A DNA stretch of 64,000 nucleotides from Candidatus Limnocylindrales bacterium (lineage in GTDB: Bacteria > Moduliflexota > Moduliflexia > Moduliflexales > JAUQPW01): assembly GCA_035559535.1 (NCBI GenBank), contig DATMBG010000007.1, forward strand, positions 1-64,000, read 5' to 3'. Of this stretch, positions 1 to 64,000 are shown piece by piece. Under the pieces are notes generated by a model. That model did no database searches. It saw only the letters and a program-made list of their open reading frames with translations, and had not been told where the DNA came from. Made by a program: the position numbers and the translations under genes. The first letter of the stretch is position 1, and the number at the start of each line of letters is the position of its first letter.

Positions 1-142
1 CCCCGTCCCAAAGTCAGGTCACTCACGTGTTACTCACCCGTCTGCCGCTTTACTAGGGAGTTGCCTCCCGTTCTCGCTCGACTTGCATGTGTTAGGCACG
101 CCGCAAGCGTTCGTTCTGAGCCAGGATCAAACTCTCCGTAAT
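1..142 (-). rRNA. rrs: 16S rRNA, 5' end (continues beyond window start)
   Basis: Reverse complement reads AGAGTTTGATCCTGGCTCAGAACGAACGCTTGCGGCGTGCCTAACACATGCAAGTCGAGCG...GACGGGTGAGTAACACGTG (27F site at 116-135). The mature 5' end is estimated from E. coli numbering. Confidence 0.98.
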
Positions 143-207
143 TACTTCTTAAAACCTTGAAACTCTCAGGTTGACTCCGGTTGATCCCTCCCATCAACCT
201 GCTCCTA

Positions 208-219
208 TGTCAAAGAACA
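208..219 (-). promoter_or_regulatory. rrn leader boxA-like antitermination site
   Basis: TGTTCTTTGACA on the minus strand upstream of 16S, close to the boxA consensus TGCTCTTTAACA. Confidence 0.6.
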
Positions 220-367
220 AAAATGGAAGAAAAAAGATTAAACTTTTTAGAAAACTTAGATTTTAATTGAGGATTAAAGATTAAACCTTAACTTAAAAGG
301 TAATCACGGAGGGGAAAATTGGATCTTTCGATCACTTAATCAGGTTCCTCTTTCGAGGAACACTATC

Positions 368-396
368 AATATAAGTTAATCTGCAATTTTTGTCAA
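368..396 (-). promoter_or_regulatory. rrn promoter (proximal)
   Basis: TTGACA-N17-TATATT on the minus strand. Confidence 0.75.
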
Positions 397-466
397 GAAC
401 TTATCTTCAGCAATGTTATCTTATAACTACCAGTTAACTCTGTTCTTTTTCAGAAAGAACGTTTTT

Positions 467-496
467 AATATAAAACTAAACTTCAATCCTTGTCAA
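467..496 (-). promoter_or_regulatory. rrn promoter (middle)
   Basis: TTGACA-N18-TATATT on the minus strand. Confidence 0.7.
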
Positions 497-562
497 GGGG
501 TGTTTCCTTATTCTCCTAAAGCCTTTTATCAACCTCATTGCCACTTCCTAACGGATAAAATT

Positions 563-591
563 AATATATTTTAATTTTTGACTCTTGTCAA
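563..591 (-). promoter_or_regulatory. rrn promoter (distal)
   Basis: TTGACA-N17-TATATT on the minus strand. Confidence 0.72.
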
Positions 592-931
592 CGGCTTATC
601 CTTTGGAGTGGAGAAGTATGCATCAGTTTAACAGGTTACTTTTCCTCTTTCTAACCTTCCTCAAGGGGGTTTTCAGGGAGTATCTTTTTTATTTTCCTTA
701 AACCATACTCCCATGGTCCTGAGCTGAGTCTAAGGAATTCTTATAACTTGCAAAGAGTTCAACTTTCTCTTAACATTATCCTCAGATAACTTCTTTCCGT
801 TTTTTTTAATTTTATGATAGAATTTCGGTATTTACCTGAAATTAAGCTTGACAGAGGGAAAAAGATTGGGTACGCTTCTGTCAGCTTTAGCTTTAACCTT
901 TATTGGCCCTCTCCGAGGATGGTGTAAGAGT

Positions 932-1702
932 ATGAAATTTCCAGCAACACGAAGAGAGTTTCTCAAGTATGCAACATTCCTGCTAGGAACTTCTTTCTTT
1001 CCCAGAACTGCTTCTACGGCTCCCGAATTCGATGCGGAAAAATTTACGTTTACCCAGCTTATCTATCGTGGAGGTAACTGGAATCCTTATCGTAATAGCT
1101 CCAAAGAACTCATGTATGAGTTAATGCGGCGAACCAGCGTAGAAGCCAACGTAGAAAGAAACAATGTAAGGTTGACGGATGAAGCCTTGTTCATGTCTCC
1201 CTTTTTATATATGACAGGTGGGCAAGAATTTGAGCCTTTTACAGATCAAGAGATTGAAATTTTAAGGCGGTTCTTGAACTTTGGGGGATTTTTACTGATC
1301 GATGATAATCTGGGACATAAGAATTATGGGTTTGATAAATCGGTTCGAAGAGAGCTAGCTCGTATTTTTCCAGATAGTCCTTTAACCACACTTCCACCAG
1401 ATCATACGGTATTTCGTTCTTTTTATTTATTAAAAGCCGTTGGGGGACGAAATCTGGTGAACCCTTATTTAGAAGGGATCTATGTTGACGATCTGACTCC
1501 TGTTATTTACTGCCAGAATGACCTCGGAGGTGCCTGGGAGCGGGATGATCTAGGGAATTGGGTTTATGAATGCCAACCCGGTGGTGAGCATCAACGCGCT
1601 TTAGCTTTTCGATTAGGTATTAATCTGGTTCTCTACGCCCTTACCACAGATTACAAAAAGGATCAGATTCACTTGCCATCTATATTGAAGAGAATTCAAT
1701 AA
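932..1702 (+). CDS. DUF4159 domain protein with Tat-like signal
   Basis: Probable start at ATG 932 (MKFPATRREFLK, twin-arginine motif). Motifs PFLYMTG, GGFLLIDD, NDLGGAWE and AFRLGINLVLYALT are typical of DUF4159. Confidence 0.8.
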   Translation: MKFPATRREFLKYATFLLGTSFFPRTASTAPEFDAEKFTFTQLIYRGGNWNPYRNSSKELMYELMRRTSVEANVERNNVRLTDEALFMSPFLYMTGGQEFEPFTDQEIEILRRFLNFGGFLLIDDNLGHKNYGFDKSVRRELARIFPDSPLTTLPPDHTVFRSFYLLKAVGGRNLVNPYLEGIYVDDLTPVIYCQNDLGGAWERDDLGNWVYECQPGGEHQRALAFRLGINLVLYALTTDYKKDQIHLPSILKRIQ

Positions 1703-1790
1703 TCGTCCGTTGTCTGTTGTCTGCTGTCTGTTGTTCGTAGTCATGAACAGAGAGCCAGCTCCAGGCATGACAAAGGACAAAGGACAAACT
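1702..1790. repeat. Heptamer tandem-repeat inverted element (TTGTCYG / GACAAAG arms)
   Basis: tcgtccgttgtctgttgtctgctgtctgttgttcg followed by gacaaaggacaaaggacaaa. Related arms at 52428-52462 and 13042-13103. Confidence 0.7.
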
Positions 1791-1793
1791 GCC

Positions 1794-4700
1794 ATGAAGG
1801 GTCGATACCTCTTTTCTGCCTGTTTAGTTCTCTTATTAACCCTGATCTTGACCTCGCCATTAGGTATAACTGCACAATTTACTCGTTCAAATAGCCCTCC
1901 GGATAAACCTGGAGTCCGTTCTGAGCTTGCCGAAGGAGTGAAACTTGAACCCCCCCAAGAGCCCCAAACTCCAGTTACATCCCCCCCTGGTAAGGGGGAA
2001 AGGTTCGACCCTAAAAAATGGCCCATCGATGTGGGAGCTGTCGTGAATTCATCACCTGTTCTGGGAGATTTGGATGGAGATGGATGTTTGGAAATCATCA
2101 TCGGTTCTGATAACGGTAAGGTCTACGCCTGGAAAGCTGATGGGACTCCCTTACCTGGATGGCCGGTAAGTACAGGAGATTCGGTTCGATCTTCTCCGGC
2201 CTTGGCAGACCTGGACGGAGATGGTAAACTCGAGGTTATTGTAGGATCCTTCGATGGTAAGATATATGCCTGGAACTTCCGTGGAAGTTTGGTCCTGGGT
2301 TGGCCGGTCACCACGGGAAGTGTGATTTACTCTTCTCCGGCTATCGGGGATGTAGATGGAGACCAGTCCCCTGAGGTGGTGGTAGGATCCTTTGACAATA
2401 AGGTCTATGTCTGGAATGCAGATGGATCTCTGGCAAGGGGTTGGCCACAATCCACCGGTCTCTTTGTTTATTCTTCCCCGGCTTTGGCGGATCTGGATGG
2501 AGATGGTAAACCCGAAATAATTATCGGATCGGATAATAACCAGGTTTTTATATGGAATGGAGAGGGGATTCCCTTAGCGGGATGGCCTCAGGTAACTGGA
2601 CATGTTGTCCCTACATCTCCGGCTGTGGGAGACATCGATGGGGATGGAGAGTTAGATATTATAGCAGGATCCTGGGATAAAGTTTACGCCTGGGATAGCC
2701 ATGGAAAATTGAAACCAGGCTGGCCTATTACAGTGGGAAGTTGGGTAACCTCCTCTCCGGCTTTGGCAGATCTGGATAATGACGGGCTTCCAGATATTAT
2801 TGTCGGTTCCAAAGATGGAAAGGTGTATGCCTGGAATGGAAAAGGAAAACTCATCGATGGCTGGCCGACCATTACAGACGGGGAAATTACCTCTTCTCCC
2901 GCTGTGGGAGACGTAGATGGAGATGGGCGATTGGAAGTTGTCATAGGCTCCAAGGATAACAAACTTTATATCTGGGATATGAATGGAAAATTGCTCCCAG
3001 GCTGGCCCAAAGCCACCGGAGGACCTATCACTTCCTCACCGGCTATTGGAGACCTTGATAAAGACGGCAACATCGAAGTTGTGGTAGGGTCCAGGGACCA
3101 TAAGGTTTATGTCTGGAGTATCCCAGGTTCCGGGCGCGTGGCCAGGTCCTCTCGACCTGACATCCCCTGGGCAGGTTTCCATCGAGATCCTCAACATACT
3201 GGTTTCTTAGGTCAAACCCTCCTTACCGGACAGGTAGCAAAAACCCTACGACCCTCTACGCCTGTCTCCGGTGCACAACCGACTCCAAACCTGACAAAAA
3301 GCCCGGAAGCCGAAAGATCCCAAGTCCCGGATACAGCCCTTCAATCTTCCCTTCAGAGAGGGCCTGAGGTTAAAAGGGAGGAGCCTGCAACACCACCGGT
3401 GGTCGCTAAACCGGTTATTGAAGATTTGACCATCTCGGACTTTACGGATACTACTGTGACTCTAACCTGGACGGCTCCCAGTGTAAAAGGAAATCCGGCT
3501 AAATTTTATGATATTCGATTCTCAGGGGAGCCGATAACCGAGGAAACCTGGGAGAAAGCCACCAAATATACCACCGATCTGCATCCCAGTTCTCCAGGCC
3601 AGCCAGAAACCTTTGTTCTCATTAACCTTCCTCCCCGGGAGAAACTTTACCTGGCCATCCGGGCCTCAGATGGAAAAGACAAAACCAAACTCTCCAACGT
3701 GGTGGAACTGGACCGTCTGGATACTATTCCTCCAGGTGCAATTAAAGATTTAGTCGTGGTCGAAAAGGGAGAGCAACTTGAACTTACCTGGACAGCTCCA
3801 GGAGATAATGGATATGAGGGAAGTGCCAATGCCTATGATATCAGATATGCGTCCCAACCTCTTAGCGAGTCTTCCTGGTCCAAAGCCGCAGAGATTATCG
3901 GAGAACCTAAACCGCTACCTGCCGGAACGAAACAGCAGTTCTTGATTCCAAAGCCTGCTACTACCGAAGTTCTTTATTTTGGAATCAAGACCATCGATGA
4001 AGCTCTAAATATCAGCCCCCTGTCTAATATTGCCACCTGGACTCCCCAGGATAAAATACCTCCAGCTAAGATCCAGGATCTAAGGGTCGAAAATATCACT
4101 CCGGAAGGAATTATTCTGACCTGGACGGCTCCCGGCGATGACGGTAATGTAGGGAGGGCTTTTCGGTATGATATTCGTTATTCAGAATCCCCCATTACCG
4201 ATGCAAACTGGTCTTCCATTAAAAACCTTATCATAGGTCCTATTCCGGAGGCGGCCGGGACTTTACAAAGATTTATAATCAAAGAACCCCTGGCCGATAA
4301 AATTTATTATTTTGCCATGAAGACGGTGGATAAGCGGGGCAATGAATCTCCTCTATCCAATATTCTTCAGGTGGACGTTCGGGACAAAATAGCACCGGCT
4401 CCCATAAAAGACCTGGTCGTGATGGAAGTCGGATCCGATTGGGCCCGATTGTCCTGGACGGCTACCGGTGACAATGGAACCGAGGGGACGGCGGCTGCTT
4501 ACTCTTTAAGATATGCAGAAGATCCTAAAATCCTGGAGGCCTGGGACCAGGCCCAGGAAGCAAAGGATTTACCGAAACCTTTGCCCTCGGGGTCAAAAGA
4601 GGAATTCAAACTCTCTGGATTAAAGAGTAACCTTCGTTATTACGTTGCTATAAAAGCTATTGATGGAGCAGGGAACTATTCGGCTATCTCCAATCTGGTC

Positions 4701-7700
4701 GAAGTAAAGACCTCAGATACGATTAATCCAGACCCCATAACCGATTTACGGGCTACCGGCAGTACAGAAGATAGTGTCACCTTGAGCTGGACCGCCACTG
4801 GAGATGATGGCCGAACAGGTAAAGCAGCTCGATACGACCTCCGTTATACGGTAAAGGAGAAGTTAACCAAAAACAACTGGGATCAGGCCAATAAACTAAC
4901 CGGACTGCCCCAACCTGCCGAATCCGGTAAACCGGAAATTTATATTGTAAGAAACCTTGCCCGGGATACTGTTTACTATTTCGCCATTGAGGCCATTGAT
5001 AAACAAGGGAATCGCTCCGGTTTATCCAATGTACTGGAAGTATCGACCTCGGATACAACTCCTCCGGCTGCCGTTACAGATCTGGCAGTACAGGGAAGTG
5101 GAGCCGATTGGGTTCGGGTAAGTTGGACCGCTACCGGAGATGATGGCACCGAAGGGCAGGCTTCGTTTTACTCTCTGCGATATGCCGAAAGCCTTCAAAC
5201 GGTTCAGGAATGGGATCGGGCAACCGAAATTCCCAATATGATCAAACCCGGAAAATCAGGAAGTAAAGAAGAGTTTACTATTTCAGGTCTTAAAAGCAAC
5301 ACGGTTTATCATCTTGCAATTAAAGTCGGGGATGATCGGGGGAATCTCTCCCGAATCTCGAATATTGTTCAAGCGCGAACAGCGGATACCATCAATCCGG
5401 CACCTATTGCAGATCTGAGGGTAACCAGCAGTACCGAGGACAGTATTACGTTGAGCTGGACGGCTACCGGAGATGATGGAAGGGTTGGGAGAGCCGCAGC
5501 TTATGATTTAAGATTTACCCAAAAAGAGAAATTAACGAAAGAAAATTGGCCGCTGGCCGAGAAGATAGAACATCTCCCCAAACCTGCGGAATCGGGTAGT
5601 ACCGAAACGTTTAGTATTACAGGTCTGGTTAAAGGGACTCCTTATTACTTTGCCATTGAAGCCATCGATGCCCAGGGAAATCGCTCCGGTTTGTCCAACG
5701 TGGTGGAGATCACAACGAAAGATGTTACCCCACCGGCGCCTATTAAAGATCTATCGGTTGTGAGAACAACGGGAGACTCTGTAGAACTAAGTTGGACCGC
5801 CACCGGAGATGATGGGACCGAAGGAGTGGCCACGGCCTATTCCTTAAAATATGCTCTGGATCGTAAAACCCTGGAGGAATGGAATCAAGCGACCGAGGCG
5901 TTTTCTATGATCAAACCTGCCAGGTCCGGTGAGAAAGAGAAATTCACCCTAACGGGACTTAAAAGCAATGTCGTTTATTATATCGGCCTAAAGGCCATTG
6001 ATGAAGCCGGAAACACTTCAGGACTTTCCAATATTGTTCAGGCCAAAACCCAGGATACTATCAGCCCGGATCCCATTGTAGATCTGCGGGTAGTTGCCAA
6101 TACAGAAAGTAGCATTACCCTGAGTTGGACGGCTACCGGAGATGACGGTAAAATTGGAAGAGCGGCCTCTTATGATTTAAGATTCACCGTCAAAAGTACC
6201 CCGAAGGATAAAAAGAAAAGAGAATCCGGAGAAGGTGTATTAACCAAAGACAACTGGACCCATGCCGTACCGGTTACGGGGCTACCCCAACCTGGAGAAG
6301 CAGGCAAAACAGAAACCTTTACGGTGACCGGATTATCTAAAAACAGCACCTACTACTTTGCCATTGAAGCTATTGATAAGCAGGGAAATCGCTCCGGATT
6401 ATCCAATGTCATAGAAGTCTCTACCTCCGATACTACTCCGCCTGCCACGGTACAAACCCTGGCGGTTATGGGGGCCGGTGCAGATTGGATACGACTAACC
6501 TGGATCGCTACCGGAGACGATGGGATGGAGGGAAGAGCGGCCTCTTATTCCTTACGCTATGCGGAAACGGCTGCAGCTATCAAAGAATGGGACCATGCCC
6601 CAGAAGTCCCAAATATGATTCGACCCGGTAATCCTGGAGATAGAGAGGAGTTCATTATAACCGGAGGTCTGAAGAGTAATACTACCTATTATATAGGATT
6701 AAAGGTACGGGATAGTCGAGGGAACACGTCTGGGCTCTCGAATATTGTTCAGGCGAAAACCAGTGATGCGCTTAGTCCGGCACCCATCACGGATTTAAGA
6801 GTGGTAGAGAGTACCGAAGACAGTGTCACACTAAGCTGGACGGCCACCGGAGATGATGGAAGGGTTGGTCAAGCCAGCGAATATGATCTTCGATATACCC
6901 TGGGTGAAAAGCTTTCCAGAAATCTGTGGCCGTTGGCACATAAAGTGGAAGGATTACCCAGGCCGTTAGAGGCTGGACGTAGTGAAACTTTTAAAGTTAC
7001 CGGGTTGAAAAGGCACACAACTTATTATTTTGGCCTCGAAGCCGTTGATAATCAGGGAAATCGATCCGGAATCTCCAATATTCTCGAAGTAAGCACCCGA
7101 GATCTAACCCCCCCGGCGGCTGTGACCGATCTGGCCATAGTCAGTACCGGACCTAATTGGGTGAAGGTAAGCTGGACGGCCACCGGAGATGACGGCACTG
7201 AAGGGCAGGCGGCCAAATATTCCCTAAGATATTTGGGGAGTACAGGAACAGAGTTGAAACCGGATCCTAACTGGTGGGATCAGGCTGTGGAGGTCTCAGA
7301 CGTTCCTAAACCTGCTCAACCCGGGACTAAGGAAGAGTTTACGATTACAGGACTGAACAGTAATACCACTTATTTTATCGGATTAAAGATCTTTGATGGT
7401 CAAAACAATGTTTCGCCCCTCTCCAATATTCTCCGCACCCGAACTGCAGACACTATTAAACCGGCTCTCATTACAGATCTGGCTCCTGTAGAAGTTGGCG
7501 AAACCCTTGTCACTCTAAAATGGACGGCTACAGGGGATGACGGTAAAGTAGGTCGGGCCGAACGTTATGATTTAAGATATATGGTCGTAGGTCCCGGGCG
7601 TGGATCTTCTCTAACGCCTAAAACCTGGCAGACGGCCACCGAAGTCCCTAACTTACCCCAGCCTTCTGAATCTGGAACTGTTGAAGTAGTAACAGTAGCC

Positions 7701-10700
7701 GGTCTTTCCAGAGATACCAAATATAATTTTGCCATTGAAGCCATCGATGGAGCGGGAAATAGATCCGGACTATCCAATATCATCGAGGTAGTTACCCTGG
7801 ATACCACTCCCCCGGCTTCTGTCACGGACCTGAAAGCCTTAGAGACCGGACCCGATTGGGTTCGATTAAGCTGGACGGCTACCGGAGATGATGGGATTGA
7901 AGGAACCGCTTCACGTTATTCCTTACGATATGCTACTGACTTAAAGACCCTTGAAAATTGGGAAAAAGCTACGGAAGCCGTCGCACCGAATCGTATGCCT
8001 CTCCCCAAGAGTGCAGGGACTTCCGAAGAATTTCTCCTCAAAGGACTCAAGAGTAATACCACTTATTATATCGCTCTGAGGGTCTTGGATAATCGGCAAA
8101 ATATCTCTGGGCTTTCAAATATTGTAGAAGTACGTACCGCAGATGCTTTGAGCCCTGGAGTGATTGAGGATTTACAGGTAGTAGAAAGTACCGAGGATAG
8201 TATAACCCTAAGCTGGACAGCCACCGGAGACGATGGTCGGGTCGGACAGGCGAACGAATATGATCTACGGTATACCAGTGGAGAGAAACTCACCAAAACG
8301 AGCTGGAAACTAGCCCATCGGGTCACGGAGGTACCGAAACCCCAGCCATCGGGAAGTATGGAAACGTATAAGGTAACCGGACTAAGCCGAGATACGGTTT
8401 ATTACTTTGGTATTGAAGCCATAGATAAGCAGGGGAATCGATCCGGGATTTCCAATATTGTCGAGATCCGCACCCAGGATCTGACTCCTCCGGCCGGTGT
8501 GGTAGATCTTGCTGTCATAGGAGCCGGAGCCGATTGGGTAAAGATAAGTTGGACGGCTACCGGGGATGATGGGACCGAAGGGCAGGCCACAGCCTATTCT
8601 CTCAGATATGCTGGCGATTTGAAAACTCTGGAGGAATGGGATCATGCTCTGGAAGTACCTGGAGTTCCCAAGCCCGCCCCCTCCGGGACTAAAGAAGTGT
8701 TTACCATCACCGGGCTTAAAAATAATTCAACCTATTATATCGGCTTGAAGGTCATGGACAATCGGCAGAATTTCTCTCCCCTTTCGAATATCTTAACGGT
8801 TCAAACCGCAGATACCATCAACCCAGCACCTATTACCGATCTTCGAGTTGCCGAGACTGCAGCAGATAGTATCACCCTAAGCTGGACGGCCACCGGAGAT
8901 GACGATCGGGTTGGTCGGGCCGCTACCTATGATTTTCGCTATTCCACAGTTCCCTTGACCGAAAAGACCTGGGCATCTGCCCAGAAGGTCCCCAATCCTC
9001 CTACTCCCGCAGAGGCCGGAACTATAGAGAAATTAACGGTTCGAGGTCTTGTTCCCAATCAAATCTACTACTTTGGCGTACTGGCCATCGATAAAAACAG
9101 TAATATCTCTCCCTTATCCAACATCGTCGAAGCAAGCACCGCTGATACTCTGGCCCCAAAAGCGATTACAGATCTGTCCATTGAAGAGACCACCGAGAAT
9201 TCCGTCTCGCTGGTCTGGACTTCGGTTGGAGACGATCCAATCCATAAGACGGCTGCTAGGTATGACCTGCGTTACAGTACAAATCCCATTACCGAAGGAA
9301 ATTGGTCCCAGGCAACCAGAGTTTCTCCAGTCATCAAACCCTCGGAGTCAGGAACCAAAGAAAGACAGGTCGTTACGAACCTTCGTAAGGGTACTTCTTA
9401 TTACTTTGCCATCAAATCTATCGATAACGCCTCCAACGTGTCTCCCCTTTCCAATACAGTTTGGGCTTATACCTTGCCAGACCGAATTACAGATCTTGCC
9501 GTGGGAAAGGTAGATAAGGACAAGGTAACCTTAACCTGGACAACTCCAGGGGGAGATCTAACGGGTATTACAGGTACCGAAGGACGTTTCTATGAAATTC
9601 GTTATGCAAAACAAGAAATAACCGAAGATAACTGGTCCCAGGCAACCCTCTACCCGGCTCGAATTAAAGCAAAAGAACCGGGCTCTCAAGAGCAGGTGGT
9701 TTTGACCAACCTACCCCCCGACGAAAAGCTTTTCTTTGCTGTCAAGGTCTTCAAAGTGGGAGGTCCGACGGTACCGGGTACAGCAGGAGTCCCGGGCACC
9801 GGAATCTCTGCCTCACAAATCTCCAATAAACTGGAGGTGAACCGATTAGATATAATTCCTCCGGCAGCCATTACAGATCTGGTAGTTCGCCCCATAACCT
9901 GTCAAAGCCCTGAAGGCCAGAATCTGGGGTCTCGAGTTCCGGATTCTGGACCTGAAAAATCTGCAGAATCCAAAAAACAATCCAAGGGTAAGCAAGGCCT
10001 ACTCTCCTTTACAAAGCGTAAATCCAATAATTTGAGATCTGAATCTCCGGGCTCTGAACTTCGAACTTTAGATTGCTTAGAACTCTCCTGGACGGCTACG
10101 GGTGATAACGGTCATGAAGGGACTGCCACAGCTTATGATATCCGTTACGCCCGTACCCCTTTAGATGAAACCAATTGGGTCAGGGCAGAGCGATATCTCC
10201 ATCCGCCCACTCCCCAGGCCGCCGGAACCCCCCAAACTTTTATCGTTCCACTCCCTTCCCAAGAAGAAACCTTCTTCTTTGCTATAAAAGTCTTAGACGA
10301 GGCGCTGAATATCTCCCCCATCTCCAACGTGGTATCCTGGACCCCTCCTGATCACATTCCACCTGCGGCTATTACAGATCTTAAAGTTACAAGTCTGGAT
10401 AGTCATACCATCACCCTTTCTTGGACTGCACCTGGAAACAATGAAAACAGAGGAAAAGCCGCCTTTTACGATATACGATACTGTGGGGGGGATGTGCGTT
10501 GTAAGCTTCCTGAAGGATGGTCCAAAGCTCAAACGGTCGCAGGAGAACCCCTTCCAGAAGAAGCCGGTACCCTTCAGTCCATGACCTTAACAAATTTAAT
10601 TTCGGATACCACTTATTACATTGCCATGACGGCTACAGATGGAGCCGGAAACACTTCTCCCCTGTCTAATATCGTTGAAGCGACTACACCGGATGTGGTA

Positions 10701-13700
10701 GCTCCGTCTCCTGTAAAAGATCTTTCTGTGGTAGGGGTAGGACTGGATCGGCTTAAACTTGCGTGGACGGCCACAGGGGATGATGGGGAGGTAGGACAGG
10801 CCTCCCAGTATTCGCTTAAGTATGCTACAGATCGGGCCACTTTGGAGAGGTGGGATTCGGCCACGGAAGTTCCTAAAGTTCCGGCACCTAAAAGCGCCGG
10901 TAAAAGGGAAGAATTTCTCCTGACAGGTTTAACCCATAATACCACTTACTATATCGGTTTAAAGGTCATTGACAATCGCGGAAATTATTCCGGACTTTCC
11001 AATATCCTGGAGGCGCGAACGGGGGATGCCATAGGTCCTGAAATGATCACAGACTTGAAAGTCATTGGAAAGACCAGTAGTCCTGGCACATCTGAAACAC
11101 CCGATACACGGGAAGAGCGTACTGCCTCGACAGATGGCCTTACCCTCTCCTGGACGGCTCCTGGAGATGACGGTAAGGTAGGCCAGGCCGATAAATACGA
11201 AATTCGCTACTCGATAGAACCTCTCAATCCCGCTAACTGGAATAAAGCAACAAAAGTCAAGGAAGTCCCCAAGCCGTCTGTAGCAGGAACCGTTGAAAAC
11301 CTGGTTATCCGGGGGTTGGCTTTTAACAAAAAGTATTACTTCGGCATCATAGCCGTAGATAAAAGTGGGAATCCCTCTCCCCTCTCCAACATTGCAGAAG
11401 GTTTTACAAGGGACACCATTCCGCCTCAACCGGTAAGGGACCTCCAGGTGGAAAGCACCACCAAAGATACCATCACTCTGACCTGGACTGCCCCAAAGGA
11501 TGACGCTTTGCACGATCAAGCCTTTGCCTACGATTTGCGCTATAGCATACAACCCTTTGGGGAAGGATCCAATGCAGGTTGGGAAACTGCCGAGAGAGTT
11601 CAGGGTATTCCACAACCGGGTAACCCCGGAGCTTTAGAACGATTTACCATTGGACCTGCTCAAGGAATTACTCTCCAGGAAAATACACCTTATTACTTTG
11701 CGATTAAAGTGATAGATCAAGCCGGTAACGTTTCACCCCTATCCAATATTGTTTCTACCCAGACCAAAGATGTGACGCCACCTGTGGCTATTGGAGATTT
11801 AGTCGCTGCGTTTCCAACCCGAAATACGATTACCCTTATTTGGACGGCGCCTCAAGACCCCAATACCGGGAAGGTAGCATCTTACGAGATTCGCTACTGG
11901 GAAGTAAAAGACACCGATTTAGAAGGAACGGGTACCTGGGGGCATGAGAGGATAGAAACGCGACGACAGGGCGGGCAAGGTACACCCGGAGCGGAGGTTC
12001 AGAAATCTGGAAGCGGGGAAACGCCGGAGCTGATGACCACAGAAGATGTACCTCCTTCCAAGATAGAACCGCCCGGAAAGAAAACAACCGAAAAACCTGA
12101 GGCTAAACCCGAGGTGTCCTCTGGTAAGAAATCCCAAAAGACTTCAAAGGAAAAGGGTAAGATAGAGAGGCAAGGGCCGGAAGGTACAGGACAGGAAGGA
12201 TCTGTACGAAAACCATCTGTTGCAGCGTCGAAACGCTCGATGCGGTCTGTTCTCCCCAAACCCGAAGAGATTCCTGAGGCTAAACCCAAGATAAAGCCGA
12301 CCCCCTCAATATCGGGACAGGTTCCAGGCTCGGGGGAAACTACTCTCCAGCAGGGAGGTATAGAGGTACACGGGCAAAAGAGCCAAGAAACGGTTCCCAC
12401 AACTTCGCGTTCTCAGGTCACTACGTCCCGGATACCTTTTCCCTGGGAGAAAGCTGTTCGGATACCTACTCCTCCTCAACCGTCCAATCCTGGATCTGTA
12501 GAAAAGTATGTGGTGGCAAACCTCAAGGAAGGTCAAACCTATGCCTTTGCCATCCGGTCCACAGATCCAAGTGGTAATATTTCTGAGCTTTCCAACGTGG
12601 TGGTTGAAATGACCCTAGGTCCGTCCCTTCCTGTAGGTCGTCCGTCGATAAGTGCAATCAGCCCAGAAAAACCGATCCATCAGGGACAATGGAGCACTTA
12701 TCAGGGAAAAGGAACGATCCTTTCAGAGGATAATATGGGTATTCAGGTAACCTCCACCGATAGGGTTTTTGGGATTAAGCGTCCCCTGGTGGTTTCTTAT
12801 CCGGCCGGAAATAATACGGTAACACTCCCCCAGGATCAATTATCTTTAAAGATCAAGAGTCGAGAACCTTTTATTGTCTATATAAAGGTTATGTCAACCC
12901 AAAAGGACGAATACTACCTGGCCTATCAAGCCTCTACATATAATGGTTTGTGGGCTGTGAGTCAGGAGCAGAGATTGAGTAGTGATAAGGAAGTAGCTGT
13001 TGCAGCCGATAATGAACAAGGAACTCCTCGATTAAACCCGGGACAGACAATGGACCATGGACCCCAAATAACCGATAACAGACAGCAGACTATGCCTGAC
13101 AGGCAACCTGCCTTTCATCGGGTGGATAATTTTGTGTTCTTCCGACTGGGTTCGGAGTTTTTGGATGGAAACTGGCATAATCTGGAGAGAAATCTGAGAA
13201 AGGATCTCTTTGAAGCTACCGGGCAGAACTATCTGGCAACTAAATGGTTCGCAGTGAGAGGAACCCAGTTTTCCCTTGGAGATGTAAATCTGGCCGGTAA
13301 GCTGGTTAAAACTATTTCTGTAAGCGATGGAGGAACCGCTGCGGCAAGTTGGGGGATTCACTATGGAGAGGGCGATTTAAGTATCCAACCAGATAGTGAA
13401 TTAAACAAACCGGTTCTTCAGGCCAAATCCCGCACAGGAAGAGAATTAGTTATTGCTTATCCGGTAAAGCCGGGCATTCAAATTACGGAAAAGATTTTAT
13501 CCGCCCAGATAAAAGCCCGAGAAGAGTTCAAGTTCTTTGTAAAGGTTGTGACCTCTACGGGAGAGACTTATTATCTAACCTATATTCCCAGAGAAGGACC
13601 CCTAACCGTGTCCGGCAATTATATCTACGTCCCCATTGGAACTTCTTATCGAGACGGTACCTGGCACAAACTGGAACAGAATTTAGAAGCGGATCTGAAA

Positions 13701-13835
13701 AAAGCCCTTGAATCCTCGGGTCAACCCGGTACAAATTATAGCTATACCAATTGGATTTCCATCGGTGGTAGAGAATTCAGCCTGAATGATATACAGTTCA
13801 GTACCGAGGAAATGACCGAGAAGATCCTAAAGTAA
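1794..13835 (+). CDS. Giant exported protein (~4,013 aa): 8 FG-GAP/VCBS-like repeats, ~25 fibronectin type III modules, two copies of a C-terminal globular domain
   Basis: Signal peptide from ATG 1794. Eight SSPAxGDxDGDGxxEIxxGSxDxKVYxW..GWP repeats (~2050-3120). 25 modules with LxWTA(T/P)GD(D/N)G..Y.LRY..Y(Y/F)AI..D..GN.S.LSN (~3410-12620). Duplicated C-terminal domain containing DGxWHxLExNLxxDL. Confidence 0.9.
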   Translation: MKGRYLFSACLVLLLTLILTSPLGITAQFTRSNSPPDKPGVRSELAEGVKLEPPQEPQTPVTSPPGKGERFDPKKWPIDVGAVVNSSPVLGDLDGDGCLEIIIGSDNGKVYAWKADGTPLPGWPVSTGDSVRSSPALADLDGDGKLEVIVGSFDGKIYAWNFRGSLVLGWPVTTGSVIYSSPAIGDVDGDQSPEVVVGSFDNKVYVWNADGSLARGWPQSTGLFVYSSPALADLDGDGKPEIIIGSDNNQVFIWNGEGIPLAGWPQVTGHVVPTSPAVGDIDGDGELDIIAGSWDKVYAWDSHGKLKPGWPITVGSWVTSSPALADLDNDGLPDIIVGSKDGKVYAWNGKGKLIDGWPTITDGEITSSPAVGDVDGDGRLEVVIGSKDNKLYIWDMNGKLLPGWPKATGGPITSSPAIGDLDKDGNIEVVVGSRDHKVYVWSIPGSGRVARSSRPDIPWAGFHRDPQHTGFLGQTLLTGQVAKTLRPSTPVSGAQPTPNLTKSPEAERSQVPDTALQSSLQRGPEVKREEPATPPVVAKPVIEDLTISDFTDTTVTLTWTAPSVKGNPAKFYDIRFSGEPITEETWEKATKYTTDLHPSSPGQPETFVLINLPPREKLYLAIRASDGKDKTKLSNVVELDRLDTIPPGAIKDLVVVEKGEQLELTWTAPGDNGYEGSANAYDIRYASQPLSESSWSKAAEIIGEPKPLPAGTKQQFLIPKPATTEVLYFGIKTIDEALNISPLSNIATWTPQDKIPPAKIQDLRVENITPEGIILTWTAPGDDGNVGRAFRYDIRYSESPITDANWSSIKNLIIGPIPEAAGTLQRFIIKEPLADKIYYFAMKTVDKRGNESPLSNILQVDVRDKIAPAPIKDLVVMEVGSDWARLSWTATGDNGTEGTAAAYSLRYAEDPKILEAWDQAQEAKDLPKPLPSGSKEEFKLSGLKSNLRYYVAIKAIDGAGNYSAISNLVEVKTSDTINPDPITDLRATGSTEDSVTLSWTATGDDGRTGKAARYDLRYTVKEKLTKNNWDQANKLTGLPQPAESGKPEIYIVRNLARDTVYYFAIEAIDKQGNRSGLSNVLEVSTSDTTPPAAVTDLAVQGSGADWVRVSWTATGDDGTEGQASFYSLRYAESLQTVQEWDRATEIPNMIKPGKSGSKEEFTISGLKSNTVYHLAIKVGDDRGNLSRISNIVQARTADTINPAPIADLRVTSSTEDSITLSWTATGDDGRVGRAAAYDLRFTQKEKLTKENWPLAEKIEHLPKPAESGSTETFSITGLVKGTPYYFAIEAIDAQGNRSGLSNVVEITTKDVTPPAPIKDLSVVRTTGDSVELSWTATGDDGTEGVATAYSLKYALDRKTLEEWNQATEAFSMIKPARSGEKEKFTLTGLKSNVVYYIGLKAIDEAGNTSGLSNIVQAKTQDTISPDPIVDLRVVANTESSITLSWTATGDDGKIGRAASYDLRFTVKSTPKDKKKRESGEGVLTKDNWTHAVPVTGLPQPGEAGKTETFTVTGLSKNSTYYFAIEAIDKQGNRSGLSNVIEVSTSDTTPPATVQTLAVMGAGADWIRLTWIATGDDGMEGRAASYSLRYAETAAAIKEWDHAPEVPNMIRPGNPGDREEFIITGGLKSNTTYYIGLKVRDSRGNTSGLSNIVQAKTSDALSPAPITDLRVVESTEDSVTLSWTATGDDGRVGQASEYDLRYTLGEKLSRNLWPLAHKVEGLPRPLEAGRSETFKVTGLKRHTTYYFGLEAVDNQGNRSGISNILEVSTRDLTPPAAVTDLAIVSTGPNWVKVSWTATGDDGTEGQAAKYSLRYLGSTGTELKPDPNWWDQAVEVSDVPKPAQPGTKEEFTITGLNSNTTYFIGLKIFDGQNNVSPLSNILRTRTADTIKPALITDLAPVEVGETLVTLKWTATGDDGKVGRAERYDLRYMVVGPGRGSSLTPKTWQTATEVPNLPQPSESGTVEVVTVAGLSRDTKYNFAIEAIDGAGNRSGLSNIIEVVTLDTTPPASVTDLKALETGPDWVRLSWTATGDDGIEGTASRYSLRYATDLKTLENWEKATEAVAPNRMPLPKSAGTSEEFLLKGLKSNTTYYIALRVLDNRQNISGLSNIVEVRTADALSPGVIEDLQVVESTEDSITLSWTATGDDGRVGQANEYDLRYTSGEKLTKTSWKLAHRVTEVPKPQPSGSMETYKVTGLSRDTVYYFGIEAIDKQGNRSGISNIVEIRTQDLTPPAGVVDLAVIGAGADWVKISWTATGDDGTEGQATAYSLRYAGDLKTLEEWDHALEVPGVPKPAPSGTKEVFTITGLKNNSTYYIGLKVMDNRQNFSPLSNILTVQTADTINPAPITDLRVAETAADSITLSWTATGDDDRVGRAATYDFRYSTVPLTEKTWASAQKVPNPPTPAEAGTIEKLTVRGLVPNQIYYFGVLAIDKNSNISPLSNIVEASTADTLAPKAITDLSIEETTENSVSLVWTSVGDDPIHKTAARYDLRYSTNPITEGNWSQATRVSPVIKPSESGTKERQVVTNLRKGTSYYFAIKSIDNASNVSPLSNTVWAYTLPDRITDLAVGKVDKDKVTLTWTTPGGDLTGITGTEGRFYEIRYAKQEITEDNWSQATLYPARIKAKEPGSQEQVVLTNLPPDEKLFFAVKVFKVGGPTVPGTAGVPGTGISASQISNKLEVNRLDIIPPAAITDLVVRPITCQSPEGQNLGSRVPDSGPEKSAESKKQSKGKQGLLSFTKRKSNNLRSESPGSELRTLDCLELSWTATGDNGHEGTATAYDIRYARTPLDETNWVRAERYLHPPTPQAAGTPQTFIVPLPSQEETFFFAIKVLDEALNISPISNVVSWTPPDHIPPAAITDLKVTSLDSHTITLSWTAPGNNENRGKAAFYDIRYCGGDVRCKLPEGWSKAQTVAGEPLPEEAGTLQSMTLTNLISDTTYYIAMTATDGAGNTSPLSNIVEATTPDVVAPSPVKDLSVVGVGLDRLKLAWTATGDDGEVGQASQYSLKYATDRATLERWDSATEVPKVPAPKSAGKREEFLLTGLTHNTTYYIGLKVIDNRGNYSGLSNILEARTGDAIGPEMITDLKVIGKTSSPGTSETPDTREERTASTDGLTLSWTAPGDDGKVGQADKYEIRYSIEPLNPANWNKATKVKEVPKPSVAGTVENLVIRGLAFNKKYYFGIIAVDKSGNPSPLSNIAEGFTRDTIPPQPVRDLQVESTTKDTITLTWTAPKDDALHDQAFAYDLRYSIQPFGEGSNAGWETAERVQGIPQPGNPGALERFTIGPAQGITLQENTPYYFAIKVIDQAGNVSPLSNIVSTQTKDVTPPVAIGDLVAAFPTRNTITLIWTAPQDPNTGKVASYEIRYWEVKDTDLEGTGTWGHERIETRRQGGQGTPGAEVQKSGSGETPELMTTEDVPPSKIEPPGKKTTEKPEAKPEVSSGKKSQKTSKEKGKIERQGPEGTGQEGSVRKPSVAASKRSMRSVLPKPEEIPEAKPKIKPTPSISGQVPGSGETTLQQGGIEVHGQKSQETVPTTSRSQVTTSRIPFPWEKAVRIPTPPQPSNPGSVEKYVVANLKEGQTYAFAIRSTDPSGNISELSNVVVEMTLGPSLPVGRPSISAISPEKPIHQGQWSTYQGKGTILSEDNMGIQVTSTDRVFGIKRPLVVSYPAGNNTVTLPQDQLSLKIKSREPFIVYIKVMSTQKDEYYLAYQASTYNGLWAVSQEQRLSSDKEVAVAADNEQGTPRLNPGQTMDHGPQITDNRQQTMPDRQPAFHRVDNFVFFRLGSEFLDGNWHNLERNLRKDLFEATGQNYLATKWFAVRGTQFSLGDVNLAGKLVKTISVSDGGTAAASWGIHYGEGDLSIQPDSELNKPVLQAKSRTGRELVIAYPVKPGIQITEKILSAQIKAREEFKFFVKVVTSTGETYYLTYIPREGPLTVSGNYIYVPIGTSYRDGTWHKLEQNLEADLKKALESSGQPGTNYSYTNWISIGGREFSLNDIQFSTEEMTEKILK

Positions 13836-13845
13836 AACTTTATCG

Positions 13846-13897
13846 GAGTAGGGCGTATGGGGCTTTTACCCCCCATACGCCCGTACTTCTACACTTC
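13846..13897. repeat. GGRGTATG-family inverted element between the giant gene and hisS
   Basis: ggagtagggcgtatgggg...ccccatacgcccgtacttc hairpin, same family as 21375 and 28074. Confidence 0.65.
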
Positions 13898-13902
13898 CCT
13901 AT

Positions 13903-15186
13903 TTGATTAAAGGTATACGCGGATTTAAAGATATTTTACCGGGCGAAGTAAGCACCTGGCAATGGGTCGAGCAGAAGGCCCGGGAGATTTTTCATTTGTA
14001 CGGCTATTTGGAAATACGGACGCCGGCTCTGGAGAAACTAGAGTTGTTTATCCGAGGAGTAGGGGCAGACACAGATATTGTCCAAAAGGAGATGTATATC
14101 ATTCCGGATCCTCGAGAAGGAGATATGGCCCTTCGTCCGGAAGGAACGGCACCGGTCATGCGGGCCTATGTAGAGCACCAGATCTACGCCAAGGGAGATA
14201 AAGATCGTCCTTACAAGGTTTATTATATAGGTCCTATGTTTCGCCATGAAAGACCCCAGGCCGGTCGGTTTCGTCAGTTTCACCAGATCGGTGCCGAAGT
14301 ATTAGGCGTTGAAGATCCTCTGGTAGATGCTGAAGTCTTAGCTTTACTTCGAGATTTCCTGATCGGCTTAGGTGTACAAGACTTTCAACTTCAACTAAAC
14401 TCGGTAGGATGTACGAACTGTCGACCTACGTATCGAGAAGAGTTGAAGAAGTATCTTAAAGAGCATCTTAACGAACTTTGTGAGAATTGCCAGGGTCGAT
14501 ATGAACGAAATCCCCTTCGGGTCTTAGATTGCAAAAATCCAACCTGTAGAGAAGTTGTTTTGCAGGCTCCTCTCCTTCGTGACTTTTATTGTTCGATCTG
14601 CAAAGACCATCTCCAAAAGCTTGAAAACCTTTTACAAGCTTTAAATATCACATATATGATCAATCCCAGACTGGTGCGAGGTCTGGATTATTATATGCGA
14701 ACTGCCTTTGAGATTGTCAGTTCTAAGCTTGGGGCGCAAAATGCCATTGTGGGAGGGGGGCGCTATGACGGCTTATCCCAGGATATTGGAGGTCCACCGG
14801 TTCCAGGTATCGGTTTTGCCATGGGTATTGAACGGCTCATCTCTCTCTTAGAGATCAGACCGGAAGGTTATATTCCAGATGTTTTCATAGCCGCACTGGG
14901 AAAAGAAGCCAAACAGGAAGCGTTCCTGCTGCAGAGTCAACTACGAAGCGTCGGCATCACGGCAGAAATAGAATATCAGGAGGACCGAAGCCTTAAAAGT
15001 CAACTCCGAACCGCCGATAAACTCAAAGTCCACTTCGTGATCATGATAGGAGAGGATGAGCTTAAAACCGGTGAGTTAACCGTCAAGAATATGCGAGAGG
15101 GAACGCAGGAGCAGATCAAAAGAGAAGAGATTATCCAACATCTGAAGGGGAAGAAAATACCCCATGGATCTTTCCCCTCCCGATAG
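13903..15186 (+). CDS. hisS: Histidine--tRNA ligase
   Basis: IRGFKDILP, LRPEGTA, GPMFRHERPQAGRFRQFHQIGAE, LVRGLDYY, GGGRYDGL and a C-terminal anticodon-binding domain. TTG start. Confidence 0.98.
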   Translation: MIKGIRGFKDILPGEVSTWQWVEQKAREIFHLYGYLEIRTPALEKLELFIRGVGADTDIVQKEMYIIPDPREGDMALRPEGTAPVMRAYVEHQIYAKGDKDRPYKVYYIGPMFRHERPQAGRFRQFHQIGAEVLGVEDPLVDAEVLALLRDFLIGLGVQDFQLQLNSVGCTNCRPTYREELKKYLKEHLNELCENCQGRYERNPLRVLDCKNPTCREVVLQAPLLRDFYCSICKDHLQKLENLLQALNITYMINPRLVRGLDYYMRTAFEIVSSKLGAQNAIVGGGRYDGLSQDIGGPPVPGIGFAMGIERLISLLEIRPEGYIPDVFIAALGKEAKQEAFLLQSQLRSVGITAEIEYQEDRSLKSQLRTADKLKVHFVIMIGEDELKTGELTVKNMREGTQEQIKREEIIQHLKGKKIPHGSFPSR

Positions 15187-15320
15187 GGAAGGCTGTTTTT
15201 TAAGGGATAAGTAAAACCACCCGGGGGGTATTTTTACTTATCTCAGAATCGTCAGTAAAATCAGCAAGAAGATTCCCTGTTGTAAGCAGATAACTTTGAG
15301 TAAAGGAATCTGGTGAAGAA

Positions 15321-15839
15321 ATGAAGCCTTTAGTTTCCATTCTCTCCCGGGTTTTAAACCACGAACAAGAGTCTCTCCGCAGAGGTGAACCGGAAGCAGG
15401 TCGTGATCTACAAATCTGGATGGTCTGGAACCGTATTGTAGGAGATCAAATCGCTCAGAGAGCCCAACCGCATCATCTGAAGGGATCTTCCCTTTATGTG
15501 GAAGTCAAAGCTCCCACCTGGCTCCGGCCCCTTCAGGAGATCGGTCCACAGATTTTGGAAAACTTAAACCGGGTGATTTCCCACAAGATTTCTCGGATTA
15601 TCTTTTTTCAAAGGCAATACAACCCAAATCTTGAAGCTACGAAGGGTACAAAAACAAAAAACAACGGTCAACTAACAGGCAACAAGGACAGGTGGTACGA
15701 GCGAATCTTCCTGGATGCCGGTGAGAATCAAGAAATTGAGCGAGAGTTAAGTCAAATTTCCGATGTTGAACTTCGAGAAGTGATAAGCCGCGTTCGGATT
15801 AAAGCAGCAAAGCTAGAGAAGCTAAGGTCGAAGTTTTGA
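15321..15839 (+). CDS. DUF721/DciA family protein
   Basis: WNRIVGDQIAQRAQP..L.GSSLYVEVKAPTWL..L matches the DUF721 pattern. Confidence 0.7.
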   Translation: MKPLVSILSRVLNHEQESLRRGEPEAGRDLQIWMVWNRIVGDQIAQRAQPHHLKGSSLYVEVKAPTWLRPLQEIGPQILENLNRVISHKISRIIFFQRQYNPNLEATKGTKTKNNGQLTGNKDRWYERIFLDAGENQEIERELSQISDVELREVISRVRIKAAKLEKLRSKF

Positions 15840-15907
15840 CCAGATTTATCCTTCCCTAAATCCCTCTTGCTTTTCCTCTCTGAATGATCGATCGTCCTGA
15901 TTTGGTA

Positions 15908-16360
15908 TTACACGATCCCATACTGCCTTAGTAGATCGACTACTTCTTCATGGCTGCCTCGAAATGCATCCCAAACCGAGACGCACCATGCCTCGATAGC
16001 CTTATCCCGCCCAGGGCCAGCGGGGGTAGCCATCACCTGCCTTACGGTAATTGAGCCTCGTTCGCGTGGCAAGGCAAACGAGGGCCAGTTCCTCTTGCTT
16101 CGGGCAAGAGCCATATGTACACGCTGCACCTGCCGCCCCGAAAATCCCTTCTCGATGTGAAGATAAAGCCCCACAAGCGCAAAGGTCAGGGCGATTGGCT
16201 TGGTCTGTTCATTCGCCTGCTGCGCCGTCCAGGCATCCACCACGTGTTGATGGATAAATGCTGGATCGCCGTGAGCAAGCGTGTAGCACTGGAGTTCGTG
16301 ATAGGCTTCCAGTTCTGATGACCGGTCATCTGAGAGATCTATCTTCATTATTCCTTCCAT
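15908..16360 (-). CDS. Conserved hypothetical protein (DUF5946-like)
   Basis: YTLAHGDPAFIHQHVVDAW.AQ, FALVGLYLHIEKG.SG.QVQ.VH motifs. Confidence 0.7.
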   Translation of the reverse strand: MEGIMKIDLSDDRSSELEAYHELQCYTLAHGDPAFIHQHVVDAWTAQQANEQTKPIALTFALVGLYLHIEKGFSGRQVQRVHMALARSKRNWPSFALPRERGSITVRQVMATPAGPGRDKAIEAWCVSVWDAFRGSHEEVVDLLRQYGIV

Positions 16361-16406
16361 AATACTCTGTTCCCTTAGTTTGATCGAAGTTCTACGGTAC
16401 CGGAAC

Positions 16407-16477
16407 GTCAGGCGAGGACGCTTAACCTACCTGCCAACGGGTTATCCCATAGAATAGGTTAAGCGTCCTCGCCTGAC
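16407..16477. repeat. REP-like perfect 23-bp inverted repeat
   Basis: GTCAGGCGAGGACGCTTAACCTA (16407-16429) and its exact reverse complement (16455-16477). Confidence 0.85.
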
Positions 16478-16560
16478 AATGCCAGTGATGCAAACCGAAA
16501 GCCCGACAGAAACGAGTAGGATTATCTTCAGCTATCTACCTATCCCGTTTCCTTGATATA

Positions 16561-16623
16561 ACCTAACATCACTGCTCAGAAGTGTGCTGCTTGCGGCGCG
16601 TCTGCTGCAATAGTTTGTTAGGC
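16561..16623 (-). mobile_element. Integron attC site (decayed)
   Basis: Minus strand GCCTAAC-aaactattgcagcagacgcgccgcaagcagcacacttctgagcagtgat-GTTAGGT: RYYYAAC and GTTRRRY boxes around an imperfect palindrome, overlapping the gene's stop codon. Confidence 0.75.
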
Positions 16624-17057
16624 AGCAAGATACCTTTTTCCCACGGAGCAACACCGCCTGGTATTACCCGAAATAGGGGATGTGGGCAGGGAAATTTGAC
16701 CGGTTCAAGCGTGGCGTGCCATTGTGGGTCTCGCGCTTCCAGTTTTTTCAGGAGGTGAAACCACTCGAACTTAAGCTGACCTTCCGTCACGGTGAGTCGC
16801 CCAGGCGCTCGCGCACGACTGATCTTTTCGGCGTCAAACCGGTAACCGCGGCGCGTCGCTTCCTCATAAACGACCCGCAAATACTTTGCGATGAAACCAA
16901 CCGGAAACGCTGTATCCTGAAATCGATGCAGTTGCGGATGATGCAAATAGCCGCTGGTCGTTCCCTTTAGCACTGCTTGGGCGAGAAGTCCTTCTCGCCA
17001 CAGCGCAACAAGGCCACGGGCGTCAAGATACTTCGGATGCAGACTCCAGATGCGCAT
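16569..17057 (-). CDS. Pyrimidine dimer DNA glycosylase / T4 endonuclease V family protein
   Basis: MRIWSLHPKYLD.RGLVALWREGLLAQAVL.G.T.GY.HHPQL.RF signature. The C-terminal PNKLLQQTRRK is read through the attC. Confidence 0.85.
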   Translation of the reverse strand: MRIWSLHPKYLDARGLVALWREGLLAQAVLKGTTSGYLHHPQLHRFQDTAFPVGFIAKYLRVVYEEATRRGYRFDAEKISRARAPGRLTVTEGQLKFEWFHLLKKLEARDPQWHATLEPVKFPCPHPLFRVIPGGVAPWEKGILLPNKLLQQTRRKQHTSEQ

Positions 17058-17073
17058 AGATGTCACTCAAGCT

Positions 17074-17139
17074 TTATAACGCCCCGATTCAGCGGTGGGC
17101 CATACAGCGGTCCGTCCGCTGGAACCGGAGGAATTGGGG
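17074..17139 (-). mobile_element. Integron attC site (decayed R'' box)
   Basis: Minus strand CCCCAAT-tcctccggttccagcggacggaccgctgtatggcccaccgctgaatcggggc-GTTATAA, immediately upstream of the glycosylase gene. The central palindrome has attC-like unpaired bases. Confidence 0.65.
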
Positions 17140-17186
17140 AGTGAAAGTAACCCTAGGAGGTCAAAATTAAGGTAACAGTGTACTAC

Positions 17187-17291
17187 AGTCACATACAGGT
17201 GCGCTTTGGGTCGCCGAGGGTGGGAGACCCTAACGAGTTACTATGGGGCTACCCCTACGGCTTAGGTGGCGTTTCGACGTAGAAATGGTAT
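17187..17291 (-). repeat. REP/MITE-like element (ATACCATTTCTACGTYGAAA family)
   Basis: Its 20-nt end matches 38922-38941 at 19/20. Both are followed by GTAGGGG and a GGCGACCC-like hairpin. Confidence 0.7.
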
Positions 17292-17328
17292 AATTTTCTT
17301 TTTACTTCTATCTGATATCTGAACAACT

Positions 17329-18174
17329 TTAGAATAAGCCTGAGCCCGAAAAAAGCGTGTTTGTTTTTCCACCAACCCACACGGTGCCTGCCGGATCCTG
17401 GTTGATATAGATATAGCCAGCACGCCCAAGACGTGTTCCCTGGGAAGCGGTATAAGGTGCAACGGCACGACCGCTGGACAAAAGCCATTGTGCCACCGAG
17501 GCGTTCAAGCTGCCTGTTACGGGATCTTCAACCACGCCACCCTTGTGGTCGCTAAAGAATGCGCGAACCTCAAAAGCAATCGAACTGCCCGGCGGATAGG
17601 GTCCAACGACGCCGACATCAATCCGTGTGGGGTAATCCTTCGGTGGATTAAGAGCCAGCACTGCATCCGCCGATTCAAGGAGAACGGCGATCCAGCCAGG
17701 TCCGTTATCCGCCCACTGCGCATCCATGATTTTTGAGCGATCAATGCGAAGGAAATTCGCAACCTCCTGAATTTTGGATTCATCTACCGGACCGCTACGA
17801 ATAAGCGGTGGTGCAGCAAACGCCAGGCCTGTGTCATTGCGGCGGATTGATACCAGACCGATACCACACTCTTGAACGATTTCTGTGTTGTGATGTGGCC
17901 TGCCACCAGAGGTGAGCCATGCATGGCAACTACCGAGTGTGGGGTGACCCGCAAAGGGCATTTCCCGCTCCAACGTGAAAATGCGGACGCGATAATCTGC
18001 CCCGGTGGATGTTGGGGATAGAAGGAACACGGTCTCAGAAAGGTTGAGCCAACGTGTGATGCGCTGCATTTCCTCTGTCGTCAAGCCCTCTGCGTCCAAA
18101 ACCACTGCTAAAGGGTTTCCAGAAAATGGTTGTTGACCATGAAATACGTCAATCAGTTGAAAACGGCGATTCAT
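17329..18174 (-). CDS. PhzF family epimerase/isomerase
   Basis: DVF..PFSGNPLAVV, NLSETVF, EMPFAGHPTLG, EDPVTGS. Confidence 0.92.
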   Translation of the reverse strand: MNRRFQLIDVFHGQQPFSGNPLAVVLDAEGLTTEEMQRITRWLNLSETVFLLSPTSTGADYRVRIFTLEREMPFAGHPTLGSCHAWLTSGGRPHHNTEIVQECGIGLVSIRRNDTGLAFAAPPLIRSGPVDESKIQEVANFLRIDRSKIMDAQWADNGPGWIAVLLESADAVLALNPPKDYPTRIDVGVVGPYPPGSSIAFEVRAFFSDHKGGVVEDPVTGSLNASVAQWLLSSGRAVAPYTASQGTRLGRAGYIYINQDPAGTVWVGGKTNTLFSGSGLF

Positions 18175-18297
18175 CTTAAATAGCCTCCGTAGGTAATCAT
18201 CCTCCCTTTGGATTGTGAATATCCTTTCTTCGGATTGCTTCCAGAAAATCTTGTAGGTATTCCGGTTTGGGACGGTAGATGTCTGAAGTAAGATAAC

Positions 18298-19128
18298 TCA
18301 TATTTCACTTCTTTTCTTTCCAACGAACAAAAAATGGTCGCTCTGTCCGAGACCTTCAGATGTTCTGCCTGTTTGTTCAACCAGATCGAGCCATGCGTCG
18401 CGTTCATCTGGGGAAAGCTCATGGAGCTTCGATTGCCAAGCGGTCGTGAACGATTCTGTCCCAATTAAAGCCAGTTCCTCAAAATACTCTGTGAGAAGTT
18501 CTCGGAACTCTGCCACCGTCGTGAGATGGGCATAGCCAATGGGAGGCGCATGGTGAGGATCAAGCTTACCCTCTCTCAAAAAATCCTCATGAAACCTCTT
18601 CCGTCCAAGCACTTCCTTTGGGTTCTCCCGAAATAGATCGCGCAGGTACGCCAGCCGATTGATCCCTGCGGCAAACAAAACACCATTTGGTTTGAGCACC
18701 CGCTGGGCTTCTCTGACTGCCTGTTGTCGTTCACGCAGTTCTCGAAGATGATAGAGTGGTCCAAGCATGAGGATCACATCCAGGCTCCCATTGCTAAGGC
18801 AATGTAAGTCCTTGGCAGATGCTTTGTGGATCCCTTTGATAAGATTCCCGAGACCTGCGCTTTCCAATCGCTGCCGTGCTGCGTTAAGCAATTGAACGCT
18901 GATATCGATTAAGTAAATGGTACAGCCCCTCTGAGCCAGGAACGCGGCATAATGCCCTACACCAACCCCTACATCTGCCACAAAAGCACCGGGCGGAACA
19001 TACTTTTCGAGATAGCGGCACGTGGTGGCATACTCCACCGGGCAATGTTTTTCCAGCCGTTCCAGCTCGAACTGAAATACTGCGGTATCGTAGTGTTTGG
19101 CGATGTAATTCTCGTCGGGCGTCCACAT
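18298..19128 (-). CDS. Class I SAM-dependent methyltransferase
   Basis: VADVGVGVGHYA, LIDIS, DVILMLGPLYHL, RVLKPNG. Probable start ATG 19128 with a GAGG RBS. Confidence 0.88.
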   Translation of the reverse strand: MWTPDENYIAKHYDTAVFQFELERLEKHCPVEYATTCRYLEKYVPPGAFVADVGVGVGHYAAFLAQRGCTIYLIDISVQLLNAARQRLESAGLGNLIKGIHKASAKDLHCLSNGSLDVILMLGPLYHLRELRERQQAVREAQRVLKPNGVLFAAGINRLAYLRDLFRENPKEVLGRKRFHEDFLREGKLDPHHAPPIGYAHLTTVAEFRELLTEYFEELALIGTESFTTAWQSKLHELSPDERDAWLDLVEQTGRTSEGLGQSDHFLFVGKKRSEI

Positions 19129-19221
19129 ACTTGCCTCAAGATGATTATTCCAAAGCAACCCATCCGGTAAGCTGCTGCGGTTGTGGTACAAGAAAAAGGA
19201 AGATTCCGGCTAACTTTCGAG

Positions 19222-19251
19222 AGTACGGGTCGATGGTCATCGACCCCTTCA
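19222..19251. repeat. REP-like hairpin
   Basis: gtacGGGTCGATggtcATCGACCCcttca, perfect 8-bp stem. Confidence 0.55.
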
Positions 19252-19299
19252 GTCATTCCCAAACAGCCTCCTTCGAGCTTGCTTAATTCATTCACCACG

Positions 19300-19523
19300 A
19301 CATGCGCCAGACTCTCCCATTCAACAATGGTGACAAAGTTGAATTCTCCGGGCCCGGCAAATTGTTCGAGCAAAATGTCTTGCACAAAACCCCTTTGCTT
19401 TCTTAAGACCTCATGGGTTGCTTTGACCCGAGCCATGAACTCATCTCGTGCTGAATTTGGTACAACGAATTTGTCTACACGATAGATGTGGCCCGTACCA
19501 CCTTGCTTTAGGTTGGATTGCAT
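19300..19523 (-). pseudogene. Antibiotic biosynthesis monooxygenase (ABM) family gene, apparently 3'-truncated
   Basis: MQSNL..YRVDKFVVP..ARDEF..TH.VLR.Q.GF...GPGEFNFVTIVEWES is ABM-like. The frame then runs through a REP hairpin and overlaps the methyltransferase out of frame. Confidence 0.55.
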
Positions 19524-19600
19524 TTTGAACCTCTTTGAATGTTCGATGTGAGACCTTAACCCCACACAATACTTGCACTCCTATATAACCTCCAGGTCCT

Positions 19601-20161
19601 TTATTTTTCCCGAATTTGATCCCATAACGGTTTGCTCTCCTTATAAAGTTCCTCTTCCGTGACAGGCACTCCAACTTCTGCACGTCCGCCCAACTTCAAG
19701 CGACTCCGTGCTGTGAACATCCCACCGCGAGCTGGTTGCAGCGGAGCAAAGCACATAAAGCCGACCGGAGCGACCATATCATCGTAAATAGCCTCCATGC
19801 CTCCTCGCATAAAGTACGTCTCGTGCCAGAATCCGGTACCTCCTGAATCACGTAAGAATTCCTGCCACCACGCTTGATGAGGAAGCGACCGTGCCCATCT
19901 TTCGAGTGATTCAAAATTGCGCCAGTATTGCCGCATCCCCATGTGGAGCGGAAAGAGTGAGAAGATGAGATTCTCGTGCAAAAGCAATCCATCCGGTTGC
20001 GCATCAACAGCCTTTCGGATCTTCGCCCCGAAACTCAATAATGTCCTCAACCCTCTGAACTGATTCACCCGCATTCCTAAATAGATCACCACAAGATCAG
20101 GGTAACCGGAAAGGTCTATCGTGCGGCGATTGACTTGCTTTTTCATATCACTCGGGCTCAT
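19601..20161 (-). CDS. DUF4188 / aldoxime dehydratase-like protein
   Basis: DLSGYPDLVVIYLGMRVN, QYWRNFESLERWAR..PH..WW, GTGFWHETY. AGGAGG RBS before ATG 20161. Confidence 0.82.
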   Translation of the reverse strand: MSPSDMKKQVNRRTIDLSGYPDLVVIYLGMRVNQFRGLRTLLSFGAKIRKAVDAQPDGLLLHENLIFSLFPLHMGMRQYWRNFESLERWARSLPHQAWWQEFLRDSGGTGFWHETYFMRGGMEAIYDDMVAPVGFMCFAPLQPARGGMFTARSRLKLGGRAEVGVPVTEEELYKESKPLWDQIREK

Positions 20162-20187
20162 AGATATCCTCCTTGTTGGTTGATCAG

Positions 20188-20400
20188 GTAATTGTAACAA
20201 TTTAGTAGGCATCACTTTTTCTGTCTGAACACCCCCCTGGCCTCCCTCCAGGGGGGTGTTCTTCCCTGCTTAACCTGACGCGTATGCTCCCATCCCCTTC
20301 TCCCGAAGCTTCGGGAGAGGGAGGTATCTGGGAAGTTGATTTGGAGATTTGTCGGCTCCCTTCTCCCACAGCGTGGGAGAGGAGCCGGGGAGGTAAGGGC
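20188..20400. repeat. Compound repeat: partial copy of the 61375 MITE plus CCCTTCTCCC/GGGAGAGGG palindromes
   Basis: 20188-20256 aligns closely with 61369-61437. 20294-20322 (ccccttctcccgaagcttcgggagaggg) resembles 51155-51185. Confidence 0.75.
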
Positions 20401-20538
20401 AGAGAGTTAAGAGAGTTACCTGAAAGGGGTTGGGTAGGGGCTAACATCCTGGTCCCTTTCTGTACACACGTCAGATCAAACACCGAATTGCCGGGATTGA
20501 TGGTCAGAAGGAAGAGGTCTTGCCTCCTTGCCTCTGTT

Positions 20539-21369
20539 CTATTTCCCTCCTTTGCTTGGATTAATCAATCTGGTTTTGGCTGTGGAGGAGGCCTGTTCTT
20601 CGGAAGATACCTCCCATAAGCGCCATTTGAAAATCAAATAACCAAACACGAGAATGGTTATAACACTGACTACGTGTGGCATTTTTAAGGGACCCAGGTA
20701 GAGGTCATCGGCACGAAAGAAGCTGACAATAAAGCGACCGATGGAATAGCCGATCAGGTAAAGGCAAAAAATAAAGCCATCTTTGTGAGGACGGGTGCGG
20801 AGTTTCCAGAGTAAGAGGAAGATCCCAAAATTGATAACCATTTCATAAAGCATGGTGGGATGGAGGGGTTGACCAGGGAATTCTCTACCGGCTATACTTG
20901 TGGGCGGAAATACGATGCCCCAGGGCATTGTTGTGGGAATTCCATGGGCATCTCCATTCATAAAGTTCCCAAATCGCCCTAAGGCCTGTCCCAGGATGAT
21001 GCTCGGAGCTACAGCATCGGCCATGCGCCAGAAGGAAATATGATATCGCCGGGTAAACCAGTATCCGACCAGGACACCTCCGATAATACCTCCATGGATA
21101 GCCAGACCGCCATGCCAGATAGCCGGAATTTCCAAAGGATTTTGGGAATAGTAATCCCAACTAAAAATAACATAGTAAATTCTTGCACCGATAATGCCAC
21201 CTAATACCGTTAGCAGAACAAAATTGGTAATCTGATCTTCATTGAGTGGGATATTTTTACGAAGAACCTCGCGTTTGATTAAATACAACCCGATAAGTAT
21301 GGCAATGGCATACATGAGGCCATAATATCGGATTTCCAGCGGACCGAATTTGAAGAGTATTGGATGCAC
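20539..21369 (-). CDS. lgt: Prolipoprotein diacylglyceryl transferase
   Basis: IRYYGLMY, IIGARIYYV, GGLAIHGG, LGRFGNFMNG, HPTMLYE. GTG start. Confidence 0.96.
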   Translation of the reverse strand: MHPILFKFGPLEIRYYGLMYAIAILIGLYLIKREVLRKNIPLNEDQITNFVLLTVLGGIIGARIYYVIFSWDYYSQNPLEIPAIWHGGLAIHGGIIGGVLVGYWFTRRYHISFWRMADAVAPSIILGQALGRFGNFMNGDAHGIPTTMPWGIVFPPTSIAGREFPGQPLHPTMLYEMVINFGIFLLLWKLRTRPHKDGFIFCLYLIGYSIGRFIVSFFRADDLYLGPLKMPHVVSVITILVFGYLIFKWRLWEVSSEEQASSTAKTRLINPSKGGK

Positions 21370-21374
21370 TTAGA

Positions 21375-21463
21375 AAGAAGTATGGAAGTATGGGGGTATG
21401 GGGGTATGGGGGTATGGGGGTATGGGAGGTTCTTCATATCCTTGTACCCCCATACTTCCCTAC
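21375..21463. repeat. GGRGTATG tandem-repeat inverted element
   Basis: (gaagtatg/ggggtatg)n followed by the complementary ccccatacttccctactc arm. Fills the htrA-lgt spacer. Confidence 0.8.
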
Positions 21464-21471
21464 TCTTTATC

Positions 21472-22977
21472 TTATGATTTGGTATTTAGCACAACGTACA
21501 AAGTACGTTTCCCTCTTGCGATGAGGAGCAAAACATCCTCACCTTTTTTGATTTTGTCCATGGATTTTTCAAAATCTCGAACGGTTTTGATCTTCTTTTT
21601 ATTAATTTCCAGGATGACATCTCCCCGTCGGATATTTGTATCATTGGCGGGACTATTGGAATCTACATCGGTTACTAAAACACCTTCTGTTTCTTCCAGA
21701 CCAAACTTCTCGGCGAGTTCCGGGGTTAAATCTTGAACACTGATTCCGTAACGTTGAAATTCAGGGTTTTCCTTGGTGGAAGCCATGATCTTTTCCTCGG
21801 GTAATTCGGCTACCTCGATCTTCAGAACCTCTTCCTTATCATCACGGAGAATCTTAACATCTACCTTTTCTCCTGGAGTGGTTTCAGCAGTAACCCGTTG
21901 AAGTTCTTTAACGTCTTTGACTTTGCTTCCTTTAAATTCAAGGATAATATCACCGGTCTTGAGACCGCCTTTTTCGGCCGGGCTATTTTCGACAACTTTA
22001 CTGACCAGGACTCCTTCTTCGGTTTTCAGCTTGTGTTTTTCTACGATTTCCGAGGTAATCGGCTCTATCATGATACCCAGGTAACCTCGAACGACTTTAC
22101 CCTGGCTGATGAGCTGAGTCATGACTTTCTTGGCCATATTAATGGGAACGGCAAAACCAATCCCGCGTCCCTGTCCAATAATAGCCGTATTAATTCCCAC
22201 CACCTCTCCCTTCAGGTTTAGAAGAGGACCCCCACTGTTCCCAGGATTGATAGAGGCATCGGTTTGAATAAAGTCCTCATAATCTGCAATTCCTATATTC
22301 GAGCGACCTAAACCACTGATTACCCCTACGGTAACGGTTTTATCTAAAGAGAAGGGATTACCGATGGCGATAGCCCACTCCCCAATTCGAACTTTACTGG
22401 AATCCCCCAGGACTGCCGTTGGTAAGGGGGTATTGGCATCTATTTTAATAACTGCTAAATCGGTTTTAGTATCCTGTCCGATCAACCTGGCCGTAAACTT
22501 GCGCCCATCAGAAAGCGTAACTACAATATCTCCACCATTTTCAATAACATGGTTATTGGTTAAAATGTAACCCCTCTCATCTACCAAAATTCCTGAACCG
22601 GAGCTGCGCATGGGAAAGTCTTCAAAGGGGAAGCCCTTACTCCGAATGGAAGGATGTTTAAAACTTCCCTTTAATTGAATGCTGACTACAACAGGTTTGA
22701 CCTTCTCGGCTACACTGACAAAGGCATTTTGAAAGGCCTCTAGTTGAGAAACCTGAGCGTCCGAAGCAGGGGGCGGATTAGAGGCCATTGGGGCATCTGC
22801 CGCAAGGGATATCCTGGTAACAGGATAAGACCCCTTTACTGCTTGATTTTCTTCTCCTACAAGGGGAAGATAAAAGGTAGAAAGCATAAAAATAATTAGA
22901 ATAGTAACCATTCTTGATGCTCTCCATTTTTTTAAGGTAAACGGTGGGTCTCTGAATAAATTTCCCGGATAAAGCAT
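21472..22977 (-). CDS. HtrA/DegP family serine protease with two PDZ domains
   Basis: GSGILVD..GYILTNNHV, DLAVIKI, IQTDASINPGNSGGPL and two PDZ domains. Start uncertain (ATG 22977 or 22911). Confidence 0.95.
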   Translation of the reverse strand: MLYPGNLFRDPPFTLKKWRASRMVTILIIFMLSTFYLPLVGEENQAVKGSYPVTRISLAADAPMASNPPPASDAQVSQLEAFQNAFVSVAEKVKPVVVSIQLKGSFKHPSIRSKGFPFEDFPMRSSGSGILVDERGYILTNNHVIENGGDIVVTLSDGRKFTARLIGQDTKTDLAVIKIDANTPLPTAVLGDSSKVRIGEWAIAIGNPFSLDKTVTVGVISGLGRSNIGIADYEDFIQTDASINPGNSGGPLLNLKGEVVGINTAIIGQGRGIGFAVPINMAKKVMTQLISQGKVVRGYLGIMIEPITSEIVEKHKLKTEEGVLVSKVVENSPAEKGGLKTGDIILEFKGSKVKDVKELQRVTAETTPGEKVDVKILRDDKEEVLKIEVAELPEEKIMASTKENPEFQRYGISVQDLTPELAEKFGLEETEGVLVTDVDSNSPANDTNIRRGDVILEINKKKIKTVRDFEKSMDKIKKGEDVLLLIARGKRTLYVVLNTKS

Positions 22978-23022
22978 AAAACCCTTACTCACCTTGTGTT
23001 CATCTAGCTTTAACAAAAAAGC

Positions 23023-23051
23023 TTGACTTATAACTCACAACTTCTTATGAT
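23023..23051 (+). promoter_or_regulatory. sigma70-type promoter for the chemosensory cluster
   Basis: TTGACT-N17-TATGAT. Confidence 0.55.
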
Positions 23052-23204
23052 ATGCCTACTGGTTTGCCGTCAATAGAATCCAGAATCTATCAGGCCATAT
23101 AGGCTTAGACGATAAACTCTCCGTTGAGAGATATCTATTGATATTTTTATGGAGTAGCACGTTAGTTTCGTATTGTCAAACGAAAAATAAAAGAGGAAAG
23201 GGCC

Positions 23205-23588
23205 ATGCCAAAAAAGATTTTAATTGTTGAAGATAGTCGCTATGTAAGGGCGGTTCTGACCAATGCCTTAAAAAAGAGTGGATTTGATGTGGTTTGTGTC
23301 GAAGATGCAGAATCTGGTCATTTAGAAATCCTCCAGATGAATGAAAAACCGGACTTGATCATTTTAGATTTAAACTTACCGGCCTTAGAGGGAGAAGATC
23401 TGGGAGTCATGTTAAAGGGAATGGATGAAACCGCTAAAATCCCCATCGTTATTTTTTCTGCCAGACCAGAGGAAGAAATCAAAAAGGCTGCAGAGTTGGC
23501 TGGAGCCCGGGGCTATGTAAAAAAAGACCAGGATCTTAAACTCTGTACCACCCAGTTGATTAATAAAATTAAATCCATTCTCTCTTAG
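23205..23588 (+). CDS. Single-domain response regulator
   Basis: ILIVEDS, PDLIILDLNLP, PIVIFSA, GYVKK. Confidence 0.92.
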   Translation: MPKKILIVEDSRYVRAVLTNALKKSGFDVVCVEDAESGHLEILQMNEKPDLIILDLNLPALEGEDLGVMLKGMDETAKIPIVIFSARPEEEIKKAAELAGARGYVKKDQDLKLCTTQLINKIKSILS

Positions 23589-23601
23589 GAGGGGTTCCGA
23601 A

Positions 23602-24837
23602 ATGGCCAGAGTCATGATTGTCGATGATAGTAAAACCGTACGGCATTATCTGTCTCAGATGATCGAGCTGGCAGATCATACAGCGATTCCGGTAGAATCT
23701 GCAGAGAAAGCTATCGAACTCCTGGAAATGCGTGCAAAGGAAGAACCTGTTCTCCTTCCCGATCTCATTTTTATGGATGTGATCATGACACCTGGCATGA
23801 GCGGTATTGAAGCAACCAATAAAATAAAGTCGCATTCCAACCCGGCCATTGCCGATATTCCCATTGTTTTCCTGACCGGGATTGGAGAACAGGACATCGC
23901 CAGCGAAGCTTTAGACGCCGGAGCTCTGGATTATATTGTAAAACCCTCCAGTGCAGAGTCCCTCCCTATCTTTTTAGATAACCTGCGTAAAAAGCTGGAT
24001 AGACTCCTTAATATCAGCACCCGTAGTTTAAAGAAGGGAACTGGTCTTATTGCAGATTTATCCAATGAGTACTTACCCTCTCTCTTACAGATGCTCCATC
24101 TGGAAGATGCTTCTGGTTACATTACCCTGACCAATCCTAAACGCAGACAGAGTGCCTCCATGCATATGCGTTATGGAAACATCGAGTATATTGCCCTGGT
24201 CGATACGTCTAAAGGGGTTAAGGTAAGGCTGGAAGGTGAGGAGGCTTTCCATATGCTGGTAAACTGGACAGAGGGGATTTTTTCCTTTGGGAGGGCCGAT
24301 CCCGAAAGAATGCCAAAAGGAAAACCTATGAACCTGGTTGTTCTGTTATGCGCCATAGATACCCGCGAAATCCAGGGTGCCACAAAATCTCTCGGCTCGT
24401 CTTCAACTCCCGTTATAGAACCCTACCCGAAATTTAAAGCCAGACTGGAAGAAGAACTCAGCCAGTTGTTGGAAAATTCCACGGCCTTCCAAATTTTCTA
24501 TATTCGGATCAAAGATAAGGCTTCTATACTCCTGCGGGGTCAGAAAAAAAACAAATCTCCCAAAACTCAGCCATTCAATCCCTTTAAAAGCGAAAAAGAG
24601 CTCCTCACCTTTGTAGAATCCAAAGCCCAAAATTTTGTCAGTAAGCTTAAAGATGTTTTCTTCTTCCTCCAGGAAGGCTATCTTCTGTTGCGTAAATGGG
24701 GTAAATCGGATTATATCGTAATTCTGGATCCCGATTCGGATCAATCTCATCAGGGTCGTCTCCTGGCAGCTCAAGCAGCAACCATTATACGAAAAGCCGC
24801 GGTGGAGCGACGAAATCAACGATTGGCAACTACATAG
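23602..24837 (+). CDS. Response regulator with DUF4388 (PATAN-like) domain and an extra C-terminal domain
   Basis: N-terminal REC (VMIVDDS, FMDVIM, IVFLTG, YIVKP). Middle region DLS..YLPSLLQMLHLE..SG.I.L...GEEAF..LV.W.EG.FSF. Confidence 0.8.
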   Translation: MARVMIVDDSKTVRHYLSQMIELADHTAIPVESAEKAIELLEMRAKEEPVLLPDLIFMDVIMTPGMSGIEATNKIKSHSNPAIADIPIVFLTGIGEQDIASEALDAGALDYIVKPSSAESLPIFLDNLRKKLDRLLNISTRSLKKGTGLIADLSNEYLPSLLQMLHLEDASGYITLTNPKRRQSASMHMRYGNIEYIALVDTSKGVKVRLEGEEAFHMLVNWTEGIFSFGRADPERMPKGKPMNLVVLLCAIDTREIQGATKSLGSSSTPVIEPYPKFKARLEEELSQLLENSTAFQIFYIRIKDKASILLRGQKKNKSPKTQPFNPFKSEKELLTFVESKAQNFVSKLKDVFFFLQEGYLLLRKWGKSDYIVILDPDSDQSHQGRLLAAQAATIIRKAAVERRNQRLATT

Positions 24838-24895
24838 AATCGTTCTTAAACCAAGGTCTGATAAACCGGGTCAAAGAAGTTAGGGATGAATTTCC

Positions 24896-25306
24896 ATGCA
24901 AAAGAATGTTCTTATTATAGATGATTCCTTTACAACCCGTCGTATCCTCTCAACTGCAATTAAAAGCCTTAACCTACACTCTGAGGAAGCCAAAGATGGT
25001 TTTGAAGCGCTACAAAAACTTCCCACGAAACATTTTGATCTGATCCTTTTAGATATCAATATGCCCCATATCAACGGCCTGGAATTTATTCAATATTGTA
25101 GGAATAGCCAGCTATACAAAAATATCCCCATTATTATTATTTCAACGGAGGATAGTGAAGAAGATAAAAAGAAAGGGCTTAGCCTGGGGGCCCAGGCTTA
25201 CCTCATGAAACCGGTTCAACCCGATCAGATTGTAGAAACGGTCAAAAGGGTCCTCGCCCACCCTATCCCCCACCCCCCCAACTTGGGAGAGGGGGATCGA
25301 AGGTGA
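24896..25306 (+). CDS. CheY-like response regulator
   Basis: VLIIDDS, LLDINMP.INGLE, IIISTE, YLMKP. The C-terminal tail is read into a palindromic element. Confidence 0.9.
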   Translation: MQKNVLIIDDSFTTRRILSTAIKSLNLHSEEAKDGFEALQKLPTKHFDLILLDINMPHINGLEFIQYCRNSQLYKNIPIIIISTEDSEEDKKKGLSLGAQAYLMKPVQPDQIVETVKRVLAHPIPHPPNLGEGDRR

Positions 25307-25368
25307 AGGAGAAGAAGAAAAAAAGTAAAAGAATCAGCTAACCGTATCCGGTTGTTAACCCTCAGTAT

Positions 25369-27537
25369 ATGGACGAGCTTATAGAAGTTTTTATAGAAGA
25401 ATCTACAGAGATTTTAGAATCCCTGGATCAAAATCTGTTGAAACTGGAACAACAGATTAACCGGGAAAATCCTGACCCGGAGCTGGTCAATCAAATTTTT
25501 CGTTCCCTCCATACCCTTAAGGGAAACTCCGGTCTCGCCAGTGCCGATAAAATTAAGGAACTGACCCACAAAATGGAGTTCCTTTTAGACCTCCTAAGGA
25601 AGAATAAAATTCGACTAACCGATACCTTCGTAGACTTGTTGTTTAAAGGGGTGGATATGGTAAAAATCCTGTTGAAAGAGGTTTCGACAGGAGTTGATCA
25701 GAAGGTAAATCTGTCTGATCTTCTGACCCAAATAGACCGTCTGATGGAAGGGGAGGTAACTCCAACAGAGAAGAAATCTCCCCTCGATCTTTATCATATT
25801 CCCAAAGAAATAAGCCGGGTCTTAACGGAATACGAAGAAGCGCGTCTCTTAGAGAACATCCAGAAGGGTATACCTATTTATGAACTACTGTTAAATCTTA
25901 AAATAACAGATCTGGAACGGACCATGAGCCAAATCCTTGAAAAGATAAATGGATGGGGAGAGGTCATTGCCAAACTTCCTATTTCAAAATCTTCGAGTAC
26001 CTTTGATCTTCAGCTTAAAGTAATATTCGCCTGTAAATGGAACCTTTCAGAGGTTATGGAGAATTTAAGGAATGTTACAGAACTTCAGTCTACCGATTAC
26101 ATCGTTCAATCGCTTTTACCCGAAGATAAAACTGGAGCGATAAGCCAATCCCCCGTCTCGGCACCCTCTATACCCGTCCAGGAACCCAGATCGATACCTC
26201 TGGAAACTTCTGTATCTATCGAGACTGCCCATGCTAAAGCTGTTGAGGAGCAGAGGAAGCCATTACCTGAAAAGGTGGAAAAACAAATTCCCCTTCAGGA
26301 GCAACCCAAGTCAGTAGTGGGAGGAGGAGAAAAAGAGTCTTTAGAGGCATTGGGAAATACGGTACGGGTCGACATTAAAAAGCTGGATAATCTTATGAAT
26401 ATCGTGGGAGAGTTGGTTTTAGCTAAAGCGCGCTATCAGCAAATAGAAGCACAAATTGAACCCGATCCTAAATTACGTGCATTATGGGATGAATTCAAAA
26501 AGAATAACAAATTTACTTCTAAAAAATTGGAAGATTTGCGGGAGGGGATCTTGCAGGTTCGTATGGTTCCTATTGGTCAGTTGTTTAGTCGATTTCCTCG
26601 AATTGTACGGGACTTAACCCGAACAGGGGATAAAAAAGTCAGACTCATTCTCAAAGGAGAAGATACAGAACTGGATAAGGCTGTTATCGATGAAATGGGA
26701 GAAGTTCTGGTTCATATGATCCGAAATGCTGTGGATCACGGGATTGAACCTATTCCCCTCCGCCTGGAACGGAATAAACCCATCGAAGGAACCCTTATTC
26801 TCAACGCTTATCAAGAAGGAAATCATATCGTTATCGAGGTCGAAGATGATGGGGGCGGTATCGATGTAGATAAACTGACCCAAAGGGCTATAGAACGAGG
26901 GCTTATCGAAAAAGGAGCCCATCTCAGTAAAAGTGAAATTCTAAGTGTTATGATGAGTACAGGGATCTCTACGGCTCAAACCATTACAGATATATCGGGG
27001 CGAGGTGTTGGAATGGATGCGGTTAAAAGTACCCTTTCTAAACTCAAGGGAACCATTGATTTTGAAACCACGCCGGGTCTCGGAACCAAGTTTATCATCA
27101 AACTTCCCCTGACCCTGGCCATCATCCAGGTACTGTTGGTGAAGGTGGCTGATCAGACTTATGCCATCCCCTTAACTTCCGTACTCGAAAGCTTTAAGAT
27201 GACCCGCGATAAAATAGAGTTGATCGATAAACAGGAAGTTACCCAACTTCGGGATATGATCCTCCCCCTCATGCGTCTGACCGACGCCTTTAACCTGCCT
27301 AATTCCCAGAGGAATAAAAACAGTTTTTATGTGGTCGTTGTGGGCCTGGCAGAAAGAAAAATCGGGGTCATTGTAGATGAACTCTTAGATCAACAAGAAA
27401 TTGTCATTAAACCCCTGGGACGGTACCTGGCAGATACCCCGGGGTTTGCAGGTGCTACAACACTAGGAGATGGTCGGGTCGTTCTCATTTTGGATGTTGC
27501 CGGATTGATCGAATCTTTAAATGCAAGATTTCGATAG
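25369..27537 (+). CDS. cheA: Chemotaxis histidine kinase CheA
   Basis: HPt IFRSLHTLKGNSG, VRVDIKKLDNLMNIVGELV, HMIRNAVDHGIE, DDGGGID, ISGRGVGMD and a C-terminal CheW-like P5 domain. Confidence 0.97.
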   Translation: MDELIEVFIEESTEILESLDQNLLKLEQQINRENPDPELVNQIFRSLHTLKGNSGLASADKIKELTHKMEFLLDLLRKNKIRLTDTFVDLLFKGVDMVKILLKEVSTGVDQKVNLSDLLTQIDRLMEGEVTPTEKKSPLDLYHIPKEISRVLTEYEEARLLENIQKGIPIYELLLNLKITDLERTMSQILEKINGWGEVIAKLPISKSSSTFDLQLKVIFACKWNLSEVMENLRNVTELQSTDYIVQSLLPEDKTGAISQSPVSAPSIPVQEPRSIPLETSVSIETAHAKAVEEQRKPLPEKVEKQIPLQEQPKSVVGGGEKESLEALGNTVRVDIKKLDNLMNIVGELVLAKARYQQIEAQIEPDPKLRALWDEFKKNNKFTSKKLEDLREGILQVRMVPIGQLFSRFPRIVRDLTRTGDKKVRLILKGEDTELDKAVIDEMGEVLVHMIRNAVDHGIEPIPLRLERNKPIEGTLILNAYQEGNHIVIEVEDDGGGIDVDKLTQRAIERGLIEKGAHLSKSEILSVMMSTGISTAQTITDISGRGVGMDAVKSTLSKLKGTIDFETTPGLGTKFIIKLPLTLAIIQVLLVKVADQTYAIPLTSVLESFKMTRDKIELIDKQEVTQLRDMILPLMRLTDAFNLPNSQRNKNSFYVVVVGLAERKIGVIVDELLDQQEIVIKPLGRYLADTPGFAGATTLGDGRVVLILDVAGLIESLNARFR

Positions 27538-27563
27538 AAACTTAAGCTAAAAATTTAAATACC

Positions 27564-28070
27564 ATGGATAACCTTACTGTTCCCGCATTAAATACAAAAG
27601 AATTACCCTCAGGTGAGGATGAACAGTTACAGCAAGTTTGTTTTAAGCTGGCCGATAGCGAATACGGGATCGATATTTTCCATGTCCGCGAGATTATTAA
27701 ACCTGTGGAAAATATGACGCCGGTCCCCCAGGCTCCCTTTTTTGTAGAGGGAGTCATCGATCTGAGGGGAGACATTATCCCTATTTTAGATCTCAAAAAA
27801 CGGTTTGATCTTGGCAAGACCGAGATGGGAAAATCTACCCGAATTATTGTGGTGAAGCTGGCCGGAACATCAGGTGCAAACACTCTTATCGTAGGCTTTT
27901 TAGTCGATCAGGTAACCGAAGTCCTACGGGTTAAAAAAAGTGAAATCCAGCCGGCTCCCGGTAAGGTGATGGGAATCGACTCCGAGTATATCTGGGGCGT
28001 GGGAAAACGGGCCGGTCGCCTGATCATGCTCCTGGACGTAGAGCGGATGCTTCTGGCCGATACGAAGTAA
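27564..28070 (+). CDS. cheW: Chemotaxis coupling protein CheW
   Basis: F.L...EYGIDI..VREII, VPQAPFFVEGVIDLRGDIIPILDL, GFLVDQV.EV. Confidence 0.95.
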   Translation: MDNLTVPALNTKELPSGEDEQLQQVCFKLADSEYGIDIFHVREIIKPVENMTPVPQAPFFVEGVIDLRGDIIPILDLKKRFDLGKTEMGKSTRIIVVKLAGTSGANTLIVGFLVDQVTEVLRVKKSEIQPAPGKVMGIDSEYIWGVGKRAGRLIMLLDVERMLLADTK

Positions 28071-28073
28071 AAT

Positions 28074-28230
28074 CGTGGGAGTATGGGAGGTATGGGGGTA
28101 TGGAAGTATGGAAGTGTGGGAGGGTGGAAGTATAAAGGAATATACTTCCCTACCCTTATACCCTCTACTCCTCCATACTCCCATACTCCCATACCTCCCA
28201 TACTCCCATACCCCCATACTTCCCACACGC
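28074..28230. repeat. GGRGTATG tandem-repeat inverted element
   Basis: gtgggagtatgggaggtatgggggtatggaagtatggaagtgtggg...ctccatactcccatactcccatacctcccatactcccatacccccatac. Confidence 0.85.
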
Positions 28231-28236
28231 CCAAAC

Positions 28237-29385
28237 TTGAATTACAAAATTGCCCATATCATTACTAAACTGGAGCTGGGGGGGGCTCAACAAAATACCC
28301 TCTATACCCTTGCCCACCTGAACCGTGCTCGGTTTCAACCCATCCTTATAACCGGCCGGGAAGGGGTCTTAATAGAAGATGCCAATCGGCTCCAGGGGGT
28401 TACCCGCTATTATCTTCCCTCGCTGATCCGGGAAGTAAATCCGGTACAGGATTTTAAAGCTTTATTAGAGATCCGGCGGATCCTGATCAAAGAAAAACCG
28501 GTTATTGTTCATACCCATAGTTCCAAAGCCGGAATTGTAGGAAGATGGGCTGCAAAGCTGGCCGGAGTTCCCTTTATTATTCACTCCATCCATGGCTTCG
28601 GGTTCCATGATCATCAAAATTTCCTTCAACAAAAATTTTTTATCTTCCTGGAACGGATCACTTCTCCGATTACAACCCGGTTTATCGCGGTTTCCCGGGC
28701 CAATATAGAAAAGGGAATCGGGTTAAATTTATTTCATTCCTCTCAAGTCTCCTTAATCCGAAGTGGGATCGAAATCGCTTCCTTTCGAGATGTTGTGTTA
28801 GACCGCCCGGTCAAATTAAAAGAACTCGGTCTTCCTCCCGATGTTCCTCTGGTGGGAATGATCGCCTGCTTTAAACCCCAAAAAGCTCCTTTAGATTTCA
28901 TCGAGATGGCTTATTTGGTTCATCAACAAATACCTGAAGCTCACTTTCTGATGGTTGGTGATGGTGAACTTCGCCCTCAGATTGAGGCCCGCATTCAGGC
29001 TCTTCATTTGGCTCAAGTTGTTCACCTGGTTGGCTGGCGGAGAGATGTCCCGGAAATTTTACACCTGCTGAATATCCTGGTTCTAACCTCTTTATGGGAA
29101 GGACTCCCCCGGGTATTTCCTCAAGCCATGGCCGCCGGTGTTCCCATTGTGGCAACTTGTGTAGACGGAGCTCCGGAGGCCGTTAGAGAGGGTCTGAACG
29201 GTTATCTCCTTCCACCAAGGGATATCAAAGGATTGGCCGAAAAAGTTATTTATCTCCTCCGACATCCTGACCTTGCCAGAAAGATGGGCCAGGAAGGAAC
29301 CCGCCTGGTAGATGAATTTGATATCGATGATATGGTTCGACAGCAAGAAGAACTTTATCTGACACTTCTAAATTCTTTTCGTTGA
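28237..29385 (+). CDS. Glycosyltransferase family 4
   Basis: HIITKLELGGAQ, VHTHSSKAG..GR.AA, SLWEGLP.V..QAMAAG.P. Start is TTG 28237, or GTG 28075 reading through the repeat. Confidence 0.92.
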   Translation: MNYKIAHIITKLELGGAQQNTLYTLAHLNRARFQPILITGREGVLIEDANRLQGVTRYYLPSLIREVNPVQDFKALLEIRRILIKEKPVIVHTHSSKAGIVGRWAAKLAGVPFIIHSIHGFGFHDHQNFLQQKFFIFLERITSPITTRFIAVSRANIEKGIGLNLFHSSQVSLIRSGIEIASFRDVVLDRPVKLKELGLPPDVPLVGMIACFKPQKAPLDFIEMAYLVHQQIPEAHFLMVGDGELRPQIEARIQALHLAQVVHLVGWRRDVPEILHLLNILVLTSLWEGLPRVFPQAMAAGVPIVATCVDGAPEAVREGLNGYLLPPRDIKGLAEKVIYLLRHPDLARKMGQEGTRLVDEFDIDDMVRQQEELYLTLLNSFR

Positions 29386-29560
29386 AATTCACGTAATAAA
29401 AGCTACCTTTATATTTAAGATCTCCAGGATGGATAAAATCTTGTAAAAATCCTGGGAAATTATCTCGAGATGCGAAGCTTGATCGGTTCGAAATCGTTTT
29501 GAACCTTCAGGTTTTGGCACAGAGCAGAGTCTTTTAATAGAGACTCAGGAGGAAAAGACG

Positions 29561-30481
29561 ATGAGCAAAGAATCAGTCTTGAAGGGATCTCTTAGGTTGG
29601 TGATAACCCTCGTCATGGTAGTTTCTCTTAGTCAGGTAGCTCAACCGGCCTTTAAACCTGTCATTCATCGTCATGCATCTGATCCGAAAGCCGCCTGGGT
29701 AAATTCTTATCAGATAGAGACCGGAAATGGAGTTATCGTCATCGATACGTCTTTGACGATTTCAGAAGGTAAAGCCATCCGGGCAGAAATAGAGGCTCTG
29801 AAAAAACCCCTTTTAGCCATCCTTCTGACCCACGGTCATCCCGATCATACCAATGGCTTATCCGAAGTACTGGGATCGGATAACGTACCGGTCATAGCTA
29901 CGGAAGGTGTGGATAAAGTTATGAGAACAACCTACACGCCAGAAAGAGAAGAAAGTGGTCGTAAGAGGTTCGGAGAGGAGTGGCCACAAAAGAGAATCTT
30001 TCCGACAAAAACCCTTCGGGACGGAGAATCTATTACCCTGGATGGAGTTACGTTAACGGTTCACGATCTGGGTCCTGGGGAATCCCATAGCGATTCTTAC
30101 TGGGTCCTGGAAGGAGATGAAAAAGTTGCTTTTATCGGGGACGAGGTCATTAATAGAGCCCATGCCTATATGGCCGACGGGCATAGTAGCCAATGGTTGA
30201 AGAATCTGGATCGGTTAAAAACCGAGCTTAAAGATATGAAGACAATTTACCCGGGTCATGGCGAACCAGGTTCCCTGGAAATGCTGGATTGGGAGAAGAC
30301 CTATATTCAGGCTTATAGAGAAGCCGTTAAATCGTTGGCAAAAGGACAACCCACCCTGACCGAGGAAGCTAAGAAGGAGCTCCAGGCCAGGATGGAAGCC
30401 TTTTTACCCAATGCTCCGCTAACCTACCTCATTGTATGGGGAGCCGACCCCATTGCTGCCGAATTGGCCAATGAAAAATAA
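29561..30481 (+). CDS. Exported MBL-fold metallo-hydrolase
   Basis: Signal peptide, LTHGHPDH, FIGD, YPGHG. Paralog of 58432-59352. Confidence 0.9.
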   Translation: MSKESVLKGSLRLVITLVMVVSLSQVAQPAFKPVIHRHASDPKAAWVNSYQIETGNGVIVIDTSLTISEGKAIRAEIEALKKPLLAILLTHGHPDHTNGLSEVLGSDNVPVIATEGVDKVMRTTYTPEREESGRKRFGEEWPQKRIFPTKTLRDGESITLDGVTLTVHDLGPGESHSDSYWVLEGDEKVAFIGDEVINRAHAYMADGHSSQWLKNLDRLKTELKDMKTIYPGHGEPGSLEMLDWEKTYIQAYREAVKSLAKGQPTLTEEAKKELQARMEAFLPNAPLTYLIVWGADPIAAELANEK

Positions 30482-30503
30482 ACCGAGAGGAGGATTAAAA
30501 TCT

Positions 30504-31124
30504 ATGAAAAACTCTAAACCCTTTAACCAGACCCGTCGTGAATTTTTGCAAGCTTGTTTTACAATACCGGCTATAGGCGCAATGGTACTACACGATGGGT
30601 TAGAGGTTATTGCCCAGACACAAGAATTACCGCCAACTCCGGCTTGTGGGGATGAGGAGGACCTCACTCCATCCAACGCAGAAGGTCCTTTTTTCAAACC
30701 TAAATCTCCCAGGCGGACTTCGTTACTGGAACCGGGTATTACAGGGACTAAACTCATCGTTACAGGATACGTTCTTTCGACAGATTGTAAGCCGATTACG
30801 GGAGCCCTTTTAGACTTTTGGCATGCAGACGCCAAAGGCGTCTACGATAATGTGGGCTACAAATTGCGAGGCCACCAGTTCTCTGATGAAGCCGGACGCT
30901 ATCATCTGGAAACCATTGTTCCCGGGCTATATCCAGGAAGGACGCGCCACATCCATGTAAAAGTCCAGGCACCCAATAAACCGATTCTGACTACCCAGCT
31001 CTACTTTCCCGGAGAGCAACTTAACCAGACCGATTTTATCTTTAGACCTGAGCTACTCATGAAAGTTCAGGATTCCAACGAAGGCAAGACGGCTACATTT
31101 AACTTTGTTCTGGATGTGAGTTAG
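30504..31124 (+). CDS. Intradiol ring-cleavage dioxygenase-like protein, Tat signal
   Basis: TRREFL, EGPFF, DFWHADAKGVYD, LRGHQ, PGLYPGRTRHIHVKV. GAGGAGG RBS before ATG 30504. Confidence 0.9.
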   Translation: MKNSKPFNQTRREFLQACFTIPAIGAMVLHDGLEVIAQTQELPPTPACGDEEDLTPSNAEGPFFKPKSPRRTSLLEPGITGTKLIVTGYVLSTDCKPITGALLDFWHADAKGVYDNVGYKLRGHQFSDEAGRYHLETIVPGLYPGRTRHIHVKVQAPNKPILTTQLYFPGEQLNQTDFIFRPELLMKVQDSNEGKTATFNFVLDVS

Positions 31125-31139
31125 TAAAACGAGAGCTCT

Positions 31140-32231
31140 ATGAACCAGGATCGTGTTTTCAACGCTAAAAGGCGTAAACTTTTACGGAAGTATATCCCTC
31201 TTAGCGAGAATATAGTCACTCTGGGGCTCTTTGGTATTCTGATAGGTATAAGTCTCTGGGTCTTTGCCCAGAGACACCACTATGATCCTAAAGAGCGGAC
31301 CCTTTCCCCGGAACAACTCCTGCAAAGCTCCCATCCAGAAAAACTGTATACCCCGCCCTTAAAACCCTGGGTGGAGCCGGGGATGGATATCAAACCTGCC
31401 ACCGCCGACCTGGGTATATTTCCCGAGACCATCCTGGATCAGGACTGGCAGCTCGCGTCTCGTTTGAAACAGTTCAATCCGAACAATCTTTTTGAAAAGA
31501 TCGACGGAGAAGCTGAAAAATTCATTCGACAAGGATTTAAGTCGCTGTATTATATCGTATTAAAATCAAAGGATGACGGAAGTGAATTGTCGATTGAGCT
31601 TTTTGATCAGGGTAGTACCACAGGAAGTATAGGGATTTTTTCGGATCATTGGTCCGATGATAAGGAGATTCAACAGAATGGTCCGGTGACCTTTTTCAAA
31701 ACCTCCAACGGAGTCATTGGAAGAAAAGGCAGGTACTTTTTTAGAATAGCCGGAGATCGGGAAAGTGAAAAGATCCGCAAAAAATCCGAACAGGTGGCTG
31801 GAGCCTTTTCCCAATTAGAAGAACCTGAGGAAAGTGTTTCAGAGGAGTTTCAAATCCTCAGCCGGGGGTTGGAGATTCCCTCCAGCCTGATCACATTTCA
31901 AAGTAAGAACGTTTTTCAATTTGATTTTCTCAAAGATTTTTGGTTTGGCCAATTCAATCCCAACGATCCTGCCCGAGCTTTTGTTCATCAAGCGGGGTCC
32001 CCGGAGGAAGCCAAAAAGCTGTTCGAGGAAATCCTCAATGAACAGAGCCTCGACTATGAGAAGGTTGAAGAGACAGTATGGGGGGTCATACTGCAACATA
32101 ATTATTTGAAAAACTATTTTGTGATAAGTCAGCAAGGTTCTTTTATCTTCGGGATTGAAAACCTGGCCGACAAAAACCAAATTCAACCGATCATGGAGAA
32201 ATTTGTAAGGGGGTTTCAGCATGGGCAGTAA
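31140..32231 (+). CDS. Membrane-anchored protein, DUF6599-like
   Basis: N-terminal TM helix, NLFEKIDGEAEKFI..GF motif. Overlaps the DUF362 gene. Confidence 0.6.
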   Translation: MNQDRVFNAKRRKLLRKYIPLSENIVTLGLFGILIGISLWVFAQRHHYDPKERTLSPEQLLQSSHPEKLYTPPLKPWVEPGMDIKPATADLGIFPETILDQDWQLASRLKQFNPNNLFEKIDGEAEKFIRQGFKSLYYIVLKSKDDGSELSIELFDQGSTTGSIGIFSDHWSDDKEIQQNGPVTFFKTSNGVIGRKGRYFFRIAGDRESEKIRKKSEQVAGAFSQLEEPEESVSEEFQILSRGLEIPSSLITFQSKNVFQFDFLKDFWFGQFNPNDPARAFVHQAGSPEEAKKLFEEILNEQSLDYEKVEETVWGVILQHNYLKNYFVISQQGSFIFGIENLADKNQIQPIMEKFVRGFQHGQ

Positions 32232-33255
32232 AAAATATCCACATGCAGACTATCAAAAAGAACCTGTAAGCCGGCGAGAGTTTATCAAACAGGGGGTTGC
32301 CGTTGCAGCCATGAGCGCGGCAGCAGGCTATTTGATGCTGGCTCCTGAAAACTACCCTCTCTCATTAAGAGACGTTACCGGCTTACGAAGTCAACCTAAA
32401 GAAAAACCATTTCAATTACCCGATTTTCGGGTCCCCAAGGAAGCCGGGGTTTTTGATATCGGTATAGGCCGGAAGGGAAGTATAGGTGTTAAACTGAGAA
32501 AAGCCCTGGATGCCATTGGTGGAATCACCCGATACATAAAACCCGGAGATGTGGTTCTCATCAAACCCAATGTCGCCTTTGATCGCCCACCCATGTTAGG
32601 AGCCACCACTAATCCGGAGATCATTGAAGAGCTGATCCGTCTTTTATTGGTAGAGGGTCGCGCTCGAGAAGTGCGGGTGGCCGATAATCCCATTGAATCG
32701 CCCGTAGATTGTTTCGCCAAGAGCGGAATTCGTTTAGCTACCGAACGCGCAGGAGGGAAGGTTTATCTTCCGGATAGTAATGCCTTCGAAATTTTGTACA
32801 CCCCTGGTGCCACGTTAATCGAACGATGGCCTTTTTTCAAAAGACCCTTTCAGAATGTAAATAAAGTCATCGGGGTGGCTCCGGTGAAGGATCATAATCT
32901 CTGCTATGCTTCCATGGGAATCAAAAACTGGTACGGGCTCCTGGGGGGTCGCCGGAATCAGTTCCATCAGAATATCCATGAAATTGTCTCGGATCTGTCT
33001 ATCATGATCAAACCAACTTTGACGATTCTGGATGGAACTCGCATTCTAATGAAAAACGGCCCTACCGGAGGCGATCCCTCAGATGTTAAACCGGCAGATG
33101 TGATTATGGCCGGGGTTGATCCGGTCGCCATGGATGCCTGGGCCTTTGAAAATCTTCTGGAACGAAAGGAAAAACTCCCGGAGTATCTTTACAAAGCCGA
33201 GCAAAAGGGAAGCGGAAAGATAGATTTCCGGGGAAGAATCAAGGAGGTTGTATGA
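32221..33255 (+). CDS. DUF362 domain protein, Tat signal
   Basis: [46 protein letters not shown]. Confidence 0.88.
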
Positions 33256-34898
33256 GTCTATCCAGACCCGTTACCCTTCAAGAAAAAACACGAAAATTCT
33301 TACGCCTCACGCAGGTACGGGTTTTTTCCCAGGTGGTATTCTTCGGATTGTTCCTATTTTCAGTCTGGGCAACCTGGACCTCTCGCCTGGAAGGTTATCC
33401 TGTTTCCAGGCTTTTGGAAATGGATCCCCTGGTTGCAGTTTCTACGGCCTTGTCTACCGGATATATCTACCGGTACCTGGGATGGGCCCTGGGAATTATC
33501 GTACTGACCTTCCTCTTTGGAAGGGTTTTCTGTAACTGGATCTGTCCGTTTGGAACCTTACATCAATTTGTAAATTACCTTTTTAATATCCAACCCAACT
33601 CAAAACGGATCGAGCAAAACCGATATCACCCGGCTCAGTATTTTAAATACGCCATCCTGGTGGTTTTTTTGATTATGGCGGCATTGGGAGCCCTCCAGAT
33701 TGGGCTGTTAGATCCTATTGTCATGATGTATCGGGGTTTTGCAACTTTTGTATCTTCAGCCTGGAACATGCTGATAAGCGCTATAACCCCCCTCTTTGCC
33801 AGGGTCAGAATCGAAGCCTCCTGGTCGGATACTTTAAAGTTCTCTCCGGGTGTAGCCCACAGGGTTTTTGTGGGATCCTTTTGGATTGGTTTATGGTTTC
33901 TCCTTTTTGTAGCTTTAAATCTTTGGAAACCCAGGTTTTTCTGCCGATTCGTTTGTCCTTTGGGAGCTTTTTTGGGGGTACTTGCCCGTTACTCGCTCTT
34001 TAGAATCAATCGAGATGTCACAAAATGCACCGACTGTAACCTGTGCCTGACCCGCTGTGAAGGGGCTGCAGATCCCCAAAGTATGGTCCGAAAAAGCGAG
34101 TGTTTTTCTTGTATGAATTGTATCGACGATTGTCCGGAAGATGCACTCCAATTTACCATGATGGGACTGGATAGGAAACAGGTAGTTGAAGCCCCGGATA
34201 TCTCCCGACGTCGCCTCGTTTTTGCCGGGATTACCGGATTGCTGGCTTTTCCTCTACTTCGAAATAATGGAACCGCCACCGATGAGAATTTCTCTCCCCA
34301 CATGATTCGACCGCCCGGTTCGGTAGCCGAGCCTGAATTTTTAAAAAAATGTATCAAGTGCGATCAGTGTATTAACATGTGCCCCACCAACGTTCTGCAA
34401 CCGGCAACCCTCAAGGAAGGGGGTTTTGAAACGCTCTGGACCCCCGTTATGAATTTCAATATCGGTCATTGCCAGCTTAACTGTACCCTCTGTTCCGAAG
34501 TTTGTCCCACCGGAGCCATTCGTAAAATCACCGTCGCTGAAAAACTGGGTAAGGGTGAGTATACCCAGAAAGGACCCATTGTCCTGGGAACTGCTTTTAT
34601 CAACACCACCCGATGTCTCCCCTGGGCGAACCAGATTCCCTGTGTGGTGTGCGAAGAGGTTTGTCCTGTTTCACCCAAAGCCATACAGACCATCGATGAA
34701 GAAGTCAAAGATGTTTTTGGGAAAAGGGTCATCCTGAATAAACCTTTTATCGTTCCAGATTTATGCATCGGCTGTGGTATCTGCCAGCATGAGTGCCCAG
34801 TTCAGGACGACCCTGCGGTTTATGTAACCGCCATCGGGGAAAGTCGATCCAAGAGCCGCAGACTTTTACTCCATTTCAGGAGTAGTACAAGTAACTGA
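33252..34898 (+). CDS. Membrane polyferredoxin (NapH/MauN-like fused to NapG/MauM-like)
   Basis: [23 protein letters not shown], several CxxCxxCxxxCP motifs, internal SRRRL and IRPPG. Confidence 0.9.
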
Positions 34899-34911
34899 GG
34901 AACGGAGGTTT

Positions 34912-35012
34912 TGGGACGTGGAGACATTGAGACGCGGAGACTAGGAGACACGGAGACGCGGGGAAATGTCTCAATGTCTCCGCGTCTCCGTGTCCCAAAG
35001 TTCCCGTGTCCC
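34912..35012. repeat. GGAGACRC octamer tandem-repeat inverted element
   Basis: gggacgtggagacattgagacgcggagactaggagacacggagacgcgggg followed by gtctcaatgtctccgcgtctccgtgtccc. Confidence 0.85.
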
Positions 35013-35026
35013 AGAGGATATTTGCC

Positions 35027-36262
35027 ATGGAAGAAAAAAATATCGGACGTCGAGGTTTTCTTAAAACTGTCACTCTGACCGCAGCCGGGATCCTTACCAC
35101 CAGTTCTTGCTCAGAAACGGCAAACAAACCCTCTAAAACGGCGGAATCCTCCACCGAGACAGCAACAGCCGAACAACCTGCCGAATCACCGGCCATGCCT
35201 GTCCGGGAGTTGGGTAAAACCGGGGTCAAAATTCCCATTTTGGGATTGGGAACTTCTCAAAGCCTGGATCCCGTTTATGACAAAGTCATGCATCTTTGCT
35301 TTAAAGAAGGAGTAACCTATCTGGATACGGCTCTTTCCTATGGCTGGGGAGCTTCCCATCGAGCTATTGCCAACTTTATTAAGCAAATCGGAGATCGAAA
35401 AAAAGTCTGGATTACTTCAAAATCAGGAAATCGAACTCCTGAAGGTCTTATCGCCGATATCGATAAATGCCTGGCCGAATTGCAAACCGATTATCTGGAT
35501 TTGTATCTCATGCACGGAATTGATGATATCGGTATGTTAGATAAAGCTTTTATCGAAGCAGGAGACAGGTTACGTAAGTCTGGAAAAACCAGGTTTTTTG
35601 GCTTTTCCTGTCATGGCGGAGATGTTGTGAAACTCTTGAATAAAGCTGCAGAGGTCGGTGGAATTGATGCCATTCTTTTCCGCTATAATTTTCGACAGTA
35701 CGGAGATCGGGAGTTAAACCTGGCCATAGATGCCTGTAGTAAAGCCGGCATCGGCCTGCTGGCTATGAAAACCATGGCATCGGTTCCAGGGGATATTGAA
35801 AAGGTTGTGGAATTTCGTTCCCAGAACTTTACCTTAGGTCAGGCCAAGCTAAAATCTGTTTGGGCGGATACACGGATAGCGTCTATTATTTCCGAGATGG
35901 ATAGTGTTAAAATTGCCCGTGAGAACATTGCAGCCGCCAAGTCTCAAAAAACCATCAAAGCAGAAGAAATGCATCAATTGAATCGGCTGGCAGCACTTAC
36001 AGCCAGCTATGCCTGTAATGGATGTTCTCATCTTTGTGAATCGGCTGTAAATGGAAAGATAGCCATTGCCGACTCCTTGAGGTATTTGATGTATTATGAA
36101 TGTTACGGTAAACAAGCCCGTGCCCGGGAACTCTATCAGGCCCTTCCTTTGGAGGCCAGAAACTTTGACATCGAAGACTTGAAAAAAGCCAGTGCGGTTT
36201 GCCCCCAAAAGATCGATATTGCCGCTCGATTAAGTAAAGCCAGGTCCTTGCTGGCCGGTTAA
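35027..36262 (+). CDS. Aldo/keto reductase with Tat signal and C-terminal Cys cluster
   Basis: GRRGFLK, RELGKTG, YLDTA.SYG, ITSK, LQTDYLDLYLMHG, CNGCSHLC...VCPQ. Confidence 0.9.
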   Translation: MEEKNIGRRGFLKTVTLTAAGILTTSSCSETANKPSKTAESSTETATAEQPAESPAMPVRELGKTGVKIPILGLGTSQSLDPVYDKVMHLCFKEGVTYLDTALSYGWGASHRAIANFIKQIGDRKKVWITSKSGNRTPEGLIADIDKCLAELQTDYLDLYLMHGIDDIGMLDKAFIEAGDRLRKSGKTRFFGFSCHGGDVVKLLNKAAEVGGIDAILFRYNFRQYGDRELNLAIDACSKAGIGLLAMKTMASVPGDIEKVVEFRSQNFTLGQAKLKSVWADTRIASIISEMDSVKIARENIAAAKSQKTIKAEEMHQLNRLAALTASYACNGCSHLCESAVNGKIAIADSLRYLMYYECYGKQARARELYQALPLEARNFDIEDLKKASAVCPQKIDIAARLSKARSLLAG

Positions 36263-36415
36263 TTTAAGTTCTTCTTCTTCAATTGGAAATGGCCTGACCC
36301 GTGGACGTTTCTGATTTTTCCGTTGACTTTCTGTAAACTCTGAGATATGGAACAGTTCTAGAAGAGGTAGAAAAAATTGTTTTTTAGAAGTCACCTAAAT
36401 TAAAGGAGATGGGCC

Positions 36416-37507
36416 ATGAATACCTATCGAAGTGATGTGGTCGGTAGCCTGTTGCGTCCGGACTATCTGAAAGAAGCTCGGGAACGCTATGAGTCGGGAG
36501 CCCTCAGTGATGCAGCGTTCAAGCGAATTGAGGACCGGGCCGTTGACGAAGCCGTTGCTCTCCAAATTCGTGCAGGGGTGGATGTAATCAGTGATGGGGA
36601 GATGCGACGATATGCTTTCTTCGGTCATCTTATCGATGCGGTGGAAGGGTTTGATAAATTTGGTGGCTGGGCTATCCCTTTTCGAGATGAGCAAGGGACG
36701 GAACTGGTTTTTAAACGACCTGTGGTGGTCTCCCGCTTGCGGAGACGGCGCCACCTGTGTGCCGAAGAATTTACCTATCTTCGGGCTCGTACCGACCGCC
36801 CTGCTAAGGCTACATTAATCAGCGCTCAACAGGCGGCAGCCTATTACGAGCCCGAGAAATCGAGGGGAGCCTATGCTACCATCGATGCTTATTTATCCGA
36901 CCTGGTGGATATCCTGCGTGAAGAAGTAGCTGAATTGATCCGTCTGGGTTGTACCTATATCCAGATCGATAGTCCGCAATATGCCGCCTTGGTGGATCCT
37001 CAACACCGTGAAGGATATCGGCAGCGAGGTAACGACCCGGATCGTCTTCTTGATCGGTGTATTGAAATGGATAATGCCGTGATCGGTAACCATCCCGGGA
37101 TTCTCTTCGCATTACATATCTGTCGAGGGAACTACCGGAGCAAGTTCCACAGCCGGGGGGATTATGGACCGATCACCAAAGTTTTCCGTCATACCCACTT
37201 TCAACGCTTTCTGCTGGAATATGACGATGCACGTTCAGGAGGCTTCGAGCCGTTACAATATGTTCCTGAGGACAGAACCGTCGTTCTTGGATTGGTGACC
37301 ACCAAGAAAGCCGAACTTGAAAGCAAAGAAGAGTTGAAACGACGCATTCGGGAAGCCCAGGCTTTCATCCCCCTGGAGAGGTTAGCCTTGAGTACCCAGT
37401 GTGGATTTGCCTCAACCCTGGAGGGGAATCTCCTCACACCTGCAGATCAGGAAGCCAAGTTACGCCTTGTGGCCGAAACTGCTCGGGAAGTATGGGGCGA
37501 ATCCTGA
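36416..37507 (+). CDS. Cobalamin-independent methionine synthase II (MetE C-terminal-like) family protein
   Basis: VVGSLLRP, GVDVISDGEMRR, Zn ligands in HICRGN, LEYD and QCGFAS. Confidence 0.9.
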   Translation: MNTYRSDVVGSLLRPDYLKEARERYESGALSDAAFKRIEDRAVDEAVALQIRAGVDVISDGEMRRYAFFGHLIDAVEGFDKFGGWAIPFRDEQGTELVFKRPVVVSRLRRRRHLCAEEFTYLRARTDRPAKATLISAQQAAAYYEPEKSRGAYATIDAYLSDLVDILREEVAELIRLGCTYIQIDSPQYAALVDPQHREGYRQRGNDPDRLLDRCIEMDNAVIGNHPGILFALHICRGNYRSKFHSRGDYGPITKVFRHTHFQRFLLEYDDARSGGFEPLQYVPEDRTVVLGLVTTKKAELESKEELKRRIREAQAFIPLERLALSTQCGFASTLEGNLLTPADQEAKLRLVAETAREVWGES

Positions 37508-37554
37508 AAGAAGGATCTGTTCATAAGATTTTTCAAACCTGAAAGGAGATAAAA

Positions 37555-38385
37555 ATGACCGGAGGAGTTATTGCAAGTGCTGTAGCGTCGCATACCCCCA
37601 GAATGGCCTTTGAGGAAAAAACCCCAGAATTTCAACGGGGTTTGGTCATGGGTTCTAAGGAAATGGGCGCCGCGTTGCGGGCTTTGCAACCGGATTTGTT
37701 TGTTATCAACTCGGCACACTGGGTTTCCAGCTTTAACTGGTACGCAACCTGTCAGAATCCCCATGAAGGGATCTGTGTAGCTGAGGAGGCACCGGATCTG
37801 ATTCCCGGAATTCCTTATAGACGTAAAGGAGACCCGGAATTTGCCAGGGTCTTTGTGGAGACTCTGCAACGCGCCGGCATCCCTTGTTTTCGTAATGAAT
37901 CGCCCCATTACGAATGGGATTATGGGGCCTTGGTACCCCTCCTCTACCTCGACCCGGAGGCGACGATACCCGTTGTGGAAATTCCTACCTGCCTTTCTGC
38001 AGATCATGGGGAATGCTTACGTGTCGGACAGCTTATCCACGCAATCGGCAAAGAAACCGGTCGACGCATTATATTTATCGCAAGTTGCGCTTTATCCCAT
38101 AAAATCGTGCGGGGACCCCATTTATGGCCTACCCCTGAGCGGATCGAGATGGACCACCGCTTTATGGATTTAATGCAACAGGGTCATATTTCCCAATTAC
38201 TGGCCTGGTTCCCTGAGTACAGCCGTGATGCCGTTGCCGAGATGGGGGGTCGTGTCCTCGCCACGATGCTGGGGACTTTAGAGGCACTCGCTCAGGAAGG
38301 CGTTAAACTAACCGGTCGAAAATACGGTGACTATGCTCCATCATCCGGTAGCGGTAATGCAAATATTGCCGTATATCCCATTTAA
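37555..38385 (+). CDS. LigB-type (class III) extradiol dioxygenase subunit
   Basis: SHTP, SAHW, GDPEFA, WDYGALVPL.YL, ASCALSH, AEMG. Confidence 0.8.
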   Translation: MTGGVIASAVASHTPRMAFEEKTPEFQRGLVMGSKEMGAALRALQPDLFVINSAHWVSSFNWYATCQNPHEGICVAEEAPDLIPGIPYRRKGDPEFARVFVETLQRAGIPCFRNESPHYEWDYGALVPLLYLDPEATIPVVEIPTCLSADHGECLRVGQLIHAIGKETGRRIIFIASCALSHKIVRGPHLWPTPERIEMDHRFMDLMQQGHISQLLAWFPEYSRDAVAEMGGRVLATMLGTLEALAQEGVKLTGRKYGDYAPSSGSGNANIAVYPI

Positions 38386-38541
38386 TCGTCCAGGGTGTTG
38401 ACTTTAAGGTAAGTAACAAATAAGGTAAAATGCCATCTCAACCGGAGGAACCTCCGATTTGTTCTACAGATAGGGCGATGTCCCGATTCAGGGAAATTAC
38501 CCTCTAACTCTCAATACCCCTGAACCTGAACCCCTATAGCT

Positions 38542-38922
38542 GTGAAAGAAAACATGTCAAAGAAAGAACAATATGAAAAGCGTTATGAGGATCTCATCGG
38601 TTTTGTACCCCCACGGATTCAGCATCGGATCGCCCTGGGTCTTGAAGTGGATCCGGACCTTCTGGATCAGGTAGAAGAGCTTCGTGCACGTGCCATGTAC
38701 CCAAAGTCAATGGATATTAAGACGGCCCAATTGATCCTGTTTGCCGTGTTACTATCCCAGATTTCCCCTGCTTCCGAATATCACGCACGTGCTGCCGTAC
38801 GCGCCGGAGCGACCCGTGAGGAATTACACGATGTTGCAGGACTGGTCTTTTTGTTTCGCGGTCTCCCCGCGTTTAACCTGGCGGCCGAAGTCATCAACAA
38901 AATTTTTCCACCCCGGGAATAA
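38542..38922 (+). CDS. Carboxymuconolactone decarboxylase family protein
   Basis: MDIKTAQLILFA, HARAAVRAGATREEL, GLPAF. Confidence 0.8.
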   Translation: MKENMSKKEQYEKRYEDLIGFVPPRIQHRIALGLEVDPDLLDQVEELRARAMYPKSMDIKTAQLILFAVLLSQISPASEYHARAAVRAGATREELHDVAGLVFLFRGLPAFNLAAEVINKIFPPRE

Positions 38923-39057
38923 TACCATTTCTACGTTGAAATATCCCTTAAACGGTAGGGGGATCCAGTGGGGCTGTCTTGTTTAAGGACGATCCTGGAT
39001 GATCACCTTGTAGATTACAGGTTATATGATATGATATTTCTATCTGGGTCTGGTATA
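38922..39057 (+). repeat. REP/MITE-like element (ATACCATTTCTACGTTGAAA...TGGTAT)
   Basis: Shares its 20-nt end with 17272-17291 and ends in TGGTAT, complementary to its start. Confidence 0.65.
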
Positions 39058-39226
39058 ACAAGTTGAGGAGGACCCTTTAAGGAGGCCCTTAACGGGAAAA
39101 AGGTTAAATCTATTTTTTCGCACCTCCAACTCGATCTATAATTTTGAAGTTTTGTATAATGGTTCCGTTCCTGCCTCAGGTTCCATTCAACAAAAGTAGA
39201 GTTTGATGAAAGGAGAATAAAAAGCC

Positions 39227-39682
39227 ATGGAAATAACGGGTATTCATCACACCAGCTTTACAGTTAGCAATCTGAAACGCTCTATCGATTTTTATCAGGG
39301 TATTTTGGGTTTTCCTATTGTGATGGAAAAAGAGCTAACAGGTACAGAAGCCGAAACGATCACAGCCCTTCCCGGCGCTCATCTTCTTATCGCTCATTTG
39401 AAGGCAGGTGAATATCAAACCATAGAGCTCATTCAGTACCTGGCTCCTCAGGGAAAGGTTTTAGATACCACAACCTGCAATGTGGGGAGTGCTCATATCT
39501 GCTTTGTAGTTCCTGATATAAAGAAAGCCTATCAGGAATTGAAAGCAAAGGGGGTACGTTTTAAATCAGAACCTATCCGCCTCTCCAGCGGTAAAAGTAA
39601 AGGGGGGTATGCGGTTTATTTCCGGGATCCCGATGGGATTACTTTAGAGTTGTTTCAAAGACCTCCCTCTATGGCCATCTAA
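39227..39682 (+). CDS. VOC/glyoxalase family protein
   Basis: HHTSFTVSNL..SIDFY, IELIQY, HICF.V.DI, YFRDPDGITLELFQ. Confidence 0.92.
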   Translation: MEITGIHHTSFTVSNLKRSIDFYQGILGFPIVMEKELTGTEAETITALPGAHLLIAHLKAGEYQTIELIQYLAPQGKVLDTTTCNVGSAHICFVVPDIKKAYQELKAKGVRFKSEPIRLSSGKSKGGYAVYFRDPDGITLELFQRPPSMAI

Positions 39683-39866
39683 AGATGGATAAATAACCGA
39701 AAAAAGGCCACTCCGGAGATTTTTATGGTATAAAAAATTTTTCAAAAATTTTTATTTTGAGCTTGACAAAGGACCCAACTTTGATGTAGTCAGGATTGGT
39801 TAGTGGGTCTATAACAGTCCTCTGTTTGACCAACCTCTTTCAACCTTTTTCAAAGGAGTAAAGTCT

Positions 39867-40451
39867 GTGATGGATTCCAACATAAAAGTACCTTACCAAA
39901 CCTGGATAACGCGTTTACCGAATGCAAAAGTACTCTTAACGGGTTTGGTTATGTTCGGACTCATCGGCTTGGTAACCTTTGCTGCACTGCGTGAGATAAA
40001 TGTTACTACGACAAATAGTGTGGGAACCATGATCGAGCCTTTGCGACCAGCCTTTACTGAGGCAGAAGAAGCGTATGTTTCGGCATTATGGCCTATTCAT
40101 AGTGATGTAAAACTCAGTGCGGTCAGTATGACATTTGCCGGTCTTTACTACAAGCTAGGGGAAATCGATCGAAATACCCTGAAATCTAGGCTTAAACCGG
40201 TCGCCGAGAATTTTGAAAAGGCGGCTTTTCGGCTTCGCCAGATAGAACCCCCGGTATCCATGGAAAAGATTCACTGGAACTATGTGAGGGCCGTGAAGCT
40301 TTATCAGGATTCTATTACAGAAATGACCAAAGTACTCGATGACGGTCGTGACGAGCATTTAATTGCCGCCCAGGCGCAAAGTGAGCAGGCAGCAACCATT
40401 CTGCTCAAAGTGAGTAGTGAATTGTGGCCCGGAGAGTATAAGCCGAACTAA
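39867..40451 (+). CDS. Hypothetical membrane-anchored helical protein
   Basis: GGAG RBS, one TM segment, then an amphipathic helical domain ending LWPGEYKPN. Confidence 0.7.
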   Translation: MMDSNIKVPYQTWITRLPNAKVLLTGLVMFGLIGLVTFAALREINVTTTNSVGTMIEPLRPAFTEAEEAYVSALWPIHSDVKLSAVSMTFAGLYYKLGEIDRNTLKSRLKPVAENFEKAAFRLRQIEPPVSMEKIHWNYVRAVKLYQDSITEMTKVLDDGRDEHLIAAQAQSEQAATILLKVSSELWPGEYKPN

Positions 40452-40715
40452 TTATCCAGAAAGAAGGATAAATAACCCTTCAGCGGCATTCAGGAATAGA
40501 CTTTTTGTATATCTTCCCTCTGGAGGGGTGGGAAGTCATAAACTTTTAAAGGATGGTGTCTCTCTGAGAGACCCCATGAAGAGGAGAGTTAGGGATCTTT
40601 CCTCTTCTTTTTAAAAGCCGTTAAAACCCTATGATCAACCTCCCTACCCGTAGATTTGTAATGTCAGACTTGGATATTACAAATTCATAGGTAAGGGTTA
40701 TCCCAGGAGGAAAAC

Positions 40716-41747
40716 ATGCAAAAGAGGCAGGTAACAAGCGCAGGGTGGTTTGTATTACTGGTGATGTTCGGGTTGGCTATGGTAGCTACCACCTTTGGTC
40801 CCGTGGCGTTTGGAGCCGAAGAAAAGGAAGCACCCATAGTCTACTCGGTTTGGCTGGTTGAAAGTAGCCGTTTCATGAAAGTACCCTTTGGGGCCTTTAT
40901 GCCTGATCGTGCCTTTGTTCCGGATAGTAAGAATCCCATGAACAGTATTAATACGGTGGATCTTCCGGTCAATGTGGGTGTTATTAAGGGAGGTAAGGAC
41001 ATAGTTCTCTATGATACGGGATGGAAACAACAGGAATATCTAAAGATGACCGGAAGTGATCATTGGGCACCGCTTCCAGAACAGTTAAAACTGCTGGGGA
41101 TTAAACCTGAGGATGTAACGAAGATCGTCATCGGCCATGGTCACTGGGATCATGCCGGTCAAATCGATGATTTCCCCAATGCTGTCCTTTATGTACAGAA
41201 AGAAGAGTTACGGGGGATCGAGTGGGCCCTTAACTATCCCGGACATCCCAAAATCAGGGCAGTGAATACCGATCCCGGTGGATGTATGCGTACACCCGCC
41301 TGCGGTTATCCTCCGCTAACCCTGGATCAGATTTATGGTAAGGTCTTAAAAGGGAAAGCAGTCATTGTGGATGGGATGATGGAGATTGCCCCCGGTCTGA
41401 TTATTCATCCGGCCCATCGTGCCCATACGGCAGGTTCTCAACTCCTGCAAGTGAATACGGCCAGAGGACAGCTCATGTTTGGTAGTGATGCTTACTCCTC
41501 CTGGGAGGGTATCCGCGACTGGATGATTGCCAACCCTCAACAGACCGATACCGTTCAACAGTTTCTGGCCTATGAGAAATGTTACAAGATCACCGGCGGT
41601 TATGATAACTGTGTAGCGGCCCACGAACCCCTCTCTTATACTGATAAATACCCGCTTACCAAGGATTCATGGGTCGGTCCTAATGGTTCTCGTATGGCCG
41701 AAATCACCCTGGCTCCTGGAGAACCATCCCGTAAACCCAAGAAGTAA
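40716..41747 (+). CDS. Exported MBL-fold hydrolase, N-acyl-homoserine lactonase-like
   Basis: Signal peptide, LYDTGW, GHGHWDHAG, AHTAGSQ, GSDA, AAHE. AGGAGG RBS. Confidence 0.85.
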   Translation: MQKRQVTSAGWFVLLVMFGLAMVATTFGPVAFGAEEKEAPIVYSVWLVESSRFMKVPFGAFMPDRAFVPDSKNPMNSINTVDLPVNVGVIKGGKDIVLYDTGWKQQEYLKMTGSDHWAPLPEQLKLLGIKPEDVTKIVIGHGHWDHAGQIDDFPNAVLYVQKEELRGIEWALNYPGHPKIRAVNTDPGGCMRTPACGYPPLTLDQIYGKVLKGKAVIVDGMMEIAPGLIIHPAHRAHTAGSQLLQVNTARGQLMFGSDAYSSWEGIRDWMIANPQQTDTVQQFLAYEKCYKITGGYDNCVAAHEPLSYTDKYPLTKDSWVGPNGSRMAEITLAPGEPSRKPKK

Positions 41748-41771
41748 AGCCAGCAGGGATGATCAAATATT

Positions 41772-41810
41772 GCGAGGAGTCCGGCAAAACCGGACTCCTC
41801 GTGTTTTTTT
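41772..41810 (+). terminator. Rho-independent terminator
   Basis: cgaggagtccgg-caaaa-ccggactcctcg followed by a T run. Confidence 0.85.
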
Positions 41811-41836
41811 ACCTTCTCTAAGTTCCCTATTTAGGA

Positions 41837-43159
41837 GTGATGGTTATCTTATACCGACTTGCTTTTCATAAAGTAAGATATCATTGCAAGGAGCTAAGTG
41901 ACGAAGCAATCTGTATGTTCAGAGATTGCTTCGCTGCAGGGATAAGGACGCTTTATTCATTCAATTACAAACTAATATTGCCTTTCATCTCTTTGCTGAT
42001 GGGTATACTGGGATTTTCTGAAGCGGATGCCCATGATCCAAGTGCCTATGGGGGTCTATTTCGATCCCGGGATAACGGGGCGACCTGGTTCCCTGCAAAT
42101 ACAGGACTTTTTCTAACCGACGCCCTCGGCGTGGCTATCAGCCCAACCGATGCAAATCATCTCTTGCTTGCAACAAGCACTCAATTATTACGCTCACGCA
42201 ATGGAGGACGTGATTGGGTTCAAGAAGCCCCGACGGTATTGTTCGGAGGTGTTTATGCCATAGCCTTTGATTCTGATGGGCAACGCGCCTTTGCTTCAAC
42301 CAATTTGGGAATTTATGTAACCGAAGATGGTAATCAATGGCATAAAACCTCGACTCCAAAGGGTGCCATACCGGCTTATGCTATCACACCAGGATCTGTT
42401 ACCGGGAGAATTTACGTAGCAGGACCCGGTGGATTATGGCGAAGCGAGGACCGGGGTCGATCTTGGTTAGATGCAGGTAAGGGCCTTCCTCAAGGACCGG
42501 TAACCGGCCTCCTCATCCATCGAACAAACCCCGAATCAGGGGTTAAGAATTCTGAAGAAACCGTTTATGTCATCGCAGGAGGGCGAATCTGGATGAGCCC
42601 AGATGGGAGGTATAACTGGCAACCTCGGGATACCGGACTCCCTGTGGGTCGTGTACAGGCTTTCTCACAGGATCCTGCAGAATCCGATCAATTATGGGCT
42701 GCGGCAGCCGATCAGGTATTCACAAGTGAGGATCTGGGTGAGAATTGGCGGCCCATTGGACGGCCACTGCCAGAAGCCAATACTTCCATCCATGGGATTG
42801 CCGTTGCTGAAGGTGGAACCATTATTGTGCTGACAACCCATCGGGGTCTGTTCCGAAGTACCGACGGCGGAAATAACTGGAATCTCATGGAAGGTAATCT
42901 CCCCATCCATCTCGAAGCAGGACCCCTGGTACGAGACCCAAACCATTCTGCAACCCTTTATGCCGGATATGCCCTGACTCCCTACAGTGAATTAAGAAGA
43001 ACGGCCATGGAAGGAGGATCATTACTCAGTCGTGCCGATCCTGTGAGTTTGATGGGTGGTGCTGCCTTCTTGATTCTTCTGACGATCCTTGGAATTATCT
43101 TGGTCCGCTGGCTTGCACGTTCTCGAAGTGCGGTCAACACGACCCTATCTCGATCCTAA
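41837..43159 (+). CDS. BNR/Asp-box beta-propeller protein with C-terminal membrane anchor
   Basis: Repeated S.D.G..W boxes (SRDNGATW, SRNGGRDW, SEDRGRSW, SEDLGENW, STDGGNNW) and a C-terminal TM plus basic tail. Start uncertain. Confidence 0.85.
   Translation: MMVILYRLAFHKVRYHCKELSDEAICMFRDCFAAGIRTLYSFNYKLILPFISLLMGILGFSEADAHDPSAYGGLFRSRDNGATWFPANTGLFLTDALGVAISPTDANHLLLATSTQLLRSRNGGRDWVQEAPTVLFGGVYAIAFDSDGQRAFASTNLGIYVTEDGNQWHKTSTPKGAIPAYAITPGSVTGRIYVAGPGGLWRSEDRGRSWLDAGKGLPQGPVTGLLIHRTNPESGVKNSEETVYVIAGGRIWMSPDGRYNWQPRDTGLPVGRVQAFSQDPAESDQLWAAAADQVFTSEDLGENWRPIGRPLPEANTSIHGIAVAEGGTIIVLTTHRGLFRSTDGGNNWNLMEGNLPIHLEAGPLVRDPNHSATLYAGYALTPYSELRRTAMEGGSLLSRADPVSLMGGAAFLILLTILGIILVRWLARSRSAVNTTLSRS
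41880..41937. repeat. Palindromic element of the TCATTGCGAGG..GAAGCAATC..GATTGCTTCG type
   Basis: tcattgcaaggagctaagtgaCGAAGCAATCtgtatgttcagaGATTGCTTCG. Confidence 0.65.
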
Positions 43160-43176
43160 ATCAAGGAGACTTTATC

Positions 43177-44199
43177 ATGAATGAGCGGGTTTCCCTACCT
43201 TATCAATTTGTACGCCGCGCCCGATCTCTGCTAACCTGGGCTATTGCGGCTTCCATTGCGCTCTTACTGGGAGCGGGAATCCTCATCTGGCGTCTTGGGT
43301 TATTCTCTAACCCCGGATTCATCGAATACCCCATGTTACGCTCGACAGATATTCCGACGGCTATCGCCGTAGCCCCCAATGGTGCTGTATGGTTTACCAT
43401 TGAGTTCTCAGATGCCATTGGACTCTTTCGTAATGGAAAAATCGAGCGACTTCCCAAGGGTTCCCAGAACTTAGTCCCCGTAGGATTAGGTGTTGCTGCC
43501 GATGGTTCGGCATGGTTTACCGATGTTCCGGCGCGAGCCATTTCAAATATCTCCCAGTCGGGCAAACTCACCTCTTTTTCCCTCTCAACGCCCATCGCCA
43601 GATTAGGTAAACTCGCTGTTGCTCCTGATGGAGCTGTCTGGTTTGCCGAGCCAACTTCTTATAGTATCACACGGCTTAAGGATGGCCAGTTCACACGATA
43701 CCAGCTTGAGTCTGCTCGAGGAGACCCCTATGGGGTTGCAGTGGATGCACAGGGCACTGTGTGGGCTACTCTCCAAAGTGCCAACAAGTTGGTAAGGATC
43801 TCGCCAGATGGTAAAATGACCGAAATCGAAGTCCCCACCCGAGGTAGTACTCCGACCGAAATTGCGGTAGACGCAACGGGAGTCGTCTGGTTCACGGAGT
43901 TCCGTACAAGTAAAATCGGACGCTACGCCAACGGCCAGTTCACCGAGTTTCAGGCTCCTGGTAACGAGAGGTCCGCAATTACCGGCCTGGCCATAGCACC
44001 CGACGGATCCGTCTGGTTCGGTATGCTGCGTAGACATAGCCTGGTTCGCTTACACAATGGAGTTCTCAAGGAATTCCGTCTTCCTCGCCGGGATGCTCGC
44101 CCTTACAACCTCGCCGTCGATGCCGCCGGTAATGTATGGTATACCGATATCAGTGGATGGCTCGGGATGCTTCCTGCCGATCAAGCCAGAGTCGACTAA
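43177..44199 (+). CDS. Vgb (virginiamycin B lyase)-like beta-propeller, N-terminally anchored
   Basis: About seven P..(I/L)AV..DG.VWF repeats and an N-terminal TM. Confidence 0.8.
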   Translation: MNERVSLPYQFVRRARSLLTWAIAASIALLLGAGILIWRLGLFSNPGFIEYPMLRSTDIPTAIAVAPNGAVWFTIEFSDAIGLFRNGKIERLPKGSQNLVPVGLGVAADGSAWFTDVPARAISNISQSGKLTSFSLSTPIARLGKLAVAPDGAVWFAEPTSYSITRLKDGQFTRYQLESARGDPYGVAVDAQGTVWATLQSANKLVRISPDGKMTEIEVPTRGSTPTEIAVDATGVVWFTEFRTSKIGRYANGQFTEFQAPGNERSAITGLAIAPDGSVWFGMLRRHSLVRLHNGVLKEFRLPRRDARPYNLAVDAAGNVWYTDISGWLGMLPADQARVD

Positions 44200-44215
44200 G
44201 TTATTGATCTAACCC

Positions 44216-44551
44216 ATGAGACTTCAAAATCATCTCCCTAAAACGATTTTGATCTTGGGAATGTTAGTTTTTGGATTAAGTTGTGGTGTACCAGTCCGCA
44301 CACCCCAGCAGATTAATGAAGACAGGATAATCACAAAGAAAGTTTTAGAAAAACTAGAAGAGGTCCCGCTCCGGGCGCCTCCTCAGGATTATTTAACGGC
44401 AACAACCCAACGGGGTATTGTCCACGTAGAAGGTGTAGTCCAAGATCTATACACCAAAGCTAAAGTGATCGAACTTATAAAAACTGTGGAAGGGGTCAAA
44501 GGGGTTACGGAAAATATTCGGATTGAAGAGGGACCCCAGGGAGGGAGATGA
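44216..44551 (+). CDS. BON-domain lipoprotein
   Basis: Lipobox-like GLSC, D..IT.KV...L, G.V.VEG.V, VEGVKGV.ENI. Confidence 0.75.
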   Translation: MRLQNHLPKTILILGMLVFGLSCGVPVRTPQQINEDRIITKKVLEKLEEVPLRAPPQDYLTATTQRGIVHVEGVVQDLYTKAKVIELIKTVEGVKGVTENIRIEEGPQGGR

Positions 44552-44838
44552 AGGATCCCATAAAGTAGAAAGATGTTGTAGAAGGTATAGGGAGGACGAC
44601 GACCCTGATGGGATCGCCCTTAAACAGGGCCGTAAGGGTAGCCAGGGGGGGGTAGGGGCAGTCACAAGGATGGTCCTTACTAATACTAAATTTCGATGTT
44701 AAAGGGTTATAAGAATGCCACCCCCCCTGATGCTGTGCCCTTTCGGTAGATGGGTCCTGAATTTATCCAATATCAAAGGAGAACCATTCATGTGAGAATT
44801 CCGTTAAGAAGGGATATTCCTCTTACTACATCAACTTA

Positions 44839-45852
44839 CTACATCAACCCGCTTACGGTACTCCAGGCTTTAGCGGTCAGGACAATCCCTACAACCACAA
44901 TGAGCAGCGCTGTAGCCATCTGAACCCTCACCACCCAAGGTCCACTGAGCCAGTTTAATACGGTCTCCCCTACCTTGGCTGCCAGTACCCCTACAACGAC
45001 CAGGGTCGTCGCGAATCCCAGACTAAAGACAAGAACGGTACCTAAACCGAGGATTACTTTGCCACTGGCCAGGGCCGAAAGCAGAATTGCCAGGGCCGCA
45101 GGGTCCGGCAATAGCCCACCTGCGATGCTCAATCCGAGAAGAACCATCAAGCTGGGTCGATTTTGAGTAATAACGTCGAGTCGATGGGTATGGCGAATAC
45201 CCCAACCATGACTATGAAAACTTACCTCCTCCCCAGGTTCATAGGGGTAATCTGTTCTGAGTTCGTGTCCATGTCCGTGATGATGAACCGATGAAGAATC
45301 CTGATTAGGGGCATGATCAGGATGTTGCTCCTGGGTAGGTAGAGAGAGATGGGGAATCGAATGTTCATGCTCATGGGGATCATGGTCACCAGAGTGGTCA
45401 TGATCATGGTCGTGCTGATGCATATGAGCAGGGATATGGGAAGCATGGGGCTCATGGTTATGGTTATGATTGGGATCATGAATGTGATCACCTGAAGGGC
45501 CATGATCGTGATCATGGGAGGAGCCGGATAAAGACAGGGACCACAAGTTACGCTGGGCCAGTAACATCCAGAACCCCATAACAATTACCAGAATCCCGGT
45601 AAATAAAGCAAGGTAAGCTTCTACACGCTGGGGTATGAGCCCGGGTAGACCCAGTGAGGCCAGAACGGCCACCAGTACAATACCACTGGTATGGGATAGC
45701 GTAACAAAGATACCGAGAATGAAGGCATCCACGGGACGACCCCTTGCACCTACAATGTAGGCTGCGGAAATGGTTTTTCCATGGCCCGGGGTTGCCGCAT
45801 GTACGGCTCCCAGCCAGAAACTGGACACTAAGTAAAGTAGCGCTTGACTCAT
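44839..45852 (-). CDS. RcnA/NicO-type nickel/cobalt transporter with long His-rich loop
   Basis: GAVHAATPGHGKT, VTLSHT, GGLLPDPAAL, FSLGFA, with a central loop of about 30 His. Probable start ATG 45852. Confidence 0.88.
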   Translation of the reverse strand: MSQALLYLVSSFWLGAVHAATPGHGKTISAAYIVGARGRPVDAFILGIFVTLSHTSGIVLVAVLASLGLPGLIPQRVEAYLALFTGILVIVMGFWMLLAQRNLWSLSLSGSSHDHDHGPSGDHIHDPNHNHNHEPHASHIPAHMHQHDHDHDHSGDHDPHEHEHSIPHLSLPTQEQHPDHAPNQDSSSVHHHGHGHELRTDYPYEPGEEVSFHSHGWGIRHTHRLDVITQNRPSLMVLLGLSIAGGLLPDPAALAILLSALASGKVILGLGTVLVFSLGFATTLVVVGVLAAKVGETVLNWLSGPWVVRVQMATALLIVVVGIVLTAKAWSTVSGLM

Positions 45853-45867
45853 CTTTCCAAACCTCAA

Positions 45868-46482
45868 CTATTTGATTCTCTCAATAATTAACCTCTTAAG
45901 TACTACATCTTCTACTGGTTTATCTCCGGGTCCTTTTTTTACATTTCCAATCTCGTTAACTACCTCTTGCCCTTTAATGACCTGACCAAAAATGGTATGC
46001 CGACCGTTGAGCCAAGGGGTTTCCTTATGGGTAATAAAAAATTGGGATCCATTGGTGTTAGGCCCGGCATTGGCCATGGCCAATCTACCCGGCCTATCAA
46101 AGGCCAGCTCTTTAACGATTTCATCTTTAAATCGATAACCAGGTCCCCCTCTACCGGTTCCTGTGGGGTCTCCTCCCTGAATCATAAAGTCAGGAATAAC
46201 CCGATGAAAGATAGTTCCATCATAAAACGGTCGTTTGACCTTTTCACCTGTTTTAAGGTCTACCCATTCTTTGGTTCCCTCCGCTAAGCCAATAAAATTA
46301 GCAACCGTTTCAGGAGCTTCCTTTTCAAAAAGCTGACAAATGATCGTCCCATGATTCGTCATAAAAACCGCATAAGTTCCAGGTTTTAAACCTTCTAAGC
46401 TATAATCTTGACCTTGTATATTCACTACAGTACCTCCCCATAAAGTTAGAGTCATACAAACAATCAACCAAAAATTTTGCAT
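45868..46482 (-). CDS. Cyclophilin-type peptidyl-prolyl isomerase (exported)
   Basis: [51 protein letters not shown]. Confidence 0.96.
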
Positions 46483-46577
46483 TTTACGGAAAATAAAATG
46501 AACAATTAAAATCGTTGTTACTTATCCACCTCCGCTATGAATGATCAACGACTTTAATCGTCATTATCGGTGGTATC

Positions 46578-47012
46578 TTAGACAATCAACACCGGACAAG
46601 GTGCCTGGCGGGTTACCTTCTCCACAGTGCTGCCTAAAAAACGATGCTCTGGTTTTTCAATGCTATGGGCCCCAAGAACAATAAGATCTACGGCCTTTTC
46701 ACGGGCTATCCGAATAATTTCCCCAGAAGGGCTTCCGGTAACAATTACGGCCTCATAGTTACTAAAATTTTTAAGCTTTTCTCTACAAAGCTTTTCGAGT
46801 TGGGCTTTTCCTTCTTCTTCCAATTCCTTCTGAAGTTGGGCCAGGGGAGTTTTAGTAACATAAAACCCTGTGTACCCCTTCAGGTCGTGAACAACATGAA
46901 GGATATAAAGCTTAGCAGGGAATTTCTCGGCAAAAACAAGGGCATAATCCAGGGCCTGCTCGGAGTTTTTAGAAAAATCTGTTGCCAATAAAATTTTTTC
47001 AATCGATTTCAT
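46578..47012 (-). CDS. Universal stress protein
   Basis: KILLATDFS, DLIVLGAH, FLGSTVEKVTRQAPCPVLIV. Confidence 0.95.
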   Translation of the reverse strand: MKSIEKILLATDFSKNSEQALDYALVFAEKFPAKLYILHVVHDLKGYTGFYVTKTPLAQLQKELEEEGKAQLEKLCREKLKNFSNYEAVIVTGSPSGEIIRIAREKAVDLIVLGAHSIEKPEHRFLGSTVEKVTRQAPCPVLIV

Positions 47013-47020
47013 ACTTTTGT

Positions 47021-47072
47021 AAAACGGAAAACGGAAAACGTAATGGGGGCACGTTCTACGCCTTACGTTTTA
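47021..47072. repeat. Heptamer inverted element (AAAACGG / CGTTTTA)
   Basis: aaaacggaaaacggaaaacgtaa...cgttctacgccttacgttttac between the PQQ gene stop and the usp start. Confidence 0.65.
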
Positions 47073-48884
47073 CTTTTCTGAGAGGGCAAAAACTAAAATA
47101 TCATCTCCTAAGGGATATCCAAAAATAGAGTTTCCTCCTGCCGCAACTGCGATATACTGAGTTCCATCCACTTCATAAGAGATGGGCGGTGCATTTACGC
47201 CGGCACCGGCTTGAAATCGCCAAAGGATCTCTCCGGTTTTGGCATCAAAAGCATCAAAGTAGCCGTTCCCCTCACCGGTAAATACTAGACCCCCTGCGGT
47301 AGCCAGAGCACCCCCTATCATGGGCAGTTCCATCTTTTTTTGCCATAGAATCTTTCCGGTAGAAGTATCAATGGCTGTGAAAGTCCCCCAGGTTTCTTCC
47401 TGGGTAGACTTGATAAAGGTATAACTTTGCCAGGGTTTATCGGGTTCTGGAGTCAAAGTCCGGGAAACATATAAGGCAGGTCGGTGGAGACCTGAAATAT
47501 AAACAGCGCCTGTTTGGGGGCTATAAGCTACGGGAGACCAGTTGGACCCCCCTCCTCCGGCCGGGGCAATACGGACTCCTTCTGGGGTAGGTCTGGCAAA
47601 CAGATTTTCTTGAGGTACAAAGGGCTCTGATCGGAGGAGAAGCTTTCCGGTTTGTCGATCATGGACATAGAACCAGCCTGTTTTGCTGGCCTGCCCGACG
47701 GCTTTGATTTTTTGTCCGTTGATTATTACGTCAAACAATACCGGAGGACTGGCTACATCGTAAGCCCAGCGATCATGGGGGACTTGTTGATAGTACCATT
47801 TGAGTTGCCCGGTCTCTGCATCCAAAGCCACGAGACTTACGGTATAGAGATTATCTCCCGGGCGGGTGGAGTCGTCCATTTGAGGGGATGGGTTTCCGGT
47901 TCCAAAATAAATTAAGTTTAACTCCGGGTCTGGAACGGGCGTCATCCACAGGGAACCACCTCCCAATTTCCAGGTATTTGGATACTTTTTAAAGGCCTCT
48001 TTTTCCGCTTCGATATTCCGATGGAGGTCTTCCCCATCGGGAGTATGGGTACGCCATTCCCCTTCCCAGCCTTTCTCAGGAACGGTATACCATCTCCAGA
48101 TCTCTTTTCCGGTTTGAGCATCATAAGCTACTAGAAAACCCCGTAATCCTTTACCCCCACCGGAGAGGCCTACTACCGACAGAACCTGCTTCCCACCTTC
48201 CTTAAATTCCAGGTGAAGACCATACCCGGCTCCTGTGGTTCCGACAATAACTTTCCCTTTATAAACGAGGGGAGCCATGTTGGCACTATACCCTGAAGCC
48301 CCGGTAACGGTCCCCCCTTGCAATTCTTTGACACCTGTCAGGGGCTCCATCGACTCGACCTTCCCGGCTTCTGGATCTTCGGCAATCTCTACATCCCATA
48401 TCAACCTGCCGGTTTTTTGATCCAAAGCAACCAGTCGGGCATCCAGGGTTGCCATGTAGACTTTTCCATACGCTACCGCAGCACCTCGATTAGCCGGCCC
48501 ACAGCAAAACTTCTCGGTTCGAAGCTTGTGCTCATAACGCCAGAGTTGTTTGCCGGTCCTGGCATCCAAAGCCACCACATGATTGTAAGGAGTCGTCACA
48601 TACATAATTCCATCTACAACCAGAGGATTCGTCTGAAAAGAGCCTATTTTTCCCGTTTGATAAATCCATTTGAGGACTAAATTCTGAACATTATCTGTCC
48701 GGATCTGATCCAGAGGACTATACCGCTGATTGGTATAATCGTGACCATACAGAAGCCAGTTCGCTTTGTCCTGTTGCGCATTAAGTAGATGGGCATCGGT
48801 TACTTCTTCGGCCTTCAAACCTTTGGACAGAAATAAACTTATCCCTATAATCAGGATCATGATTCCATAGCTCCATCTCTGCAT
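47070..48884 (-). CDS. PQQ-dependent alcohol/methanol dehydrogenase-family protein, atypical active site
   Basis: Signal peptide, NWLLYG.DY.NQRYSPL.QI, vicinal CC (FCCGPANRG), GTGNPSP, GDNLYT, ATAGGLVF.G, G.QYIAVAAGG. No fused cytochrome c domain. Confidence 0.92.
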   Translation of the reverse strand: MQRWSYGIMILIIGISLFLSKGLKAEEVTDAHLLNAQQDKANWLLYGHDYTNQRYSPLDQIRTDNVQNLVLKWIYQTGKIGSFQTNPLVVDGIMYVTTPYNHVVALDARTGKQLWRYEHKLRTEKFCCGPANRGAAVAYGKVYMATLDARLVALDQKTGRLIWDVEIAEDPEAGKVESMEPLTGVKELQGGTVTGASGYSANMAPLVYKGKVIVGTTGAGYGLHLEFKEGGKQVLSVVGLSGGGKGLRGFLVAYDAQTGKEIWRWYTVPEKGWEGEWRTHTPDGEDLHRNIEAEKEAFKKYPNTWKLGGGSLWMTPVPDPELNLIYFGTGNPSPQMDDSTRPGDNLYTVSLVALDAETGQLKWYYQQVPHDRWAYDVASPPVLFDVIINGQKIKAVGQASKTGWFYVHDRQTGKLLLRSEPFVPQENLFARPTPEGVRIAPAGGGGSNWSPVAYSPQTGAVYISGLHRPALYVSRTLTPEPDKPWQSYTFIKSTQEETWGTFTAIDTSTGKILWQKKMELPMIGGALATAGGLVFTGEGNGYFDAFDAKTGEILWRFQAGAGVNAPPISYEVDGTQYIAVAAGGNSIFGYPLGDDILVFALSEK

Positions 48885-49057
48885 CCTTAACCTCCTATTC
48901 TTTGGAATTCTAAATTCCCCGTAGACTTTGAAAAACGTTTCCTGGATTCCCCTTCCCTCTTCCTGGAGGAGAGAGTTAGAGTATCATCTTTAGCCCTCCT
49001 TACAATCCCATAGCCACATTTTCCACCTCCTCGTGGTGAGGAATCCCAATATTTCCC

Positions 49058-49951
49058 TTATCCTTTCTTCAATCGGGTTCCTGCAAGTTTTTCCACGACC
49101 GTAAGCACGCCAGAAAAATCTTTTTCTCCTAATCCTGCAACTTTGGCGACCCCAAAGAGTTCTCTTACTAAGGTCGTAACCGGTAGTGCAAGCCCCAACT
49201 CACCGGCAGCAGTCGAAATGAGCCAGAGATCCTTATACATATGCTTGAGGGGAAAATGGGTATCGAAGTTTCTTGCCAGTAAGGAAGGTCCCTTTGCCTC
49301 CATTGTCAAGGTTCGATCTCCACCCTGGAGGATAACTTTGATCAATTCTTGAAGATTTAGTCCGGCTTTTTGGCCAAACAACAGGGCTTCGGAAACAGCC
49401 TGCATAACGACCCCACTGATCAAGTTATTACAGAGCTTTGTGTAAAGTCCCATGCCCTGAGGACCCATGTAAAAAACCTGTCGCCCCAACACCTGGAAAA
49501 TTCCATGGCACCGCTCATAAACAACCTTCTCCCCCCCTACTACAATAGTTAAAGTTGCGTTTACGGCCGCCCGCCGGCTTCCCAGGACCGGAGCATCTAG
49601 CATCTCACACCCGTAAGTTTTTATCACCTGTGCAAGCTGCCTGACTGCAGAAGGTAGAATTGTACTCATGACGATGATAACAGAACCGGATTGAACTCCA
49701 GCCAACAGGCCGTCTTTCCCCATCAGGATTTCTTCTACTTCAGGGGTGTCTGAAACCATGAGGATGGTAACCTGAGAGCGACTTCCAACCTCCCTGGGAG
49801 ATTCGGCTACAACGGCTCCCAATTCTTTAAGTTCAGCAGTTTTGAAGGCGGACCGATTAAAAACCGTTAAAGTATATCCGGCTTTAAGGAGATTTTTAGC
49901 CATGGGTTTTCCCATGGTTCCAAGGCCTATAAAGCCGATTTTTTCTTTCAT
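49058..49951 (-). CDS. NAD(P)-dependent beta-hydroxyacid dehydrogenase (3-hydroxyisobutyrate/tartronate semialdehyde reductase family)
   Basis: IGFIGLGTMG.PMA.NL, LDAPVLG, KLCNN, F.LKHM.KDL. Confidence 0.92.
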   Translation of the reverse strand: MKEKIGFIGLGTMGKPMAKNLLKAGYTLTVFNRSAFKTAELKELGAVVAESPREVGSRSQVTILMVSDTPEVEEILMGKDGLLAGVQSGSVIIVMSTILPSAVRQLAQVIKTYGCEMLDAPVLGSRRAAVNATLTIVVGGEKVVYERCHGIFQVLGRQVFYMGPQGMGLYTKLCNNLISGVVMQAVSEALLFGQKAGLNLQELIKVILQGGDRTLTMEAKGPSLLARNFDTHFPLKHMYKDLWLISTAAGELGLALPVTTLVRELFGVAKVAGLGEKDFSGVLTVVEKLAGTRLKKG

Positions 49952-50065
49952 ACTTATCCGGTATTCTCCCTCCGGGACAACCAACAGCAGGTTATGATAA
50001 GTAAGAAAATTAACATAGGGGCCTGGATAAGTCAATAAAACTTTTTGAAAGAAAATTTTAAAAAA

Positions 50066-50091
50066 AAAGACCCATTTTAAAATGGGTCTTT
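50066..50091. terminator. Hairpin, possible bidirectional terminator
   Basis: aaagacccatttt/aaaatgggtcttt flanked by an A run. Confidence 0.45.
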
Positions 50092-50111
50092 CGAGAAAAT
50101 AAGGTTTTTAA

Positions 50112-50262
50112 GTCAGCGGCGATAGCAACTTTCGGGAACGAAATTGAACCGGTTCGCTATCCCTGGCTAAAAGTCGGAGATGTCATTCGAATGGAAGCCG
50201 AAGGAATTGGTGTTCTAGAAAACCGAATGGAGGTTATTGAAATGCCTGATCCGAGAATTTAA
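50112..50262 (+). pseudogene. 3' remnant of a fumarylacetoacetate hydrolase family gene
   Basis: Translates as ...YPWLKVGDVIRMEAEGIGVLENRMEVIEMPDPRI-stop, the typical FAH C-terminus, with no 5' part. Confidence 0.65.
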
Positions 50263-50435
50263 CCAAAGGGACCGAAGCAGCCGGGTGAATGATCTTAGTA
50301 AATACGATTTTTTATCTTAAAATTACTTAATATAAGATAATTATATTGACTTTATATAGATATGTCTTAGATTAAGTAGAAAGTAAATCATATAGGTCTT
50401 TCAGAGTCAGAAACCCCTGAAAAAAGGAGAAGCCT

Positions 50436-50672
50436 ATGATGGGAAAAGAACATGGTACCGGAACCCGGGATGAACTCTATGACTTAATAAGTGTACTTTA
50501 TCATATCCTACAAGGTGCCGAAACCTATCTGCAATACATCGAAGATGCCGAACAGACTGGAGATAACGAACTTGCTCAATTCTTTAGGGAGATACAACAG
50601 CAAGATCGACAGCGCGCAGATCGAGCTAAGGAATTACTCAGGCAGAGAATAAATCAAAGCAAGTCTCGTTAA
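50436..50672 (+). CDS. Small conserved helical (ferritin-like half) protein
   Basis: AGGAG RBS. YDLISVLYH.LQGAETY.QYI.DA...GD.EL.QFF pattern. Confidence 0.75.
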   Translation: MMGKEHGTGTRDELYDLISVLYHILQGAETYLQYIEDAEQTGDNELAQFFREIQQQDRQRADRAKELLRQRINQSKSR

Positions 50673-50733
50673 GCAAGCAATCCAGAGACAAGACCCAATG
50701 TCTAAAAAATAAACAATGGAAGGAGGAAGGAAG

Positions 50734-50967
50734 ATGGCGAGATGCGAAGTCTGTGGTAATGATTACGACAAGGCCTTTGAGGTCATCATGGCCGGTAACT
50801 CCCACACATTCGATAGCTTTGAATGTGCGATTCATGCCCTTGCTCCGGTTTGCAATCACTGTGGTTGTAAGATTGTCGGGCATGGAGTAGAAGCGGATGG
50901 CTCATTTTACTGCTGCGCCCATTGTGCCAACAAAGAAGGAGTCAGTGAAGTGCAGGATCGTGTTTAA
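50734..50967 (+). CDS. Small Cys-rich metal-binding protein (prokaryotic metallothionein-like)
   Basis: CEVCGNDYDK, FDSFECAIH.LAP.C.HCGC.IVGHG.E..G.FYCCAHCA. GGAGG RBS before ATG 50734. Confidence 0.82.
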   Translation: MARCEVCGNDYDKAFEVIMAGNSHTFDSFECAIHALAPVCNHCGCKIVGHGVEADGSFYCCAHCANKEGVSEVQDRV

Positions 50968-51149
50968 CAACTATCTTAAACCCCCTTTTTTGAACCTGCC
51001 TGAAAGTAGAGTGAAATGCCATTTTGTCCTCTGATTTTGGAATCCCCATTAACCGATCGTTTTGGGAATATCCTATAACCTACGTAAGGGCAGTTTCAAA
51101 GACTAAGCTGGGGTTTAAGTGGGTTCCAGGGGAAAAGGCCCTGGCCTAT

Positions 51150-51440
51150 CTCATCCCCTTCTCCTGAAGTTTCAGGAGAGGGGGAGCGAAGGGCATGGGC
51201 GCCAGCATAAGGGTAAAAAGCCCCGCCAGGGGTGAACCATCTATAACCCTGGCGCAAGTCGGGGGGTTCAGAAATTCGGAATTTTTTCAAGCCCCCTAAT
51301 CCTGTCCTGTTAAACAGGTTGCCCCGCCGGGGCTAACCTTCTTATCCTGGTGCGTAGGGAGTGAGGGAGTTAGGCGAGAAAAGAACCTACCTGCCCCCTC
51401 CCCCCCGTGGACGGGGGGAAGGGGGCAGGGTGAGGCGGAT
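51150..51440. repeat. Cluster of palindromic elements between convergent genes
   Basis: ccccttctcctgaagtttcaggagagggg, agccccgccagggg...gccccgccggggct (related to 61272-61338) and ccccctcccccc..ggggggaagggg. Confidence 0.7.
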
Positions 51441-51445
51441 GGGAG

Positions 51446-52432
51446 TTAAGCTGTAAGGAAAGAAGATTTCCTGATAAAAAGGAGTAAGAGCGCTAAACCC
51501 AGGGGAATCTGGAAGAACTCCTTTTCATGGACCACAGATTTCTCTCCCACAAGCTCGACATGCTTCAAAAGTCCCTGGAGTTCCTTACCTGAAATAACCC
51601 GGAGATATTTTCCATCGGTTTTAGCAGCCAGCTCCCTTAACGGAGATTCATTTAAACGGGTTAAAATTAATTCATTATTGATTCGGTACCAATCCTCAAA
51701 TTTTCCATCCTTTCCGTAGACAGGAATTTTAGAACCTTTCAGATTTCCCAAACCTATGGCAATGACTTTAATCTTTTTTGAAGAAAGCTTTTCCTGGATT
51801 GGTAAAAGATCTGGGAGGGCTACATCCCCTCCGTCGGAAAAAAGAAGAATTAATTTGCTTCGATCTTCTTCTTTGAAGAGATTATAGGCTTCTGAAAGGG
51901 CCAACAGGATGTTTGATCCTCCCCCCGGGGCCGATTCAATTTTTACCCAGTTTTGCAAAACAAATTTAAGAGCCACGAGATCATCGGTCAGATTAGACTG
52001 AACAAAACCCTCTCGCGCGAAGGTCACCAATCCCACCCGGTTACCTACCAGATCAGGGAAAAGTCCCATAAGCATATCCTTCGCTTTTTGTAATCGAGAG
52101 ACCTCATCTCCATAATCCTCTGCCGCCATGCTTCGCGATACATCCAGGACAGCAACTACATCCAGGGACCCTTCCCGGAGTTTAATCGAACCTCCCGGCC
52201 AGACAGGTCGGGCCAGGGTGATAATCAAGGCGATTACAGCTCCCATCAACAAACCCCCTTGAATCCACTGGTCCCAATTTTGCGAAAGGCGGGAGGTTTG
52301 TCTAATGAGGTTCTCCTGACCAAAGGTTCTTAATAAAGAGCGCCTCCGATAATAACCTATTCCTAGAACTCCTATCAGAATCAGGAGGAGTCCAAACCCC
52401 CAGAAAGCTTGCGGATAAAGAAATTGTATCAT
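51446..52432 (-). CDS. vWA domain protein (MxaL/BatB-like)
   Basis: LARP, MIDAS DVSRSM, LFSDGG, N- and C-terminal TMs. Probable start ATG 52432; the upstream extension is heptamer repeat. Confidence 0.85.
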   Translation of the reverse strand: MIQFLYPQAFWGFGLLLILIGVLGIGYYRRRSLLRTFGQENLIRQTSRLSQNWDQWIQGGLLMGAVIALIITLARPVWPGGSIKLREGSLDVVAVLDVSRSMAAEDYGDEVSRLQKAKDMLMGLFPDLVGNRVGLVTFAREGFVQSNLTDDLVALKFVLQNWVKIESAPGGGSNILLALSEAYNLFKEEDRSKLILLFSDGGDVALPDLLPIQEKLSSKKIKVIAIGLGNLKGSKIPVYGKDGKFEDWYRINNELILTRLNESPLRELAAKTDGKYLRVISGKELQGLLKHVELVGEKSVVHEKEFFQIPLGLALLLLFIRKSSFLTA

Positions 52433-52596
52433 TCGTCCATTGTCCGTTGTCTGTTGGCTGTTCCTCACCCCTTTGCTTTCCTTACCTCCTCTTCCCTTTC
52501 CCCAACTGGGGAGAAGGGGAACAAGGAGGTGAGGAAAGGTAAGGTAGCTCTTCCAGCGGAATATAAACCCTGGATAACAGACAAGGGACCGTTAAG

Positions 52597-53169
52597 TTAA
52601 ATTCCCCTTGGATTAGGACCGGTTCCCCAGCCTTTTCCTTTAGACGGGTCCTGGGCACTGTTAGCTTCTTCATTAGGTTCCTGCTGCATAGAAGCCTCTT
52701 GATTTCCCTCTCCAAAGGCTTTGGGATTAAAAACGTATAATCGTTCCAGATTATATTTTGTCTCCCAATCAGAAGGATCCAGTCGCAAAGCAGCCTGATA
52801 CATGGCAGCCGCCTCTTTGGGTTGTTCCATGACTGTTAAAATGTTACCCAAATTGTAATAGGCTTTAGCTTTCAAATCATCGGAGTTGCTTTCCTGGATA
52901 ACCTGGCGAAAATAATCTGAAGCACGTTTGAGGTTATCAGCTTTATAAGCTCGAACTCCCAGGTTGTAATGAAGGATATCCTTCGAGGCAAATAAGTTCT
53001 TTTCAGCCTTTTCATAATCTTGATTATCAAAACGATTCTCCTGGGTAGCCTGATTGCCTTTTTTAATTAGATCCAGATAGCCGAATTTGTAGTAAATCCC
53101 AGAAATAAACAATACCCACCCCCCAACGAATAGGATAATTTGTAAAGCTCGTTTTTTTCCACCTGACAT
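52597..53169 (-). CDS. TPR protein (MxaK/BatC-like)
   Basis: AYYNLGN, Y.AALRLDP.DWETKYNLE, N-terminal TM. Confidence 0.8.
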   Translation of the reverse strand: MSGGKKRALQIILFVGGWVLFISGIYYKFGYLDLIKKGNQATQENRFDNQDYEKAEKNLFASKDILHYNLGVRAYKADNLKRASDYFRQVIQESNSDDLKAKAYYNLGNILTVMEQPKEAAAMYQAALRLDPSDWETKYNLERLYVFNPKAFGEGNQEASMQQEPNEEANSAQDPSKGKGWGTGPNPRGI

Positions 53170-53253
53170 AGAATATCTCTATGATGACCGATGGGGGATG
53201 AGAAGCAAAGGAAGTCAAGGACTCATCCCCCATAGCTTATCACTTAATTAAGA

Positions 53254-54174
53254 TTAAGGAAACTCCATCATAAGGGTATTTCCAAGGATCTCAGCCAAGA
53301 GGAGTAAAATGAAACCCACCAGGGTAAACACGGCATAAAACTCAACAGATTTAATCTCCGTTTTTTCCACCGTGATAGCAGATTGTTCTAACCGATTGAT
53401 TTCATCAAAACCCTGACTGAACTCGGCTTCCTTTTGAATATTGATAAATTTTCCACCAACGTTTTTGACAATATCCAACATATCCCGTGCGTTCGTTAAT
53501 TGAATTCCCATCAAGTAAAAACGAATCCCTTGGTGGATAAGGTTTTGAACGATCTCTGCTTTAGCTTGAGGAGGAATGGGAGCATCTCCATCGGATAAGA
53601 AAATAAGGACTTTACTTTGAGATTGACCCAACTGTTCAAAGTGTTGAAAAGCCGTTTTGAAGGGTTTTTCAAAATTAGTTCCACCGTGGAAACGGTTCCC
53701 GATGTCTTGGAGTTTTTCATCGATGATATGGAGATCTGTCGTCAAAGGCCAACTCCCATAAGCCTCATCTCCAAAGACAATCAAAGCAATGCGACTTCCT
53801 TCCTGTTTTTTCACAAACTCCCGGGCTGCTTCCCGTGCAATATCGATCTTTCTCTTTCGGCTTTCTCCATCTAAACCCATTTCCATACTATAGGAGAGAT
53901 CCATAACCAAAATGATATCTCGGGCTTCCAGTTGTTTAAACTCTTCGTACTGGTGCTTTTGCGGTCGAGCCAGGGCTACAAGTAAGAAAGCGATGGCAAG
54001 GAGGAATAAAACCGTCGGCAGCTTTACCCAAAAGTTAGATCCCAGCGTTTTTTTTAACAGATTTAAGTTAGAATACCCTATAAAAGTTTTTCGCTTTACC
54101 AGAAAGAGTAAGGGAATTAGAAGAGCAACCAAAAGCAGGTAAGGGTCTGCCAATGTTAAATGAGTTAAGGTCAT
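53254..54174 (-). CDS. vWA domain protein (MxaC/BatA-like)
   Basis: ALARP, MIDAS DLSYSM, GGT, FLSDG, I..LE before the C-terminal TM. Confidence 0.85.
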   Translation of the reverse strand: MTLTHLTLADPYLLLVALLIPLLFLVKRKTFIGYSNLNLLKKTLGSNFWVKLPTVLFLLAIAFLLVALARPQKHQYEEFKQLEARDIILVMDLSYSMEMGLDGESRKRKIDIAREAAREFVKKQEGSRIALIVFGDEAYGSWPLTTDLHIIDEKLQDIGNRFHGGTNFEKPFKTAFQHFEQLGQSQSKVLIFLSDGDAPIPPQAKAEIVQNLIHQGIRFYLMGIQLTNARDMLDIVKNVGGKFINIQKEAEFSQGFDEINRLEQSAITVEKTEIKSVEFYAVFTLVGFILLLLAEILGNTLMMEFP

Positions 54175-54177
54175 AAT

Positions 54178-55398
54178 TTATCTGGTGGACACGGATGGCA
54201 GTGGCGACTTAGGTTTTTTCCTTGAACGAATAAAGGTTGAAATCGCAACTACCTTTCTTTCTTTCCGATTTTCCACATCTTTCTGCTCCGATGCTTTATC
54301 CTGAGTTTGTGGAGGAACCCCGAGATTCCTGGTTTTAGAAACAGTGGATATCTGTTTAATTAATTCTTTCACTTGTTTAATGGTCTCTTCTTGCTCTCGC
54401 TTCCCCGGGATATATCCTTCATAAAGTACTGCATGACATTTTCCAAGAACCTCTAAAATCTCGCTTTGATAAGGTTTTCCTTGTAGAGCTTCCTTTAACT
54501 GGAGAAAGGTTTTTGTAATGACGGGAATATCATACACTTCTCCCAGGTAGGTTCGGAAAGCTAAACTTGTTTTAGACAAAAGATCCTCCACCCTTCCGCC
54601 ATTAATTACATATTGTTCCCAGGCTTCGGTAATCGTTTGAAGCGTTCTTTCTTCCAGGGAAAGTTTTTTCTGCAACCGAACTTTTCCTGCTCGTATCGCA
54701 TACCATTTCCAGGTCCAGGTCGAGAGAGTACCGACCCATAAAAGAGCTCCCAGCAGAATACCCCCCCAGGCTAGAGGAGAATGTTCTTCACTCATCACCC
54801 CCTTAATACCCTTCATGTGACTAAAATAGGTGGCCGTACGAGAGAAGGAAATGGAGTAGGGCATAGAGATAACGTTCTTATATTGATATTCCCCTGATAG
54901 AGCATTCACGCCATCTGGGGTTGCATAGAGGATATCTAAAGGGGGAAACTCCAGGGTATCCACGGCCAGTATCGGCTTAAAAGTCTGTAAGTTAAAATTA
55001 ATTCGATAGATTTTCGTATCCCGGACTTCCTCGGTATGAACTTCTAGATTACGAACCTCAAAGGATCCATGGACTTCTCCCTTATGGGGTAAATTTACCA
55101 AATCCAAAACTACATCCTTCTTAGCCTCGATAACCAACGTTAGGGGTATCTCGTCTCCAATATGATAACCAAAATTCCGTTTCATTTGAAAATAAGGATA
55201 AATAGGGAACTTTGAATCTTCAGCTTTAGATTCTGATTCCTTAGGAAGAACTGTATCCGAAGGATCTGAGGGACCTAACTGATTTTGTGTAAGCTTATGA
55301 GGGAAACCCAGGGCCAAAGGAAATAGAATCTGAGAGGACGGTAATAACGTCGTTACCCCTAAAGATAGAAGTAAAATACCTAAAGTAGTCTTTCTCAT
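54178..55398 (-). CDS. MxaA/BatD-like single-pass membrane protein
   Basis: Signal peptide, RNFGYHIGD motif (recalls the MxaA R.FGY..GD pattern), TM, helical tail, and gene position. Confidence 0.55.
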   Translation of the reverse strand: MRKTTLGILLLSLGVTTLLPSSQILFPLALGFPHKLTQNQLGPSDPSDTVLPKESESKAEDSKFPIYPYFQMKRNFGYHIGDEIPLTLVIEAKKDVVLDLVNLPHKGEVHGSFEVRNLEVHTEEVRDTKIYRINFNLQTFKPILAVDTLEFPPLDILYATPDGVNALSGEYQYKNVISMPYSISFSRTATYFSHMKGIKGVMSEEHSPLAWGGILLGALLWVGTLSTWTWKWYAIRAGKVRLQKKLSLEERTLQTITEAWEQYVINGGRVEDLLSKTSLAFRTYLGEVYDIPVITKTFLQLKEALQGKPYQSEILEVLGKCHAVLYEGYIPGKREQEETIKQVKELIKQISTVSKTRNLGVPPQTQDKASEQKDVENRKERKVVAISTFIRSRKKPKSPLPSVSTR

Positions 55399-55412
55399 GA
55401 TCTTCTTCTCCG

Positions 55413-56291
55413 TTATGATCTTTTCCTCCGCCTGGAGAGAAACAACTTGGTTATTTCTAACAGATAATCCGTTTTAGGATCGATCCAAAGGTAATCCAAG
55501 TTTAACTGTTTAAAAAGTGAATTTAAATCTTCTTCTCGTTTCTTGGCTTCTGCTTGAAAAGTTGCCCTATTTTTCTTTGTGAACCATAGCATTCTTTCCA
55601 TACCCGTTTCTAAATCCCTCAACCGAAGTCCTCCCCGATACTGTGGAAGTTCACGTTCACGGGGGTCATGGAGGACCAGAGGAATTACATCGTGGCGTGA
55701 ACCCATAACTTTTAAAGCCTTTTTTATTTCGGCCAACTCTTCCAGGAAATCAGACAACCAGAATACCAAGGCACGTTTTGCAGGCAAGCTTTCAAATACA
55801 CTGGAAACCTTTCCTTGGGTACCATGTTGAGTTTTAAAAGATAGAACATGTTGTGGAATCAAAAAATTGTAAGCTTTTTGGCGCTGAGGTTTTAAATGAA
55901 TTTCTATTTTCACCGTATAGCCGATGAGTCCGATGGGGTCACCTACACGCCAGGCAGAATAAGCCAAAGTCGCCGCAATTTCAGCCGCTAATCTTCGCTT
56001 GGAAACTCTTTCTGATCCAAACTCCATCGACTTACTCAGGTCAACCACTAAGATTAGATAGAGTTCACGTTCCTCGATATACGTGTTTTTTAAAATGTGT
56101 TGACCTCCGATTCGAGCCGTTGCTGCCCAGTTAATCCATCGAGGATTCTCACCCAAATCATATCGGCTGATCTTATCAAACTCCAAACCCCCTCCTTTGT
56201 ACACACTGAACCAGGAACCCGGACATACTTGCGTAGTATACCAGTTGATATAATAATCGATTTTCGAGACTTTTTTCAGAATTTCTTCCAT
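55413..56291 (-). CDS. DUF58 domain protein (MxaS-like)
   Basis: G.G.EF....Y..G...R.INW.ATAR, EERE, VDLSKSM.FG, LSDF, DPRE..LP. Confidence 0.9.
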   Translation of the reverse strand: MEEILKKVSKIDYYINWYTTQVCPGSWFSVYKGGGLEFDKISRYDLGENPRWINWAATARIGGQHILKNTYIEERELYLILVVDLSKSMEFGSERVSKRRLAAEIAATLAYSAWRVGDPIGLIGYTVKIEIHLKPQRQKAYNFLIPQHVLSFKTQHGTQGKVSSVFESLPAKRALVFWLSDFLEELAEIKKALKVMGSRHDVIPLVLHDPRERELPQYRGGLRLRDLETGMERMLWFTKKNRATFQAEAKKREEDLNSLFKQLNLDYLWIDPKTDYLLEITKLFLSRRRKRS

Positions 56292-56343
56292 AGAACTTAC
56301 CTCTCGTAGGGAGTTTTCATAAGAGAGATGGCTTCCCTGATCC

Positions 56344-57321
56344 TTAGGGGACAGGAATCTTACTTAAAACATGATCCAGGATCTCATCTGGTGTAACTCC
56401 TTCCATTTCAGCCGAGTAGGTTAAGATCATACGATGACGGAGCACATCCTTGGCAGTACGCTGAACATCTTCTGGATAGACAAATTTCCGTCCTTCCAGA
56501 AAAGCTTGTACGCGAGCCACATCTCGCAAACCCAGGATTCCTCTGGGTGAGACCCCAATTCTTATTTTCCCTTCTATTTTGTCCAGCTTATATTCCACGG
56601 GATTTCGAGTCGCACGACACAAATCCACCATATATCGATGGGCATATTCTTCGACCTTTACCTCTGCTTTGATCTTCTCCCGTAAGCGGACAACCTCCTC
56701 CGGGGAGAAGACCTGTTGAATCTCTGCTAAACGATCCCGGCGGTCTAAAAGGGTATTTTCCAACATGTGGATCTCATCTTCTCTAGAAGGATAGTTCACG
56801 AGAAGCTTTAAAAGGAACCTATCCAATTGAGCCTCCGGTAAAGGATAGGTACCCTCGTGCTCGATAGGATTTTGAGTTGCCAGGACCATAAAGGGATCTG
56901 GAAGTTGAAAAGTCTCTTTCCCCATAATGGTCACCTGACGTTCCTGCATGGCCTGGAGAAGAGCTGCCTGAGTTTTGGCAGCCGCTCGATTAATCTCATC
57001 CACTAAAATCAGATTAGCCGATATGATGGGGCCTTTTTCGACTTCAAACTTGCCGTCTGTATAGATATAGGTACCCACAATATCACTGGGCATCATGTCC
57101 GGAACCATCTGGATACGCTGAAACGCACCCCCAATAGTTTTTCCCAAAGTGGCTACCAGTAAGGTTTTAGCCAGTCCGGGTACTCCTTCTAATAGCACAT
57201 GCCCATCGGCCAGAAGTGCGGTTAAAACTTTCCAGATGAGGGAAGTCTGCCCAATGATTATTTTCTCGATTTCATTAACAACCTGATGAACCTTTTCCAA
57301 TTCATCTTTCATAAACGCCAT
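56344..57321 (-). CDS. moxR: MoxR family AAA+ ATPase
   Basis: HVLLEGVPGLAKT, DEINRA..KTQAALLQAMQE, ATQNPIEHEGTYPLPEAQLDRF, SPRG. Confidence 0.95.
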   Translation of the reverse strand: MAFMKDELEKVHQVVNEIEKIIIGQTSLIWKVLTALLADGHVLLEGVPGLAKTLLVATLGKTIGGAFQRIQMVPDMMPSDIVGTYIYTDGKFEVEKGPIISANLILVDEINRAAAKTQAALLQAMQERQVTIMGKETFQLPDPFMVLATQNPIEHEGTYPLPEAQLDRFLLKLLVNYPSREDEIHMLENTLLDRRDRLAEIQQVFSPEEVVRLREKIKAEVKVEEYAHRYMVDLCRATRNPVEYKLDKIEGKIRIGVSPRGILGLRDVARVQAFLEGRKFVYPEDVQRTAKDVLRHRMILTYSAEMEGVTPDEILDHVLSKIPVP

Positions 57322-57504
57322 CCTTTTTAAATCTTAATCGAAGGGCGAGAAAGAGATAGAAATATCTAAAGTCAGGGAAAGTCGAGATGGAGCCTTAACC
57401 GATCGGTAAGTGGGAGAGGTAGGATTCAATAAGCTATTCTAACTTCTATTTTTCTCGCATTCTCTTCCTGTTCAATTTCTGTTTTAGTTCCCTGCAACTT
57501 TATA

Positions 57505-57520
57505 TGCAAAGCAGATACCA
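57505..57520 (-). promoter_or_regulatory. sigma54-type (-24/-12) promoter for the moxR operon
   Basis: Minus strand TGGTAT-ctgct-TTGCA, with correct GG-N10-GC spacing, about 185 bp upstream of the moxR ATG. Confidence 0.6.
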
Positions 57521-58010
57521 AATCCAAAGGTAAATCTTGAAAAGATCTGATGTCCCCATTTACCATACACAGAGAAGAGCCTCGGGAGAATAAAAAGCTG
57601 GCATCTATGATCTAGTTTTTAGACGGCTTATACTAACCCTTATGAAGAGGTTACCTGCTTCCCTCCCGGTGGGGATAGCCAGGATGGGGCTACTTCCTAT
57701 CATTTATATTTTTTTCAACGCCGATTGATATTAGACATTTTGGCAAAGAAAGGTTAAACTAACTCTCCGGAATTTCCTAGATAGAGAAAACCCCCCAGAC
57801 TCCCAGGGGTCGCCCCATAGTCGGAAAGTCAGGTATTCCAAGACCCTGGGCCTTCCTATGAATTATCTAAAACTTATCGTGCAGCACCTATGCTGCCCTT
57901 TACAAACCCGTAAGAAACAGGTTTCATTCCAGGATCTAAAATTGAATCCTTATTGTGGAATTAATAGCCAGACGGGAAAAGAACCCAAAACCCATTTTGA
58001 AGCCGGGAAA

Positions 58011-58177
58011 AGTTTTGCTCTATTTTTAGGCAATTTTGAGGGGTAAGGATTACAAAAATAGCTTCCTTTCCTGCACCTATAAACCTGGGGCTTAAGGTTC
58101 TGCCTTATTTTTAAGCCATTTTGAAAGGGATGGATTACAAAATAACCCCACTTTCTGCACTACAAATCTGAGGCTCC
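58011..58177. repeat. Imperfect tandem duplication, period ~85 bp
   Basis: tatttttaggcaattttgaggggtaaggattacaaaaata...ctgcac versus tatttttaagccattttgaaagggatggattacaaaata...ctgcac. Confidence 0.75.
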
Positions 58178-58431
58178 TTGTCAGCAGTGGTCCACAGACG
58201 TCACCGGGAAGGATATGGTTTCAATTTGAAACATTCCAAGCTCCTGGATTCTGCTAGGAACACTAAACCCGATGATTTTGACTTATAGAAAGTCCTAGAT
58301 TTTAGGGTTTTAAATTTGGAGAGGTTTATTTTACTTTAAAATAACTCTAAAATAAATTCAAATGATCCATTTATCTAGATAAGCTCAAAAATTACGACGA
58401 TTTAATCTAGAGGGGTATAAAATGACTCTTT

Positions 58432-59352
58432 TTATTTTTGCTCCCTGGCAAGTTCTGCGGCAACCGCATCTGCACCCTGGGCGATGAAAAGTTCTCCCTT
58501 TTTATCGGGTAAGAACTCTTCCATTTTAGCTACAAGCTTCTGCTTGGCGTCATCTGTTAACTCAGGCTGTCCCTTGGCCAGAGACTTTACTGCTTCTCGA
58601 TAGGTCTCGAGGTACGATTTTTGCCAATCCAGCATTTCCAGGGAACCTGGCTCACCATGACCGGGATAAATCCTCTGGACATCTTTGAGTTCTGTTTGGA
58701 GCCGATGGATATTTTTTAACCATTGGGTACTGTGACCGTCGGCAAGATAAGCATGGACTTTGTTCATTACCACATCTCCGATAAAAGCGATTCTTTCCTC
58801 TCCTTCTATCATCCAGTAAGAATCGCTATGAGACTCTCCTGGACCTAAATCATGGACGGTGAAAGTAACGCCTCCAAAGGTCACGGATTCTCCATCCTTT
58901 AAAGTTTTAGAAGGGAAAACCCTTTTTTTCGGCCATTCCTCTCCAAGCATGGCACGTCCTCGCTCTTCTCCTGCAGCATCATAATAGGCTTTCATGGCCT
59001 TATCGACTCCTACCGTTGAGATTACGGGCACGCCATCTGTACCTATCAACTCAGCCAAACCATTGCAATGGTCTGGATGGCCATGGGTAAGGAGGACGGC
59101 CAGAAGTGGCTTTCTCAAAAATTCCAGATTTGCCCTTAAGGCTTTGCCATCGGAAACCGTTAAGGTCGCGTCTATGGCCACAATACCTTTTTCAGTTTCT
59201 ACCAGATAGGCATTTACAAAGACCCGGGTTTCATCGGCAAATCTATGAACCCGAGGTTTGAAACCCCCATGGACGGTGGGATTGAAAGAAATTATCCCGG
59301 TTAACAGGATGGGAAATATCAGAAGTCTACGGACAAGGTATTTTCTATTCAT
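58432..59352 (-). CDS. Exported MBL-fold metallo-hydrolase (paralog of 29561-30481)
   Basis: LTHGHPDH, and shared blocks VHDLGPGESHSDSYW and YPGHGEPGSLEMLDW. Confidence 0.9.
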   Translation of the reverse strand: MNRKYLVRRLLIFPILLTGIISFNPTVHGGFKPRVHRFADETRVFVNAYLVETEKGIVAIDATLTVSDGKALRANLEFLRKPLLAVLLTHGHPDHCNGLAELIGTDGVPVISTVGVDKAMKAYYDAAGEERGRAMLGEEWPKKRVFPSKTLKDGESVTFGGVTFTVHDLGPGESHSDSYWMIEGEERIAFIGDVVMNKVHAYLADGHSTQWLKNIHRLQTELKDVQRIYPGHGEPGSLEMLDWQKSYLETYREAVKSLAKGQPELTDDAKQKLVAKMEEFLPDKKGELFIAQGADAVAAELAREQK

Positions 59353-59391
59353 AAAACTTTTAAGCTATCTCGGATGGCCGAACCTTTACCT

Positions 59392-60036
59392 CTAATCCGG
59401 GCAGGCGGCACCCTGGTTTATCCACTCGGTTATTTTATCTATAAACTCCTGAAGGGTTCGGGGTGCAGGTGTACGCTTGCCACCTGGATTCCAGGACCAT
59501 TGAATCCGAGGGTCTTCTTTAACATGTCGAATAAGGTCTTCCAGCGTTTTATTTCCATTCTGAGCCGGATCCTTAATCTGATTACAGATCTCCTTAGGGG
59601 TTTTATTTGCGAAGATCATGGGAGTCTCCGGGGGTGGCATCCGCCAATCGGGAGAGCCCGGTGCAGCCTTTTCCCCAACTCCATTGGTGAGCTGATGGCA
59701 GTTATTGCACCTGGCACCCCCTGCACCTCGACCCGTTGCACCACGAACAACCTTCATATCGTGGGGACGTCCCTCATCGCCTTGAGTGGGTCCTTCTCCT
59801 GCAGCATGACAGTTTTTACAGCGTGGATGGGCGAAGACATCGACAACGGCATTGAAGGCTGCAATAGCCCTGGCATCCTCTGCAACAGCAATAACCTGCA
59901 GGTTAAGGAAAACTTTCTCTCCTTTACTGGGAGTATGCCTCAGAGAGGAAAAGGCAGGATTTATGACCTGCAAGATTCCTATAACCCATACCATTCTTAC
60001 CAGGTACTTTTTCCAATTATGGGTCCGTAACGTCAT
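59392..60036 (-). CDS. Exported di-haem c-type cytochrome-like protein
   Basis: HPRCKNCH and CNNCH, P.QGD, APG.P.W, C.QIKDP..NG, W.W.PG..R, as in the family annotated beside isoquinoline oxidoreductases. Confidence 0.7.
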   Translation of the reverse strand: MTLRTHNWKKYLVRMVWVIGILQVINPAFSSLRHTPSKGEKVFLNLQVIAVAEDARAIAAFNAVVDVFAHPRCKNCHAAGEGPTQGDEGRPHDMKVVRGATGRGAGGARCNNCHQLTNGVGEKAAPGSPDWRMPPPETPMIFANKTPKEICNQIKDPAQNGNKTLEDLIRHVKEDPRIQWSWNPGGKRTPAPRTLQEFIDKITEWINQGAACPD

Positions 60037-60133
60037 ATCCGTATTCTCCTTTAACTTAAAAAATTGAAGGCTGAAAGGGGAAGATAGCCAAAAAATTTCG
60101 ATCTTGAGATAAATCCCAAATCATCTTAGCCTT

Positions 60134-61168
60134 TTATCGGGCCAATTTAGCCAAACTTTCTTCATACGGCGGCCAGGCGATCCCTTTTTCAGTAATGATG
60201 GCGGTAATATACTCGTGGGGAGTTACATCGAAGGCCGGATTGGCTACCTGGATAGCTTCTGGCGCGATCTGTTTACCGGCAATCTGGGTCACTTCTTGGG
60301 GATTCCTCTCTTCAATGGGGATTTGATCTCCGGAGCCAATGGATAAGTCTAGGGTAGAAATCGGAGCTGCCACATAGAATGGAATCCCATGTTCTTTGGC
60401 CAGGACTGCCAGACTGTAGGTACCAATTTTATTGGCAACATCTCCATTTGCAGCAATCCGGTCGGCCCCCACGATAATGAGATTAATTTTTCCTTTCCGC
60501 ATGAAATAGCCGGCCATGTTATCCGTGATAAGGGTAAGCGGAATATTCTCCTTGGCAAGCTCCCAGGCGGTTAATCGAGATCCCTGGAGAAAAGGTCTGG
60601 TCTCATCTACGAAAACATGAATCTGTTTTCCCTCTTCATGGGCTGACCGAATGACCCCCAGGGCTGTTCCGTATCCTGCCGTTGCTAGGGCTCCGGCATT
60701 ACAATGGGTCAAGATGGTATCCCCGGATTTAATCAATTGCGCGCCATACTTACCCAGGATTTTGTTGATCTGGATATCCTCATCCCGTATCTGAAGGGCT
60801 CTATTTTTTAATACTTCTTTGAGTTGTGGAACAGGTAAATGCCGGTGAGCTTCTGCACATCGACGCATTTCTTCAATGGCCCAGAATAAATTCACAGCCG
60901 TGGGACGTGTTTTGGCCATTTCCTCCAGGATTTCTTTCATTTTAATTGAAAATTCTTCGTAAGAATCTGCCGAAATACTCTGGGCCCCCAGGGCAATACC
61001 CATAGCAGCGGCTACTCCAATGGCAGGGGCACCGCGAATGACCATATTTTTAATGGCCTGAGCCACATCTTTATAATTATCGTACTCTCGATAAACTTCC
61101 TCCATGGGAAGTCGTGTCTGATCAATCATGACCACTTTGTTGTTAATCCATTCAATGGTTTGAATCAT
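60134..61168 (-). CDS. mtnA: S-methyl-5-thioribose-1-phosphate isomerase
   Basis: [69 protein letters not shown]. Confidence 0.97.
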
Positions 61169-61374
61169 GGGAAACTCCTTTGTGTTAAGTTATCAAGCCT
61201 CTTTGAGATGGTTAATAGAATATCCCATTAAGAGAAAATCTGTCAACTTTTTAATGATTTCGTGGATCTTTTAGCCCCGGCGAGGTGGCCTCTTTAGAGA
61301 GGGGCGAATTCCCTGAACAGGTTGCTCTTATGGAACTTTTCTCCTCTGGAACCTTCAAAGTCAATTAAGTAACT

Positions 61375-61522
61375 GTAACCATTTAGTAGGTGTCACTTTT
61401 TCTATCTGAACACCTCCCTGGCCCCCCCTCCAGGGGGGACTTCAGCGGCAGCAACCTCACGTCAGTCCCCCCTGGAGGGGGGGCCAGGGAGGTGTTTCTT
61501 TTTCCACCTACTAAATGGATAC
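61375..61522. mobile_element. MITE-like nested inverted-repeat element
   Basis: Outer IR gtaaccatttagtaggtg / cacctactaaatggatac, inner perfect 33-bp IR (61409-61441 / 61464-61496). Partial copy at 20188-20256. Confidence 0.75.
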
Positions 61523-61545
61523 GGATATGTCAATTAAAATCCTCC

Positions 61546-61574
61546 TTGACAGGGAAAGAAAAAAACAGTATCAT
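61546..61574 (+). promoter_or_regulatory. tRNA promoter
   Basis: TTGACA-N17-TATCAT just upstream of the tRNA. Confidence 0.65.
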
Positions 61575-61587
61575 ACCATGGTGATGT

Positions 61588-61659
61588 GGGCTCATAGCTC
61601 AGTGGGAGAGCACTGCGTTCGCAACGCAGGGGTCGGGGGTTCAAATCCCCCTGGGTCCA
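61588..61659 (+). tRNA. tRNA-Ala (anticodon CGC), CCA not encoded
   Basis: GGGCTCA/TGGGTCC acceptor stem with G3:U70, D arm AGCTCAGTGGGAGAGC, anticodon arm CTGCG-TTCGCAA-CGCAG, T arm GGGGGTTCAAATCCCC. Confidence 0.95.
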
Positions 61660-61673
61660 TTTTGTCCTCTAAT

Positions 61674-61706
61674 ACTCAGTCCCTCTCAAAACAGAGGGGT
61701 CTGAGT
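61674..61706 (+). terminator. Hairpin downstream of the tRNA
   Basis: actcagtccctctc-aaaa-cagaggggtctgagt. Confidence 0.45.
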
Positions 61707-61774
61707 CCATCTGGAGAACCTCCCAGTTCCCCATTGACAAACCCACTGCTGTTAAATAACTTAACAGAAAATCC

Positions 61775-64000
61775 ATGAATTTTACAGCACTTTTAGATAG
61801 CATAAAAACCGGAGCACACCAGGTTTCTTTATCGGGATTATGGGGGTCTTCTAAGGCCCTTATACCAGCTCTTGTTTACAAAGAAACGAAGCGGCCTGGT
61901 CTGATAATTACTCCAACCTGGCAGACGGCCATGGACTTCCAGGATGACTTGGCTTTCTTTTTAAGGCAACTGGGAAGTGAACCCGATAAGATCCATCTTT
62001 TTCCACAGTGGGAACTTTCTCCCTATGAATTTTTATCACCTCATCGAGAAACCGTCGCCGAGAGGCTTACAATTCTGGATAAACTCCTGAATCATGAAAA
62101 GATCCTGGTGGTAACCCCGGTGGAAGCTTTAATGCAGAAACTTCTACCCCGGCAGGTACTTTATCAATTTACTCAGTACGTGGAAGTGGGAGCTGAGATC
62201 AACCGGGATGAGTTGGTTGAGCAGCTTATTTATACCGGTTATCATCCTGTGGAAATTGTAGAAGCCCGGGGAGAATTCAGTGTACGGGGTGGAATTCTGG
62301 ATGTATTCCCTCCAATAGGAGAAAATCCGCTTCGGATCGAATTTTTCGGAGATACCGTTGAATCTATTCGGGAGTTTGATATCACGACCCAAAGATCCAT
62401 CGCCCAATTGGAAATCGTTACCATCCTTCCCATTCGAGAAGTGGTTCTAAATCAAGAAGCCCTCCAACGAGGCATTGCCAACATAAAAGCCAGAATTGCA
62501 GAAATCGGCGCCTCTTACAACACGTTGAATACGCTGATGAACCAGTTGGAGCAAGCGCCCTTTTTCCCGGGGATGGAACGGTATGCTTCTTATTTTTACC
62601 CAGATCTGGAAACTTTATTCGATTACCTGGATCCGCAAGGTCTTTTATTTGTAGAGGAAGGATTGGACATAGAACAGGTAGCCAGCAAATTTGAAAGAAA
62701 AGTTCAAGAAGGTTATCAGCATGCTCTGGATAAAGGAAGCCCGGTCCCGGATCCTACTTCCCTCTACCTTACGGCCCAACAAGTTAAGGAGCACTTGGAA
62801 AGGTGGCAACGAATTGAATTGAATCTGGTGGATTTCTCAGGGGAACAGGAAAGGATGGGAGGATGGGAGTGTGGAAGTAGGGGGATAGAAGGGGATGGGA
62901 GCGGGAAGGTAACAACGTCCCCACCCCCCCACCTTCATACCTCCCCACGTATCTCTTACGATCTGGATTTTAAACCCTTGGAATGGGGTTACCTCACAAC
63001 CCCCGATACAGATGAAAAAGAGCAACATATTGCTTTTTCATCCAAGCGGTTGGCCGAATGGCTCGAACAGGGAAATCGGGTCCTTATCGTTTCCCATACC
63101 CGTGTCCAGGCAGAAAGACTGGCGGAACTTCTGGCCGATTATCAGTTAACCCCGGGTCGATACGAAGAGCCAATTCTCTCGGAATTTTTGTTCCAATCCA
63201 GGCAAAAACCTGTTTTCGTTCAGCAAACAGATGAGAAAAGGAGTTTCTTAACCCATCTTCTGATCACGACTGGAGATCTCACAGCCGGTTTTTACCTTCC
63301 GGATCAAAAACTTGTCCTGGTCGGTGAAGACGAGCTTTTAGGGCGACGTAAGACCATCAAGTACCGGCATAAAGTTCATCGACCCAGCCGATTACTAACG
63401 ACTCTGGGTGAACTGGAAATCCATGATTTTGTTGTCCATGTGGATCATGGCATTGGGAGATACCTCGGACTGAAAAGGTTGAAAATCCAGGACATGGAAA
63501 TGGAATGTCTTCATCTGGAGTATCGAGATGGAGATAAGCTCTATGTTCCTATCGATCGGTTAGATCTGGTTCAAAAATATAAAGGGTCTGATGATCATCC
63601 CCCTCAGTTGGATAAACTGGGAGGAACCAACTGGGCTCGTGTTAAAGAAAGGGTTAAGGCTTCTATTAAAAAAATGGCCAACGAACTGCTGGAACTCTAT
63701 GCAGTTCGCCAGGCGCTTCCTGGGTTCTCTTTTTCTTCAGATGACCATCTCTATAAGGAATTTGAAGCCGCCTTTGAATATGAAGAAACGCCGGATCAAA
63801 CCCGGGCTATTCAAGATGTCCTTAAGGATATGGCAGCCGCCAAGCCGATGGATCGATTGATCTGTGGGGATGTGGGATACGGTAAAACCGAGGTGGCCAT
63901 GCGGGCGGCTTTCATAAGTATATTGAACGGGAAGCAGGTGGCCGTTCTGGTTCCCACCACAATATTGGCTCAACAGCACCTTCAAACCTTTCAAAGTCGA
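61775..64000 (+). CDS. mfd: Transcription-repair coupling factor (5' part; runs off window)
   Basis: Not in the ORF track. My translation of sampled segments in one frame from ATG 61775 gives SLSGLWGSSKA, GEFSVRGGILDVF, RIEFFGDTVESIR, VVHVDHGIGRY, LYVP, FEYEETPDQ, MDRLICGDVGYGKTEVAMRAAF. Confidence 0.96.
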   Translation, partial: MNFTALLDSIKTGAHQVSLSGLWGSSKALIPALVYKETKRPGLIITPTWQTAMDFQDDLAFFLRQLGSEPDKIHLFPQWELSPYEFLSPHRETVAERLTILDKLLNHEKILVVTPVEALMQKLLPRQVLYQFTQYVEVGAEINRDELVEQLIYTGYHPVEIVEARGEFSVRGGILDVFPPIGENPLRIEFFGDTVESIREFDITTQRSIAQLEIVTILPIREVVLNQEALQRGIANIKARIAEIGASYNTLNTLMNQLEQAPFFPGMERYASYFYPDLETLFDYLDPQGLLFVEEGLDIEQVASKFERKVQEGYQHALDKGSPVPDPTSLYLTAQQVKEHLERWQRIELNLVDFSGEQERMGGWECGSRGIEGDGSGKVTTSPPPHLHTSPRISYDLDFKPLEWGYLTTPDTDEKEQHIAFSSKRLAEWLEQGNRVLIVSHTRVQAERLAELLADYQLTPGRYEEPILSEFLFQSRQKPVFVQQTDEKRSFLTHLLITTGDLTAGFYLPDQKLVLVGEDELLGRRKTIKYRHKVHRPSRLLTTLGELEIHDFVVHVDHGIGRYLGLKRLKIQDMEMECLHLEYRDGDKLYVPIDRLDLVQKYKGSDDHPPQLDKLGGTNWARVKERVKASIKKMANELLELYAVRQALPGFSFSSDDHLYKEFEAAFEYEETPDQTRAIQDVLKDMAAAKPMDRLICGDVGYGKTEVAMRAAFISILNGKQVAVLVPTTILAQQHLQTFQSR
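62853..62950. repeat. GGRGTRTG-family inverted element inside mfd
   Basis: ggatgggaggatgggagtgtggaagtaggggg...ccccaccccccc-accttcatacctccccac. Confidence 0.7.

Follow-up and report, generated by a model that had tools for sequence, protein, structure and literature searches.

Organization of the locus

Within the window, by which we mean the whole 64,000-nucleotide stretch of DNA that was analysed, positions 47070..48884 of the minus strand carry an uninterrupted open reading frame for a 604-residue PQQ-dehydrogenase homologue, P0001, which is the W-A-Y-D variant of a group that we refer to as the W-G-Y-D family. All features described below are on the minus strand. Direct reading placed a Shine-Dalgarno element, AGGAGG (48891..48896), 6 nt to the 5' side of the ATG. 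Residues 1-25 (48810..48884; ...GLKA/EE) constitute a probable Sec signal peptide, as judged from the translation and from a helix at residues 2-19 of the AF2 model, and export of the protein toward the periplasm is likewise probable. A universal stress protein gene (46578..47012; PF00582, 2.4e-32) lies 57 bp past the stop codon and is possibly co-transcribed, and a gene for a 3-hydroxyisobutyrate-dehydrogenase-like NAD(P) oxidoreductase (49058..50035; PF03446, PF14833) lies upstream at a distance of 173 bp. As the original prediction had stated for partner cytochrome, xoxJ-like and pqq genes, we found no cytochrome c, cupredoxin, xoxJ-like or pqq gene within about 5 kb of the window gene.

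By profile and by fold, P0001 is a member of the TIGR03075/PF01011 methanol/ethanol family. The Pfam search returned PF01011 at 1.5e-92, and the NCBIfam search returned TIGR03075 at 505.2 bits, which is above the curated cut-off of 480.05. The AF2 model (pLDDT 92.5) is an 8-bladed propeller whose top 30 Foldseek matches are all quinoprotein dehydrogenases, the best of them quinoprotein alcohol dehydrogenases; matches in the ESM Atlas carried generic names only. Cys127-Cys128 (KFCCGPANRG; 48501..48506) is a vicinal pair corresponding in type to the PQQ-stacking disulfide of alcohol dehydrogenase quinoproteins, alignment shows that the Arg of the NRG motif is present as Arg133, and translation, alignments and conservation agree that Asn331 (GTGNPSP; 47892..47894) is kept as a ligand of the metal-binding type. 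Apart from the changes described next, the PQQ pocket is retained: the Cys-Cys pair, Arg133, the Trp/Tyr floor, Asn331, Lys401 and Asp376.

The altered active site

Alignments and codon reading show that in the segment W373-A374-Y375-D376 (PHDRWAYD; 47757..47768) the catalytic-base Asp is replaced, the Ala374 codon being GCT at positions 47765-47763, and that the lanthanide-type Asp is kept. In the HMMER alignment to PedH (6zcv), W-D-F-D faces the W-A-Y-D of P0001. Thus, where the W-D criterion calls for a base Asp right after the conserved Trp, P0001 has Ala374, and of the D-x-D pair that marks the XoxF/PedH/ExaF lanthanide type it has the second Asp (Asp376) only. The metal-ligand Glu of the G-x-E-x-G-x-R-G segment is also absent. 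Alignment with canonical sister proteins places Gly220 (48225..48227; codon GGG) where this Glu is expected (SGAEY to TGAGY), and an alternative HMM register places Gly244 there. The region reads GTTGAGYG-LHLEFKEGGKQVLSVVGLSGGGK-GLRG in P0001 and SGAEY-GIRG in the canonical sisters.

The alignment thus revealed four differences from the canonical sisters, namely the 2 substitutions, Glu to Gly220 and Asp to Ala374, and 2 insertions. One insertion, residues 222-245 (24 aa; 48150..48221), opens with a conserved G-L-H224 and forms a beta-hairpin, with DSSP strands at 224-229 and 232-240 of the AF2 model. The other, residues 172-197 (26 aa; 48294..48371; pLDDT 68-79), is family-specific and carries Glu177. 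Re-reading of the open reading frame bore out what the original prediction had reported of PHDRW-A-Y-D and its GCT codon, of the vicinal CysCys and of the GTGNP Asn. Its description of GAGYG followed by an insertion before GLRG was exact, the 172-197 insertion having gone unmentioned, and the alignments agreed with its claim that the catalytic-base Asp and the Glu ligand are both missing, with the Asn and the lanthanide-type Asp left in place. Judged from these residues, P0001 cannot act as an ordinary MxaF/XoxF/ExaA enzyme, since the carboxylates of the normal reaction, the Glu and the base Asp, have been lost.

Distribution and ancestry of the family

The altered site is not a matter of chance, as can be seen from the best 120 homologues, in which the Cys-Cys...RG and GxGNxxP motifs were present in 120/120 and the residue after the Trp was G in 114, A in 4, D in 1 and S in 1. 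In genomes, the Cys-Cys pair was found at 76/79 loci and G after the Trp at 78/79; for metagenome loci the latter count was 64/69. Among 197 family sequences, Gly220 was conserved at 100% and Gly374 at 96%, as were the insertion-associated residues Glu177 (97%), Tyr221 (95%) and His224 (98%), whereas 43 canonical sequences had Asp after the Trp without exception (100%). Residues C127, C128, R133, N331, D371, W373, D376 and W449 were conserved in the family and the canonical set alike. P0001 carries all of the other family-conserved residues, and the Ala in place of Gly374 is its sole departure.

In a tree of 155 sequences, the 38 family leaves grouped as a single clade (support 1.0), and every clade member except one derived paralogue lacked the base Asp. 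The phylogeny that the original prediction had proposed as a check thereby placed P0001 in a separate, base-less clade, and the canonical paralogue C22 fell in the group next to it. Within the subclade of P0001 itself, G, A, S and D all occur after the Trp. These sequence comparisons indicate that the W-G-Y-D family is large, monophyletic and widespread, that Gly is its ancestral state after the Trp, that the Ala374 of the window is a derived, one-base change from the family Gly (GGY to GCT), and that its origin lies among alcohol dehydrogenases of the lanthanide type (E / D-x-D) that have a cupredoxin or cytochrome as partner. Three linked changes characterize it: Glu to Gly, base Asp to Gly (Ala here), and 2 loops of ~25 residues beside the active-site strand. 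The rewired site of the original prediction is therefore real as regards its altered residues, but it is ancestral in the family and not special to this protein.

Family members occur in Gammaproteobacteria MAGs, Methylophilaceae/OM43, Hyphomicrobium, Neptuniibacter and others; among them are the model methylotrophs Methylotenera, Hyphomicrobium and Methylopila, and OM43-type marine bacteria. Identities across classes range from 50 to 93%. Among 21 related genomes the family was present in 2, and it was found in 0/7 genomes of the same order. This distribution is more telling about recent horizontal transfer than is the GC content of the family paralogues, which at 0.49 against 0.457 for the genome is uninformative.

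The conservation of the pocket also bears on whether P0001 has lost PQQ altogether and become a propeller of unrelated function. PQQ-free relatives have precedents in tetrathionate hydrolase, which lacks PQQ, and in TIGR04528, the acidobacterial 'empty quinoproteins'. TIGR04528 was the second-best NCBIfam match to P0001, at 395.6 bits, tetrathionate hydrolase appeared among the weak PDB sequence matches (about 2e-06), and P0123, P0129, P0131, P0139 and P0140, which form a divergent family branch, are without the Cys-Cys pair and other pocket residues. However, the TIGR04528 score is far under its cut-off of 650, whereas that for TIGR03075 exceeds its own, the pocket residues of the family are conserved to the same degree as those of canonical enzymes, and PqqU-type PQQ importers adjoin family genes in four lineages. 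We rejected both TIGR04528 membership and a tetrathionate-hydrolase-like assignment on score and pocket conservation, and we consider a cofactor-free P0001 very unlikely.

Paralogues and the fate of the window copy

The genome contains 3 family paralogues, 78-79% identical, of which the window copy is the one designated C7 and the others are C25 and C37. In a genome of the same genus, G006, the syntenic orthologue of the window gene is disrupted by a frameshift at about codon 100 and has lost ~1.19 kb internally; both of the other paralogues have remained intact in that genome (99% and 76% identity with the C37 paralogue as query). Because its orthologue in this sister species is a pseudogene, the window copy looks dispensable. 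Such observations would fit a recent, redundant duplicate that is drifting under relaxed selection toward loss, with an Ala of no functional meaning, and the single-base nature of the Gly to Ala change, at a site that is otherwise so uniformly Gly, would fit as well. Yet the frame is open over 604 codons behind a good Shine-Dalgarno element, the remaining family-conserved residues are all present, and intact W-A-Y-D relatives from other samples (P0002-P0004; 93%, 85% and 83% identity) argue for some persistence of the Ala lineage. We therefore regard drift as an improbable account of the window copy.

Neighbouring genes and redox partners

In searching for an operon partner, we grouped the genes around 83 genome loci into clusters, of whose 250 representatives the first 140 were scanned against Pfam, and we inspected 69 metagenome loci. 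No redox partner conserved across the approximately 150 family loci was found. In this genome, a CxxCH or cupredoxin-like gene lies within 3 genes downstream of the canonical D-x-D paralogues in 10/10 cases, whereas the same search found such an acceptor gene for 0/3 of the family paralogues. A verified cytochrome gene within 3 genes was seen at one of 82 family loci, L057, where it encodes a cytochrome c fused to SBP, and NosR-like membrane redox proteins adjoin the family gene at 2 others, L017 and L035.

The idea of a family-wide operon partner was rejected, since synteny proved to be lineage-specific only, with no family signature. The lineage-specific neighbours included an SBF transporter at 12 gamma-MAG loci, a DUF3108-like protein at 15 loci, an adjacent ExbB-like gene at 8 loci from two lineages, a HisKA_3 kinase at 6 loci (HisKA_3/LuxR two-component genes adjoin 6/83 genome loci), other TonB-dependent transporters at 4 loci and, at OM43-type loci, a radical-SAM gene together with ActP/DUF485. 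A LanM-like EF-hand protein is encoded beside the family gene at 1 locus.

These results must be weighed against the idea that P0001 is a re-tooled dehydrogenase, that is, a PQQ oxidoreductase whose general base and missing metal ligand would be supplied either by Glu177, Tyr221 and His224 or by the substrate itself, for example an acid-bearing one, and whose electrons would be taken up by a common periplasmic acceptor with its gene at another locus. The insertions offer Glu177, Tyr221 and His224 as candidates, which makes such a site conceivable, and we hold this idea to be quite possible, somewhat short of an even chance. The strict retention of Cys-Cys, Asn331 and Asp376 together with the family-specific Glu177, Tyr221, His224, Gly220 and Gly374 argues for it, as do the clear purifying selection on the family across classes at 50-93% identity, the co-occurrence of PQQ synthesis in 5/5 genomes checked, the NosR-like neighbours and the cytochrome c-SBP fusion. 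XoxF, too, was once deemed inactive, until its true metal came to light. Against it, both carboxylates proposed as the base in canonical mechanisms are gone, the 3 family paralogues are without the acceptor gene that adjoins their canonical counterparts, the 150 or so family loci share no conserved redox partner, 4 different residues are tolerated after the Trp in the subclade of P0001, and the orthologue of the window gene has decayed in a sister species.

PQQ supply and the PqqU-linked paralogue

A search of this genome gave no match to pqqC or pqqB and none to PqqE above the cut-off; by way of positive control, 5/5 other family-bearing genomes yielded pqqC. From its gene complement, then, the source genome is a PQQ auxotroph. 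Its single PqqU homologue matches the PQQ transporter 9c4o at 7e-121, with the F/R/R signature, and is encoded directly upstream of C37, a 78%-identical family paralogue, with ExbB-ExbD-TonB following. This PqqU is the Glu-for-Lys274 variant, for which metal co-transport has been predicted in the literature. PqqU-like transporters adjoin family genes at L017, L035 and L174 as well, which brings the adjacency to 4 of about 150 family loci.

A proposed role for P0001

The sequence evidence suggests that P0001 has retained PQQ, yet probably does a non-canonical job. We envisage that it would keep PQQ, with a metal held loosely on Asn331 and Asp376, that metal-assisted, Asp-based alcohol oxidation of the canonical kind would be impossible for it, and that it would have no dedicated electron acceptor. 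The latter 2 points lead us to favour, tentatively, a non-turnover role in the handling or sensing of PQQ, with or without metal, over a re-tooled dehydrogenase. In that role P0001 would bind, buffer or pass on periplasmic PQQ (with or without Ln/Ca) or, alternatively, would report the presence of PQQ to a regulator. The original prediction had named a carrier or sensor among its options, and the 78%-identical paralogue within a PQQ-import operon makes this a live one.

Several observations weigh against a carrier or sensor. There is no obvious need in a mere PQQ carrier for the vicinal disulfide or for Asp376, both of which are strictly conserved; in methanol dehydrogenase the strained vicinal disulfide has been linked to electron transfer. 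Positions 374 and 220 are fixed as Gly and not as any residue, and Glu177, Tyr221 and His224 are 95-98% conserved, which is the pattern to be expected if catalytic groups had moved to new loops. Adjacency to PqqU is rare and would be expected equally beside an ordinary PQQ-dependent enzyme, synteny at most loci is lineage-specific and involves unrelated genes, and retention of the family in PQQ-producing methylotrophs, including streamlined OM43-type bacteria, accords with an enzyme no less than with a chaperone.

A more specific form of the handling role, which we put forward as possible but doubtful, is that the W-G-Y-D proteins serve in the periplasm as receptors or chaperones of PQQ, possibly of PQQ-lanthanide, having evolved from a dehydrogenase by deletion of the metal-locking carboxylates. 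Such a protein would take PQQ that was delivered by PqqU or had leaked, and would hand it to apo-quinoproteins or signal to two-component systems, with the Glu-for-Lys274 PqqU variant as the upstream partner of the family.

Were P0001 a handler or sensor, the family would fill a gap between the import of PQQ or lanthanides and the maturation of quinoproteins; were it an enzyme, the family would represent a second way of building a PQQ active site. Either way, such genes are unsafe to count as alcohol dehydrogenases in metagenomes. The presence of the family in model methylotrophs and OM43-type bacteria makes knockouts feasible there.

Comparison with known systems

Surveys of PQQ and lanthanide enzymes decide the class of a sequence from its D-x-D or D-x-A motif. 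In an ocean survey, 26.5% of PQQ dehydrogenase homologues had neither motif, a fraction left unexplained in the excerpted text of that paper (PMC11996626). The W-G-Y-D family, which was drawn from the homologues gathered here and not from the set of that survey, is one large, coherent group with neither motif, for which both the ancestry and the set of co-occurring changes are defined. Searches of the full-text literature, supplements aside, turned up no account of a quinoprotein family that reads W-G-Y-D or is without the base.

P0001 resembles PedH/ExaA (6zcv, 6zcw, 1flg) and XoxF (6dam) in its 8-bladed propeller (Foldseek TM about 0.75-0.80, E about 1e-49 to 1e-46), at 30-33% identity, and shares with them the vicinal Cys-Cys, the NRG Arg, the GTGNP Asn and the lanthanide-type second Asp. 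Unlike them, it has Gly or Ala in place of the Glu ligand (PedH Glu199, chain index) and of the first Asp of D-x-D, it has the extra loops of 26 and 24 residues, and the window gene has no cytochrome or xoxJ-like gene beside it. Closer relatives are the cupredoxin-coupled, canonical D-x-D quinoproteins of the sister clade, C22 (G000:C22:270301-272073), P0124 and P0132, which are 63% identical to P0001 outside the insertions and have the same PHDxW..D context, Lys401 and Cys-Cys. In contrast to P0001, they keep SGAEY-GIRG and W-D-L/Y-D, are free of the insertions, and have a sulfocyanin-like cupredoxin encoded by an adjacent gene (C22) or fused at the C-terminus (P0124, P0132). The 'acido-empty-quinoprotein group A' (TIGR04528) likewise consists of quinoprotein homologues with a non-canonical site, but P0001 lies below its cut-off and keeps the PQQ-pocket residues.

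For the proposed job of holding PQQ in the periplasm, the nearest counterpart is PqqT, which the excerpted text of PMC12124388 describes, citing Ho & Cotruvo 2019, as a periplasmic PQQ-binding protein; by that description it is a periplasmic binding protein, of a fold family other than the propeller. A precedent for a non-catalytic quinoprotein is the regulatory role of XoxF1 of Methylorubrum extorquens, in which, according to the excerpted account (10.1101/2020.02.25.964783), the catalytically dead D320A protein still regulates, its structure and not its activity being needed; two-component genes also stand beside some family loci. XoxF1 is, however, a true enzyme with a full E/N/D/D site, whereas the loss in P0001 is natural and involves the other Asp and the Glu. 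The regulatory link is known for XoxF1, and for the window gene it stands as an analogy only.

The window gene and its altered active site

The open reading frame at 47070-48884 (minus strand) comprises 604 open codons preceded by AGGAGG, and its product, P0001, begins with a signal-peptide-like segment. P0001 matched PF01011 at 1.5e-92 and scored 505 bits against TIGR03075 (cut-off 480); the closest solved structures were PedH, ExaA, quinohemoprotein ADHs and XoxF (1e-88 to 1e-81). An AlphaFold2 model built from an 89-sequence alignment had a mean pLDDT of 92.5, and its top Foldseek matches were exclusively quinoprotein dehydrogenases (TM ~0.75-0.8). The motifs named in the original prediction (KFCCGPANRG, GTGNPSP and PHDRWAYD) were read again from the translation, as was the GCT codon of Ala374, at 47765-47763. 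Flanking genes encode a universal stress protein, a cyclophilin, a NicO-like transporter and a 3-hydroxyisobutyrate-dehydrogenase-like protein; as had been stated of partner cytochrome, mxaJ/xoxJ and pqq genes, inspection of the neighbourhood within the window found no cytochrome, xoxJ-like or pqq gene near the window gene. Elsewhere in the window, 51446-57321 (minus strand) carries genes for a MoxR AAA+ ATPase, DUF58, an uncharacterised ORF, VWA, TPR and VWA/BatA proteins, a set that corresponds to a Bat/aerotolerance-like MoxR-VWA operon, and ~51170-51360 holds one copy of a dispersed 90-190 bp repeat with 88 other blastn matches in the source genome and ~40 in the same-genus genome G006.

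We aligned P0001 and its paralogues with their closest canonical relatives, which read SGAEY-GIRG and W-D-[Y/L]-D. The corresponding segments of P0001 read TGAGY-[24 residues]-GLRG and W-A-Y-D, so that the predicted insertion before GLRG was confirmed, with Gly in place of Glu. The Glu-ligand position is Gly220 in this alignment and Gly244 in an alternative HMM register, Gly in both, and the base-Asp position is Ala374; in an alignment with PedH, W-D-F-D stands opposite W-A-Y-D. Another insertion, of 26 residues (172-197), lies ahead of the GYS motif. Both insertions were modelled at lower confidence (pLDDT 68-81), the 24-residue one as a beta-hairpin with strands at 224-229 and 232-240. As judged from these alignments, P0001 cannot use the canonical Glu/Asp machinery.

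A family lacking both carboxylates

The original interpretation stood with respect to loss of the canonical Glu and base Asp, but not in treating this as peculiar to one protein: in the 120 best homologues (59-93% identity), Trp was followed by G in 114 cases, by A in 4 and by D and S in one each, with Cys-Cys and GxGNxxP kept in all 120. Of the best 80 loci in species-representative genomes, 79 had a readable ORF (W-G-Y-D in 78, W-N-Y-D in 1); their sources were Gammaproteobacteria MAGs, Thiotrichaceae, Neptuniibacter, Methylophilaceae/Methylotenera/OM43, Hyphomicrobium zavarzinii, Methylopila, Ancylobacter and Binatia. Of 80 loci from an independent metagenome sample, 69 were readable and gave G-Y-D (64), G-L-D (3), N-Y-D (1) and D-Y-D (1). 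By sequence, then, the missing carboxylates are a trait of the family and not of the window gene in particular.

In a midpoint-rooted FastTree phylogeny (155 sequences, 528 columns; 50%-identity representatives outside 520-800 aa left out), all insertion-bearing sequences grouped in a single 38-leaf clade (support 1.0), and C22, a canonical paralogue from the source genome, fell in the neighbouring group. Gly after Trp is the ancestral state within the insertion-bearing clade. Within this clade, Ala (query, P0002-P0004), Asp (the paralogue C37) and Ser (P0012) were confined to the query's own subclade, each one base from GGY. In two canonical sister-clade proteins, P0124 and P0132, a cupredoxin domain bearing a C...H....M copper motif is fused at the C terminus (alignment columns ~740-919), which matches the separate gene beside C22, confirmed as sulfocyanin-like.

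Comparison of 197 family with 43 canonical sequences identified the family-specific conserved residues Gln84, Glu177, Gly195, Gly198, Gly220, Tyr221, Gly222, Leu223, His224, Val237, Gly239, Met336, Leu351, Gln367, Gly374 and Pro484, while the PQQ-pocket residues C127, C128, R133, N331, D371, W373, D376 and W449 were kept in both sets alike. The strong conservation of Glu177, Gly220, Tyr221, His224 and Gly374, together with strict conservation of the disulfide and Asp376, would fit a re-tooled active site. In the aggregate, these comparisons showed the family to be coherent, conserved and descended from lanthanide-type, partner-coupled dehydrogenases. A full-text literature search found no paper describing this W-G-Y-D family, although an existing type label may still cover the clade; in an ocean survey, 26.5% of PQQ-dehydrogenase homologues had neither Ln nor Ca motif, with no explanation offered (PMC11996626).

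Redox partners and gene neighbourhoods

The source genome (5.6 Mb, 58 contigs, 95.8% complete) has Candidatus Moduliflexus and Candidatus Vecturithrix as its nearest named RpoB relatives (75-77% identity). It encodes 13 quinoprotein homologues: ten canonical (N/D/D) and three family members, the window gene (C7, W-A-Y-D), C25 (W-G-Y-D) and C37 (W-D-Y-D, Glu site still Gly). By motif-only detection, a CxxCH or cupredoxin-like gene lay within 3 genes downstream of 10/10 canonical genes versus 0/3 family genes (Fisher's exact test, computed by hand, 1/286). Absence of an acceptor gene beside these family genes, like the loss of both carboxylates, counts against a re-tooled active site. The start of C25 overlaps a hydantoinase B/oxoprolinase stop by 4 nt (G000:C25:61247-64803; L092:6262-9818), with a hydantoinase A gene further upstream; a cytoplasmic hydantoinase with an exported C25 protein would be an odd coupling.

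Across 83 genome loci plus metagenome loci (~150 in all), no neighbour common to the whole family was found. ExbB-like genes were adjacent in 8/83 genome loci (two lineages), HisKA_3 kinases lay within 3 genes in 6 loci, and a verified cytochrome gene was nearby at one (L057). Apart from these and the PqqU-like transporters, the neighbour associations are lineage-specific synteny. In OM43-type marine loci (L078-L080, L114, L122, L127, L130, L166), the family-gene start and the end of a radical-SAM gene (278 aa) are 1-3 nt apart, and an ActP-like symporter with a DUF485 gene follows within 0.3-2.4 kb. At L040:7212-7784, directly upstream of a family gene, lies the gene for a 191-aa four-EF-hand protein whose best NCBIfam match was lanmodulin (40.8 bits, under cut-off).

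PQQ supply and PqqU

Searches of the source genome gave no match to pqqC or pqqB, and none above cut-off to PqqE. The method works, since the pqqC search recovered the gene in 5/5 other family-bearing genomes; canonical quinoproteins and pqqC both co-occurred with the family in 5/5 genomes checked. This Moduliflexota-like genome has no detected PQQ synthesis, yet ten canonical quinoproteins, all of lanthanide D-x-D type.

The genome's sole PqqU homologue (~1e-120 to the PQQ transporter 9c4o/6v81) lies directly upstream of C37, and ExbB, ExbD and TonB come after C37; the apparent operon, G000:C37:20918-29100 (L091:4058-12240), begins with a radical SAM/SPASM gene (TIGR04053 family) and a small ORF. 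The PqqU signature is given as Y/F/W99, R304 and R365 (PMC12124388). In the homologue, the Tyr99 position is Phe, the Arg365 and Arg536 positions are Arg, and the Arg304 position is probably Arg. It also has Glu at Lys274, a variant predicted in the same source to be one that may co-transport metal (PMC12124388). PqqU-like transporters also adjoin family genes in L017, L035 and L174, for a total of only 4 of ~150 loci. The two proteobacterial loci among these also have adjoining NosR-like membrane flavo/FeS proteins (L035:5769-7964; L017:6171-9441), L017 with an ApbE gene as well.

Lineage history and possible role

Among 21 related genomes, the family was found only in the source genome and G006, and a search of 7 genomes from the same order did not detect it; this distribution suggests acquisition in this lineage. 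In G006 the orthologues of C37 (99% identity) and C25 are intact. At G006:C107:5934-7291 (L104; syntenic to window 46454-49001), however, the window gene's orthologue has become a pseudogene, in which DNA equivalent to window 47170-48358 is absent (a ~1.19 kb deletion) and the leftover 5' part is frameshifted near codon 100. The cyclophilin gene (window 45868-46482) is also missing at this locus. Intact W-A-Y-D relatives (83-93% identity) are known from other samples. The window copy looks dispensable.

Family members probably still bind PQQ, given the conserved pocket and the family's link to PqqU. Between the re-tooled active site, which we favour less, and non-turnover cofactor handling or sensing, we slightly favour the latter, because acceptor genes and both carboxylates are missing, because a paralogue lies in a PQQ-import operon, and because dead XoxF1 is reported as a precedent for regulation without catalysis (10.1101/2020.02.25.964783).
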